Translations under genes and position numbers: made by a program | The notes under the pieces: model-generated | What the model was told of the DNA's origin: nothing | Seen by the model: the letters and a program-made list of their open reading frames with translations, nothing else | Databases searched by the model: none | Source of the DNA: Podarcis melisellensis | Taxonomy: Eukaryota | Direction: 5' to 3' (one strand) | NCBI GenBank assembly: GCA_964234715.1 | Contig: OZ174289.1 | DNA length: 64,000 nt | Part shown: positions 1 to 64,000 of the stretch, piece after piece | Layout: every line of letters starts with the position of its first letter | Numbering within the stretch: the first letter of the stretch is position 1

Positions 1-80
1 GCCCAACAACATCTGGAGGCCCACAGATACCAGGTCTGTTGGATTCTTAATTCTTTGCACTCTCCTATTTCTCTGCACAG

Positions 81-415
81 GAACTGATGAACATGGTCTG
101 AAGATCCAGATGACAGCAGCAGCTGCAGGCAGTTCCCCTGCACCGTTCTGTGACTGTATGTCAGCTAAATTCAAAGAACTCTTCACCCAGGCGGGCATCT
201 CTTATACAGACTTCATCCGTACCACAGAACCTCGGCACAAACAGGCTGTAGAGCATTTCTGGGCTGCTCTGCAGGACCAGGGCTGGCTCTACCAGGCCCA
301 CTATGAAGGCTGGTACTGTACTGCTGAAGAAACGTTCTTGGCTGCTTCCCAGGTCACTGAGCGTCCTGATGCTCATGGCAACAGGCACATGGTCTCGCTT
401 GAGAGTGGCCACCAG
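81..415 (+). CDS. MARS2: Mitochondrial methionyl-tRNA synthetase, internal coding exon (gene start lies upstream of the window)
   Basis: Acceptor ctctgcacag|GA at 80/81 and donor CAG|gtaatg at 415/416. Translates (G)TDEHGLKIQ...FIRTTEPRH...YEGWYC...SLESGHQ, which includes the MetRS GTDEHG and YEGWYC motifs. Confidence 0.93.
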
Positions 416-953
416 GTAATGAAAAGCCCCTCTGTATGAGTTCCCCTCTGTGTCTTTTCAGTTCTGATAGGGAAGCCCTGTTTTGTAGGGTTCCATCACT
501 CGGGGAAGTATCTTTTGGGATTTGCAGCAGAGTCTGCTTTAGGATGGCCCCTATGATCTCATGCAACACATCTCAACAAGCATTTGGGGCAAATAGGAAG
601 CACACAGATGCAGTTATATTTTAGAAACACTTTTCATCTTACCTCTGCCTTGGCTTTAAGCAAGAAAGGCTTCAGTGATACTTCTGAAATTTAATTATTT
701 ATTCACCATAAATATTCCCAGGTTGAGTCACATAAGAATAAAACAAATACTATTAAAAAATTTAAAGGAAGATTGAGAGCAGTGGATTAGCAACTGTAAA
801 CAATTAAATTGTTTTCAGAGTTAGAAGCTGGTGGGTGGGTGTTAAAGAAATATATTTCCATGGTGCTGAAAAGTTAGCAAAGTAGGTATCAGGTGGCCCT
901 CCTTTAGTAGAGCATTTCAGAGACACATGGTATGACACAGTGAGAAGGCCCTG

Positions 954-1131
954 GCTACATTCACACCATACATTTAAACACCTGCTTTTCCCCTACAATC
1001 CTGAGAACTGTCATTTATTAAGGGTGCTGGGAACTGTAGCTCTGTGAGGGATAAACTACAGTTCTGAGGATTCTTATTTGGGGAACAGGTGTGATTTAAA
1101 TGTGCTTGAAATGTATGTTGGGTACACAGCC
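954..1131. mobile_element. Short foldback MITE-like repeat; related copies at about 3385-3555 and 20870-21030
   Basis: Imperfect inverted ends (ggctacattcacaccatacattt ... aaatgtatgttgggtacacagcc). The internal gggaactgtag/ctacagtt arms recur in the other copies. Confidence 0.5.
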
Positions 1132-1696
1132 CCTCACTCCATACTTCACCCCCCTCACTTTGATGACCACAGCACATTGGCAGACTGATGTGAAATCTCA
1201 AGTCCATAGTCATTGCTTTGATTTTTTTTCACCTCCAACCTTTGATTATTATATTTGAAGACCTACCTCTTTTTATCCTGCTAAGAAATCCTCCTCTGCC
1301 CCTTCCTTTTCATGCAGTAGCAAGAACACAGTCACATTGACTTTACTGCATGGCTGATTCCCAAATGACTGCAGACACCACGAGGTTACGTAGTGTCACC
1401 AAGCAATGCTGCATCTTGCAAAATCGCTCCAGAAGGGCTTCTGTCCAGCCATTCAATTGCAAGCATACAAACGTTCTGTGTGAGTGAGGGAGGCTGAATG
1501 ATGAGAAGAGGTTGCTATATGAGTCATGGCTTAGAAATTTGGCTCCGTTTTCTATAATGTGTCTCTACCATAGGAAGGGGCATTGGAAAATGCAAATGTC
1601 TCTTGCAACATTGGTACACACAATCTCATGCTTTTTTTACAGGTGGAATTATAGCAGAAATGACTGAGCAATTAAGTCACGTATGAGGTCAAATAA

Positions 1697-2050
1697 GGGA
1701 CGCGGGTGGCGTTGTGGGTTAAACCACAGAGCCTAGGACTTGCCGATCAGAAGGTCGGCGGTTCGAATCCCCGTGACAGGGTGAGCTCCCATTGCTCGGC
1801 TCCTGCTCCTGCCAACCTAGCAGTTCGAAAGCACGTCAAAGTGCAAGTAGATAAATGTACTGCTCCGGTGGGAAGGTAAACAGCATTTCCGTGTGCTGCT
1901 CTGGTTCGCCAGAAGCGGCTTAGTCATACTGGCCACATGACCCGGAAGCTGTACGCCGGCTCCCTCAGCCTATAAAGCAAGATGCGCGCTGCAACCCCAG
2001 AGTTGGTCACGACTGGACCTAATGGTCAGGGGTCCCTTTACCTTTACCTT
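1697..2050 (+). mobile_element. Sauria SINE, full length
   Basis: tRNA-like head GGGACGCGGGTGGCG..GGTTCGAATCCC and (ACCTTT)n tail. 14-bp TSD tatgagg[t/c]caaata at 1682-1695 and 2051-2064. Confidence 0.9.
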
Positions 2051-3649
2051 TATGAGGCCAAATATGTGTGTGCTTCACAATCGTGCTGCACAAGCATAGA
2101 AATTTGATAATTGGTGGAAAATTCAACATCCTGGGAATTTCCTGGGGATTTGAAAAGCAAGTTTCTAGTCCTTCAGTTTGCAAAGTTAATATGTAATACC
2201 TGTCACAATCTCAGAAGTGAGCAAGTGGGGCTGAGCAAGATTTCCAGTAAGAAGCCATTAACAGTTGTGTTTCTGTATTCTATGAGAAGCAAAGAAAAAT
2301 CAGTCCTGTACATTAATAGTGAAAGTTCTCTGACTCTGAATCTTAATTTTGCTGAAATATCAAAACTGCATAAGAAGGAATTAGCAGCAGGCTCAGAGGA
2401 ACCTTGTAGAAACACAAAAACCTTAAGGGAATAAAAGCTATAAAGGTGACGGATGGGAACTAAGTGAGGATTGAGCAAATTTAGTGGGCACAGAATGATG
2501 ATGGAGTTTTGTGTGGGAGGGGGAATGGAGCCTGGAAAGATAGAAAGAATGTGTGGCCGGGACCTTGAACACTCCAAGCAAGACACTTAGCACTGCAACA
2601 CTTTGTTGCAGGTTCGACTTGTTGGTGTAACATAAGCAGACACATTAGGGTTGCTTAATTTGCACAATTTATGCAGGTTATAGGATTTGGTTTCTCTTGG
2701 CACCAAACAATGCAGCATATGCACAGCCTCGGATTATGCAGAAACAACAATTTGGCCTTTAATTCTGAGTGGACATTTTCTGCATGTTATGAGGGATTTA
2801 ATTTATTTCTATACATTGTTTAATACTTAATCCATTTTGGAGGGCATAGCTGGTGTTTGTGTGAATGAGCCTGCTTTATTATAGAAAGGCATGGTATAAA
2901 TGCTGGGGGGAAATGAATAATGGTTCCTGGTTATTGACTGAAGCAGGGCAGTCCAACTTTTCATACTAAGTGGGCTGCAAGAGTACTTCAACACAGAACC
3001 AGCAAACCGCATGCCGTGTTGTCATGGGGACTGGAATGCTAAAATGTGATGCCCCCTCATGCTGCCAGATAAATGAGGTACTGGTTTTTGGCAAGGAGGT
3101 ATGAGGCTTAAGCAGCACCACCTCCTTCCCGAAGCTGGAGAAGCAGGAACAAGGTTTTGGAAAGGAGGCAGGAGGACCCTCATGCCTCCTTCTCAAAGCC
3201 TAGTGCCTTGCTTAGATGGTTGGGGAGAGTCAAACGTTGCTGAGGGCCACCTGAAAGGCCTCAAGAGTGACATGTGGCCCTTGGGCCATGTGTTGAACCG
3301 TCCTGGTATGAAGGAATATCGTGTAGCAATTTTTCTGGAGCCTAGCAAGTCTGAGGACCCATGTGTGCTATATTTTCAGTAAAGTGTCCTGGGAACTGTA
3401 GTTTCGTAAGGGTGCTGAGAGATTTTAGGAGACCCGCCCCCCATTACCTTTGCAGAGCCACAGTTACCAACACCCTTACCAAACTACAGTTCTCAGAATT
3501 CTTTGGGGGAAGCCAAAGCCAAGATATTGCTTTAAATGTTTGTGTTCATGGGGTTTGAGAGTGGTCAGTGCCTGGATGGGAGGTTGCCTAGGAGCTCTAT
3601 ATATGCTGCCTTAAACTCTATGAAATAAAGGGGGAATATAAATGTTTGG

Positions 3650-4092
3650 TTGGTTTTTCAAATTAGAATTTTACAGTCTTGTGTCCAATTTACAACATAA
3701 AAACAAGATTCCAAAGAATCTCTTGGACTTCCCTCCTCCCTTTGTGGGCCCTCTTGTTAATCATTTCCTCCTGCATCTTTTATGATAATCCAAAATCTTT
3801 TGTGTCCAAAATTCACCATTAAACTACAAGTGATATTCCAATCCCACTAACGATTTTAACTGCTTACAATGGTTTGTAAAATAAGTTATAATCTTTCCCC
3901 ATTCCTTATTAAAATTTCGGTCTTCCTGATTTCTTATTCTTCTGGTCATTTTGGCCATTTCAGCATAATCCATCAACTTGATCTGCCATTCTTCTCTGGT
4001 AGGGACTTTATCTTCTTTCCATCTCTGGACCAATAACATCTGCACGGCTGTGGTCGTATACATAAATACTCTTATCTGCTCCCTTGGGATTT
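3650..4092 (-). mobile_element. L1-clade LINE 3' fragment in the MARS2 intron
   Basis: Minus-strand translation MYTTTA..WKEDKVPTREEWQIKLMDYAEMAK matches the ORF2 C-termini of the other L1 copies in this window. Confidence 0.8.
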
Positions 4093-4366
4093 CAGCATGG
4101 GGGGAATATAAATGTAATGAGATGTGGGCGAACTTCTGGCCTTGCAGATGTTGTTGGACTCTAATTCCCATCAGCCCCAGCCAGCATAGTTTGGGCTGAT
4201 GGGAGTTGTACTTATGAACTATAAAGGGCAATGGGAGTAATAGTCCAGCAATATCTGGAAGGCCAAATGTTCCATCATAGATGCAATGAATATAAACAAA
4301 TAAATAACTATTTGTAGGGGAGACAGCAAAAAAAAGGTTGTGACCAGTTTCTCTCTTGCATCTCAG

Positions 4367-5512
4367 GTGCACTGGACCAAAGAGGAGAACTTCATGTTCA
4401 AACTGTCTGAATTCCGGGAACCTTTGCTGAGATGGCTCCAGGACAGCAAGGCAGCCATAACCCCTGAGCCTTTCCACCAGCAGGTGCTCCACTGGCTGGA
4501 GCAGGACTTGCCTGACCTCTCTGTGTCGCGTGACCGAAAGCGGCTGCAGTGGGGCATCCCTGTCCCCCACGACTCGACGCAGACCATTTACGTCTGGGTT
4601 GATGCCCTGGTGAACTACCTGACCGTTGTGGGTTATCCTGACACACACCACACCTGGTGGCCCCGTGCAACCCACATTGTGGGCAAAGATATCCTCAAGT
4701 TCCATGCCATCTACTGGCCTGCCCTCCTCATGGCAGTGGGGCTAGAGCCTCCAGAGAAAATCCTGGTGCACTCCCACTGGACAGTTCAGGGGCAGAAGAT
4801 GTCAAAAACTCTGGGCAATGTGGTAGACCCTCAGGCCTGTTTCCAGCGGTACTCAGTGGATGGCTTTCGGTACTTCCTGCTGAGACAGGGTGTCCCTGAG
4901 CGAGACTGCGACTACTATGATGAGAAGGCTGTCAACTTGGTCAATTCAGAGTTGGCTGATGCCTTGGGGGGTCTTCTTAACCGGTGCACGGCCCCCAGCC
5001 TCAACCCCAGTGGAAGCTACCCAGGCTTTTCAGAGGCATGTTTCCCTCGGGTCATGGATCTTCATAATAGGAGAGGCAAAGCCATGGCTGAGGACTACAA
5101 ACTGGTGTCATCAGTGAAAGACCTGCCTGCTCATGTGAGCGACTGCTTCGAACGCTTTCAGATCTACAAAGCTTTAGAATCGATCCTGGACTGCGTGAGG
5201 CAGACAAATGGCTTCCTTCAGAGGCACGCACCTTGGAAACTACGTCGTGAAGATCCTGAGGAGCAGCAATGGCAAGACACTATCCTGCACGTCACTCTGG
5301 AATGCCTTCGGATTTATGGAAGCCTCCTGCAACCAATGATCCCAAACACTGCTGATAAAATCCTCACCAGGCTGGGTGTTAGTCCCACAGAAAGGTCTCT
5401 AAGCAACTTGAACTTTCTTCCTCGCTACTATGGCGAAAGGTCTCCCTTTGAAGGCAGGAGGCTTGGGCCAGATGCTGGGCTCCTATTTCCAAAGCTGGAG
5501 AAATCCAAATGA
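4367..5512 (+). CDS. MARS2: Mitochondrial methionyl-tRNA synthetase, terminal coding exon
   Basis: Acceptor tctcag|GTG, phase 0, in frame with the previous exon. Encodes [42 protein letters not shown] and the anticodon-binding helical domain. Stop TGA at 5510-5512. Confidence 0.95.
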
Positions 5513-6796
5513 ACCCAATTTCCAAAGCTGGAAAAATCTACAGATGCTGCAGAAGATCACCCACAAGTAGTCTCTTTTTATGCTTTCAGAAGGAGAAAAA
5601 AAGATGGCAACTTGTGCCTTGTGGTTACATTTTAGTAAATGGTTGGCGGCCCGGTGTAGGTATTTACTCTCTTAAGTTCATTCACAATAGTGCCTAGTAA
5701 CAAGGTTCATTCATTGAAAGGGAGAGCTAGCTTGGCTCTGGTGCATATTACTCTGATGGCCCCACTGAGGATAATAATTCCTTTTAAGGCACATCTCTTA
5801 TCAATCCCCACGCACAGAAGATTTAGGATAGCACTCACTTCTCATTGAGCAGTCTGAGGATGTGGTGTGGTGTGTTGGTGAAGGCTGAACATTTTTGCTG
5901 AATATCATCCAGGTGTCAGCAAAGTAGAAGTGGCAGAGTATGGCTTTGCCCACACACTGGTTGAGGAGGACAGTCACAAATGGTGAGCTGGGGTTCTTAT
6001 TGTCCCAGATGGGGTCCAGCCTGTGGGGTCCAGCTGCCACTTGGCAATCAGTCATGGCTTGAAGAGGCACTCCACCCTTTCAAAAACCTCCATGCCTTTG
6101 GAAAACACGTTGCCAAAGTCTGTTCTCCAGTTCAGGAAAAATTCCCAGTATGAGAAACAGAACATTGTTTGTATTCCAGAGGCTGGGGAGACAGGGAAGC
6201 ATGGGTTTAATGTCTGTGAATGCTGGCATATTAATGTGGCAGGGATGTGAAGCTTGAGGACAGGGATGTGGAAACTATGGCCCTCCAGATTTTCTGGGGC
6301 TCCCAGCTCCCATTAGCCCCAGCCAGCATAGCTGATACTCAAGGATGATGGAAGTTGGAGTCAGGCAACATCTGGAAAGCCACATCTTTCCCACCTTGCA
6401 GTGTCCCACAATACAGATGCAGGCAGAACATAGATGAAGCTCTTGAGTGATTTGCAGGATATCAGCAGTGGTTTGGGATGCCCAGTGGTTTAGCAATTGC
6501 AACAATAAACAGCCCCCCCAATTAAGCTGCTGAAACAAATTTTGGAGGAAAACCAACGACTGGAGTCAAGGTTTTCATTCTGGTAGTGAAAACAAATTGC
6601 TACCTGAGCAGGCGGTGCTTTTCTTTATTCTAAATGCATGTCCAGGAGCACCACCCAAGCCAACATTCAATACATGGTTCCTATGGGTGGATTTCGGGGT
6701 CCTATTAACAACAGGATCTCATAAACTTGGAGTCTGCCTACCCCTGTCATGTACGTTGGTCTTTAAATTTGGGATGGGGAAACTAGTCCTCTAGAT

Positions 6797-6932
6797 CAGT
6801 GTTTCCCAACCTTGTGCCTCCAGCTGTTTTTGGACTACAATTCCCATCATCCCTTGCCACTGGTCTTGCTAGTCAGGGATGATGGGAGTTGTAGTTCAAA
6901 AACAGCTGGAGGCACAAGGTTGGGAAACACTG
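6797..6932. mobile_element. hAT-type hairpin MITE nested in a related older copy
   Basis: Near-perfect inverted arms CAGTGTTTCCCAACCTTGTGCCTCCAGCTGTTTTTG / CAAAAACAGCTGGAGGCACAAGGTTGGGAAACACTG, flanked by duplicated ctagat. Decayed relatives occur near 4120-4280, 6265-6395, 13385-13490, 18460-18600, 25740-25870, 57300-57430 and 62655-62765. Confidence 0.75.
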
Positions 6933-7390
6933 CCTAGATATTTCTGGGCTCCCACTCTCATCAGTCCCAGTCAGCAGGCCATAGATCAGAGACATTGGAA
7001 AGAGCCATAGCTCAGTAGCAGAGAATCTGCTTTGCATCCCTGACAACTCTAGATAGGGCTGGGGGATAGTCTTGCCTGAATCCTGGACAGCTACTGTCAG
7101 GCAGTATAGACAATACTGAGCTAGATGACCCCATGGTAAAGCAGCTTCCTATGTTCCTATCATAATGGATAGGATATCATAATGGATATTAACTGATTCA
7201 CAAATGTTAATTTGAATAAAGTAATAGTTCTGCTTTTAGATCAGGAATTGCCTTCCAGATGTGGGGCTCCAGTTCCCTTCAACCACAGACAGAACAGCCA
7301 ATGCAGAGATTATGTAACTGCACTCTAATAACTTGCTTTGTTGCTAAGAAGGTATCTAGCACCTGCAACTTTTGTAACCGTGTGTGTGTA

Positions 7391-7770
7391 AAAGGTAAAG
7401 GTCAAGGACCCCTGGGTGGTAAAGTCCAGCCAAAGGAGACTATAGGGTGCAGCGCTCATCTCGCTTTCAGTCCAAGGGAGCCGGCGTTTGTCCACAGACA
7501 GCTTTCCAGGTCATGTGGCCAGCATGACTAAACCACTTCTGGTGCAGTGGGACACCGTGATGGAAACCAGAGCACACAGAAACACTGTTTACCTTCCCGC
7601 CACAGCGGTACCTATTTATCTATGTGCACTGGTGTGCTTTCGAACTGCTAGGTTGGCAGGAGCTGGGAAAAACCAACAGGAGCTCACTCTGTTGCGGGGA
7701 TTCGAACCACCGACCTTGTGATCGGCAAGCCCAAGAGGCTCAGTGGTTTAGACCACAGCACCACCCGCTC
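7391..7770 (-). mobile_element. Sauria SINE
   Basis: AAAGGT tail at the left end, conserved core (gggtcatgtggccagcatgactaa-like), and reverse-complemented B box ggattcgaacc near 7698-7708. Confidence 0.85.
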
Positions 7771-7859
7771 ACCACCTTTTTATTATATATATACACACAT
7801 GCAAAATTAATTGAGAGTATCCTTTTATAATTAATCAAATACCCCAGTAATGAGAGGTT

Positions 7860-10800
7860 GTTGTTGTTGTTTAGTCGTTTAGTCGTGTCCGACTCTTCGT
7901 GACCCCATGGACCAGAGCATGCCAGGCTCTTCTGTCTTCCACCGCTTCCCGCAGTTTGGTCAAACTCATGTTGGTAGCTTCGAGAACACTATCCAACCAT
8001 CTCGTCCTCTGTCGTCCCCTTCTCCTTGTGCCCTCCATCTTTTCCAGCATCAGGGTCTTTACCAGGGAGTCTTCTCTTCTCATGAGGTGGCCAAAGTATT
8101 GGAGCCTCAGCTTCACGATCTGTCCTTCCAGTGCGCACTCAGGGCTGATTTCCTTAAGAGTGGATAGGTTTGATCTTCTTGCAGTCCATGGGACTCTCAA
8201 GAGTCTCCTCCAGCACCATAATTCAAAAGCATCAATTCTTCGGCGATCAGCCTTCTTTATGGTCCAGCTTTCACTTCCATACATCACTACTGGGAAGACC
8301 ATAGCTTTTACTATACAGACCTTTGTCGGCAAGGTGATGTCTCTACTTTTTAAGATGCTGTCTAGGTTTGTCATTGCTTTTCTCCCAAGAAGCAGGTGTC
8401 TTTTAATTTTGTGGCTGCTGTCACCATCTGCAGTGATCAAGGAGCCCAAGAAAGTAAAATCTCTCACTGCCTCCATTTCTTCCCCTTCTATTTGGCAGGA
8501 GGTGATGGGACCAGTGGCCATGATCTTCGTTTTTTTGACGTTGATGTTGAGCTTCAGACCATATTTTGCACTCTCCTCTTTCACCCTCAATAAAATATTC
8601 TTTAATTCCTCCTCACTTTCTGCCATCAAGGTTGTTGATATTTCTTCCGGCAATCTTAATTCTGGCTAGGGATTCATCCAGCCCAGCCTTTCGCATGATG
8701 AATTCTGCATATGTTAAATAAGCAGGGAGACAATATACAGCCTTGTCATACTCCTTTCCCACTTTTGAACAATCAGTTGTTCCATATCCAGTTCTAACTG
8801 TAGCTTCTTGTCCCACATAGAGATTTCTCAGGGGACAGATGAAGTAATCAGGCACTCCCATTTCTTTAAGAACTTGCCATAGTTTGCCGTGGTCGACACA
8901 GTCAAAGGCTTTTGCATAGTCAATGAAGCAGAAGTAGATGTCTTTCTGGAACTCTCTAGCTTTCTCCATAATCCAGCACATGTTTGCAATTTGGTCTCTG
9001 GTTCCTCTGCCTCTTCTAAATCCAGCTTGCACTTCTGGGACTTCTCAGTCCACATACTGCTTGAGCCTCCCTTGTAGAATTTTAAGCATAACCTTGCTAG
9101 CCTGTGAAATGAGTCCAATTGTGCGGTAGTTGGAGCATTCTTTGGCACTGCCCTTCTTTGGGATTGGGATGTAGACTGATCTTCTCCAATCCTCTGGCCA
9201 CTGCTGAGTTTTCCAGACTTGCTGGCATACTGAGTGTAGCACTTTAACAGCATCATCTTTTAAAATTTTAAATAGTTCAGCTGGAATACCATCACTTCCA
9301 CTGGCCTTGTTATTTGCACTGCTTTCTAAGGCCCATTTGCCTTCACTTCTGGCTCAAGGTCAGCAACCACACTACCTGGGGTGTACGAGCCATTCATATC
9401 CTTCTGGTATAATTCCTCTGTGTATTCTTGCCACCTCTTCTTGATGTCTTCTGCTTCTGTTAGGTCCTTACTACTTTTGTCCTTTATTATGGTAATCTTT
9501 GTACGAAATGTTCCTTTCATATGTCCAATTTTCTTGAACAGATCTCTGGTTCTTCCCATTCTGTTGTTTTCCTCTATTTGCATTGCTCGTTTAAGAAGGC
9601 CTTCTTGTCTCTCCTTGCTATTTTTTTGGAAATCTGCATTAAATTTCCTGTATCTTTCACGATCTCTCTCGCATTTTGCTTGCCTTCTCTCCCCCGCTAT
9701 TTGTAAGGCCTCGTTGGACAGCCACTTTGCTTTCTTGCATTTCCTTTTCATTGGGATAGTTTTCGTTGCTGCCTCCTGTATAATGTTACGGGCCTCCATC
9801 CATAGTTCTTCAGGCACTCTGTCCAGCAAATCTAAATCCTTAAACCTGTTCCTCACTTCCACTGTGTATTCATAAGGGATTTGATTTAGATTGTATCTTA
9901 CCGGCCCAGTGGTTTTTCCTACTTTCTTCAGTTTAAGCTTGAATTTTGCTATAAGAAGCTGATGATCTGAGCCACAGTCAGCTCCAGGTCTTGTTTTTGC
10001 TGACTGTCTAGAGCTTTTCCATCTTTGGCTGCAGAGAATATAATCTATCTGATTTCGATGATGCCCATCTGGTGATGTCCATGTGTAGAGTCGTCTCTTG
10101 TGTTGTTGGAAAAGCGTGTTTGTGGTGACCATCTTGTTCTCTTGACAGAACTCTATTAGCTTTTCCCCTTCTTCGTTTTGATCTCCAAGGCCAAACTTGC
10201 CAGTTGTTCCTTTTATCTCTTGATTCCCTACTTTAGGATTCCAATCCCCTATAATGAGAAGAACATCCTTCTTTGGTGTCACTTCTATAAGGTGTTATAA
10301 GTCTTCATAGAATTGGTCAATTTCAGTTTCTTCAGCACTAGTAGTTGGTGCATAAACTTGGATTACTGTGATGTTAAAAGGTCTGCCTTGGATTCATATC
10401 GAGATGATTCTATCATTTTTGAGATTGCATCCCAGTACAGCTTTCGCCACTCTTTTGTTGACTATGAGGGCCACTCCATTTCTTTTACGGGTTTCTTGCC
10501 CACAGTAGTAGATATGATGGTCATCTGAACTGAATTTGCCCATTCCCGTCCATTTTAGTTCACTAATGCCCAGGATGTAAATATTTATTCTTGCCATCTC
10601 ATTTTTGACCACATCCAACTTGCCTAGGTTCATGGTTCTTACATTCCAGGTTCCTATGCAATATTTTTCTTTACAGCATTGGACTTTCCTTTCACTTCCA
10701 GGCATATCCGCAACTGAGCGTCCTTTCAGCTTTGGCTCAGCCGCTTCATCAGCTCTGAATCTACTTGTACTTGTCCTCCGCTCTTCCTCAGTAGCATGTT

Positions 10801-11049
10801 GGACGCCTTCCAACCTGAGGGGCTCATCTTCCAGCGTCATAACTTTTATATGCCTGTTGTCTTTGTCCATGGAGTTTTCTTGGCAGGGATACTGGAGTGG
10901 CTTGCCGGTTCCTCCTCCAGGTGGATCACGTTTGGTCAAAACTCTCCACTATGACCTGTTCATCTTGGGTGCCCTGCTCAGCATAGTTCATAGCTTCTCT
11001 GAGTTATTCAAGCCCCTTCACCACGGCAAGGCAGTGATCCATGAAGGGG
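7860..11049 (-). mobile_element. Near full-length BovB-like RTE LINE (about 3.2 kb), frameshifted and inactive
   Basis: Minus-strand ORF pieces give the APE endonuclease (IGTWNVRTM, LGISELKW, IGDWN, NQIDYIL, GSDH), RT (FIDYAKAFD) and C-terminal IDAFELWCWRRLLRVPW. (CAA)n tail at about 7860-7872. 11-bp TSD aatgagaggtt at 7849-7859 and 11050-11060. Confidence 0.93.
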
Positions 11050-12865
11050 AATGAGAGGTTAGTGCTCTGCTAAAGCATGGAGTATTGTAAATGTGTGTAT
11101 ATGTATGTGCGCCATTGCTACTGAAACACACCTGACTGTATATATGCCATTGGATGAAGTTAGTTTTCAATTCTTCCACATGCTTTAGCCCTAATACCTG
11201 CTTTAAAGGCCAGACCTGGGGAATGTGAGTGAATAAGAGTCTGCTACGAGTAGAACTTTCTGCTTGTGTCTATCTCTATTTTCCTAGCAGCAAGTCATAC
11301 AGATGTCAGGGTTTATTAACTGTCTATCCAGCCTTTCCAAGAAGGAGCTTAAGGCAGTGTCCATGGACTCCTTTATCACCAACCCCTTATTTATTCCCTC
11401 GCAACAACCCTACTTAAGAGAGAGATTGACTGGCCTAGGCAGAGGTGTATCTAGGGGGGCTGGCCAAGTTAGCCCCCACCCCAGCAGGTAGCACACACAC
11501 TGCACAAAAATCACACAGTTGCTTGGCACTCCTGGGTTACCAGGCAGTCTTGGTTGGGAGAGTCCCTGCTCTTCTACCTGCTCACAACCATCTCGTAAGG
11601 TGATGGGCAAGGATCATAGATCTGGGCAGTGTGTGGCCCCTTCAGGGAGTGGGAACAAAGAAAGAACTGAGTGCACAATTTTGGGGGATCTCAAACCTGT
11701 GGTGTGAAACTACCTGGTTGTCTGCTTCCTTGCAATTAGTGCTCAAGGGAAGGGCAGGGAAGCGCACAGGAAAATGAAACAAAAAGGATGACTGGAGGGG
11801 GCCCCTAGTTCTGAGCATGGAGTTGCAGTGCAAGCTATTTACTAAATGGGTACAGTTGCTGAATCCCCAAGAACAGGGCATCAGCCTGCAGACTGAAGAA
11901 GATATGAAAGATATAAAAATTGCATAAAGCACCTTGTAAACAAAAGGGAAGGCTGATAGAAATGACAAACAAATAACAGCCATAATCATGTGCCAATATC
12001 ATTTCTGTATCCCAGGTGGTGGTCAACACTTTTTAGGATCCAAAGGCACATTTGCAATCCTGAGCAACGTATTGTGGGCACCACGTATAATGTGAGCACT
12101 GATCTAAGGCTTGGCAGAATTCTAAGATCGCTTCAGCAAGAAACAACTGAGCCTAAACTTTGTATAGTAGCAGCAGCAGCTTAATCCTAACTGTCATCCT
12201 CACCAGCATTGTAAGATGCTGCTTTACTGAAGCAGGTGCCAACCCCTTCAGCAATTCTGCCACAAGCAGGAGAGCTTCTGGTTTCACCTGGTCTTCTGCT
12301 CTGGAATTCTCCAAGGATGACAACAGAGTCACAGCTGAAAAACTTCATGCACCCTTTAACATGCCAGGAGAACAAAAACCCTGTTTACCTTCAAGCATCA
12401 TTTGTGGAAGGCCTCTCCTTCTGGGGATTTTCCTCTATCTTTGAGGTTGACCTTATTCAGTTAGAACTGAGAACCACTTGCCCATAGTCTTATTATTTAT
12501 TCTGATTATCTTATGAATACTGCACAATTAATTATATTCATCTGCCCCAGCTGCAACAAAACATGTCTCTTCTGCATCAGTCTCTACAGCCATAGCACTG
12601 CAACCTTTTGACTTCACACACAAAGGTGCACTCCTCCATTGTTGCCCAAGACAGACGCCAACCAGTTATATTCCATTTAGTTAGTCACTACTTCTAGACC
12701 AGATTAAAACAGCAAACCTAAAATTATATACCAAACCCAACAGAATTCACATTGGATTCACTTATGGGTAAGCATGTTTAAAGATGACAACTCTGCAGCA
12801 CAATCTTATCCACGCTAACAGTAAAATCCTAACCAAATCTCAGGAGTAAATTTCAGTGGAATTTA

Positions 12866-13224
12866 AAGGTAAAGGGACCCCTGACCATTAGGTCCAGTCG
12901 TGACCGACTCTGGGGTTGTGGTGCTCATCTCACTTTATTGGCCGAGGGAGCCAGCATACAGCTTCCAGGTCATGTGGCCAGCATGACTAAGCCACTTCTG
13001 GCGAACCAGAGAAGCGGCGTTTACCTTCCCGCAGGAGTGGTACCTATTTATCTACTTGTACTTCAACGTGCTTTCAAACTGCTAGGTTGGCAGGAGCAGG
13101 GACCGAGCAACGGGAGCTCACCCCATCGCGGGGATTCGAAGTGCCAACCTTCTGATCAGCAATTCCTAGGCTCTGTGGTTTAACCCACAGCGCCACCCGC
13201 GACCCATAAGCCACCCACGTCCCA
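12866..13224 (-). mobile_element. Sauria SINE with duplicated 5' tip
   Basis: AAGGTAAAGG tail, conserved core and tRNA-like head. 13-bp TSD tcagtggaattta at 12853-12865 and 13225-13237. Confidence 0.88.
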
Positions 13225-13879
13225 TCAGTGGAATTTAGTCCCAGGTAAATGGGGTTAAGATTACAGCCTAACCTGAGAGCATAAGCCATTGAATCTTCTG
13301 TGTTGGATCAAGGTTCTTTTTCTGAGGGGTGGGGATATGCAGCTCCTTGCCAAGGGCACAAGGGACCCTAGGTAGGCCACTGGCCAGGGCTAGTCAATGT
13401 GGAGCCCTCCAGATGTTGTTGGGATGCAGATTCCCATCAGCCCCAGCAAGCATAGACCAAAGTCAGGGATGATGGGAGCTGAAGTCCAAGAAGCATCATT
13501 TTCTGCTGGACTCGCCCAAGGTCAAGTTAGCTTCATGAGTGAGGATTTTAGCCAGGATCTTCAGTCCTATCCCGACATTCTCAGCAATACAGCCCTCACC
13601 GACATTGGAGCGCGTTGTTTAGGGAGCATGTGTTCGTTTCATCACTGTAAACATGAGAGGCCTCCGTAAGTGTCATTTATTATAGTTGTTTTTACATTCC
13701 TTTGAGCAGCAGAACGTGGGTCACCAAGCACCCCCGTCTCAGATGTTAGCAAGCGCTAAGGAAATGAGCACATTTCCATGCGCAGCAGGGGATGAACAGT
13801 TAGGAGCTGAGAGAGCCGGTAAGCAAGCGGGGGCCACCCAGGCTTATTGGTTTCCCTCGTCCTGCCTTCTAGTTGGCTA

Positions 13880-14276
13880 AGCGCAACACAAGGCGCCGGT
13901 GGGGTGCTGCTAAGGTTCCGCCTTTGGGGCTGTGCCCTGGAAGCCGGCTGGGTGTCGGCAGCCAATGGAAACGCGGAGCGATGGGCGGCTCCTGGCCGGT
14001 GACTCGAGGGTGCTCCCGCAGCTGCGACTCATTGCTTAAATGCGGCTGGCTGGACCGTCAGCTTGGAGTCTTGTAGGCAGGGAGCTGTGTTTCGCCCCGG
14101 TCGCCATGCCGGCCGTACTGAGCCAACCCTGAGCTTTTCCGTCGAGTCCTGCCTTCGTTGGGTTTGCTTATTTGTTCCTTTTGCGCGGCGCGTTCCTCCC
14201 GCTCTCGCGCTACGGAAAAGCCGAGCCTTATCCTCGCCTAGCCTGCTAGCCAGCGCCGACGGCGTGTCCTTCCAGA
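13880..14276 (+). promoter_or_regulatory. CpG-rich promoter / 5'UTR of RAB33A
   Basis: Sharp rise in CpG density immediately upstream of the RAB33A ATG, with CCAAT at about 13962-13966. Confidence 0.65.
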
Positions 14277-14471
14277 ATGGAGCTGGAAGCCTCGATGGAG
14301 CAGTCCGTTCAGACGCGCATCTTCAAGATCATCGTCATTGGCGACTCCAACGTGGGCAAGACCTGCCTGACTGTGCGCTTCTGCGGGGGAGCCTTCCCGG
14401 CAAACACCGAAGCCACCATCGGCGTGGACTTCAGGGAGAAGGCGGTGGAGATCGAGGGAGAGCACATCAAG
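14277..14471 (+). CDS. RAB33A: Rab33A GTPase, coding exon 1
   Basis: [29 protein letters not shown] (P-loop) ... TIGVDFREK ... HIK. Donor AAG|gtacag at 14471/14472. 65 codons. Confidence 0.93.
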
Positions 14472-16139
14472 GTACAGCAGGAAGAAAAGCAGGGAGGGAA
14501 GAGGGAGAGAGCGGGGGAGCCGGGCCTGGTGCACACAGCCTTTTCTGGGAGCCGGGTTCTCCTTCCAGGTGGCCTCGTCTGTTGTTATCGGGGTGTTTTT
14601 TTAAGCAACCATAATTGAGGATGCTGCTTCTGAAAGCTCCGCTCGTCTTCTATTGCTGCCATGTCTGAAAGGATGTAGGGCGCCCCACGGAGGTGAGGAG
14701 AGCTGGGGAGCAAAAAATCGATGGACTCCCAGAGAAGCAGGCTATAGAACCCTGTTTGGTCTTGGGAGAGTAACGGGAAACCAGTATAAGACAGGCTTGG
14801 GGAGGAGGAGCAACAGTAGGCAATCTACCCTGAACTGCAAGCTTCTTAAGGCACAGCGTGTAAGGTGTATATATTTTGTCTAATCCAAATCCTGGTGCTG
14901 TTCTCCTCACCACCATTTTAATATGCTCACAAAAACCCTATTGGGTGGGAAATGATGAAGGAGGGAGAGACAGCAAAACGAGGACTGGCCCAGTAAACTT
15001 AATGGCTAAGTAAGGATTTGAAGGGCCGTAAATCTGTGGTAGAGCTCCTGCTTTGCATGCAGAAGGTCCCAGGTTCAATCCTTGATAAAGCTGGAAGAAA
15101 GAACCCTGCCTGCAACCCTGGATAGGCTCTGCTATTCAGTATAGACAGACCAATGGCTGAGTGTGTTGCATGTATATTCTCCCTAACTACTTACATCATT
15201 CTGGCTCCAGGTTCTTCTGAAGGTTGGGGTATTAATTTCACAGTGGCTAATTTCTAAAATTACAAGTGTTTTAGGGCTCCACAGTGTCTGGAAGTCAAGT
15301 GTGGTGGAAGCATTCCCTGTCCCTCACCCCCAACTTGGCAACTCCCGATTGCTAAAGCTTGTTGTGATGCCCTATAGTGGCAAGAGAAAAAGAGGGCCAG
15401 GCCATAGTGCTCACTGCATTTACATCACTTCATTACTCAACTACTTGATGACTTGCATCTGTGAACTGACACCCTCCTCCCCTGTTATGCCTGATATGAA
15501 AGTTCTGGCTTCAGTGCTGGAATCTGTGATGGCCTTTTCCTACAGGCAGTTCACTACCATGTCCATAATCAATTGGCATGCATGAATGAACCAGCCTCCA
15601 TAACTGTACTGTGCTCAGATGCTCTGTTCTTTATGGCTACTTCACATGTTTCACTAAGCAAACACCTCCTTCCCAGTAGAATGGACAAGGTGTGGGGGAG
15701 ATACACTGGTAGAAGGGGGAGGTATGAGCAGGGCCAAGATTTCAGTGCATTCTCACAGTCACATCACAGCCCAGAAACTGTACTCAGCCCCTGGTGCTTC
15801 TGTTATGCAGACTTCTGTTGAGGTCTCTGTGTGATTGCACAAGGACTACCTATACTGTGGGATTCTGATGCTGTTATTAACTCTGGATGTTTTAGTTTTG
15901 GATCACTTTTGCACACCAGGAATTAAGGACTGGATATATGTGTCCTGGTTCAGTCATCTCTGCTACATCCTTGTAATGTTAGGCCAATCGAGAGCACACA
16001 TATTGACATTGGGGATGGGAGAAGAAAGATATAAAATCCAGAATATTTAGATATCATAAAATCGGCATCTGCAGAAGTGTTCAGATTGCTCAGTTACTGT
16101 AAATTCCAGGGCAAAGTATACATTACATACTAATGCCAT

Positions 16140-16292
16140 ACTCAGTTTAGGAAGGATATTGACAAGCTGGAATGTATGCAGAGGGTAACCAAGAGGATCA
16201 AGGGTTTGGAAACCAAGCCTTATGAGGAATGGTTGTAGGAGTTTGGTATGTTTAGGGTTCCTTCCAACTCTACAATTATATGCTTCTATGAG
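16140..16292 (+). mobile_element. CR1 LINE 3' remnant
   Basis: gatattgacaagctggaa..accaag..atcaagggtttggaaaccaagccttatgagga resembles the CR1 ORF2 end, followed by a CR1-type tail ccttccaactctacaatt..ctatga. Confidence 0.6.
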
Positions 16293-16350
16293 TCATAGAC
16301 CTTTAAAGAGCAAAAATTCATATAGGAGATTGCCTATACTAACCTTTCTC

Positions 16351-18454
16351 CCCCCCCCCCTCTTTTTCCAGTATTTTTTTATTATTTTCCTTATTCATAC
16401 TTTAACAATACAATACAGTAAATCATATAATTACTTTAGCTCTGCCAAGCTCACAACTTCCCATCCACTGAAGGGATACTTAAGCGAGTATCCCTTATTT
16501 TCTTATATTGCATATTCTATTTATTTAATCTTATATCTGCTATACATTGTAAGAGCTATTTCAATCCTGCCAGTGTTTTTAAAGTTTTACAATTGCCTTT
16601 TGTATACACCATAAATTTACTCCAACTTTCTTGAAACCTCTGGTCATCCTGGTCCCAAATTCTTCCCATCAGTTTGGCTAACTCTGCATAACTCATCATT
16701 TTCGTCTGCCACTCCGCAATGGTAGGGACTTCTTGCACTTTCCAGTTTGGGGCAAGCATATTTCTTGCTGCAGCTGTGGCATACATAAAGAATCTTTGGT
16801 CTACTTTATTAATTTATTTCACCATCAAACCCAACAAAAAGGCTTCTGGTTTTTTGGGGAAAGTGTACTTAAATATTTTCTTAAGTTCATTATAAATTAG
16901 CTCCCAAAAGTTCTTAACTTTATCACAAGTCCACCACATATGATAGAAATCTCCATCCACCTCTTTGCACTTCCAACATTTTTTATCCTTCATCCTGTAC
17001 ATTTTTGCCAGCTTTACCGCTGTTAAATGCCACCTATAGATCATTTTCATTAGGTTTTCTTTTAAAGCCGTACATGCCGTAAATTTCATATTTACCTTCC
17101 ACAACTCATACCATGCATCCAATTCAATATTATGCCCAAAATCTATAGCCCGTTTTATCATTGCTTCTTTCATTTCCTCATCTTTTGTAAACCATTCTAA
17201 TAACAAATCATACATTTTGGATAATGTTTTACCTCTGCCTTCTATTAAGTCTATTTGAAATCTTGATTTTTTTTGTCTTCAAACCCAGCTTTCTTTGTGT
17301 CATCCTTCAGTATATCATTAAGCTGATGGTATTGCAGCCAACCTGTAAGCATACCTTCTCTTTGATCATATGGCTTAAGTTTTATCCCTTGTTCCATTTT
17401 TCTAGTAATTTTTCTAGTACCGGTAATTTCTTCTTTCCCTCCATGTTAACTTTCTTGATGGTCAACACTTCTATTGGCGATATCCATCATGGGGTTTTCC
17501 TTTCCAATAATTTTTTTATTTCTTTCCCACACCTCATAGATTGACCTTCTTATCATATGGTTTAAAAAACCTTTATGGACCTTTATTTTATCATAACACA
17601 GGTATGAGTGCCACCCGTACCTGTTATCATGCCCTTCTAAATCCAAAAGGTCTGTGTTTTCCAGTGTTATCCATTCTTTTAGCCATACAAGACAGGACAC
17701 TTCATAATAGAGATTCATGTCTGGTAGGGCAAATCTGCCTCTTTCTTTTTTATCTATCAAAATTTTCATTTTAATCCTCGGCTTCTTTCCCTGCCAGACA
17801 AATCTCGACAGTATTTTTTGCCACTCTCTACATTGTCCTGTCCCCTTAATCACTGGAATTGTTTGGAACAAGAATAACATTCTAGGTAAAACATTCATCT
17901 TAATCACCAATATTCTGCCCAGGAAAGAGAGTTTCAGCCTATCCCAAATTTCTAGATCTTTCTTAAACTCTCTCCATGTAGTTTCATAATCATCTTTATA
18001 CAAATTTATATTTTTTGTTGTCAACCATATTCTGAGGTATTTCACTTTCTTAGTCACCATGATTCCTGTCTCCTGTTGCAATTCCTCTGTCTCTTCTTTG
18101 TTCATGTTTTTAACTAACATTATTGGTCTTTTCTCAAAGGTATGGAAGCCATATATCTAGAACAAAAGCCAAACTTATTATAAATAATAATTTGTCGGAC
18201 ACTTTTGAAATTTCCAAGGGGAGCAGACAGGGGTCTCCCCTGTCACCTTTGGTGTTTATTACAGCTTTGGAAGTTCTAAATAAGAATTTGAGAGAAACAT
18301 CAGAAATTAGAGGGGTTAGGGTGGGAGTAAAAGAGTTTAAAATAAAAGTGTTTGCTGTCGATCTAGTTATAACATTAGAAGATCCAAAGAAAAGTGTACA
18401 AGAAGCCCTGCAGAAAATAGAGGAATTTGGCAAAGTGGTGGGGTTTAAACTTAA
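16351..18454 (-). mobile_element. L1-clade LINE, 5'-truncated with an inverted 5' segment
   Basis: ORF2 C-terminal half on the minus strand (about 16556-18135) and RT motifs KGSRQGSPLSP..FAVDL..GFKLN on the plus strand (about 18135-18454). 16-bp TSD tatactaacctttctc at 16335-16350 and 18455-18470. Confidence 0.9.
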
Positions 18455-18930
18455 TATACTAACCTTTCTCAACTTGATGCTCTCTAGGGGGGTTGGATTA
18501 CAATTAACATCATCCCTTACCACTGGTCATGCTGGCTGGGACTGATGAGAGTTATAGTCCAAAAATCTGGAGGGCACCAGGCTGGGAAAGGCTGGTCTAC
18601 ATGGACAACCAATAGGGCTTTGACATGGATCTTCCCCAACCCTACCTGAAGATGCCAGGGCTTGGACTTGGACCTTTTGCATGGAAAACATATACTCCAT
18701 AACTAAGCTACAGCCCCTTCCGAAAGAGCAGGTGCTCGTGCGATTCAACCCCACCTCAAACTCTACAGAGCAATTTCATAAGCATTCAGCCATAGCATCT
18801 GACCTGTCCACCACTCTCATCCACCTTTCTCCTTTTTCTATCCACAGTTCCCAAGCGCAGTTCAGAACAGTAGGGAATTTTGTTCAGGAGAGGGAGTTAG
18901 TGTAGTTGCAGTTATCTTTACCTAAGGTTA

Positions 18931-19280
18931 GGGATGCGGGTGGCGCTGTGGGTTAAACCACAGAGCCTAGGACTTGCCGATCAGAAGGTTGGCAGTTCGA
19001 ATCCCCGCAACGGGGTGAGCTCCCGTTGTTCAGTCGCTGCTCCTGCCAACCTAGCAGTTCGAAAACACGAAGTGCAAGTAGATATATAGGTACCAATCCG
19101 GCGGGAAGGTAAATGGTGTTTCTGTGCCTTGCTCTGGTTCGCCAGAAGTGGCTTAGTCATGCTGGTCACATGACCCGGAAGCTGTACGCCGGCTCCCTTG
19201 GCCAGTAAAGCAAGATGAACAGCAACTCCAGAGTCGTCCGCGACTGGATCTAATGGTCAGGGGTCCCTTTACCTTTACTT
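18931..19280 (+). mobile_element. Sauria SINE
   Basis: Head GGGATGCGGGTGGCGCTGTGGG and ACCTTT tail, with TSD cctaaggtta on both sides. Confidence 0.9.
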
Positions 19281-20263
19281 TTCCTAAGGTTAACAAGCTG
19301 CTGCAGTCAACATTATTCCCTGTCCTGCTCAACTGTCAAAGGTAAAAGAGTTCTGCCTTCCCTTGCATCTGATAGCTCATTCTCTTTGTTTCTCCTTTTT
19401 AAAGAAAACTGCAGATACCCCAGTGGTCAGGATGCCATGCAGTTGTGGGTTCTGACCTGGAGTGCCCAAATAGATGTAATGTTTAAAAACGTCTTTCTTT
19501 CTTTTTATGCTTTAAAAAAAAGGGAGGTTGACAGTGGAGAGCTGGCAGGAAACATTTTGCTTGACCCTTTCCTCACTGCAATTTCTTAACTGCAAACCTC
19601 TCCCCCCCACAGCAGCTTTTTCCTGCCACGCAGGGTTGTAAACGCACATGTTACCCTCTCTATGGCAAGCTTGCATCCTCTCCCAACCACATGAACATGT
19701 TCTCTAAAAATAACCCCATATAATGTGTGGGTACATGCAGTCAAAATGACCGTTGCTCTCATTCCCCATAGCTAAGGGATGGTTTGGCGTAATGTTAAGT
19801 CTGAACTCTGAGGCTTGGGGTTTGTCTCACTCCAAACAAACCATGAACTGTAGCCAAGGTTTGCTTTTGGATTACTGTTCATGCCTTATCTGCAGGAGGC
19901 AAACCATAATGCTAAGCCAGAGCATGCCTTAGTTCCAGGTGCTAGCATAGGAGCAGGATGACCCTGGGATGAAGTGAAGCAGCCACTATTCTTTTTTACT
20001 GTGAGAATCCACACACTAGTGCATTCATGCTTAGCTGTGGTTTTGGCTTAGTGCTGCGGGCAAACTGCACCAGGCTGTGGAAAAAGTCACTTCAAATATA
20101 AAGCCATCACAGCAGACCAAGATCTGCATGCAAACCTTTCTCATGGAAGAGCCTGCCTGCCCCAGGTTACAGAGAAGATGCAGTGTGTGGGGTTTTTTAA
20201 TTAAAAAAACAACAGAAAGCAAGGAAGCATTCAAGAGTGGAACCAGCCCACATGGTCTTAAGC

Positions 20264-20389
20264 CAGGCATGTGCAAAGTCCGTTTCAGGGGCCTAATCCA
20301 GCCCGCCGGTCGATTTAATTTGGTTGGCCCTCATGCATGTTCACTTCATCAAATCTGGCCCTCTTTGAAAAAAAGTATGGGCACCCCTG
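20264..20389. mobile_element. hAT-type MITE
   Basis: CAGG...CCTG ends with 8-bp TSD tcttaagc at 20256-20263 and 20390-20397. Confidence 0.65.
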
Positions 20390-21034
20390 TCTTAAGCAGT
20401 GCAGTGTATTCCTATTGCCTCATGAATGCAGACCCAGTTTCCTTGAAGCTCCTCTGCCTCCAGGCCCTCAGAAAACCTTCTGAGGACAAAGATTGGCCAT
20501 TTGGCCTTGTTTTGCTTCAAGACCAGATTACAAAGGCTAACATGTGGAAGAGATTGCTGGTTGTGGGAAAAGATTAGGTGAAGGGAGGTCAATTCATGTT
20601 TACTCAACTAAGAAAGGTGTGGGCTAGGAAGTAGGCCCATGTCTTCTTGTTAATCTCTCCTTGTCTCAGCTGGGGAGAAGGCTGACCCTACCTATGAAAT
20701 GGGTCATATTAGGGAATAATAACTCTATAATTGTAGAAAAAACTTTAATTGACTTTGATTTTATTGAATTCATAATCTTTTAGGCTTCTATATTTGATTT
20801 TTATTTAATATACCCCTTCAGCATTTTTTTCTTGTGAAGCAGTTTATAAATCCGCATATATTTTAAACTAGATCACAACCAGTACACACTTTTACCACTT
20901 TAAAAGTTAGAGCTTCTCCCAAAAAATCCTGAGAACAGTAGTTTACCCCTACAGAGCACTGCAGGCAAACTACAGTTCCCAGCATTCATTAGGGGAAAAC
21001 CATGTGCTTTAAATGGTGTGGATATGACCTTAGA

Positions 21035-21215
21035 TAATGTGGTGGCCTAAGTGTGTCAGACTAGGGTCCAGCTTCAAATCGTGAATCGGCCACAAAGCTC
21101 AGAAGATGAATTGGGAGAAATCTCAGCCATACCAGGGGGTTATATAAAATAAAAGAGGGAGGAAAAACCATGTGGGACACTCTGGGCTTCCTGAAGAAAA
21201 AGCTGGATATAAATG
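21035..21215 (+). mobile_element. Decayed MIR/Ther1-related squamate SINE; similar copies near 14880-15025, 48160-48340 and 61270-61420
   Basis: Degenerate tRNA-like head, core and ggatataaat tail shared between copies. Family assignment by recognition only. Confidence 0.4.
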
Positions 21216-21814
21216 GAGGCTGAACATTTTCTGTCAGCTGTTAAAAGATTCTAGCATTTCCTTCAGAGCTCATTTGCCCTGGTTCCTGTCTTGGGTGCGT
21301 ACATGCGCGCTCGCGCGCGCACACACACACACAGTGGCTGGGTCTGTGAGCTTCCTTGTTAGCTTTCCCACAGTGCCTCTGGCATTGCTTGGCTCCATAC
21401 CATTATACAAAATAAAAAGACAACAGTACAGCATGGGCATTGTGGGAATTTGTTTCAGTGGCAACTTGTAGCTGCCTGCTGCCTCAGATGGGTGAGTCCA
21501 GAGCCTGCCAAAAGCACTTTACTGAGGGCCTTCATATGAGCATAGATAACTGCCCTATATACCCAGTCAGACCATTGGTCCTTCCAGTTCAATATTATCA
21601 ACAAAGACTGGGAGCAACACTTGAGGATTTAGGCAGGAGACATTCCAAGCTCCACCTGTAATTGAACCAGGGATTGTCTACAGGCAAAGCAGGTGCTCAT
21701 ACCTTGATCTTTGGATCTTCCTCCATGTCGACCCTTAATGCTGGATCTGATCCTGCATGAATGTACTCTCTACCTGGTTTGTAGACTCTTCAGAAATTCT
21801 GCTCTGTTCCACAG

Positions 21815-22270
21815 GTGCAGGTCTGGGACACAGCAGGCCAGGAAAGGTTCCGGAAGAGCATGGTGGAGCACTACTACCGCAATGTGCATGCTGTTGTCTT
21901 CGTCTATGATGTCACCAAGATGGCTTCCTTCATCAATCTTAAGACCTGGATTGAGGAGTGCAATGGCCATGCAGTCCCTGCCCTTGTCCCTAAAGTGCTT
22001 GTGGGAAACAAGTGTGACTTGCGGGACCAGATCCAGGTGCCATCCAGCATGGCCCTGAAGTTTGCTGATGCACATAATATGCTTTTGTTTGAAACCTCAG
22101 CCAAGGACCCCAAAGAAAGTCAGAATGTGGAATCTATTTTCATGTGTCTGGCTTGCCGGCTGAAGGCCCAGAAGTCTCTACTTTATCGGGATATGGAGAA
22201 GCAGCAGGGGAAGGCACCGAGAATGACGCTTAATGCAGACGGGAGCAGCAAAAACCCTTGTCCCTGCTGA
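21815..22270 (+). CDS. RAB33A: Rab33A GTPase, coding exon 2 (terminal)
   Basis: Acceptor ttccacag|[54 protein letters not shown] is RAB33A-type, with a C-terminal CPC prenylation motif. TGA at 22268-22270. Confidence 0.96.
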
Positions 22271-22404
22271 ACTGTTGAGATTGCAATTCCTGACCATTTA
22301 ATGGGTATGTGTGTGACTGTGAGTGAGAAGGACAGATGGTTTAGTCCCTCGATGAACTGAAACAAGACCCACTTGTCTCAATCTAAGTTAAATGTTAAGT
22401 TAAT

Positions 22405-22410
22405 AATAAA
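22405..22410 (+). promoter_or_regulatory. Candidate RAB33A polyadenylation signal
   Basis: AATAAA 135 nt after the stop codon, followed by a GT/T-rich tract. Confidence 0.55.
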
Positions 22411-23165
22411 ATTTGTATGGCATTCAACTGGTTTGGTTGTAGCTTTGTTTCTGCTGGTTTGTGATCTGAACAAGTCCTTGTGATAAACACCTTCACTGAA
22501 GATGGGTGCTGGGTAACGTGACTGGTTTTATTGGTATGTTAACAGGAAAAACAACAACCCTGTTATTAACTCAGGAGAGAAGTATAGACTTAGCTGTTTC
22601 TGGTAGTATTTATGATTACACTGCCAAGCAAGGTGGTGTACTTTTGCAAAGGCTGCACAATATTCACTCATTTCCCATGCATAGGTTCAAAGGATGAAGA
22701 GACACTTTGGTAACAAAACTGAATGTTTATTTAGTTACACACTCTATGAGAGTGTAAAGCATGATGGTGATGCTAAGGGAGACCCTAAACTTGGTTCAAG
22801 ACACAAACTCTTTACAGAGAATTTAAAACAGCACTCTTTCCATCTTAAGATTCGGATAGACTTTTCCTACCTAGAATGGCTATTAATGTTCCTAATCAGC
22901 AACACCAACCCATTCCCTTCTGGAATTTAAGATCTCTTCAGGGAATCAAAACTGGGTTGCCCTGCCTAGCTAACCCACTCAGATAGCCCAAACCCCAACT
23001 GCCCACACTGACAGTTTCTCCCTATCTCCACTGTCCCTGTCTAATATGCAAACCAGAGCATTCCATACTGTGTCACAACACATTAGTGTGTTGGCTGCAG
23101 TGTGTAGGTGTGTCATGCAAATGCTCGGAAAGGACTTAGTTTAACCTCTGGTTTGCTATTAAAAA

Positions 23166-23520
23166 GGGACACGGGTGGTGCTGTGGGTTAAACAACAGAG
23201 CCTAGGGCTTGCCAATCAGAAGGTCAGCGGTTCGAATCCCCGTGACGGGGTGAGCTGCCATTGCTGGGCCCCTGCTCCTGCCAACCTAGCAGTTCGAAAG
23301 CACATCAAAGTGCAAGTAGCTAAATAGGTACCACTCCGGCGGGAAGGTAAACGGCATTTTTGTGGACTGCTCTGGTTCACCAGAAGCGGCTTAGTCATAC
23401 TGGCCACATGACCCGGAAGCTGTATGCTGGCTCCCTCAGCCAATAAAGCGAGATGAGATCTGCAACCCCAGAGTTGTCTGCTGCTGGACCTAACGGCCAG
23501 GGGTCCCTTTACCTTTACCT
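23166..23520 (+). mobile_element. Sauria SINE
   Basis: Head, core and (ACCTTT)n tail. TSD ttgcta[t/c]taaaa. Confidence 0.9.
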
Positions 23521-24537
23521 TGCTACTAAAACTGAACTACTGTCTTGCAAAACGATGCATGTCTAAAAAGTGTGCCACCACCAACATAAAAAGTTTGGAA
23601 AGCTCTGCCACATATAATCCAGGTCTACATTCTTGAGTACCTACCTGAGAGTTAAAACAGTAAGCCTACACTTAAAACTTCCCCTCTCTTTCTCCTGACT
23701 GGCTGTTGGTTTCACCAGCTGTCACTGGTTTCTGAGTCACCAGGAGGCAGGCCCAGGGCTTGACTGTCACAGCCTTGTCTATGAATGGTGGCAGTAAATG
23801 TTCTGGTCTCCTCTCTTCCTGACTGGATTAACCAGGATGCTCAGTACTGAATAGAGCAGTGCTCACTGACTTGAGTTGGAGCTGATCTCTGAGCTGACCC
23901 ATCACCCATCAAATATTGGCTGAAAGGTTGAATCCTAGTGCTCATTGTTATGTCACTTCCAATATTGTCAGTTTGCTTTAAAAGGCCTGGTTCCTAAACT
24001 ATAACCAGGGGATGGAGGAGCTGCTATGACACAATGATGCCCAAACCCAGCTACATTAAATGTCATAGTTTCTCCATTGATATGCTTGAGCAGCCATCTC
24101 TTCTATCCTTGGGGACATTTAAAAATAGCCACTTCAGTCTACCTAGTTGTCTGTTATTTTCTCCACTTACACAGCTAGTTAGCTATTAGGGGGCTGGTAT
24201 TTTATAGGGCAGGGCGGAAGGAAAGAATAAGAACATAGGACTTATGCCTTATGCTGAGTTGAATGAATTGGTCCATCAAGCTCTAGAGTTTTGGATAGGG
24301 TACACTACAAACCGTACCTGGTGACGCCAGGGGTTGAACCTGAGACTGTCTGTATGCTCTAGCACCGAGCATCTTCCTCAATGCAGCATGGGGAAATGTT
24401 TCCCCTTGCACATTTTTTTAACTATCTGCAAAACTCCTGGTTAGCCTAACTCCAGTGGTCTCTCTCTTTTGCAGAAGGATTGAGTTGTTTTGGCTCCAAC
24501 TCTGTAAGCATTAAAGGACTTGAATTGGCATTAGCAT

Positions 24538-24690
24538 ATCATAAAATCATAGGATTGTAGAGTTGAAAAGGACCACAAGGATCATCTAATTTAACCCCCT
24601 GCAATGCAGGAACCTTTACCCAACATGGGGCTCAAACCCACAACCCTCAGGTTAAAAGGTCTCATGCTCTACTTGACTGAGCTACCCCAG
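24538..24690 (-). mobile_element. tRNA(Lys)-headed SINE with CR1-type tail
   Basis: Reverse complement reads tagctcagtcaagtagagcatgagaccttttaacctgagggttgtgggtttgagccccatgttggg (tRNA-Lys-like), then ttcctgcattgcagggggtt..tagatgatcc..caactctacaatcctatgat. Confidence 0.7.
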
Positions 24691-25282
24691 CAAATCCATC
24701 CAAACCTGATACAGAATCTGCAAGAGAATGTTGCATTATGAACTGCTCCTGCTCAGGATACTCCATTCCACTCCCCCTCCTTCCTTATTTTCCACCCCAC
24801 TGCCTCCAGCTGTCAATTAGCATGATCATGCTCAGAGTCCTCAATGGTTTTTCCCCTTTAGGGGCTTTTTTCACAAAGATAAAATAACATGTTTTGTACT
24901 TTGTAAATCTTGGAGTTACCCTGATCCTGCTGATGCCTCCCTATCACACATGGGAAGTACTATTTTGGTTACATATGCAATGACACTCACCACCTGAACA
25001 TTAAAAATAGAGGGAATTGTGATACTTTCTACATGGAGATGGGGAATCCCATTTAAATTTCTCTGATCAGGCATAAAACTAGCCTAGGTCATCTCTGAGG
25101 AGTGTATTATTAATGTGGTTCTTCTCAGACCTGTCCGGCTTTCTGTGGGAGGAGAAACACCATCATGGGAAGGAACCACATAATTGATGGGGTCTTCATG
25201 GATCTTGTGAAACATTTACTGATGCATCAGCTTTTGTGGATTAGAGTAGAGATGGGGAGCAAGCTGCTCTCTATATGGGGAT

Positions 25283-25612
25283 GGGGTATATAGCTCTGTG
25301 GTAGAGCATCTGCTTTGCATGCAGAAGATCTCAGGTTTAATGTTGACATCTCCAGGTTGAACTGGGAATGCCCCTGTCTGACACCTGGAGAGGTGCTGCA
25401 AGCTACAGTAGACTACATGTAGCGTGCCTTTGGCCAGTTGTTACTGAACTACAGCAACCATCAGTCTCAGCAAGCATGGTCATTAGTTAGGAAATAACGG
25501 GAATTGTAGTTCAGCAACACCTGGAAGGACAAAGGTTCCCCATACCTGCTGTAGACAACATTGAGCTAGCTGGACCAGTGGTCTGTCTCAGTATAAGGCA
25601 GCTTCTTGTGTT
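25283..25612 (+). mobile_element. tRNA(Ala)-headed SINE interrupted by a MITE (about 25414-25548); other copies near 7003-7160, 15025-15160, 18635-18715(-), 21530-21700(-), 24230-24370(-), 58462-58620 and 63345-63420
   Basis: Head gtggtagagcatctgctttgcatgcagaag and tail gagctag..ggaccagtggtctg..cagtataaggcagcttc. Duplicated c[a/t]gtagac flanks the inner MITE. Confidence 0.7.
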
Positions 25613-27960
25613 TGACACTAAACTCCCATCAGTACCTGCCAGCATAGCCAATGGTGAGGAATAATGGGGTGCCAGACAAAGCTTTCTGGGAAGGCTGTAC
25701 CATAACCAGGATGCCACTCCCTGGTGTACTCCCTGATGCAGCCTTTCCCAACCTTGGGTCCGCAGATGTTGTTGGACCACAGTTCCCAACATTTCTGCCC
25801 ATCGAGCCACGCTTTCTGGGATAATGGGAGCTTTAGTCCAGCAATATACGGAGACCCAAAGTTGGGAAAGGTGTGGGAGAGGTTGTCTTGGGAAAAGGCA
25901 TCTCAGGGGCATCTTTCAGCCCCTGCAGCTTTGCTTCCTGATACCACACTGCAATAGGCCAGAAGCCAAATAAGCCCAGTGTGGTAGTTGTTTATAAGGG
26001 AGAGATAAATGTTTAGAAATGGACCAACACTTATCAGGCAATGGTGATGTCATTGCCTGCTGAAAAGTAATTAGCTGGCTCTTTATGAGGCTGGTTGCTG
26101 TTGCTCACACCTCTTTGCTTCCTTCCTACTCACACCAGCTAGAAATGCCAAAGGAGTTCTTTAAGCCAGCAGGACAATGTTGTTTCTTTTACAAACATTT
26201 GTACAGTGCTTAGATCATTAAAAAGATGCTGAACTATAAAAACACAGTTTGTTGGTGTCATAAATTGCAGGACAAGGTCTTCAGTGCTCCCATTCCAATC
26301 TGGTTAAAGTAGTAGTCTTCAACTTTTTCAGACCCAGGACCCACCCAACATGCCTTTGAGGACCCACTTCTTATTCTGATTTCTATAGTATACCATAATT
26401 GGAGCAGGGAGGTAGTGCTGCTGTCATTACCCACACCACCTTAGATCAGGCTATGACCCAGTAGTTGAGTTGAAGGACCAGTGAATTAAATAATGCTTAC
26501 AGTAATTCACAAAAGCTACTAGTCTACAATTATTAGCTGGGTGCAACATGTAGCTAGCCCTCTAAGTGTCCCTATTTTCCAGGGACAGTCGCAGATTAAC
26601 ATAAGCCATCCCGGTTTCTGATTTTACTCTGAAATGTCCCGCTTTTATTTAGAAAGTCTCTATTTTCATCAAATAAATGTTGGTGCATATGATAGAATGT
26701 CCCTATTTTCATCAGAAAAATGCTGAAGAGTATGGAGTTATGTGACCCCAAGCCAAGGAGATAAGTAACTATTAATATAGAAACTAGGAGTGGTTGGCTT
26801 TTTTTGCCCAACTCTGCAAGGGACTGAGTCCCCTAAGCCCGGAAACTTATGTCCTCACTGTTGAAAGATGTGTGGATCCAGAATTGACCTCCACAGTCGC
26901 TTACAAACACACTGTTAAGTCAATGTTCATGGAAGACAATCTTACTCACCAAAGAAGAATAAGGTGATCAGCCAGAGATGAATGGATGGAGGCAGGATAG
27001 TGAAAGTAAGGCAGATCTTAATTTTTCTGTTGCAACAGAGTTCCCTCCCCTCCTTGCAAGGAGGTAATAGAGACCCAGAACAAAGTGTGCAGGAACCTTC
27101 ATTATCATTATATATAAATTTTATTAATTTTCCAATAAAAACAAATTTATAACATTATTAAACATCAAAAACTCATCACACATCTTTTTTTCTTTTAGAC
27201 TTCCATCAACATGTCTGATAATTTTCCGTAATTATCACAAATCTTCACATTTCTTAATTTATATTGCACTATATATATCTTATCTTACCATGTTGTTTAA
27301 ACAATATTTCTACCAAATCTTCTTACAGAGCTTCTTGAAAACTTACAAACGTTATATCATTATCACAAATATTTTTAATATATTCTGTAAATTTACTCCA
27401 GTCCTCAGTGAATCTTTGGTCTCGTCGGTTGCGAATCCTCCCTGTCAATCTGTCCAGTTCCGCGTAATCCATTAATTTCGATCTCCATTCTTCAATCGTA
27501 GGCATTTCTTCTTGTTTCCATTTCTGGGCCAAAAGAGTTCTGGCTGCTGTTACTGCATACAGAAATACTTTCTGATTGTTTCTTTTTATTTCACCACCTA
27601 GTATTCCTAATAGAAATGTTTCTGGTTTTTTAACAAATGTATATTTCAGTATTTTCATTATCTCATTATATATCATTTCCCAGAAGCACTTCATTTTTTT
27701 ACATTCCCACCACATATGATAAAATGTCCCTTCTTTCTCCTTACATTTCCAACATTTATTACTCACCTTATACATCTTACTTAATTTAACTGGTGTTATA
27801 TACCATCGATATATCATTTTCATAACATTTTCTTTAATTGTGGTACATGCCGTAAATCTCATCCCTTCCTTCCACAATTTTATCCAATCTTCAAATTGAA
27901 TGTTATATCCAAAGTCTTTGGCCCATTGAATCATAACTGATTTAACCTCTTCCTCCTTCA

Positions 27961-29270
27961 TTTTTTTTAAAATAATATTTATTCAAAGTTACAAAAAAGA
28001 GAAAAGGAAAAAAAGCAATACAAAATACAAAGAAAAATAATACAACAATAACAGAAAAAGAAAAAAAGAGAAAAAGGTATAAAAATACATTCACTTAAAA
28101 TAGAAAAAGAACAGATTAAACCTTTACAAATTTTCTTCCTTTACTTGTTTCCTTGACCTCCTCATACCTCCCAATTTTGTATTCTAGTTCCAATCGTTTT
28201 TTCAGCAAATCCTTCCAACCTTATTTTCATTTAAATAATTTAATTTAATATATTATAATTTAACGTCCTCTCTTTCGTCAATTTCGTCAACTCATTTTTA
28301 TTTAATCCTTTATATCATATCTACCAAAACTACCTAATTTTCTTTTCCCAACATCTTTCTAACAGTCCTTAACTTTACAATATTTTTGAAGATATACTTT
28401 AAATTTTTTTCCAATCTTCTTCCACCGACTCTTCCCCTTGGTCCCGGATTCTGCCAGTCATCTCAGCCAATTCCATATAGTGCATCACTTTCGTCTGCCA
28501 TTCTTCTCGGGTGGGTAATTCTTGTGTCTTCCAATACTTTCCAATGAGTATTCTCGCTGCTGTGGTGGCGTACATAAAAATGGTTCTATCCTCCCTTCGC
28601 ACCAATTGGCCGACCATGCCCAGGAGAAAGGCCTCTGGTTTCTTCTGGAAGGTATATTTAAATACCTTTTTCATTTCATTATAAATCATCTCCCAGAAAG
28701 CCTTAATCCTTGGGCATGTCCACCAAAGGTGAAAGAATGTGCCCTCAGTCTCTTTACATTTCCAACATTTATTATCGGGCAGATGATAAATTTTAGCCAG
28801 CTTGACTGGGGTTAAGTACCACCTGTAAATCATTTTCATTATATTCTCTCTTAAGGCATTACAAGCCGTAAACTTAATACCTGTGGTCCATAACTTTCCC
28901 CAGTCAGCCATCATAATGTTGTGTCCAAAATCTTGTGCCCATTTAATCATAACAGATTTAACCGTTTCATCTTGTGTATTCCATTTCAACAGCAAATTAT
29001 ACATTCTTGATAAATTCTTGATTTTAGGATCTAACAATTCTGTTTCCAATTTTGATTTTTCCACCTGAAAACCAATTTTCTTATCTAAATTATAAACCTC
29101 CCTTATTTGATAGTAGTGAAGCCAGTCTCTTACTTTAGTTTTTAAACTGTCAAAGCTCTGCAGCTTTAATCTATCTCCATCTTGTTCCAAAATTTCCCAA
29201 TATTTTGGCCAATTTGTCTCCATATTAATGTTTTTCAGAGCCTTGGCCTCCACTGGTGACAGCCACCTTG
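27961..29270 (-). mobile_element. L1-clade LINE (inner copy, 5'-truncated) inserted into another L1
   Basis: Open 284-aa ORF2 C-terminus with CWKC..H..W.C knuckle, 3'UTR and poly(T) at 27961-27968. TSD ttc[c/a]tccttca at 27950-27960 and 29271-29281. Confidence 0.88.
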
Positions 29271-30265
29271 TTCATCCTTCAAATGCCATTCCAATAATAA
29301 TTTATACAGCATAGATAAATTTTTAACTTAATTATTCAATACTTCTTGTTGAAACCTAGATTATTTTTCAAAATAGCCTCTTTCTGCAACCTCTTTTAGA
29401 ACATTTCATTAATCTGAAAGTAATGCAGCCAATCGTTTACATATTCTTTCACTTCTTCATATGGTTTCATTTTCCACTTACTTCCCTCTTTCTCAATTAA
29501 ACTCCCATATGTTATCCACCTCCCAGTCATATTGATCTTTTTAACACTCATCACCTCTAATGGTGATAACCAGTGTGGTATTTTTGGTTCAAGTAGGTTT
29601 TTGTACCTACCCCATACCTCAATCAGAGATCCTCTAATAATATGATTTTCAAAACCTTTATGCACATGTTTTTTTTTCATACCATAAATATGCGTACCAA
29701 CCGAATCTATTATCATAACCTTCCAGATCTAACAAATCTGTATTTGCTAATTTCATCCATTCTTTCAACCAACATATGCACGATGCTTCATGATATAATC
29801 TCATATCTGGCAGGGTGAAGCCTCCCCTCTCTTTTAAATCTGTTAACAACTTAAATTTTATTCTCGGCTTTTTGCCCTGCCAGATATATCTTGAAATCAC
29901 TTTTTGCCACTCTTTAAATATTGCAACTCCTTTAATTATTGGAATTGCTTGGAACAAAAACAGCATTTTCGGTAAAACACTCATCTTTATCGTTGCAATT
30001 CTTCCCCAAAATGATAATTTCATTCTACCCCACACCTCTAAGTCTCGTTTAACTTTATTCCATACTGGTACATAATTATTTTGAAACATGTAAATATTTC
30101 TGGGAGTCAATACAATCCCTAAATATTTCACTTTCTTTACCACCTCAATCTCAGTCTGTTGCTATATTCTTTCACTAGTTTCTTGGTCTATGTTTCTCAC
30201 CATTATTTTGGTTTTTTTCTTATTCAATTTAAAACCTGCCACCTGTCCAAATTCTTCTATTTCTT

Positions 30266-30279
30266 AAAAAAAAGAAAAA

Positions 30280-30335
<56 letters not shown>

Positions 30336-30337
30336 AA
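30266..30337 (+). repeat. Poly(A)/(GAAA)n microsatellite
   Basis: Direct reading of the sequence. Confidence 0.95.
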
Positions 30338-31266
30338 TAGCGTGCAGGAACCTTTAAAGGCTTTTGAAATTGCCAACCCCTTAGCCCAAGACCACCCTTA
30401 AATAAGGTTATCAGACGTCCCCGTTTCCCAGGACAGTCCTCGGATTTACAAATCAGTCCCCATACAAAATCCATTGGGAAAAAATCTGGTAACTTTACCC
30501 TAATTTCAGAAGGGAGGGGCTGAATTGCAGGAAGTTTTGTTAATGGGATTTGCAAGTGAAAATACAACTGGAAAGTTTTCCCCATTTCCTCCTATTGCAG
30601 AGGAACATTTGAGGTCACTTTGGGAGAGTCAAAATGGCTTCAGGATTGCTCTCCTGTACTATTTCAAACAAGTGGTTTATATACTTAGGTGTGTGTGGTT
30701 ACCTTGTGCATTTATGACCACTTATTCTATATTTGATACCTTAGAATTCTGATAAAGCTATACAACCTTTAGAAGACATCTGAAGGCAGCATTGTATAGG
30801 AATGTTTTTTAAAAAAATGTTTAATGTATTACAGTATTGTATTTTTATATATGTTGAAAGCCACCCAGAGTGGCTGGGGCAACCCAGTCAGAAGGTGGGG
30901 TATAAATAATAAAATTATTCTTATTATTCTTACTATGGAATAGGACGTCCCTATTTTAATGGGAGAAATGTTGGAGGGTATGCATGTAGTTGAATTGACT
31001 GGAAACTATTATTACTATGCTATTATTACTGTTACTATTACTAATTTCTTACCCACCCTCCTGCCACATACGGTCCTGTGACGGGTTGTAAGAAATTAAC
31101 AATACAGTACTGTATTAAGACAGTTTCCAGCTGGACGAGTATGTGTCCATTTTTGTATTGTTTTTAAACTCTTTTGTTTTGTTTGTGCTATAGTAACTGT
31201 TTCTACTTCTTTTATATTTTGTACATTGCTTTGGAACGTATGTGGAAGGCAACTAATAACAAAACC

Positions 31267-31358
31267 CATAGCTGTCAACGTTTCCCTTTTTTTTAAAGGA
31301 AAATCCCCTTATTCCGAATAGGATTCCTCCCAAGAAAAGGGAAAAGTTGACAGCTATG
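31267..31358. mobile_element. About 90-bp hAT-type MITE, copy 1
   Basis: 13-bp TIR CATAGCTGTCAAC / GTTGACAGCTATG. 8-bp TSD aca[a/t]aacc. Confidence 0.8.
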
Positions 31359-31769
31359 ACATAACCTACCCTGATTCTCCACTGTTTTTTAAACTCTATG
31401 CAAAGCAGACGCTCTTTTCCAGGGCCTTTCCCTGAGGGGCCGCCTCACTCACTAGGAAAGATGCCCCTTGTACAATTTACACACGAGGAGCACAGCCACC
31501 AGTGTCCGCCGATACCCACATTTTTAAACACCTTGGGTTTGAACACGTGGGAATTCAAACCTTCTGCATCTTAAAAAGGGTTTATGAAATTTAAAAGCAT
31601 TAAAACATGTTTATTGCATTGACATTTAGTTTGGATATATGCATATTATTTATTAATCAAAACGCAGACAATTGGAATCGAAGCCCCGCGCTCCAGAGTA
31701 ATCCGATCCCCCCAGTGGAACCTCCCATTACGAAGGACAGAAGAATTTTCACCACAGGGATGTGAAAGG

Positions 31770-32069
31770 CTAGAGCGACACCGCTTGGCACCACCAACGC
31801 CAATGGGCGGGTTTTCAAATTTCAGAACGGCGATGTCAAGAATTCGTTCTACACTGTTTCTGTCTCTATGGTTCCATTGCGTTATAGAGCCTCTAGAAGG
31901 CGGTTTGGGACAGCATGGCCGAGATAGACGGAGCATTGGGACTGGTTATCTTGTCAGGAGGCGCGACCTATCAGGGACAGCAGGAGGCGGGACTACGCGT
32001 GCGCGGCCGGCCGAGCTTGTGCAAGGTGTTTTTTTTTCTTGTTGCGCGCAAGAGACGAGAAGAACCCCC
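31770..32069 (+). promoter_or_regulatory. CpG-rich promoter / 5'UTR of RBMX2
   Basis: CpG-rich, with adjacent CCAAT and GC box (gccaatgggcggg at about 31799-31811), directly upstream of ATG 32070. Confidence 0.65.
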
Positions 32070-32074
32070 ATGAA
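32070..32074 (+). CDS. RBMX2: RBMX2 coding exon 1 (ATGAA only)
   Basis: ATGAA|gtaagt consensus donor. Joins exon 2 to give MNPLTKVKLINELNERE. Confidence 0.85.
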
Positions 32075-32287
32075 GTAAGTGAGCCGGCAGGGTAGGGAGG
32101 TTTTGGTTTGGTATGGCGTGTGGAGGTTTGGGAGAGCGAGGGGGCTTCTCTTGAATCAGCGCTCGGCCTTATAGATCGTATTTCCGAGAGCCGAGATCCA
32201 GCCTGAAACGTGTGACGCCCTGACACGGAAGAATAGCACGTCTGAATTTGCGCAAGATCGCCACGCATTCCTCTCGGGTCCTTAAAT

Positions 32288-32376
32288 AATAGCTGTCAAC
32301 GTTCCCTTTTTAAAAGGGGAATTCCCTTATTCCAAATAGGATTCCTCGCAAGAAAAGGAAAAAGTTGACAGCTATG
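32288..32376. mobile_element. About 90-bp hAT-type MITE, copy 2 (RBMX2 intron 1)
   Basis: Same TIR and interior as copy 1. Perfect 8-bp TSD ccttaaat at 32280-32287 and 32377-32384. Confidence 0.82.
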
Positions 32377-32629
32377 CCTTAAATATGCCTCAGTATAGTG
32401 TGGGGCTAGGACGAGATCGGCGACATGCAAGTCTCTTTATTCTGCCATGAGCCTCGCCGGGTGATATTTGGCTAATTACCTCTCTCTTCCTCACGGGGAC
32501 GGTGTTTTTTAAGTTGCGGAAGGACCATGTACGCTGGCGCGAATTGCTGGGACACCCTGCAGGCTGGTGAGAATGCAGGTGAAGTCTGTCCTGAACTCAC
32601 ACGGCTTTTGTTTCTCTCTCTTTCTCTAG

Positions 32630-32745
32630 TCCACTAACCAAAGTGAAGCTTATCAACGAGCTGAATGAGCGCGAGGCACAGCTTGGTGTACAAGAGAAGG
32701 TCTCCTGGCATGCTGAGTACAGCGACAGTGCCTGGGTGTTTGTGG
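32630..32745 (+). CDS. RBMX2: RBMX2 coding exon 2
   Basis: tttctctag|T ... G|gtgggt. Encodes PLTKVKLINELNEREAQLGVQEKVSWHAEYSDSAWVFV. Confidence 0.92.
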
Positions 32746-32859
32746 GTGGGTGTCAAGCACAGAAGCAGCCTCCGAGGCCCAATCCCTGAAAGTATAGCAG
32801 TTTGTGCGACTTTTGTTTGGAACTGTACTTATTTCCTCCTCCGCTTTTTTTGCTTCTAG

Positions 32860-32911
32860 GTGGTCTTCCCTATGAGCTAACAGAAGGCGACATTATTTGT
32901 GTGTTTTCACA
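32860..32911 (+). CDS. RBMX2: RBMX2 coding exon 3
   Basis: cttctag|GT ... CA|gtaagt. Encodes GGLPYELTEGDIICVFS (RRM RNP2 region). Confidence 0.92.
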
Positions 32912-33333
32912 GTAAGTGAAAAATTGAGATCTAGCTTTTATTTTACATAAAAAACATGAATGAATGAAATACATAAACATATACCGTATTTTTCGCACCA
33001 TAGGACGCACCGGACAATAGGACGCACCTTGTTTTAGAGGGGGGAGAACAAGGAAAAAAAATTCTTCTGCTCTCTGCCCAGCGCCCCTTCAGCGAAGCGG
33101 CAGGAAGCACTGCGCAGAGAGTGGGAGAATTTTCCCCCTTTTGTTATCCCGCTCTAAAACAAGGTGCCATTTAAGGTGCATTCAGGCGACTACCTTGGAA
33201 GCCTGGAGAGCGAGAGGGGTCGGTGCGCACCGACCCTTCTCACTCTCCAGGCTTCAGGTTCCTTTCGACCTGCTCTTTGGGGCTGGCGGGGGAAGCCCAC
33301 CACCAGCCCCAAAGAGCAGGTCAGGGAGCAGCG

Positions 33334-33852
33334 GCCATAGGCGCGCATCACCTCTCCAGCCGGGAGAGGGTCGCGGGGGGCTGCTTTAGCCCCGTGCGTG
33401 CTCTCCCGGCTGGAGAGGTGACGCGCGCCTATGGAGGCTCCTGCCATAGGCGCGCGTCACCTCTCCAGCCGGGAGAGGGTCGCGGGGGGCTGCTTTAGCC
33501 CCGTGCGTGCTCTCCCGGCTGGAGAGGTGACGCGCGCCTATGGAGGCTCCTGCCATAGGCGCGCGTCACCTCTCCAGCTGGGAGAGGGTCGCGGGGGGCT
33601 GCTTTAGCCCCGTGCGTGCTCTCCCGGCTGGAGAGGTGACGCGCGCCTATGGAGGCTCCTGCCATAGGCGTGCGTCACTTCTCCAGCCGGGACGGCGTGC
33701 GCGGGGCTAAAGCAGCCCCCCGCGACCCTCTCCCAGCTGGAGAGGTGACGCGCGCCTATGGCAGGAGCCTCCATAGGCGCGTGTCACCACTCCAGCTGGG
33801 AGAGCGCGCGCGGGGCTAAAGCAGCCCCCCGCGACCGTCTCCCGGCTGGAGA
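33334..33852. repeat. 109-bp palindromic minisatellite: 3+ direct units followed by inverted units
   Basis: Unit starts at 33334, 33443, 33552 and 33661. Orientation flips near 33690. Confidence 0.92.
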
Positions 33853-33994
33853 CGCGGGGCTGGGGTGGGGGAAGCCCGAGCTTCCCCCTCCCCCAGAACG
33901 GGACCCAGAGCCATGCCGAAGCTGCGCGCAGCTTCGGCATCGCTCTGGGAGCTTGCGGGGCTGGGGGAGGAGGAAGCCCTCCGCCAGCCTCCAA

Positions 33995-34500
33995 ACCATG
34001 TCGGGAAACAGCGGGAGGGCGCGCTGCGCCTCTCCCGCTGTCTCCCGAGTTTGCAGGGCTGGCGATGGGGAGGAGCAGGCTCCCCCCCCCAGCCTTCTAG
34101 CCAAGTCGGGGGACAGCGGGAAGGGCGCGCTACGCCTCTCCCGCTGTCTCCCGAGTTTGCGGGGCTGGCGATGGGGAGGAGCAGGCTTCTCCCCCCCGCC
34201 AGCCTTCTAGCCAAGTCGGGAGACAGCGGGAACGGCGCGCTGCGCCTCTCCCGCTGTCTCCCGAGTTTGCGGAGCTGGCGACGGGGAGGAGCAGGCTTCT
34301 CCCCCCCGCCAGCCTTCTAGCCAAGTCGGGAGACAGCGGGAACGGCGCGCTGCGCCTCTCCCGCTGTCTCCCGAGTTTGCGGAGCTGGCGACGGGGAGGA
34401 GCAGGCTTCTCCCCCCGCCAGCCTTCTAACCAAGTCGGGGGACAGCGGGATGGCGGCGTTCCGCCTCCCCGCTGTCCCCCGAGCTTGTGGGGTTAGCGGT
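33995..34500 (+). repeat. About 110-bp GC-rich minisatellite (about 4.5 units)
   Basis: ccaagtcggg unit starts at 34101, 34211, 34321 and 34430. Confidence 0.92.
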
Positions 34501-35190
34501 GGGGCTCTCCAGCTTCAGCGAAAGCCTGCATTCGCACCATAGGACGCACACACATTTCCCCTTCATTTTTGGAGGGGAAAAAGTGCGTCCTATGGTGCGA
34601 AAAATACGGTAATCCTTTTTTGTATTTAAATTTTTATTAGTTATCCAAATTTTAACAAATCAATCCTAATTGTTTAAACATTTTAAAAAAATAATTAGGT
34701 TTCCTGCTCCTGTGCAAACATATGTCCAATTCCTCCAGTTGTTGCCTTCTTCATTCTTCTTATTTAATCATCTTCTCACCCTTCTATTCATTTTAATTCA
34801 TTTACATAGCTAGCCGCTCTTGTTGCCTTACAATCAGCTCCTCTGTTATTTCCCAAACACATAAATGTCCGTGAGCAGCCTTTCAGGCACTCTTCTCAGG
34901 TCTGGTGTGAAGAGAGATTAACTGCCATCATTTATTGTCCATTCAACATTCCATTTCTTTGAGAACTCCTTTGAAGGCATCCCTTTTGACTTCCCTCCCC
35001 CACATTGTGGATATTAATGAAATGATTTTCCCCACTCTGTATCTCTATCACAACTATTTTTATAAATCCTTTGTCAATCCATAGTTCAAATTTTTACTAC
35101 AGATTTTCTGTCAATCCTAACAATGTATGTAATTAAAAAAAAAAAAAATTCCTTCCAGTAGCACCTTAAAGACCAACTAAGTTAGTTCTT

Positions 35191-35230
35191 GGTATGAGCT
35201 TTCGTGTGCATGCACACTTCTTCAGATACC
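35191..35230 (-). ncRNA. Minimal type-I hammerhead ribozyme, copy A
   Basis: Minus strand reads GGUAU-CUGAAGA-A-GUGUGCAUGCACAC-GAAA-GC-UC-AUACC: 5-bp stem I, CUGANGA core, palindromic stem II, GAAA, minimal palindromic stem III (AGCU) and UC cleavage site. Confidence 0.8.
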
Positions 35231-35381
35231 TGGTGAGGTTGATGGACTTCCATTTCATGCGGCTCAATGTGGTGCCTTCCATAGTTCCAGTTACAGATAG
35301 GTAGCCGTGTTGGTCTGCCATAGTCAAAACAAAAAAAAATTCCTTCCAGTAGCACCTTAAAGACCAACTAAGTTAGTTCTT

Positions 35382-35421
35382 GGTATGAGCTTTCATGTGC
35401 ATGCACACTTCTTCAGATACC
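35382..35421 (-). ncRNA. Minimal type-I hammerhead ribozyme, copy B
   Basis: Same as copy A except one C>U change that turns the basal pair of stem II into G-U. Confidence 0.75.
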
Positions 35422-36113
35422 CAACACGGCTACCTATCTGTAAATGTATGTAATTGTTCACAATAGCTTTTCAAATAAATTATAAACTTTCCCCATTCTT
35501 TATTAAAGACTTCTTCCTGGTTTCTAATTTTTTCTGTAAGTTTTGACATCTCAGCATAGTTCATCAGTTTTGTCTGCCACTCTTCTTTGGTCGGTGTTGT
35601 ACCATCTTTCCATTTCTGGGCTAAGAGAGTGTGCACAGCCGTGGTCACATACATAGTTTTGTCTAGCCCATTGGGATCTCTGGTCCTATAATACCTAAAA
35701 GAAAAGCTTCTGGTTTCTTAGGAAAAGTTATTTTCAACATTTTTTTCAGTTCATTATATATCATTTCCCAGAGGTCTTTTAAAACATTTATGGTGCGGTC
35801 TACTCAGAAGTAAGCACCATCGAATTCAATATGACTTATCCACACTTCCTTTTGTTCTGCTGCTTTCTCCTGGGGAAAGCCATTCTTTATAGTGCTTGAT
35901 GATCACAATTCAGGTTTTCTTCAGATTGATGTTCACTCCAATTTAGAATTAAAAGAGAGTGTTTACCCTGGGAAAGGAGCAGGGCAAGGGGAAAGCCGCT
36001 CGGACCCATCCATAAACAGCACAGGGCAAGCAGAAAACTACTTGGACCCGTGCTTTCTAGATATGGGACATGAAATTAATGGACAAGGCTGAGTTAGGTC
36101 CATTAATTAATAG

Positions 36114-36585
36114 TGTTACAACCCACCCCAGTTTCCATGAGTGGTGTGAGACTCCCAGGTGTGCTTTCCAGGGTCTGTGAGCCTGTTGAAGACAATGAGA
36201 CACAGCAGAATCTGTGGTGTCATGATATGTGTTTTATTTACACATATATAGAACTTGTGTCTAGATGGAGGGACTGCAGAGTGTTTGCATCACAAGATGG
36301 TCCTATTCCTCTCATTGCTGCAGCCTCAGATTCCAAGAGACCGCAAACATCATGTCTGACCCTCTCTGCAGCATTGTGCTTTGCCTCCCCACACACCCAC
36401 ACTCCAGCTTGAAAAGGGACACCTTTGTCCTGTTTGCTTATCTCATCCTTCACTGCAATTCTGCCCCTCCCTTCTGAAATTCTGGCTTCTTGTCTCTGCT
36501 AACTATCTCTCACTTCAGGGAGAGGATTTCCCCCATTGTAAGTGGGGAAATAGCCTGGCTGGCTATTTATGCATTGCAAACAGAA
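36114..36585 (-). mobile_element. Possible solo LTR
   Basis: Starts TGTTACA on the plus strand, with a reverse AATAAA (tttatt) at about 36233-36238. Right boundary and TSD not resolved. Confidence 0.3.
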
Positions 36586-36801
36586 TGCCATACTAGATAG
36601 ATCTTGATGTGACCCAGTGTGGCAGTTACATTCATGGATACAATTTTTGAAGCAGGGTTATACTCTTCTCACCTCTTTGCCTTGAGAAATTAAACCCTAC
36701 CTCAGCATTCGTGTTTTCTTAATATTTCTTAGCTTGACTTGTATCCTTCCATGTTTTCAGTGTGAAGCCTAAGTTCTGTTGATCTCTCTTTTTCTTTTCA
36801 G

Positions 36802-36931
36802 GTATGGGGAAATTGTGAACATAAATCTAGTACGTGACAAAAAGACAGGGAAATCCAAAGGTTTCTGTTTCATTTGCTATGAAGATCAGCGAAGCACTAT
36901 TCTTGCGGTTGATAATTTTAATGGAATAAAG
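36802..36931 (+). CDS. RBMX2: RBMX2 coding exon 4
   Basis: tttcag|G ... AAG|gttggt. Encodes [43 protein letters not shown] (RNP1). Confidence 0.95.
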
Positions 36932-37270
36932 GTTGGTTTGGCAATTGGAGACATAAAGTGTCTAGAATTCCTCTCTGTTGTACTTAGCTACTAGAGTCAG
37001 GCTGTGATAAGTCCTCAATCTGGAAGATGCATTGAGTCACCAGACTCTTCTAGGAAAGGTTTGCAGAAATTGAGCATTTTCAATAGCCCTCAAAAGGACT
37101 AGTCATAGTATTCTGTCAGGCATCTTAACATTCTATGAGTTTAGTTCTTATTTTGCTCCAGGCTTATGTTTTGTGGTGCCACTTCTGCCTAAATCAAAAG
37201 AAGAGGAGAATAACCAGGTTGCCAGTTTAGATGTGTCTGTTCCATAATTGTAATGATTCTCTGTTCACAG

Positions 37271-37448
37271 ATTAAAGGAAGGACAATTCGTGTGGACCAT
37301 GTGGCTAACTATCGCCCACCGAAAGACTCTGAGGATATTGATGATGTAACAAAAGCTCTCCGAGAAAAAGGATGTGGTGCTAAAACACCTCCAAGTTCAC
37401 CAGAGTCTTCAAAAGATAGTGAGGTGGTAGTAAAGAAACACAAAAAAG
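37271..37448 (+). CDS. RBMX2: RBMX2 coding exon 5
   Basis: ttcacag|ATT ... G|gtaaca. Encodes IKGRTIRVDHVANYRPPKDSEDIDDVTKALREKGCGAKTP...KKHKK. Confidence 0.93.
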
Positions 37449-38008
37449 GTAACATCTACGTGTGTGTCTGAAAATTGTCTGTTTGAAACTCCTAAGTCTA
37501 GAAATATGAGCCAGCTTTTGATTCCTAGAAATGACTAGTGCGCAAGTGACAAAGCATGGTGGAAAGTCCAAAGTTATGTCATCTTCCCTGCCTTTCTTGA
37601 GTTATAGTATGCATTTTACCTGACTAGGTGTGAAATATCTGCTAGGATTGTCTAGCCTTTGTTTAACGGGTGGTTTGAGCAGGTGAGGGTGAAGGATGGC
37701 TAGTCTTTATGTGTATTTCTCTTAAACTGTTGCCCTTGATCCTTACAATGTATAATGCAAGGTCAGCAGTAGGGCAGAACTGATACCAAGAATAAAAAGA
37801 GCGAACTGAATTTGGGAAAGATGGGTTTAAAAATGTTTCGTGTCTGATTGTCTTGGGATTGTTAGGGCATATGACACACTAGGAAGAAGAGTTTCCTGGA
37901 GAGATGAAATATTTGGGAATGGTTAGATGAAAGAGCAGAAATAATGAGGACCTTTAGTAGGGATGTGGCAAACCTTTTTGACCTCTGTGTCTTGCTGTTC
38001 GTCTAAAG

Positions 38009-38367
38009 AGAAAAGCAAGAAGAAGAAGAAAGAGAAGAGAGAGCACCGAAAATGCGCGAAAGAGGAACAGCTTGCAGACTCGCCTCCTTCTAAAACCAGG
38101 ATCAAAGTGGAGAAGGAAGACCCAGGGTATGAATGGCATGCCAATGCAAGTCAGCAGACCTGGAGTAGCACATCTGGGCACAAACATGCAAGCAGGGCAC
38201 AACATGAACAGGAGTCTAAGTATGAGCATGTGAGAGTGAGGTCTCGAGACAGAGCCACAGACAGGGACAGGCAAGAACAGAGAACAATCCGCAGTGAGAA
38301 GCACAAGAAGGTAGATACTTCCAAAGAAAGGCCCCGAGCAATAGAAAGCAGAAGATCCCGGGAGTGA
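38009..38367 (+). CDS. RBMX2: RBMX2 terminal coding exon (K/R/S/E-rich tail)
   Basis: The phase-1-compatible acceptor is gtctaaag|AG, giving EKSKKKKKEK...RRSRE*. AATAAA at 38544-38549. The AAG acceptor makes this boundary less certain. Confidence 0.75.
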
Positions 38368-39087
38368 TGGAAGAGAAGAAAAGCCCTGCAAGGAGGAGCC
38401 TTCAAGCCACCACAGACCCACCTGACCCTGTGACATGCAGGGAGCCCTGAATCCTTGGTGGAGTGAATGTTGTGTGCTGTTGGCCTCTGTTTGTTTTTAA
38501 GTAACTTTTTATTGTTTTGGAAATAGAAATAATGAATTTTGCAAATAAATAGACCATGTCTTCACATGTCATTTGTATATATTACAATCTTGTACCTATT
38601 ATTTCTCCACTAATCCCAATATCACATCACCCAGATTTTTATCAGCAAGGGAGAGTTAAACAATTTGAACACTGGGAATTCTCATTGCAAGATTTCTATA
38701 CCAATAATCAACCTATATTTGGTAACCAAATAAAATTCATCAAATCTAAAACACAAACTGGATTTATTTTAATCATATTCGTAGTTTTATTGTAAAAGAA
38801 CATTGTAAAAGAACATGTAAAAACACAAGTTCTGAGACCCTTAACACAATCTGAAAATTTATTAAGCATAAACGATTAGTGTCTAAATTGTACTCTATAT
38901 AACTTAGTGCTGGTTCGACTCGTAGATCACCTGACTGATTTCTGTCGATCGCAGCCCAGCTCCTCTCCAAGGCAGCCTGAGAGAGCACAGCATGCTCCTC
39001 ACAAAAGACGCACCTGCACAACAAAGGCAGAAGGAGAAGGAGAAGCAAGGAGGCAGAAGGAGGCATACGCAGACAGAGAGGCATGCC

Positions 39088-39089
<2 letters not shown>

Positions 39090-39142
<53 letters not shown>
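39090..39142 (+). repeat. (GA)n microsatellite
   Basis: Direct reading of the sequence. Confidence 0.95.
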
Positions 39143-39145
<3 letters not shown>

Positions 39146-39180
39146 AGCTGGGTGCAGAAAGGATTCCTTTAGGTTCACAC

Positions 39181-39885
39181 TGTGATAGGAATTTTATAGT
39201 CTTAGATATATGGTAATAAGTGTACCAACCAAGCACATACATAGATCAGCACAGGAAGACCAACCTGGAACCATTTTGATTCCTAAACTAATCAAATGTT
39301 TTCTCTGCAAGGTCAAAGTGGAAAACCCTCCCCATTCTCTTTTCCTTCACAAATCCTGTCTTAAGGGTATATCTGTGTTTGAATAGGGTGTGAGCCTGTG
39401 ACCTGGCCCAGGAACTAAGTATTTACCACTACAAAAGCATGGCCAGGCTCCCCAGGCAATCCAATCAAGTAACCTGCCAGACAGGAGATCAACAACAACA
39501 GGAGAAAACAATATTCAAATTTATGTTTTATACTGCCTTTTCTGTGGTGTAGGTGTGATGTATCTGAGGGGTGGTCTTAGGTTACACCCCTTCTGTGATG
39601 TATGCATGATGTTTCTGGGGGTGGTCTTGATCTACAAGGTGGCAATTTCAAAAGTCTTTATAAGGCCTTGCACAGCATTTTTCTGGGTCCTCCTCCTTTC
39701 TTGCATTTGAGGGGAGCACCCTGTTGCAACAGATCAATAAAGATCAAGTTTACTAGCTGCTTTGCTTCTCAATATTCTCTGGTTGGCCTCTGTTATTCTC
39801 TCCTACCAATAGGGAACCTATGTAAGGACTCTATATGGGCTCTTGGATACCCCATAAGGGAAAAGGGCAAAATGTTGTTTACAAC
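39181..39885 (+). mobile_element. Probable solo LTR
   Basis: TG...CA ends (left end tentative), TATAA near 39660, AATAAA at 39736-39741. Homologous in reverse orientation to the segment split by L1 at about 27020-27099 plus 30342-30400. Confidence 0.55.
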
Positions 39886-41215
39886 AACAACAACAACAAC
39901 AACACACACACACACACACACAGAGAAGCCCAGCACACTCTGACTGGCTTTTCAGAGAACTTTTGCCTCCCTTTCTCCCTCCCCCCTTAAACTCCCCCTT
40001 CTCATGTTAAGTTAGCCACCTCCTTCCACACATGCACCCCATGCACACTCCTTGTCCCTCCAGTTTGAGTGTTTTTCCTCCCCCCCACCCCACTTAAACT
40101 CCCCCCTCCCATGTCAAGTTAGCCACCTCCTTCCACACACGCATGCACCCCGTGGTTACTTGAAAAATGGGCACTTTTCCCATGGAGACCACAATTAAGT
40201 CATCAGCTGGAAATTAGAAGCTAAGGTTGCGTTTACAAGCTGACTTCCTTGCTCGAAAGCAAAACGCATCCAAATCCAAAGGGGCAGGCGAAAGCGCCAT
40301 CCATGCTGCTGTTAAAAGACCTGAAGGGAAGTGTTGATCTCCTTCCAGGGTTCTGAGTGTTAATATGCTCTTGAAAAACTCTTTATTAATTGGTTTCCTT
40401 TGAAACACTTGTAAACGCCATGTAATGCAAAAAGTCACATTTCACATAACGACATGTGGCTGTGCTTTTGTCGTCTTCGGTGACTGCCTACCTTGGTGTA
40501 GTCCACTTTTCTTCAGCTGGTGGGTGTTCTGAGACCCAGATTTAGGGCACATTTCAAGCACACCAGCAAGAGCCATGGCAGCGCCAGAGGGAGAAAATTG
40601 CTCTCCAAGGGATACAGCCCTCCCCACTTGCCTCCTCAATTGCTGGACTCCTGTCCTTAATGCATACTATTTGTCTCAAATTAGACCTTAATATAAATGA
40701 GATTACCTGACGAAAGCAAGCTCACACTTCTCTTTTAATTTGTATAGATACTTAAGGTGCATATGTAAGATGTTTGTTTATAATTATATTTTGAGAATGA
40801 TTCATGTTCTTATGTAGCTGCATTGTTTAATACTTTCCGGATTTCCCATGATAATATTATAAAGTAGCTGTGTTCTATGTTACAAATCAAGCACTGCTAG
40901 GAGTTGCCCCCCCCCCCCCCAATGTACGGTATTTCTTATCGCTAAAAAATTCAGCGTGGACTAGATATATATTTTTTTAGAACCACTGTGTTAAAGAGTC
41001 AAGCATCGTGTTTAGTTCTGTTAGTGGATTTTCCATTGGAAGCATTAGTTCTTTCCAAGTATTTTACAATAAGCTTTACAGCTACACACACAGACACACA
41101 CATATACACACAAAATAAATGCATTTGCAAAAACTTACAAATTTGGTTGCATATGAACATATCATTTACAAGAATTAAATAAAACAGTCAAAATATTTAA
41201 CTTGTACACTGAGTA

Positions 41216-42042
41216 CCATATTTTTCACTCCATAAGCCACAATTTTTTACTCTTAAAAAATAAGGGGAAATGTCTGTGCGTCTTATGGAGCAAATGCGTG
41301 GTCCATGGAGCCGAATTGCCCAGGGGCAAAAAGCAGATCATGCTTTTTTTTTTTAAGAAAGCAGGAAGAGGGTGTTGAAACAGAGCCACTGAGCAGCTAA
41401 TCAGCAAGCGATCAGGAGGGGAGATAAGGGACTCTAGCGATAAAGGAGGCTGCCTGGGGGGGGGGGGTAAAGACAGCGAACTTGCAAGGAGAGGAGACAG
41501 GAAGATTAAAGCAATAAGGAGAGTAATTAGAAGAAAAGAAGGAGCAAAATACTGCTCCAGCTAAGTAAAAGACACTAAGAGGGAAGAGGGTGTTGAAACA
41601 AAGCCGCTGAGCAGCTGATTGGCAAGGGATCGGGAGGGACATAAGGGACTCTAGAGATAATGGAGGCTGCCTGGGAGCAGGGAGGTGAAAGCACATGGAT
41701 CCTCAGGATTTTTGCACTGGGTCACCACGAATTCACCATCAGATTACATAGCATGTCCATGCTACAGCCTGCACCGAAAAAAATCACGCATCCACTGTTT
41801 CGTGGGGCCACAATGGCGCAAATACGTGATTACAAAGCACGGATCCACATGGATCATCACGATTTTTGCATTGGGTCACCCCAAACTCACTGTGAAATCA
41901 CATATAATGTCTGTGGCCACAGCATGAACCACAAAAATCATACATCCACTGTTTCGTTCAGAATATATTTTTTCTTGTTTTCCTCCTCTAAAAACTAGGT
42001 GTGTCTTATGGTCAGGTGCGTCTTATGGAGCGAAAAATACGG
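41216..42042. mobile_element. Older non-autonomous Tc1/mariner-type element, TIR family related to 32984-34609
   Basis: ta|ccatatttttcactccataag ... cttatggagcgaaaaatacgg|ta. Internal direct repeat of about 100 bp at 41364 and 41582. Confidence 0.75.
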
Positions 42043-42192
42043 TAGTTCCAATTAAATCAGGTATAATAACGTATGATGTTTAGATTGGTGAACATAGGCA
42101 AATAAAAGTTTATACCTGTAACAATTCAAAATTATATGTTTTAATATCCATTCTTTTTGCCATTAGTTACATATATCATAATTAGAGAAAGA

Positions 42193-42415
42193 CAGTGGTA
42201 TCTCACTTTTCGAACGTCTCCGTTGACAAACATTTCTGTTTTCGAATGCTGTAAACCCGGAAGTAAATGCCTTGGTTTTCGAACATGCCTCGGAAGTCAA
42301 ACATGTCATGCGGTTTCCATATTGAGGCTTCCGTATTGAGTTTTTGGTTTTTGAATGTTTTGGAACTCGAACTGTCTTCCAGAATGGATTACGTTTGAAA
42401 ACTGAGGTACCATTG
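42193..42415. mobile_element. Tigger/mariner-type MITE
   Basis: Ends cagtggtatctca ... tgaggtaccattg|ta. Confidence 0.6.
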
Positions 42416-43029
42416 TAATAGGGAGTGAAGGAAGAGGGATTACATATGTTCACCAGACTGTATTATAGATGTACTTTCCTACCATATGCTTCATTGTGAA
42501 ATTGTAATAAAATCATACCAAACTGCATAAAAGTTGCCATGTTTCTTTTGTCCTGTCACTATTAATTTTTGTATGAGTGTTTCTAGCAGTGCTGTCTGCC
42601 AGATGATGGTCTATATTTCATAACTGTAAGGATTTCCATGATCTGGCAGTAGCTGTTCTTGCAGCGGTTAACAAATGTGTTATAAGTTCTTATTTCTAAT
42701 GCATAACATGTCTTGGTTGTATAATTTGAGCCAGCTCTGGGTCATGGGAATTGTTTGTGCTCTGATCAGAGATATTTATGAAAAAAAAGCTTTCCAAAAA
42801 TGTTCATATTTGGGGCAGTCCTACCACATATGCTGGCGTGTCCCTATGCTAGCACATCCTCCCCAAGACATGGGAGAGCTGTTTGGTTTTATATATGCTA
42901 TACATCTGGGAGTTAGGTGCCATCCATGTACTTTCTTGAGAATTCTTTCCCTTGTCATTGTTGATAGAGATTTGGTCTTAAGTTAATTTAACCTTTTCTT
43001 CTATGTCTAAATACCAGTTTAAAAAAGAT

Positions 43030-43282
43030 AAAGGTAAAGGACCCCTGACAGTTAAGTCCAGTCGCAGACAACTCTGGGGTTGCAGCACCCGTCTCGCTTT
43101 AATGGCAGAGGGAGCCAACGTTTGTCCGCAGACAGTTTTTCTGGGTCATGTTGCCAGCATGACAAGCCTCTTCTGACAAAACCAGAGCAGCGCACGGAAG
43201 CGCCGTTTACCTTCCCACCGGAGCGGTACCTATTTATCTACTTGCACTTTTTGGCGTGCTTTCAGACTCCTAGGTTGGCAGG
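43030..43282 (-). mobile_element. 5'-truncated Sauria SINE
   Basis: AAAGGT tail and core present, tRNA head absent. Confidence 0.8.
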
Positions 43283-43569
43283 AAAATACAAGCTTAGTTC
43301 TCACCAATTTCCTAATTTTGCTGAGGGCAAAATTGTACCTCTATAATAGTTATATACATGGATGAAGTTAGACCTTTCATCACCATGTTTTCTCCAACTA
43401 TTATTTTCTCATATGCTGTTAATTATCCAGTAGCTTCTTTTTTAGCTTGAGTGCATATTAAAAGGATTGTAACTGATAATCCAGTAGCTATAGAATTGGA
43501 ACATATCCCAATTGATTTTGTATTTCAGTTGCATACACACAAACCCTGCCCTAGGATAGGACCTTCACC

Positions 43570-45773
43570 CCTTAAAAGTTGTGAGTGTAAACAGGTTTAT
43601 GAGCCGGTGTAAGGAACAGAACTTGTTTTTCATAAATGCTATTGCACTTATAGACACACCATCTGCTGTCTGATATTGTCCATTGGACTCCTGTTTGAGT
43701 TGACACTAAATCTGCCATATTGATTAAGTGACTTGCTTCATAATAACTAAGTTTGGGAGTCCCTATCCACCTATGGTGGGATGAAGGGAAAGCATTAAAA
43801 AAAGTATGATCTATCTGATTGGAATTTGAATTCATTAATCCTCCTTTGCCATTATGCAATATGGGCTGATAGGTCCTAGACTGGCCATATTTCCAATATA
43901 AAAAGTAATTCTGGCACCAGCATTACTTTAGATACAGCCTGTCAACCAGTAATAGACAGATTCATTTTGTTCCAGTGCCATATGTTTGAATTTATTGTTT
44001 TCCAAACTTTGTTATAATTTACCTGGTGTAAAGTTATAGGTGACTGCTATTCCTAAATATCTGAAAGTTTTCCTGGCTATTGGTATCTGTAATGTTTGGA
44101 GCCTGTGGTGTATGGAAAAACACTCCTTTTTTTGAAATTTTACTTTAAGTCCAGAAACAGTGGGAAAAGCCTCAAATTCCTCACTTAACACCCTATCAAC
44201 ACTAATGGGATCTGATGTACATGATGTACATAAAATAATACCATCTGCATAAAATCCCAGGATGTATTCCTTTCTGTTAATGGTTACCCCCTTTCCAGCT
44301 AAAACTGAATGTAGACTTCTTGCTAAGTGTTCTAAGATTAATGCAAATAACAGAGGTGATAGCCGACAGGCTTTTTTTGTTTTGTGGCCAAGAAGACATT
44401 TAGGTAAATCTATATTATTTATTCTAATAGTGGCAGACGACATAGCAGAAATTTCCGCTAATGATAGGGTAAATTTAGGGCCAGGATTGTAAAAAAATTA
44501 TAATCCAAATTAAGAAAAGAAATTGAATGGTAAGATTCTAACTTTGAGGAGTATGGTTTGGAGATTCCTACGTGAAAACAATTGAGAATAGTAGTAATGG
44601 GTCCTTTTTGCAAAGATATTTTGCCAACAACGTCTGTTTAAAGTATGTACAGTGGTACCTCGGGTTAAGTACTTAACCTGAAACTGTTCTTAACCTGAAG
44701 CACCACTTTAGCTAATGGGGCCTCCTGCTGCCGCTGCGCCGCTGGAGCACAATTTCTGTTCTAACCCTGAAGCAAAGTTCTTAACCTGAAGCACTATTTC
44801 TGGATTAGCGGAGTCTGTAACCTGAAGCGTATGTAACCCGAGGTACCACTGTATTTACATTTATACTTGTAGTCATTTTTGTAAATAATTATTAATTTTC
44901 TCTACCAATTCACACCTTCTATGCTTACTGTTCTTGTTCTGTTAATTAATTGGAACTCCAGCAAGTTTACCTAAGTTCCAGGTCTGGAACCTTCTTAAAA
45001 CTATTAAAATATTAGGGAAATATAGCTTGAAGCATACTCTATTTGAACAGCAGACAGTAATGCAGCACCTCTGTGAGTACAGAGTACTGTATACCACAAG
45101 CATAAAAAGCAAATATATTTCAAACATTTTAAAGAAATAAATGTGGGAGTATATTGAAATCAACCTTTGTTTTCAAACAACATATGCCTGTCCCCAGGTG
45201 CCTTCTTTAAGAATGCATTTCCAATGCATAACCCGTTCCAGTCCGGATGCTTTTGTTTTCTGTGGAGTTTTTTTTAAATGTCAAAAGGTAAATCCTGAAA
45301 GATCTTAACTGGGTTGTTGTCTTAGGTTGGATATTCCTTCCAACTTTCTTAAGAGCTTTCCAAATCTCACATTTTTTCTTGAAACAATGAAAACACATAA
45401 TAATGTCCCTTGAATAAACTGGACCTGGGACCGGAACCTTTTGCACATTTTGTCCAAATCCAGAAAGTTGTAAGTATGAATGGATTTGTAAGCCAATGTA
45501 AAGAGCAGAGATGTATTTAAAAACAAACAAAAACAGAACATTGCTTTTATAAGGACACCATATATTTCCAAGTTCTTTAAGGTGCCCCGCTAAGCTCGCT
45601 TATTGCCAGACATTAGCTCTGTCATGTTGCTGAATTAGCATGCGTTGTCATAGCTGTTTAGATTTGGGAGTCCCCATCCTCCAACAGTTGGTTTTTTTAA
45701 TGTGTGGTCTGCCTGTTTGCAATATGAATTTGTTAAGTTTCCTTTGTCATTTGGACGTATGGATTGGTGTGAT
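43570..45773 (-). mobile_element. Old, degraded L1 ORF2 fragments (probably two copies)
   Basis: Minus-strand translations LSPLLFALILEHLA..FYADGIIL..SGLKV..FRYLGI (44012-44443) and GGWGLPNL (about 45650-45690). Confidence 0.65.
44650..44851. mobile_element. Tigger/mariner-type MITE
   Basis: TIR CAGTGGTACCTCGGGTTA / TAACCCGAGGTACCACTG with TA TSD. Confidence 0.85.
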
Positions 45774-45907
45774 NNNNNNNNNNNNNNNNNNNNNNNNNNN
45801 NNNNNNNNNNNNNNNNNNNNNNNNNNNNNNNNNNNNNNNNNNNNNNNNNNNNNNNNNNNNNNNNNNNNNNNNNNNNNNNNNNNNNNNNNNNNNNNNNNNN
45901 NNNNNNN
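45774..45907. other. Assembly gap (134 N)
   Basis: Run of N. Confidence 1.
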
Positions 45908-45974
45908 GTTGCTATCAGCTGGTCCATAAAATTTTATAATATGCCCCATCATTTATTTGTTTAAAATATGCTGG

Positions 45975-46128
45975 AGCATGGATAAATCAGTTGGTTAGAG
46001 CATGGTGCAGATAACACAAAGGTTGCAGGTTGAATTCCTGTATAAGACAGTTGCTTATTCATGCAGTTCAGGAGGTTGGGCTAGATGATCCTCAGGGTTG
46101 CTTCCAAGTCTTCAATTCTCTGATTCTC
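45975..46128 (+). mobile_element. tRNA(Ile)-headed SINE with CR1-type tail
   Basis: tcagttggttagagcatggtgcagataacacaaaggttgcaggtt is tRNA-Ile-like, followed by ctagatgatcctcaggg..ttccaa..aattctctgattct. Confidence 0.6.
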
Positions 46129-47089
46129 TTGTTACTCTTATAGTTTACCTTTTACATTTAGTGGTACTGGAGTGCCCTCTACTGTTGAAAGAGGACATAA
46201 ACCATATCTTTTAAAGGTTTAAGTTAATTCAACTGCTTTTTCAAACTTGTGACATATGTAGCTTCATTGCAGAATTGAACTGCAGAATTATAGCAAAACT
46301 GTGCAAAGCTTAGACTGGTGAAGGACACTATTGATTATTTGCCAAAATAAGTACGGGTATTAATTACTTTAAATGTGAAGGGGTTAGGAGAGCCAATAAA
46401 ATGTTCAGAATGGCAACTTATTTGTTCAAAATGGACATACAGTCTTTTTGCAAAAAACACATAAAAGATTTTTTTTTAAATACAATGATTCATTTATGTT
46501 CCGATTAAAATCACCATCAGTTATTAACTCATTTGAGCTTTTTCCCCCCTTTTCATTTTTGCCACGGGGTTGCCCCCAACCCCAGGAAGGGTAATTGGCA
46601 TCAATAGATGCCAGTGTGATACTGTGTTCCATTAACAATGCCTTTATTGAGAACAAATTGATGTGTTTATTGTCAGATACAGTTGATTGTCGGGAAACGA
46701 AGACCAAGAGTGCTAAACCTGATACAGTACCAGTTTCTGAGAAAGGTTGTTCTTAAAACAGATTTAGTCAAGGAAAGGCATTAAAGATCTGACATTAAGT
46801 GTTTGCAGATCACAGTGATCTCCACAGATGTCTGCCATGCAGGTCTTGCTCTGTTTTGTTCATGCTCTACAAAAATCTTAAGATTTTAAATGTGAAAATG
46901 AAAGGAGTCGCTTTGATAAAAACACTGCAAGGCCTAGAAAGACCTTTCTTCTGTTGTGTAGATAGGTGGTTTGTTCCTTCCCAAATATCTGTAGTGATGA
47001 TGTCCTCCTATACAGTATTTAATATGACCATCATCCTCTCATGCTGGCCAACAGGCAAGAATGAAATCGCAAGAACCTAGTCCTAATCG

Positions 47090-47548
47090 CTACGCCACAC
47101 ACGGGTGTAACCTTTTCCCACGTGCCAGGCACTCAACCCGCCGTGGCAGCCTCAACCTCTCCTTTGTCTCTCCCGCTCATCCCTCAGGAATCCTGGCCAA
47201 GGCAAGGGGGCGGGGCGGGAGGTCGTGACGTCGCGCGCGCTGCATGGGCGGGGCGGGGCCCCCGGTTGCTGCTTTGCCATTGGCCGGATTTTACCCCGCC
47301 CCTTGGAAAACGCCCGCTTCACTTGTCCAGTCATAAGCTATGGGACGGTCTTGCGCATTTTATATCACGCGGGTAGCGAAAGCCTTACTCCTCCCCCTCC
47401 CTCCCGCTTTTTGGCCTTTGCCGGTTGCCGTCGCCGCTCTTTCTCTCTCCTCAGCAGGAGCGCCGCCGTGCGAAAGAAAGAGCCAGGCTGCTCTGGGGAA
47501 AAGGAGCGGGGGTGGGGGCGTCCCTGCCGGCTCCCGTCCTCAGCCGCA
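47090..47548 (+). promoter_or_regulatory. CpG-island promoter / 5'UTR of SLC25A14
   Basis: Multiple GC boxes (ggggcggggcggg at about 47206 and 47246), CRE-like TGACGTC at 47226-47232, inverted CCAAT at about 47279-47283. Confidence 0.75.
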
Positions 47549-47612
47549 ATGTCGGTCCTGAGCTGGAAGCCGTTCGTCTACGGCGGCCTGGCCTCGCTCG
47601 TCGCCGAGTTCG
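47549..47612 (+). CDS. SLC25A14: SLC25A14 (UCP5/BMCP1) coding exon 1
   Basis: MSVLSWKPFVYGGLASLVAEF, donor G|gtgggt. Confidence 0.9.
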
Positions 47613-49231
47613 GTGGGTGAGAGGGGAAAGAGGGACCCGGGAGGTGGGTGGGGGGCCCCGGCCTGGGCGCACGCTCTCGCTTAGCCCCGCCCCTTCCCCG
47701 TTACCGGGCAACAGGCCACGCCCTTTCTAGGGCCTAGTGCCTTCGGACTGCTGTCTGGTGCCCGTTAGGAGGCTTTGTCCGGCCCTTGAGGGCTTTTCCT
47801 TATCTCCATCCCCTCATTGCTAATGGCGCATCCCGTTTTCACTTCGGTCCATACCACTCTGCCAGAGAAGAGGGGGTGGGGAAGCCTCGGCGGGGTGAAG
47901 GGGTTTTAGGACAGGGGAGATCACCTGCTTCGCATCTCCACCTGCCGGCGAAGCTCGCAGGGTGACCTTGGGCCACTGGCGCGCTGTCAGAGCAGCCTAC
48001 CTCGCAGAGTTGTTGTGAGGCAAAAGTATATCTGTTGATGGAGGGAGAAAACGAGGATCCGAATGCTAACAACGGGTGGTCATTGCAAGGGTGGCTTATT
48101 GGAAATGGAAAGAGAAAGGGGAAGGTGGGGAACGTGGGGGGAGGGGACGGAGACAGTATGATGTAGGGGTTAAAAGTTCTGAATTAGAACTCAAGGAATC
48201 GAGGTGTCGGTGAAGCTAAGTGGATGACCTTGGGCCTAGCACTGTCACTTGGCCTAGCCTACCTTGCAGGGCTGTAGTGGGGGTGACAGAACCACATACA
48301 TGGGTCTTGTGACCCTCAGAAGGAAGATGGGATATAGAGAGAAGCCCCTATGTTGCAGGGCCTCATTTTTCATACTAGTTCAGGAGAGAAGGTGGTTTGA
48401 CTCCTCAGCACAAAAGCTGTTGGGGTGACTTTGTGCGCTATACGTTCACTCTACCTATGTGTTGTGAGGGTGAAAATGGAAAAGCAGGATATTTTATGCC
48501 AATCTGCACTCCTCAGACGAAGAGTGGCAAAAATACACATAAATATATATAACAGTGGATGACTTAAGTCCATGGGTTGTTCCTGACTTCTTAAATATTT
48601 TAATTGTAAAAGCAATTAAATGTCCTTGTGGCCCCTTAAGGAGTAAGTAGATTTATTTGTGACACATGCTTTTGTCAATTGGAGACCGCTTTAGCTGCAT
48701 GAAATGTTATCACATCTATGTGTGTATGCATACATCATGCATGTACACATTGCTTTGTGTTTCTGTATGATAATTTATAAATTGCCTAGTGTTTTCTAGG
48801 TGCTATGCAAAGATTTAAAAGCAAAACACAGATCCCGTATGTACACTTAAAGGCTAGCAGACATGTTTCAAAGGGGAAATGATAGGGAAGGAATAGAGAA
48901 AAAGCAAATTTAGGTATTAGTTCTTCATAGTTGCATAACTGTTCCATAAACAAATGAAACAGCCACTGAAAGAGAGTTATCAGAGAGGAGGAGCCAAAAG
49001 ACGGTCACAGCAGAGCTGATTAGGTTGGCCTTCCTATCTTCTCCCTTACAAATCAAGTGTATACTGTATCTTACTGACATCCATAAATCACATGTGTGTA
49101 TATAGACAGAGTTTTTAAGGTATCAAACAGCACTTCAGCTCTGGTTCTTGATAGGATGCAATTAAACACTAAATTCATTAATTTATTTACAGTGAATAAC
49201 AAAACAGATTAATTCCTTATGGCAAAATGTA

Positions 49232-49472
49232 CAGTGGTACCTCGGGTTAAGAACTTAATTCGTTCCGGAGGTCCATTCTTAACCTGAAACTATTCTTAAC
49301 CTGAAGACCACTTTAGCTAATAGGGCTTCCCGCTGCCGCCGGGCCGCCGGAGCACAAGTTCTGTTCTCATCCTGAAGCAAAGTTCTTAACCCGAGGTACT
49401 ATTTCTGGGTTAGCGGAGTCTATAACAGGAAGCGTCTGTAACCTGAAGTGTATGTAACCCGAGGTACCACTG
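49232..49472. mobile_element. Tigger/mariner-type MITE, same family as 44650-44851
   Basis: Same 18-bp TIR with TA TSD. Confidence 0.85.
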
Positions 49473-49936
49473 TATTGGTTTCTGCCTTCTCTGTTCAGGT
49501 ATGACTCAACAGCGTGCTGTAGCTCAGTCGGCAGTTATTGAACCCTGGAGAATTGTACCAATCACTGTAGACAATGCTGAGCTAGATGAATGAATGTTTT
49601 GACTATGTATAAGGCAGCTTCCTATGTTGCTTCTAATGCCTTAATAAATTGCTTGGTCTTTAAGGGTGCCACAAGACCCTTAGTTGGTTTTGGTGAAGTG
49701 TGGGAAGCAGATGGGAGAAATACTTATCTGTTTGGATGGCTTAGTTCAGTACAGGCGATACTTGCGCTTTGTAGGAAGAAATAGGTCAGTGAACTTGATT
49801 GCATCCTAGTCAAATATGTAAATTATTACAGAGTGGCTAGTGTTGGCATGGATTTGGGGCAGGGTTGACCAATCAGCATCCTTCTCAGCCCTCACTTTGG
49901 TGTCTGAGCTGAAGTCTCTCTCTCTTTTTCTTATAG

Positions 49937-50084
49937 GGACGTTTCCTGTGGATCTCACCAAAACACGACTTCAAGTCCAAGGCCAAAGCATTGATGCCCG
50001 TTTCCGAGAGATCAAGTATCGGGGCATGTTCCATGCCTTGTTTCGTATCTCCAGGGAAGAAGGCATTCTTGCACTCTACTCTGG
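49937..50084 (+). CDS. SLC25A14: SLC25A14 coding exon 2
   Basis: ttatag|GG..GG|gtaaag. Encodes [22 protein letters not shown] (carrier motif PxDxxKxR). Residues match SLC25A14 rather than SLC25A30. Confidence 0.95.
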
Positions 50085-50295
50085 GTAAAGCGCTGTCCTT
50101 TATGTACAGTAACCACACAATGCTTGAGGCATCTTCCCCATCCTTTAAATTGAGGTTTCAGAACCTGTAGATAGCAAGAGTCAAAACTGTATACTGTAAT
50201 TGGAATGCTAGGAGAACTCAGCCAAAACCCCCCAAGGAGGAGTGATGCTCCTGCTTTGCTGAGTGGAACTTAACTGTCTTCTTCCCCCACCACAG

Positions 50296-50390
50296 GATCG
50301 CTCCAGCCTTGTTAAGACAAGCATCTTATGGCACAATAAAGATTGGTATATACCAGACTTTGAAGCGACTTTTTGTGGATCGATTAGAAG
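50296..50390 (+). CDS. SLC25A14: SLC25A14 coding exon 3
   Basis: cacag|G..G|gttagt. Encodes [31 protein letters not shown]. Confidence 0.94.
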
Positions 50391-52394
50391 GTTAGTTTGC
50401 CAAGAAAACAGTGTGTGCCTTTTTTTCTTAATCTATAGGGCCATGTATATTGATGATGCCATACTATAAATAATTTATCTGGTTTGGGCTTCCTCTTTTA
50501 TGTCTCTGGCCTCAAATCCCTAAGGTGGACAAAAGGGCTGCATCAATCCACTGCAAATAGATGATGGAACTGCACCCAAAGGTGTTCTAGAAAGACTCAA
50601 CATATTTCAAGTTATAAAGTTTACTCCTCAGGAGTAGCTTTATTTTTTACTTCTCTTCTTTCAAGAGAGAGTGAGCCACATTTCTCTCTGCTTCATTTGC
50701 TGTCTTTGACGTTTTCTACAGCATCTTTGGATGCAATTGCTCTTGTCGGTCATAATTCACGTTTTTTAAAAAAGTTCTCACTTAATGTTTGTTTATCAGT
50801 GGCTACTGTATGAGATTGGGCCCTTTGGTGTAGGTATACTAAGCTAAGCATGCAGGGATGGTTGTATTACATACATACATAATTTCATTTGTATGCCATC
50901 TTTCCACTGTTCAGGCCATGCTCAAGCTGGCTTACAATATGAAAAAATACAAAACTGCAACATTACAAAGGTAGTAATAAACAAAAAAATAAATAAAACC
51001 AAACTGAACACTTTCCACATAAATCACAAGATGTAAAATAAAGATACCCCCCCCAAAAAAGCCCCCACCCCAAGCAACACCCCAGCCTGAGATCTGTTCA
51101 GCAGCTTCAGCTTTTGTAGCTGGAGTCAGTTAGGACCTGGGAGTCCCAGACCAGGTGGAAAAAGCTTGCAAGGCAGGGAGCAGGTCTTTCAGGTCTCACA
51201 ACAATATAAGCATGTGAAAGGGCTCATGCATACATGGACTAATCCCACCCTCTGGATACGGGCATGCATGGTTGACATGCACTACTACCACAGCCAATGC
51301 ACAACTGACATCAGTCTGAAAGGACTTCTGTGCATGCATTTATGCACACACATAGATGCACTACAAATAGCACCTGCTATTCCTGGAGTCTGGCAAAACT
51401 GGAGTGATACTTGAGTGTTGGGGGAAGAGATGCTTTTTACTGGAGGTAGGTGAGGTATTGTAGTCAGTCATGCTGTGATTTTCATTCAAACAACTGGCTG
51501 TTACTTAGCTTCATCTTGGTCCATTTCCTGGCAGCCTCTCTAGTACTTCCTGCAATTCAGAATCAAGTTCCTGGGCAGCACTGTCCTCTTGTTTTCCTTT
51601 TGGAAGCTTGGAGCTTGGTACTGTTGTTGTTGTGGACTCTGATTAAGCTGGTAGCCCTGCCACTCCTGGGCTCCTGATGGAGAAACCATAGCATAGCTTG
51701 AGTTCCTCTAGTACTTGCAACTGTAGAATGTAACATAACTTACTAGAATCCAGCAACATGCCTCCTTGTCTCTTGGCTGCCCAACACAGTTGCCTCTGTC
51801 TATGCCTGCCACATGTGGTGTGTCATGGTCTCTCTGCTTCTGGGTACTATATCCTAAATATTTGTTTCCCTTCAGGCCCCACGCAGCTGTTGACCCGGTC
51901 TCCTTTGGAGAGCGCTGCGGTCAGTACCACTGCCCTTCCCAGCATTAACTCTGCTCTAACTCTTGGCTTTTACTTTCTGAACTAATGATCTAATCTCCTT
52001 GGCTGGGGTTTTTTTGGTCTTGGGGATGGCTCTTCTAGGTTTTGGTAGAATCCTCCCCAGCCCCACCATCAAAATTCTTTGAACATTGCCCCTATGGGAT
52101 TGGATGACATTTCTTTAGACAGATAACTGTCCCAAAGAGCAAGTTAACTGGTAGTGTGCTCCTGTGCTCTCATAGGTCAAGCTGCAGAAGTACTTTCATT
52201 AAAAACCAGAAGTGTTACAAGGCTGTTCTTGGTGCCATAGGCCCAAAAGAAAAAAAAGCTGGAACACTTGGTCTTTATGTAGCATTACATCTTTGTTGTC
52301 TTTGTTTTTCTTCCTAAAATACTCTCTTGCTCTCCCTCCTTTGGGGTCCATTCTGGGGTTATAACTTCCTCTCCAAACTCCTTCCTGTTTGCAG

Positions 52395-52480
52395 ATGAAA
52401 CATTACTACTAAATGTTATATGTGGAGTTGTGTCAGGGGTGATCTCCTCTGCGCTGGCAAATCCAACAGATGTACTGAAG
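52395..52480 (+). CDS. SLC25A14: SLC25A14 coding exon 4
   Basis: tttgcag|AT..AAG|gtaaga. Encodes [28 protein letters not shown]. Confidence 0.94.
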
Positions 52481-53641
52481 GTAAGAGGGACCTGCCTTTG
52501 TGTATATACTTGCTGCTTCCATATGTTATCTCCTTTGGTCCTTAGCCTGTGGAGATGCTGCTATTTTGCTTCTACAATCCATAGCACTGCCATAGCTGCT
52601 ACTCCATGTTTGCCATACTTTTTGACCATACACGCAGCAACAAAGGGAAGAGACCGAATACAGTTTCACATTAGTGTAACACTTTTAAGTTAGACACGTG
52701 AAGACTAGTAGTCCTCAGCCTCTTCTGATGAGCCTTTAACTGCAGCCTGTTATCATGTTCCAAAAATATTAATGAACTTTTGTATTTGTTTAAAATGATG
52801 ATGGATCCATTCATATTTGGTTTTAATTTGTAAGTGCCGAATCGCAACCAACGCAGTGCTGCGGGTTGCAAACGTGCTTCCCGCACGGCTCACGTTCACA
52901 ACCCAAGCGTCCACTGTATATACTTTAAATACAGTAAGCCCACAATTTACACGGTGGCTACATTCCAGGGATCACCCCTAAAGCCAAAATCACTTATAGT
53001 CAAAAGTCATTTGGTTCAGTGGATGGCCAGGATTGCCAAAGTTAATTTCCCCAGAACACCCCCCCCCTTTTCACCCCTTTTTAATTCTTAAAATATTACT
53101 TTGCACATGAATGTGGACAAATTAAATGTGCATAAGTTGCAGGCTTATTGTAAGACTCATTTTAACCCCCTGCAAGCTATATTTGGCTGTCTTCCTGCTT
53201 CTTTCTCTCTTGGGTGACCAGAAGCAAAGGAGGACAGCAGTGGTACTTGTGCAGAAGAGGTAATTTAAGCAGGTGCTGCTGATATTTGAGGGATGAGAAA
53301 ACTCACAGAATGGTTTAACAGTAGAGGAGGATTGCCTTCCTTGCATCTGGTCACATTTTCTCTCTCAAACCTCTTTTCCAACCTAAAGCACATACACAAA
53401 AAGTTTGTGGTGATAATACCGTATTAGTTTACAGCATGACCCAGCCATAGGCCCTTGCTCACTAGTTCAAGACCAGCCATATACAACAAATGGTTTTGAT
53501 ACCATGCTAGACAGCTGCTTCATGCTTAGATTCTTGGGTTTACAAGCAGTTTACTTTGGATAGCAGCTCATTCATTACTTTATCAGGAATGTTGATTCAT
53601 TTCTCTAACTAGGAAGTCTCTTGCTCATCCATCTCTTTTAG

Positions 53642-53737
53642 ATCCGAATGCAGGCTCAGGGCAGTCTGTTCCAAGGAGGAATGATTGGAAGCTTCATAGA
53701 CATCTACCAGCAGGAAGGCACACGGGGGCTATGGAGA
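53642..53737 (+). CDS. SLC25A14: SLC25A14 coding exon 5
   Basis: ttttag|ATC..AGA|gtaagt. Encodes [32 protein letters not shown]. Confidence 0.95.
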
Positions 53738-53767
53738 GTAAGTGCTTCTTTTGTACATATCCTTTTC

Positions 53768-53827
53768 TTCCTTCCTTCCTTCCTTCCTTCCTTCCTTCCT
53801 TCCTTCCTTCCTTCCTTCCTTCCTTCC
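53768..53827 (+). repeat. (TTCC)n microsatellite
   Basis: Direct reading of the sequence. Starts about 30 nt after the exon 5 donor. Confidence 0.95.
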
Positions 53828-54302
53828 CCCCCCACCGACTACTTCTCCTAGTAGTGCTAGCACCCCATCCATCTATCATTTGCTTTAAAAAAAAATCTTC
53901 AGAGAACAAACTTTTGTGTAGTAAGACTTATCAAGTCTTATCAAGTCTTATTTTGTAGTGAGACTTATCAAGGATAATATGAATTTCTGCATTTTGGTAT
54001 CCTAACTTATGTAAAATCCACATTGTTTTGGTATAGTGAGTGTGCTGCAGATTGAATTGGCTAATATTCCTAGTTTGCCTTAGTACCAGCATGTATTCCT
54101 TGAGTGCAGTACTCAAATTACTGGGGTGTGTGTTCAGAGGTGAATGTCCCCATTGATGTCCCCATTGTCCACTATTTAGAGAGATTATTGAGGGAAGCCT
54201 GATTTTGCTACAGTTAAAGAGGGGTCAGGGGGTAAGTTGCTCCCCAACTTTTCTGCCATAGTTTGAGAAGTGACCAGGGTTCTTCCTCTGGTTGTCTTAA
54301 GG

Positions 54303-54757
54303 CATGGGTTGGGAAACTAAGGCCCGGGGGCTGAATCCAGCCCGCAGATGCTCTGGGAATCGCCGTGGAGATTCTGATCATTTGGGCTGTGCCATTCTCC
54401 CCCCAACCCACACACACTGTGGCAGCGGCACCTCTTCCCTCCCTCCTCCTGGCTTCTCCTTGCCCTGCCTAGAGAAGGAAGGGGGCTGGGCTTTGTTGAG
54501 CCACAGTTGGCTGAGTGCCATTTTAAGCAGGTCCTCCCACCCCAGCCAGCCCTTCCACGCCGCTCATTGTCCCTCCGCCGCCAGCCCCTGCCGCTCGCAA
54601 GGCACAGATAAGCAGCCACCAAGGCTCGTCCAGTGCTGTGGAGAAGGGAGGGGAAAGTCGGTGAGGGGGGATTCCCCCCCCAAAATATAGACCAGCCCCC
54701 CACAAGGTCTGAGGGATGGTGGACCAGCCCCCTGTGAAAAAAGTTTGCTGACCCCTG
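54303..54757. mobile_element. hAT-type non-autonomous element
   Basis: Ends catgggttgggaaact / agtttgctgacccctg. 8-bp TSD tcttaagg at 54295-54302 and 54758-54765. Confidence 0.7.
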
Positions 54758-55635
54758 TCTTAAGGCTATCTTTGTTCTGGATGCCACCTTAGCGTGAGAG
54801 AACATGGAATGTGGTAACATGTTTTTGTGCTGGATAAATGCTTTCTACTCCATAACAAATAGTATTTATATCCCCATACCTCCAAGTTCTCAAGGTGGTC
54901 CACATCAAGGTTAAGAATAAATTAAAAATACATATAACAAAGCAATGCAACAAAAAAAACACCCAGATTATTGTAAAATTATTATAAACTGTATGCATGT
55001 CTAGCAAAGTGCTGGAATGAAAGGATAATGAACTTGACCTATTCCTTACTTTTGCCTTCCCTTTCTTTAGCTATTGAACCTGCTTGGGGGGAAATTCTCT
55101 GCAGAATCTTAATTTGTCCAGTTCATGAGGTGGATTCAATAGGCTTGCTTGTCTTTTCTGAGTGGGGGGCAGGCAGCAACTAGGATCATGGTTGCAAACC
55201 CCTTGGGTTTGTAGAGTTAAACCAGTTTAATATAATATAGCCACAAAGTGGGATCCAATACTGCATTCTTCCTTAATTCAGTTCCCCAGCTCTGACCTAA
55301 GCAAGCAAATACCAAGATGCAGCTTCTTGGAAGGAGGAGGACTAAAAGGAAAGAACATTAAGTAATATAAAGAAATCAGTGTGCTGTATTCTAGTCAAAT
55401 TTTGTTTTCTATTGCAGAGTTAAGGATAGTACAGGAAGCTATCTTTTCTAAGGATAGCAAATGTTATTATGCCCAGGATACTTTGGCAGGCCTTGATAGC
55501 CAATGAGCCTTCCTTTTCCAAAAGATTATGCAGGCTGCAAACGTCAAGGTATTTGGGAGTGGAGATACATGGGAGTTACTAGAGTGAGGGTCTCTGGTGG
55601 CAGCACTATTAACTTGCAGTCTTTTTATTTGGCAG

Positions 55636-55760
55636 GGTGTTGTCCCGACTGCTCAGAGAGCTGCCATAGTGGTGGGAGTCGAATTGCCAGTCTATGACAT
55701 CACCAAGAAGCACTTGATCCTTTCAGGACTTGTGGGGGACACAATCCTTGCCCACTTCAT
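55636..55760 (+). CDS. SLC25A14: SLC25A14 coding exon 6
   Basis: ggcag|GGT..AT|gtaatt. Encodes [41 protein letters not shown]. Confidence 0.94.
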
Positions 55761-56652
55761 GTAATTATTGACCAGTTTTGCATGTATAAAATGAATGTAA
55801 ACATAGTGCTGTGGTGGGAAGATCACCTCTACCCACTGTCAGATCAATTTTCTGATGAGCAGAGGTGATGATAACTCCTTCTCCGAGGCTGGTCTGCATG
55901 AATCAGCTGAGGATGCGAGCTCTGGTGTGAGAGGATGAGCGGGGAGCAGTATTGTGTGGGTACGTCTATTTTTGGTCACACCTGTTGATGGCATGCAGCT
56001 CCTGGAAGATTTGTCAAAGGTGAATGTGGCCCATGGACTTTACACTTCTGTGCTGAAGTTTCTCATTTCCACTGCCTGAGGAGTAGGTGTTTTTTTAAAT
56101 GTTTGTGTCATGGAAGTACCAATCTAACATAAACACAAATAAATTAAGAACAGTTACTAAATCATCTGTAGGCACCTAAAACTCAATTCTGGCAGGCACC
56201 TCCTCTTTCCCCTTTCTTATTCTCAGCACTTTTCAGAAGAGGAAGGGGAAGTAAAAAGAGAAAATGCCCCTTCGCTCACTTCATGCTGGAAATGAGAGGC
56301 AAGCCCTGTTGAGTCCTCAGGCGCATACAGAGATCTGTGGAACAGAAAGGGCCTCATTTTTAACTTCTTTCCAGATTCTGGTCAGGAGCAGTCAGGACAG
56401 ATCTGCAGTGCTTCGAACTTTTACCAAAGCCAGTGCCAACTAATCCTGGCCCTACTTTGAGTTGTCTGTGTATACAGAAGATTTAGGGGAGAGGGGCTGG
56501 TGGTAACTAGAAAAAATGGTTCCTGTGCACATCACCTCCATTATGTCAGTCTTGTTTCTAGAACCAGTATATTATGAATGGGAGGAATCCGCAACCCCCA
56601 ATTGTTTCCCCTGGAGTGCAAAAAGTAACCTCGTGTATTCTTCTCTATTTAG

Positions 56653-56788
56653 TTCCAGTTTTACATGTGGGCTGGCTGGTGCCGTTGCTTCAAATCCAGT
56701 GGATGTGGTGCGGACACGTATGATGAATCAAAGGGCCATTGTGGGGACCGTTGACCTCTACAGGGGTACACTGGATGGTCTGGTAAAG
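56653..56788 (+). CDS. SLC25A14: SLC25A14 coding exon 7
   Basis: tttag|T..AAG|gtagga. Encodes [45 protein letters not shown]. Confidence 0.94.
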
Positions 56789-57568
56789 GTAGGATTTGTA
56801 ACGAAGTCACTTTTGGGTCTTGAAATGTCAGGGAAAAAATGGAAGATGGGTTAAAATCCTAAAAGTCCTTTGAAGTTGCTCATACAACATTAAAATAATT
56901 CAGTGATGTGTATATGGCACGTGAGGTTTCTCCAAAAGCTAATTAAGATCCTAGTGTTATGCCATTCGTTCACAGTTTGTAGAAGCAAACAGTATAAAGC
57001 AGCCTCTTTCAATTAGCCCCTTTCATCTTTACTACTTTTAAAAAATTAAATAAATAAATACAAACTGATCAGTGATTTGGTGTGTATATAGGGATTGCAC
57101 TTTTTCCAAGACAAGGATAAATGACAAATCTACTGGGAACTTCTTGTGTCTTCTAAATGAAGGAAACTTGCACACAAACACATGTCTGTGTATTTCTGGT
57201 AATTCTTGTGCCTGCCTCCAAAGCCAGCCATTGGGACTTTGCCTGCAGTTAAAACACTAGAAAGAGCAAAGGCATGTAATGAGCAGCTGGAGGAGATAGC
57301 GGGTACCTGTGGCCCTCCAGATGTTGCTGGGCTACAAAGTCCCATTATCCCTGGCCCATTGGACATTCTGCCTGGGAATGATGAGAGCTGGACTTCAACA
57401 ACACTTGGAGAGCTACAGGTTCCCCTCCTCTAGAGGTTTTCTAGAGACTGAATATCACCCTGTAACAGAAAGTTAATTGCTTTCTGTTCTGCCATATAGC
57501 TGCAGGCCTTTGAGAGAACTGGTAGGTTGATCACAGTGGGTCCTGAAAATTTTCTGTCTCCTTCCCAG

Positions 57569-57649
57569 ACATGGAAAAGTGAGGGCTTCTTCGCGCTTTA
57601 CAAAGGATTCTGGCCAAATTGGTTGCGGCTTGGCCCCTGGAACATCATT
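57569..57649 (+). CDS. SLC25A14: SLC25A14 coding exon 8
   Basis: ttcccag|ACA..ATT|gtatccttt. Encodes [27 protein letters not shown]. Confidence 0.94.
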
Positions 57650-59144
57650 GTATCCTTTAATGTGTGTGACCTTGGTGGGAAAGGAAAGTCGGAGAGAGTT
57701 CTCAAAGCAATTATCCCATAGTATTCTTTCTGGATATTAGATATTAGATCATAGCTAGACAGATCTTACAACAATCCAGCAATGATGTATTCTCATTTCA
57801 CTTTCAACTGCAACTAAATTAAACTGTTGTTTAAAGGTGAATGCCCAGTGTGCTGATGCAGGCTGCTAAAATTGCAAGGGCTTCACTTTGCTCCTTGTTT
57901 GTTGCTGCTAGGGACCAAGCCATGGTCTGGTTTAGTTTTGGTTCTGAACCTGGGCTTGTGGATTTACTGCTCTCTAAACAAACCATAAGTGGTAAGCCAA
58001 TAACAGATTTTGGTTACAGTTTGTAGTATACTTGTGGAGAGAATTAAGCCACTAACCTACGTTAAGATGTAATCCTAAGCCACACTACAGCTTAGTTTCC
58101 AGCAGGAACAAGGGAAGAGACAAGCTCCTGTGATTTCATCACTGTGTGCTTGCTTTTAAACTGTACTTTAGTTTAAAGTGGTATGTGAACCAGGCCACTG
58201 TACATTATGGGAACTGTGAGACTTGGAGCTGAAAGGACCTTGTTTTTCATTTTAAAACAAACAAACTGGTCCTCTGAGTAGTCTTTATGTGCTGTGCATT
58301 TTTAGCCAAATTGATATTTTCTCAGGGGTGGGGAGTTGGGGCCCTTTTCAGTTTTTATTTTATTTATCTAGGGTGTACTAAACAGTGGTGATAAAATTAC
58401 ACTGAGTGGGCAAGGTAAAGGCTGCAGAACAGTGGTCAAAGGGGCCATAGGTACCACATAGCACAGCTTAGTAGTGGCAGAGCTCATACTTTGCATGCAG
58501 AGGATTCCAGTTCAATCCGGGCAGCTCCCATTTAAAAAAGGACCTCTAGTAGTCAGATACAGGAAAGATCTCTGCTTTCAGAATAGTGGTATTTCTTGGT
58601 ATAAGGGAGCTTCATATGTTAACTGTGTATTTGGACTATATGTATAGCCCAGATTTCTCACTAGCCTGAAATGGGGGGGATGATGATGATGAAGCAGTAC
58701 TCTAGCTGTCTAGCATGACCAACACAGGTGGAAAACAGGCTTTGTAGTTCTCAAGTTGCAGAAACAATGAGGGAAGTCCTAGGAATATTTGTTAGCTGGG
58801 TGATTATTTTTCTTTCTCCTGCTTTTTGACCAAATAGTAACAGTCTCTAGGCTTCTGCAGTTCTGACTGTGGAGCTGTCTCATTACTTGGGTGAGAAAGT
58901 GGCTTCTCTGATATTTCACGAGCGAATAGTTGCAGATGGTTATCCAAAGCAGGTGTTGGTTGAGAGTCTTCTTGTCCCAGCAGCTCCAGGTCGAAAGCAC
59001 TTATGACTGGATTGCCCTTCTGTTTCATGGTTTGAAATAGAAACCTATAAAGTGGATGCTTAGCTGCGATGAGACTTGGGACAGGGAGCAGGGTATGGAA
59101 TGAAAAGCCAATTGCTTGAGGGTATTTCTTTAACTTGTTGACAG
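57650..59144 (+). other. SLC25A14: U12-type (minor spliceosome) GT-AG intron
   Basis: 5' splice site GTATCCTTT. Branch site TTTCTTTAAC at 59125-59134, about 10 nt before the AG, with no extended polypyrimidine tract. Confidence 0.88.
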
Positions 59145-59186
59145 TTTTTTATCACCTACGAGCAGCTGAAGAGGCTCCCTTTCTAG
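59145..59186 (+). CDS. SLC25A14: SLC25A14 coding exon 9 (terminal)
   Basis: acag|TTT, FFITYEQLKRLPF*. The summed CDS is 873 nt = 290 aa plus stop. AATAAA at 59568-59573. Confidence 0.92.
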   Translation, partial: FFITYEQLKRLPF

Positions 59187-62100
59187 GGGCCAGATCGGAT
59201 TGGTGATTCAGCTGCCCTTCTTGCTCACCTGTTCCTGCATCTTCATGTCTTTTTGCCTATGCGGACTGAGGCCTACCATCCCCACTCCTGAATGCTCAGG
59301 CCTCGGGAGCATAGCTTGGATGAGAAGGGGGATGTTGGGGCCAGTGATATTCAGTGCTTTCCCATAAAGGGAAAGTTGGAGAGCAAGGGGGAGAGAGAGC
59401 ATAGGGCTGAGTCTGTATCTTCTGTGAAGAGCTGTGTGAGTTTGAGGTCTTTCAGAGTGCAGCTTATTGCAATGTGGATTTTGCAGTAAGCTGTGCCTTC
59501 CCCTTAACTTGTGCAAGGGGGGAATTCAAAGGAGCTGCTGCATTCCCTTCCATTGTCATGTTACCTTAATAAACTATTTATTGGAGCTATGTATGTGTTT
59601 TGTGTTTTTCAGTATTGTAAGTTTGGTGCTGGAGGAGGCAGCCTGTGAACGAGAACAGCTGCTCTCTCAGTAGACAAAAAACTTAAAAGTTGTACATCCA
59701 ACTGCCCTGTTCACCAGCCTCCAAGGTAGCATTGTCGCAGAATGTCTGAATTCACCAACTCCTAATGCTGCACTGCTGTGATGACACAGAATGTTGGTGA
59801 ACATTCTAACTATTGTGAAGAAAGTTTCAGTTTTTGATTCTATAAATTGCTTAATGTTCAGATTTAATGCTGCTGCCCTCAGAAAATTGTAAAGTCACTT
59901 TGACTTGGATGATTATTCATGCTTGCCTATTGATGGAGGAAGCCTAAAGAACTGAGGAGAACAGAGTAAAGATGATCAGAATGTCCTGATGCATGGATGT
60001 ATATTGCTATTAAATATGTTTTCTTTCACTAGCGTCCTTGAGTTTGTTAAAAGAGGCAAACCTCTTGATCTGTACTTTGTTAACCCTCTAAGGGGGCAAA
60101 TTGACCTCCCAGGAATGATTCATCAAGGCAGTTGCTATGCGTAGAGTTACTGAAGATGAAAAAATGATTAAAGATTCTATTGCATACAGATGGGGAACAA
60201 ATGATAGTACCAGGCAAATAAATTGCTTTTCAAGGATGTGGACATCTGAGCCCCATCTGAGATGGGGAAATTCAATTAGATTTTAAAAAACAGGTACATT
60301 GCAGGGAAGGGAGGGAATAAAAATAGCCTTGTAATGCAGGTTTCTTCTATACATTTTGATTTTATAGCTTGTTAGCCTGGGCCATGAATAAAGTTAGAAA
60401 TTGGGGACATGGAGTTAACCCCCCCAATGTGTATTATCCAGTTCTCTTGTCTCTGGAGAGTGTGCTATATTCATGTTACTGTCTGTATAATATCCCCTGT
60501 AAAGTGGCTGCACGAAGGTAGCAGGTAGTCGTGCTCTGTCTTGATCCATATTAGCTGTTTTGTAGTATTAGCACTGGAAAGTCAACCAGCTTTAGGTTCC
60601 TTCCCCTTCATTAGTCAGATGGAGTTACATCCTGACTTCTGTGCACCAGTTTTTTCTGGGCAGTATTCAGGATGACACCTGTGAACTGTGTGTCACAGAT
60701 GGCACCGTTGCCACATTTGCTGTGCTCCACCATAATAGCAAATATTTATTTTTTCAGGGTTTCTTCAGTGTCATTCACTTAATTCGTGTGCTTGGGGGTT
60801 TTTTTGTGTTTGTTTTTTAAGTGCAAACACAAGACATGATAAAACAGAGCATAAAGGAAATGCCTTGCAGCTTCTATGTTTGCTTACGTTACTCTAATTT
60901 TTAATATTTATTAAGCACCAACAAGGTTTTGATAAGGATGGGGCCAGCTTGCTCACTAGAGTAAAGTGGTTTGAGCATATAACACCACTCCTGGCTTGAC
61001 TGCACTGGCTGCCCATTAGTGTCCAGGCCCAATTCAAAGTGCTGGTAAATAAGGCAGAAAAACAAACTTATCAAACAAAAGAATGCAAACTCAGTGATTC
61101 AAAATATCGTAAATGGCTGCTAAGCACCAACCTTGTGCCAGCTGCCATACTCTCTCTGGGATGTGGCTTCTTCACCCAGCACAGCAGTGCACACAGGAAG
61201 CAAGATCTATAGTTCTCAGCTTATACTTCTTCACCCTCAAAGAAATAAGTCAATCACTTCTATGTTTTGTTTTGTTTTGTTTTTTAAGGAGCTGAGGATG
61301 ATGCACTAAGTCTGTCCTATAGCAACCCTGGGAGGTATGTTGGACTGAGAGACTAGGGCCAAAGTCATCCAAGGAGCTGTAAGCCAGAGTAGAAATTGAC
61401 CAGGATCTCCCCCAGCCTCCTATAATACACTGCAAAATTGACCAAGGCCTGTGCCTATACAGCTTGTATGCAGATAAGCTCTGTTCAGATTTTAGTATTG
61501 ACATGCAGAGGAAGATGTATGGAATTAGTGTGTGAGATCCTTGTTCTACATGCTTCCCTCATGTGTTTTGTATTTTGTATGAACGGGCTTAACTTGCATC
61601 TCTGTTTCCCTTGATAGGAAAGGCAAGGGACTTCTTGGTTCCTTTTTTTTTTAGTAGCCTACACTCACCTGTTTTTCACAAGGTTCCAGCTATGGCAACC
61701 CAAGCAATCAGTGTAAAAGCACGTTCCACATCATCAAATGTGATTCTTCATTTAATACAAAACATCTGAAATGGTATTTTCGTAATTACGAATTAATAGA
61801 CCGATACCTAATCCAAACTGAATACACCTTTTTTCTCCTCCATCACAACTTTGGTGACATAAAGCTGCGGAAATAAAATTCATATCTATATCAAGGGTTC
61901 AGTTCCTTCAGCCACCTCTGTTTCCCAACTCCGTTAATGTTCCCTAATGTACAAAAATGACCTTGTGTCTCCAAAAAACATCAGTACATGGTCCCACTTT
62001 TCCTGAGATGAAGTGAGGGTTGCATTCACTGTAGCATTCACTGACAGTGGTTGGTGTATGGTGTCACAGCTAACCATTTGCCTTTTAAGTTCTTGTGAAA

Positions 62101-64000
62101 ACCTGTAGGACATTGTATCCTGCATATAAAATCAGCTGCATTTGCAATAATACATTTTTGTGCCATTTGCATACCATGTTTCACATAAAACTTTTCTTGG
62201 ATTTGCTCAGCATAGAAGTGAGTTTTCTGGTCACTCGGGTTGTGATTATTTCATTCCTCTTAATACTGACACAATGACTTTCTAGAATCCAAAGGTTTCT
62301 TAAAAGTCTGTACTGACTGGAGACATTCAATACCTCTAGGTGTCTTTTCAAATAAAACACTGATAAGCCCAAAATGCTTGTGATCCATGTCCTTCATCTA
62401 TCTTCTGAGGGTGATACTCTTCCCCAGTGGCAGTACAAAGTGGGCAGCTGCAAATTCACCAAATAGTAATTGTGGGGAGTAGCTCAAATTGTCCCCACTC
62501 TAAATTGGAGAGACAGTTGAGCAGGAGTCCTGAGGATGACTCCCTAGTTCTTTCCTGGTGCATCTCTTCTCTTCCTACCCGTGCAAGACATCCACTCAGT
62601 ACTGCAATAAGAAAGCAAGAAAGTATAGTTAGCTCTCATACATTGTAGTGTACGTGTGGAGAACCTCCAGATGTTGTTGGCCTCCCAACTGGCTGTGCTG
62701 GCTGGGACTGATGAGAGTTGGTGTCTGGCAACATCTTGGAGGGCCCTAGCTTCTCCATCCCTGTTTTACTGCAAATGCAGGCTATGTTGGACATTTGCTT
62801 TTTGTAACGTAAAAAGAATCTGAACAGATTGGGGGGTGGGTAATAGTAGCTCCGTATTAGGTAATATAATCTGTGCCTTTTATCAAGTTCCAGCTTCAGC
62901 AGCTGGCATCTGCATTTAAAAAGGTGTCAGGTAGCACAGCTCTTCCTAAGACCTTGGAGAGTAACTTCATAGACTACTAGTGGACCAACAGTCTTAGGAC
63001 AAGGGAAGAAAAATGATCATCCCAAGGGCCATATTCCCTTCTGGCAACCTTCTGGGGGCCACATGGCAGTGGTGAGTGGGGCCAGAGGCAAAAGTGAACA
63101 AAGTAACGTGTAAAATTTACCTTTGTACAAATGCAGTAGGATAGTTTATATACAGACACCTGTATTCCATTCAGAAAAACAATAGGTCTTACCTGAGTTC
63201 CAACTAGGCAAAAACACTCTGGATGTGAAGCAGAGACAGTGGGCAGGTAACTTGAGATGGGGTGATGTTGCTTGGGGAGATAGTCCTGGAGCATGATATT
63301 CAGCCCCCAGGTCTTTTTTACCCAACCCCTGACTTAGGGTGAAGGGCTATACTTCAGCATTGGAGCATCTGCTTTGCATGAAAGTCTTGGGTTCAATCTC
63401 TGGCATATCTAGATAAGGCTGATGTTCTGTGTCTAATTTTTATACAGCACAGTTCCTTCTTTCCAAATGTACATTGCAATCCATTTTCACCTTTGAGCTG
63501 AATAAGAAAGTGGAGTTCCTTTCTGCTCTGACATCAAGAGCTGCTGTTTACACCAGCTTGGAAGCTTTTAAGCACTCCTTCAGTTCTCCTCTTGGCTATT
63601 AAAAGAATCGAGGGATGCAGTTCCAAGTCAAAATCTATAGAGCAAACTGCACAATGTCCTGGAGATCAATAACATAGCCACTCTGAATAAGCCAGTGCCA
63701 TGGAACTGGAAGAGGAACAGCGATACAGCTGTTCAGTTGACCTTTCTTTACATAGTCTGTGGTGTTTTATTTTATTTGTTGGGCTGGATCTAGACTCATT
63801 CATACTTGGGGCGGATTCAAATCAGTGGAAATAGGGTTACTTCTATCCATGTTGTTGTTATAGGCTGACAGTGTTTTTGCATGAATGCTCTCAAACACAG
63901 GTCTTGCTTACTACATTTCTAAGACACCTAAAGGCAAGTCTTAGATCACCACACTGTGCCTTCATCATGTGTTTGTGCCTCAGAAAAGCACTTTAGTTGC

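Follow-up and report, generated by a model that had tools for sequence, protein, structure and literature searches.

A 308-bp insert in the window, the whole 64,000-nucleotide stretch of Podarcis melisellensis DNA analyzed here (contig OZ174289.1 of GCA_964234715.1), carries two minimal hammerhead ribozyme motifs 191 nt apart on its minus strand. We read it as a young insertion of a short, non-coding hammerhead element into an L1 fragment, made in trans by the reverse transcriptase (RT) and GIY-YIG endonuclease of a Penelope-like element (PLE) and likely inert; we give this reading a probability of roughly three in four. The element is not new as a kind: minimal hammerheads (min-HHRs) were reported from reptile genomes in 2014 (Cervera & de la Pena 2014, PMC4209133), and non-LTR retrozymes with a family mean of 176 bp were found in four of five sampled reptiles (Li et al. 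2026 preprint, doi 10.64898/2026.07.22.740005).

The insert and its target site

The insert (35135-35442, minus strand; GC 41%) lies between two copies of the 13-bp TSD AATGTATGTAATT, at 35122-35134 and 35443-35455, which are identical at all 13 positions. Its boundaries were verified independently by alignment with a paralogous L1 copy at 3793-4093. When the insert and one TSD copy are deleted, the flanks become colinear with this paralog (71% over 306 nt, E=2e-34), which has a single TSD-like 13-mer and spans the junction without a gap. After removal of the insert, the L1 ORF2 frame also continues to its stop (...CEQLHTLLGLTENL*). Thus, the 308-bp insertion with a 13-bp TSD and its location inside an L1, both proposed in an initial annotation of this DNA, are borne out. 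The L1 identity is based on the paralog alignment; neither the tail of L1 ORF2 nor the last host exon, rich in K, R and S, matched a Pfam family.

On the + strand the nick lies in GTAATT^GTTCAC and on the minus strand in ACATT^GTTAGG; both contexts read ATT^GTT, with a TSD of 13 bp. The + strand 3′ end of the left TSD copy (…ATT^) would be the primer for first-strand cDNA, and the minus-strand end of the right copy (…CATT^) would correspond to the second nick. PLE-type integration is marked by an AT-rich target, 5′-ATT-3′ where each strand is cleaved, and a variable TSD. The Anolis Poseidon element (PAc, Poseidon_Ac) cleaves and extends both strands and prefers 5′-ATT-3′ (Frangieh et al. 2024, PMC11167929); an AT-rich target, ATT at both nicks and extension of both strands are common to PAc and the insert. 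The likeness of ATT^GTT to the PAc preference is suggestive, the exact cleaved bond within ATT not being stated in the papers.

The host gene has its exons on the + strand, and one of them matches RRM_1 (E=8e-12). From its protein sequence, alongside the RRM hit, this gene is probably RBMX2. Since the host exons are on the + strand, the minus-strand ribozymes are antisense to the host gene, as had been claimed. No consequence for the host is evident; the insert is intronic, antisense and within an L1 fragment.

Hammerhead motifs and the 191-nt unit

A search string covering 35 of the 40 nt of the full motif occurred exactly twice in the window, on the minus strand at 35382-35416 and 35191-35225, against a chance expectation of none. 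The cut sites, 35387/35386 and 35196/35195, are 191 nt apart; the strand, number and spacing of the motifs first described are thereby confirmed by exact string search. We also built a min-HHR descriptor (CUGANGA, an optional bulge, a stem II of at least 4 bp, GAAA, pairable 15.2/16.2, U, H, and a stem I of at least 4 bp). Within the 64 kb of the window it matched nothing but these two sites, and it had 0 matches in 300 first-order Markov randomisations. With cmscan (Hammerhead_1, _3, _II, HH9 and HH10; E≤10), no hammerhead was reported in 2.5 kb or in the 308-bp insert alone. Rfam hammerhead models expect a closed helix III, so that a miss is expected for a minimal motif lacking one. The cmscan output consisted of weak, unrelated matches only.

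Hammerhead 1, the upstream copy (35382-35421, minus strand; cut at 35387/35386), has the layout GGUAU-CUGAAGA-A-GUGUGCAUGCACAU-GAAA-GC-UC^AUACC; hammerhead 2 lies downstream (35191-35230, minus strand; cut at 35196/35195). In both copies the core is CUGAAGA...GAAA-GC-U-C^, with the conserved C3-U4-G5-A6-N7-G8-A9, G12-A13-A14, A15.1-U16.1 and H17 all present. Helix I (GGUAU:AUACC) is a 5-bp, open type I helix that can be extended no further in either copy. The 14 nt of stem II form a perfect palindrome, with a fold of 5 bp and a CAUG loop; helix III is not closed, the AGCU at 15.2-16.2 being a 4-nt palindrome that permits intermolecular pairing. Every element of the structure first proposed (hammerhead core, 5-bp stem I, palindromic stem II and AGCU stem III) is thus present. 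The two copies differ in sequence at position 11.1: a CpG-to-TpG change in hammerhead 1 gives this copy a G10.1-U11.1 wobble instead of the G10.1-C11.1 pair of the downstream copy. The MFEs are −8.6 kcal/mol for hammerhead 1 and −10.1 kcal/mol for hammerhead 2, both below the −5 kcal/mol cutoff of Li et al.

This motif matches most of the published traits of PLE min-HHRs, and the link to PLEs drawn in the initial annotation holds. The shared traits are (i) type I topology with a CUGANGA/GAAA core and a short helix I, of 4-5 bp in published examples and 5 bp here, in a reptile genome, (ii) a single bulged nucleotide between A9 and 10.1, which in both copies here is an A before GUGUG, (iii) G10.1-C11.1, found in the downstream copy but replaced by G-U in the upstream one, and (iv) an unclosed helix III with a palindromic 15.2-16.2, here the AGCU self-pairing site. 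By contrast, helix II of PLE min-HHRs is described as 6-8 bp, longer than the 5 bp of this palindromic stem, and PLE min-HHRs are associated with a PLE ORF, whereas the present ones are known from an insert without such an ORF. By eye, Poseidon_Ac has the same layout (CUGAGGA-U-stem II-GAAA-CG-UC^), with one bulged nucleotide and a 2-nt palindromic stem III. Its sequence, also compared by eye only, is different, and it is a 2.7-kb element with an RT-EN ORF where the insert has a 191-nt unit without an ORF.

From cut to cut, the unit spans 35196-35386 on the minus strand (GC 43.5%). The insert is made up of a 22-nt inverted fragment and 1.5 direct units, the direct part being 287 nt (1.5 × 191). 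The 91 nt repeated after each hammerhead are 99% identical and one CpG transition apart. At unit positions 48-56 is an internal U9 run (35331-35339, minus strand), the counterpart of a T14 run (35135-35148, minus strand) that terminates the insert at its sense-strand 3′ end and directly abuts the TSD. A putative 40-nt “tail” (35291-35330, minus strand; unit positions 57-96), which includes the AC-rich stretch ACCAACAC, lies between the U-run and the start of the inverted fragment. The other 60 nt of the unit (35231-35290, minus strand), upstream of hammerhead 2, are single copy and inside the TSD-bounded insert, and are presumably a pLTR-derived remnant. It had been considered that the spacer might prove to be flanking DNA. 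The 90-nt spacer is instead element sequence, because it is inside the TSD-bounded insert and is partly repeated in inverted form. A stem-loop predicted around the U-run was no more stable than shuffled sequences (z=−0.35).

The inverted fragment (35422-35442, minus strand; 22 nt with a shared G at 35421) is the reverse complement of unit positions 74-95, and the inverted repeat pair extends over 26 nt with 96% complementarity (E=2.7e-6). With this 22-nt inverted copy at the 5′ end of the insert, the structure is not a plain tandem. The fragment did not figure in the initial annotation.

The position of the insert in an L1-rich intron, together with a homopolymer run at one end and the 26-nt inverted repeat, might point to a SINE mobilised by a LINE, or to a DNA transposon (MITE), in which a hammerhead-like string is present only by chance. 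We regard this as extremely improbable. There is no 3′ poly(A) on either strand, so that the insert is not LINE-mediated; the homopolymer is A at the 5′ end of the + strand and T at the 3′ end of the minus strand. The inverted repeat has one arm inside the insert, at 153 nt from the closer TSD copy, and so is not of the terminal kind. By chance, the full structural motif would be expected essentially never, and four traits of PLE min-HHRs that are not obligatory are reproduced in it. We accordingly rejected a LINE-dependent SINE for want of a 3′ poly(A) and a MITE on account of the internal arm. A pol III SINE was also rejected: no A or B box was seen by eye, and pol III would be stopped by the U9 run within the unit.

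The insert does not code for protein; the AUG in loop II opens a frame of 9 codons at most. A crude motif screen of all ORF pieces of at least 70 aa in the window flagged no RT or GIY-YIG, and together with the lack of coding capacity this argues that the insert is a non-autonomous passenger and not a PLE proper. An exact-product look-up of the two longest incidental ORFs in the unit found nothing on record. There is a second way to derive the insert from a PLE: it could be what is left of a single autonomous PLE (pLTR and ORF start) after heavy rearrangement or internal deletion, and not a separate non-autonomous family, in which case the second hammerhead was gained by template switching in a single integration. 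PLE insertions are often 5′-truncated, tandem or inverted, and complex, and the loop-II AUG is about where the PAc ORF begins relative to its hammerhead. This derivation is nevertheless unlikely, as the 191-nt spacing of the hammerheads leaves no room for an ORF and translation from the loop-II AUG would end after 9 codons. Moreover, the 91 nt that follow each hammerhead are the same bar one CpG change, which is easier to reconcile with a short repeating template than with a single rearrangement event.

No further copies were found in the window by a motif search allowing up to 3 mismatches or by blastn with word size 7. With no second family copy found, the 191-nt unit, the end points at the U-run and “tail,” and the conservation of the core are deduced from one locus. 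Pattern scans of metagenomes, viral contigs and prokaryote genomes gave 0 matches, a result that would be expected of a vertebrate repeat and is uninformative on copy number in the lizard genome, and the motif string had no match in a full-text literature search.

Folding and the retrozyme question

In the initial annotation, the tandem pair was taken to define a retrozyme-like unit, and it was predicted that a transcript would be cleaved at the two sites, with possible circularisation of the product. The operational criterion for a non-LTR retrozyme is a tandem detected by TRF with at least 2 consecutive complete units, each with a type-I HHR (Li et al. 2026). TRF on 34900-35700 with a minimum score of 30 returned 0 rows. 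With only 1.5 units and no TRF array, the locus falls outside this published definition, and the proposed definition of a retrozyme unit by the tandem pair is not upheld.

The insert does share several features with non-LTR retrozymes: a non-coding unit within the 150-450 bp range, one type-I hammerhead per unit, GC below 50% (PMC7229834; doi 10.64898/2026.07.22.740005), a TSD longer than 4 bp (here 13 bp) and a proposed dependence on PLE enzymes. It differs from them in that it is a dispersed, TSD-bounded copy and not a tandem array, and in its inverted fragment; its monomer, too, is not notably structured. The ribozymes differ as well. Retrozymes have a canonical type-I HHR with contacts between the loops of helices I and II and with efficient self-cleavage, whereas the motif here is minimal, with an open helix I that has no loop 1; minimal PLE hammerhead variants have been set apart from the canonical retrozyme HHR (Cervera & de la Pena 2020, PMC7229834).

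Could the locus nonetheless be a working retrozyme, in which a hammerhead dimer cuts minus-strand transcripts of this or sister loci to release a 191-nt circle that serves as a template for rolling-circle reverse transcription? The two complete motifs are co-oriented and one unit apart, each hammerhead has an MFE below −5 kcal/mol, and 191 nt is near the 176-bp mean of reptile retrozymes. An insert of more than one unit is also what would be expected from reverse transcription around a circle, as Cervera and de la Pena proposed for PLEs (PMC4209133). We consider this quite unlikely. The double-hammerhead can be written as a nested structure that is not the MFE, at −17.7 kcal/mol compared with −37.2 kcal/mol for an extended stem-II duplex. 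For RNA of tandem units, the corresponding values are −45.6 kcal/mol and, for the competing fold, −65.8 kcal/mol. The active dimer fold is thus predicted to be about 20 kcal/mol less stable than its alternatives, and the 14-nt palindromic stem II makes for a strong competing intermolecular duplex. In the locus transcript, pairing within the 22-bp inverted repeat crosses the swapped stem I pairs on which the dimer depends, and enforcing AGCU:AGCU pairing gives −64.4 kcal/mol compared with an MFE of −92.4 kcal/mol. The 191-nt monomer (−39 kcal/mol, z=+1.10) is no more structured than shuffled sequences and is not rod-like. Together with the G10.1-U11.1 wobble of the upstream ribozyme, these predictions leave the proposed cutting at both sites and circularisation unsupported.

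Work on related ribozymes also argues against a working retrozyme. The motif is of the minimal PLE type and not the canonical type I of the metazoan retrozymes that form circular RNAs. PLE min-HHRs cleave poorly in vitro, even as dimers (PMC4209133, PMC11167929); dimer cleavage was reported by Lunse et al. 2017, as summarised in PMC6765202. The Anolis Poseidon hammerhead needed its protein, and no Anolis RNA-seq reads ended at the PAc cut site (PMC11167929). No promoter is evident at the present locus, which is antisense within an intron. The ribozymes are of the dimer-dependent, probably protein-assisted PLE type, and self-cleavage releasing a 191-nt RNA at this locus is unlikely.

A related proposal, which we also hold to be improbable, is that of a true amniote retrozyme built on a minimal hammerhead, its RNA being cut with the aid of PLE protein, then circularised and reverse-transcribed around the circle. 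If this were true, the 1.5-unit insert and the second-strand-primed inverted tail would be a genomic footprint of reverse transcription beyond unit length on an RNA circle.

A probable Penelope-type integration footprint

Insertion of a passenger element by PLE enzymes, our preferred reading, draws on the arrangement of the insert as well as on its ribozymes. Published hallmarks of PLE insertions are partial tandems, an adjacent inverted 5′-truncated copy and an optional tail of 30-40 bp (Craig et al. 2021, PMC8557442). The first two, a partial tandem of more than one unit and an inverted 5′-truncated copy at the 5′ end, are both present here. The third has a counterpart, at this one locus only, in the 39-40 nt between two putative cDNA starts: the direct copy ends at the U-run, 56 nt past the cut site, and the inverted piece starts 39-40 nt further on. 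Measured from the cut, the putative starts are at +56 and +95/96.

A similar geometry is known from PAc. Reverse transcription by PAc starts at two internal sites that bound its tail; the cut site is after nt 29 and the tail covers approximately nt 85-119, or +56 to +90 from the cut (PMC11167929). The proximal start of Poseidon_Ac at +56 coincides with the end of the U-run here at +56, and its 34-nt tail (to +90) compares with 39-40 nt (+57 to +95/96) in the insert. Both have an AC-rich stretch near the distal start. The proximal start is placed differently, in an AC-rich loop in Poseidon_Ac and in the U-run here.

On this basis, we propose that integration proceeded as follows. The target would have been nicked on both strands at ATT^GTT, 13 bp apart. 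The 3′-OH of the + strand would then have primed reverse transcription at the U-run, 48-56 nt past the ribozyme cut, and the internal U9 run would accordingly be the proximal start. First-strand synthesis would have run for 1.5 unit lengths. Its template may have been a transcript of tandem units, a circular RNA, or several processed monomers bridged by template jumping, any of which would fit the sequence. The minus-strand 3′-OH would likewise have found a priming site on element RNA, at the far end of the “tail,” 39-40 nt downstream of the first-strand start. The cDNA primed from this second nick would have grown for 22 nt before switching onto the first cDNA at a G/GG microhomology, which would yield the inverted repeat. 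Alternatively, the inverted 22-mer could be intrinsic to the source copy and not made at integration.

Taken by itself the insert is unremarkable; PLE derivatives with hammerheads abound in vertebrates other than mammals and birds. It is an unusually clean natural footprint of PLE integration, with a perfect TSD, an internal divergence of ~1% and an independently verified empty site. Its two cDNA start points, its ATT nicks on the two strands and an inverted piece attributed to second-nick priming match the in vitro behaviour of Poseidon, in an element of different sequence. If borne out genome-wide, this would extend the two-start-site “tail” mechanism to short non-autonomous passengers and would define a minimal cis module for the enzyme, of ~100 nt after the ribozyme.

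Structure of the insert and its host locus

Read along the minus strand, the interval 35122-35455 starts with one copy of a 13-nt direct repeat, then 22 nt and the first 40-nt hammerhead motif (hammerhead 1, 35382-35421), followed by 42 nt, U9, 40 nt, 60 nt, the 40-nt motif again (hammerhead 2, 35191-35230), the 42 nt again, U14 and the 13-nt repeat. A 35-nt core-plus-stem string has exactly two matches in the window, both on the minus strand, with 0 expected by chance. Our own structural descriptor of a minimal type-I hammerhead required CUGANGA and GAAA, at least 4 bp in each of stems I and II, pairable 15.2/16.2, U16.1 and H17, and allowed a bulge ahead of stem II. Across the 64 kb it matched the two insert sites alone, and it had no match in 300 randomised windows. 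The predicted cut sites, 35387/35386 and 35196/35195, are spaced by 191 nt. The 91-nt repeated blocks are identical bar one C/T difference at a CpG and the length of the U-run. The sole difference between the hammerheads is at position 11.1, so that stem II of the upstream copy closes with a G-U pair.

At its 5' end the insert opens with 22 nt (35421-35442) that repeat unit positions 74-95 as their reverse complement (E=2.7e-6), the unit being the 191 nt between cut sites. Thus, rather than a plain 1.6-mer, the insert comprises an inverted fragment and, after it, 1.5 direct units. The initial annotation had described a tandem of hammerhead units, which holds for the two co-oriented motifs 191 nt apart but not for a plain tandem. 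Stem II (35396-35408 / 35204-35216), a perfect palindrome of 14 nt, holds an AUG in the loop, from which the reading frame ends after 9 codons. Because the ORF of the Anolis carolinensis Penelope-like element (PLE) Poseidon_Ac (PAc) begins at stem II (PMC11167929), the loop-II AUG may be what is left of the start codon of the parent element.

With the insert and one repeat copy removed, the flanks are colinear with L1 sequence elsewhere in the window, a paralogous copy at 3793-4093 (E=2e-34) that carries a single TSD-like 13-mer and is gap-free at the junction. This provides independent support for the insertion boundaries, and the feature first described (two motifs, their cut-site spacing and the 13-nt repeats) is real and was accurately observed. 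In the interrupted L1 ORF2 frame, removal of the insert gives eight further codons, then a stop. The window is rich in L1, and ORF2 3'-end fragments paralogous to the host L1 lie at 3793-4093, 16561-16906, 27597-27684 and 28625-28697 (66-78% identity). Exons of the host gene, putatively RBMX2, lie on the plus strand at ~32655, 32901, 36878 (RRM_1, E=8e-12), 37289 and 37963-38367. The insert therefore lies in an intron, and its ribozymes run antisense to the host gene, as originally proposed.

Several other features occur in the window. A GC-rich stretch at 34000-34500 (+) has a ~110-nt repeat with identical weak miRNA-like Rfam matches at 34196-34281 / 34306-34391 and 34217-34263 / 34327-34373. 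The long near-perfect hairpin at 34524-34605 (-) matches the mir-651 model at 33 bits (E=2.7e-4), well short of the gathering score of 106; it probably belongs to a transposon end and not to a miRNA gene. Long ORF pieces at 7874-10294 (-), with endonuclease- and RT-like sequence (e.g. 9329-10294, 322 aa), presumably resemble an RTE/Bov-B-type LINE. Exon-like pieces at 14250-14615, 21785-22267 and 49822-50085 (all +) include one pair with small-GTPase motifs (GDSNVGKT..., WDTAGQERF...) and another piece with a mitochondrial-carrier motif; these suggest putative Rab-like and SLC25-like genes nearby. A run of 134 N occupies 45774-45907.

Hammerhead type and comparison with retrozymes

Rfam hammerhead models gave no match, even when the insert was searched by itself at E<=10, which is consistent with a motif that has no closed helix III. 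Such a minimal hammerhead (min-HHR) of metazoan PLEs was defined by Cervera and de la Pena 2014 (PMC4209133), who also reported it in turtles and snakes. Among the four recurrent traits listed there, none imposed by the published descriptor, are a helix I of 4-5 bp, G10.1-C11.1 and a palindromic 15.2-16.2. Both insert motifs have a 5-bp helix I, a bulged A and GC within AGCU; of the two, the downstream copy has G10.1-C11.1 and the upstream copy G-U. Compared by reading rather than by computed alignment, the PAc consensus has the same layout (CUGAGGA, one bulged U, stem II, GAAA, CG, UC^), spanning the pLTR-ORF junction (PMC11167929). Judged by its sequence, the insert motif fits the definition of a PLE min-HHR and is predicted to work like one.

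The insert resembles non-LTR retrozymes in the size and GC content of its unit and in its TSD. TRF detected no array at the locus and only 1.5 units are present; therefore, the operational retrozyme test failed at this locus. Retrozymes that form circRNA have a canonical hammerhead, whereas the insert does not. Animal retrozymes have been argued to be non-autonomous PLE derivatives, and were found in four of five sampled reptiles (Li et al. 2026 preprint, doi 10.64898/2026.07.22.740005). No family copies beyond the insert were detected in the 64-kb window, and metagenome, viral and prokaryote collections gave 0 matches, none being expected for a vertebrate repeat.

Predicted folding and cleavage

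Each single motif is predicted to fold into stems I and II (-8.6 and -10.1 kcal/mol). The active form would be a double hammerhead in which the stem I strands are swapped and helix III is AGCU:AGCU. We calculated -17.7 kcal/mol for this form, versus -37.2 for the extended duplex formed by way of the palindromic stem II (14 nt). For the tandem RNA, the double-hammerhead fold reached -45.6 versus -65.8 for the competing fold. A 22-bp inverted repeat dominates the fold of the actual insert (z=-3.1) and its pairs cross the swapped stem I pairs; enforcing AGCU:AGCU in the insert gave -64.4 kcal/mol versus an MFE of -92.4. The 191-nt monomer is no more structured than usual (z=+1.1).

Published PLE min-HHRs are poor cleavers, even as dimers (PMC4209133, PMC6765202). 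The PAc ribozyme depends on its protein, with 0 RNA-seq reads ending at the cut site (PMC11167929), and only one of nine Xenopus retrozyme dimers cleaved (Li et al. 2026 preprint). Taken with the modelled fold energies and the inverted repeat, these data make release of a 191-nt RNA from the 35122-35455 locus unlikely. The earlier suggestion of a retrozyme releasing an RNA that might circularise is thus not supported for this copy, which has no TRF array, a non-canonical hammerhead and an unfavourable dimer fold.

A probable footprint of PLE integration

PLE insertions characteristically show partial tandems, an adjoining copy that is inverted and 5'-truncated and, optionally, a "tail" of 30-40 bp (Craig et al. 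2021, PMC8557442). The Anolis PLE enzyme cuts and extends both DNA strands, prefers 5'-ATT-3' and uses two internal RNA start sites for reverse transcription, which bound the tail (Frangieh et al. 2024, PMC11167929). In PAc the RNA is cut after nt 29, placing the tail (~nt 85-119) at +56 to +90 from the cut (PMC11167929). In the insert, the reconstructed target reads ATT^GTT at both inferred nicks. The direct copy terminates in a U-run with an internal counterpart at +48 to +56, and the inverted fragment starts at +95/96, 39-40 nt beyond the U-run. By its structure, the insert carries the hallmarks of a PLE integration product. The PLE link made in the initial annotation is right.

From this one locus, we infer a path of priming and template jumping. 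The plus-strand 3'-OH would prime at the U-run, and 1.5 unit lengths would be copied. The minus-strand 3'-OH would prime on element RNA at the distal end of the tail and 22 nt would be made, after which this minus-strand cDNA would jump to the first cDNA at G/GG microhomology. The 1.5-unit product could have been copied from a tandem transcript, from an RNA circle or from processed monomers between which the enzyme jumped; all three templates would give it.

Two other element types were considered. A LINE-dependent SINE was excluded by the lack of 3' poly(A) on either strand, and a MITE by an inverted repeat with one internal arm.

The insert has no ORF and is thus a non-autonomous passenger. 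It is mainly of value as a natural, clean footprint of PLE reverse transcription from two sites and on two strands.
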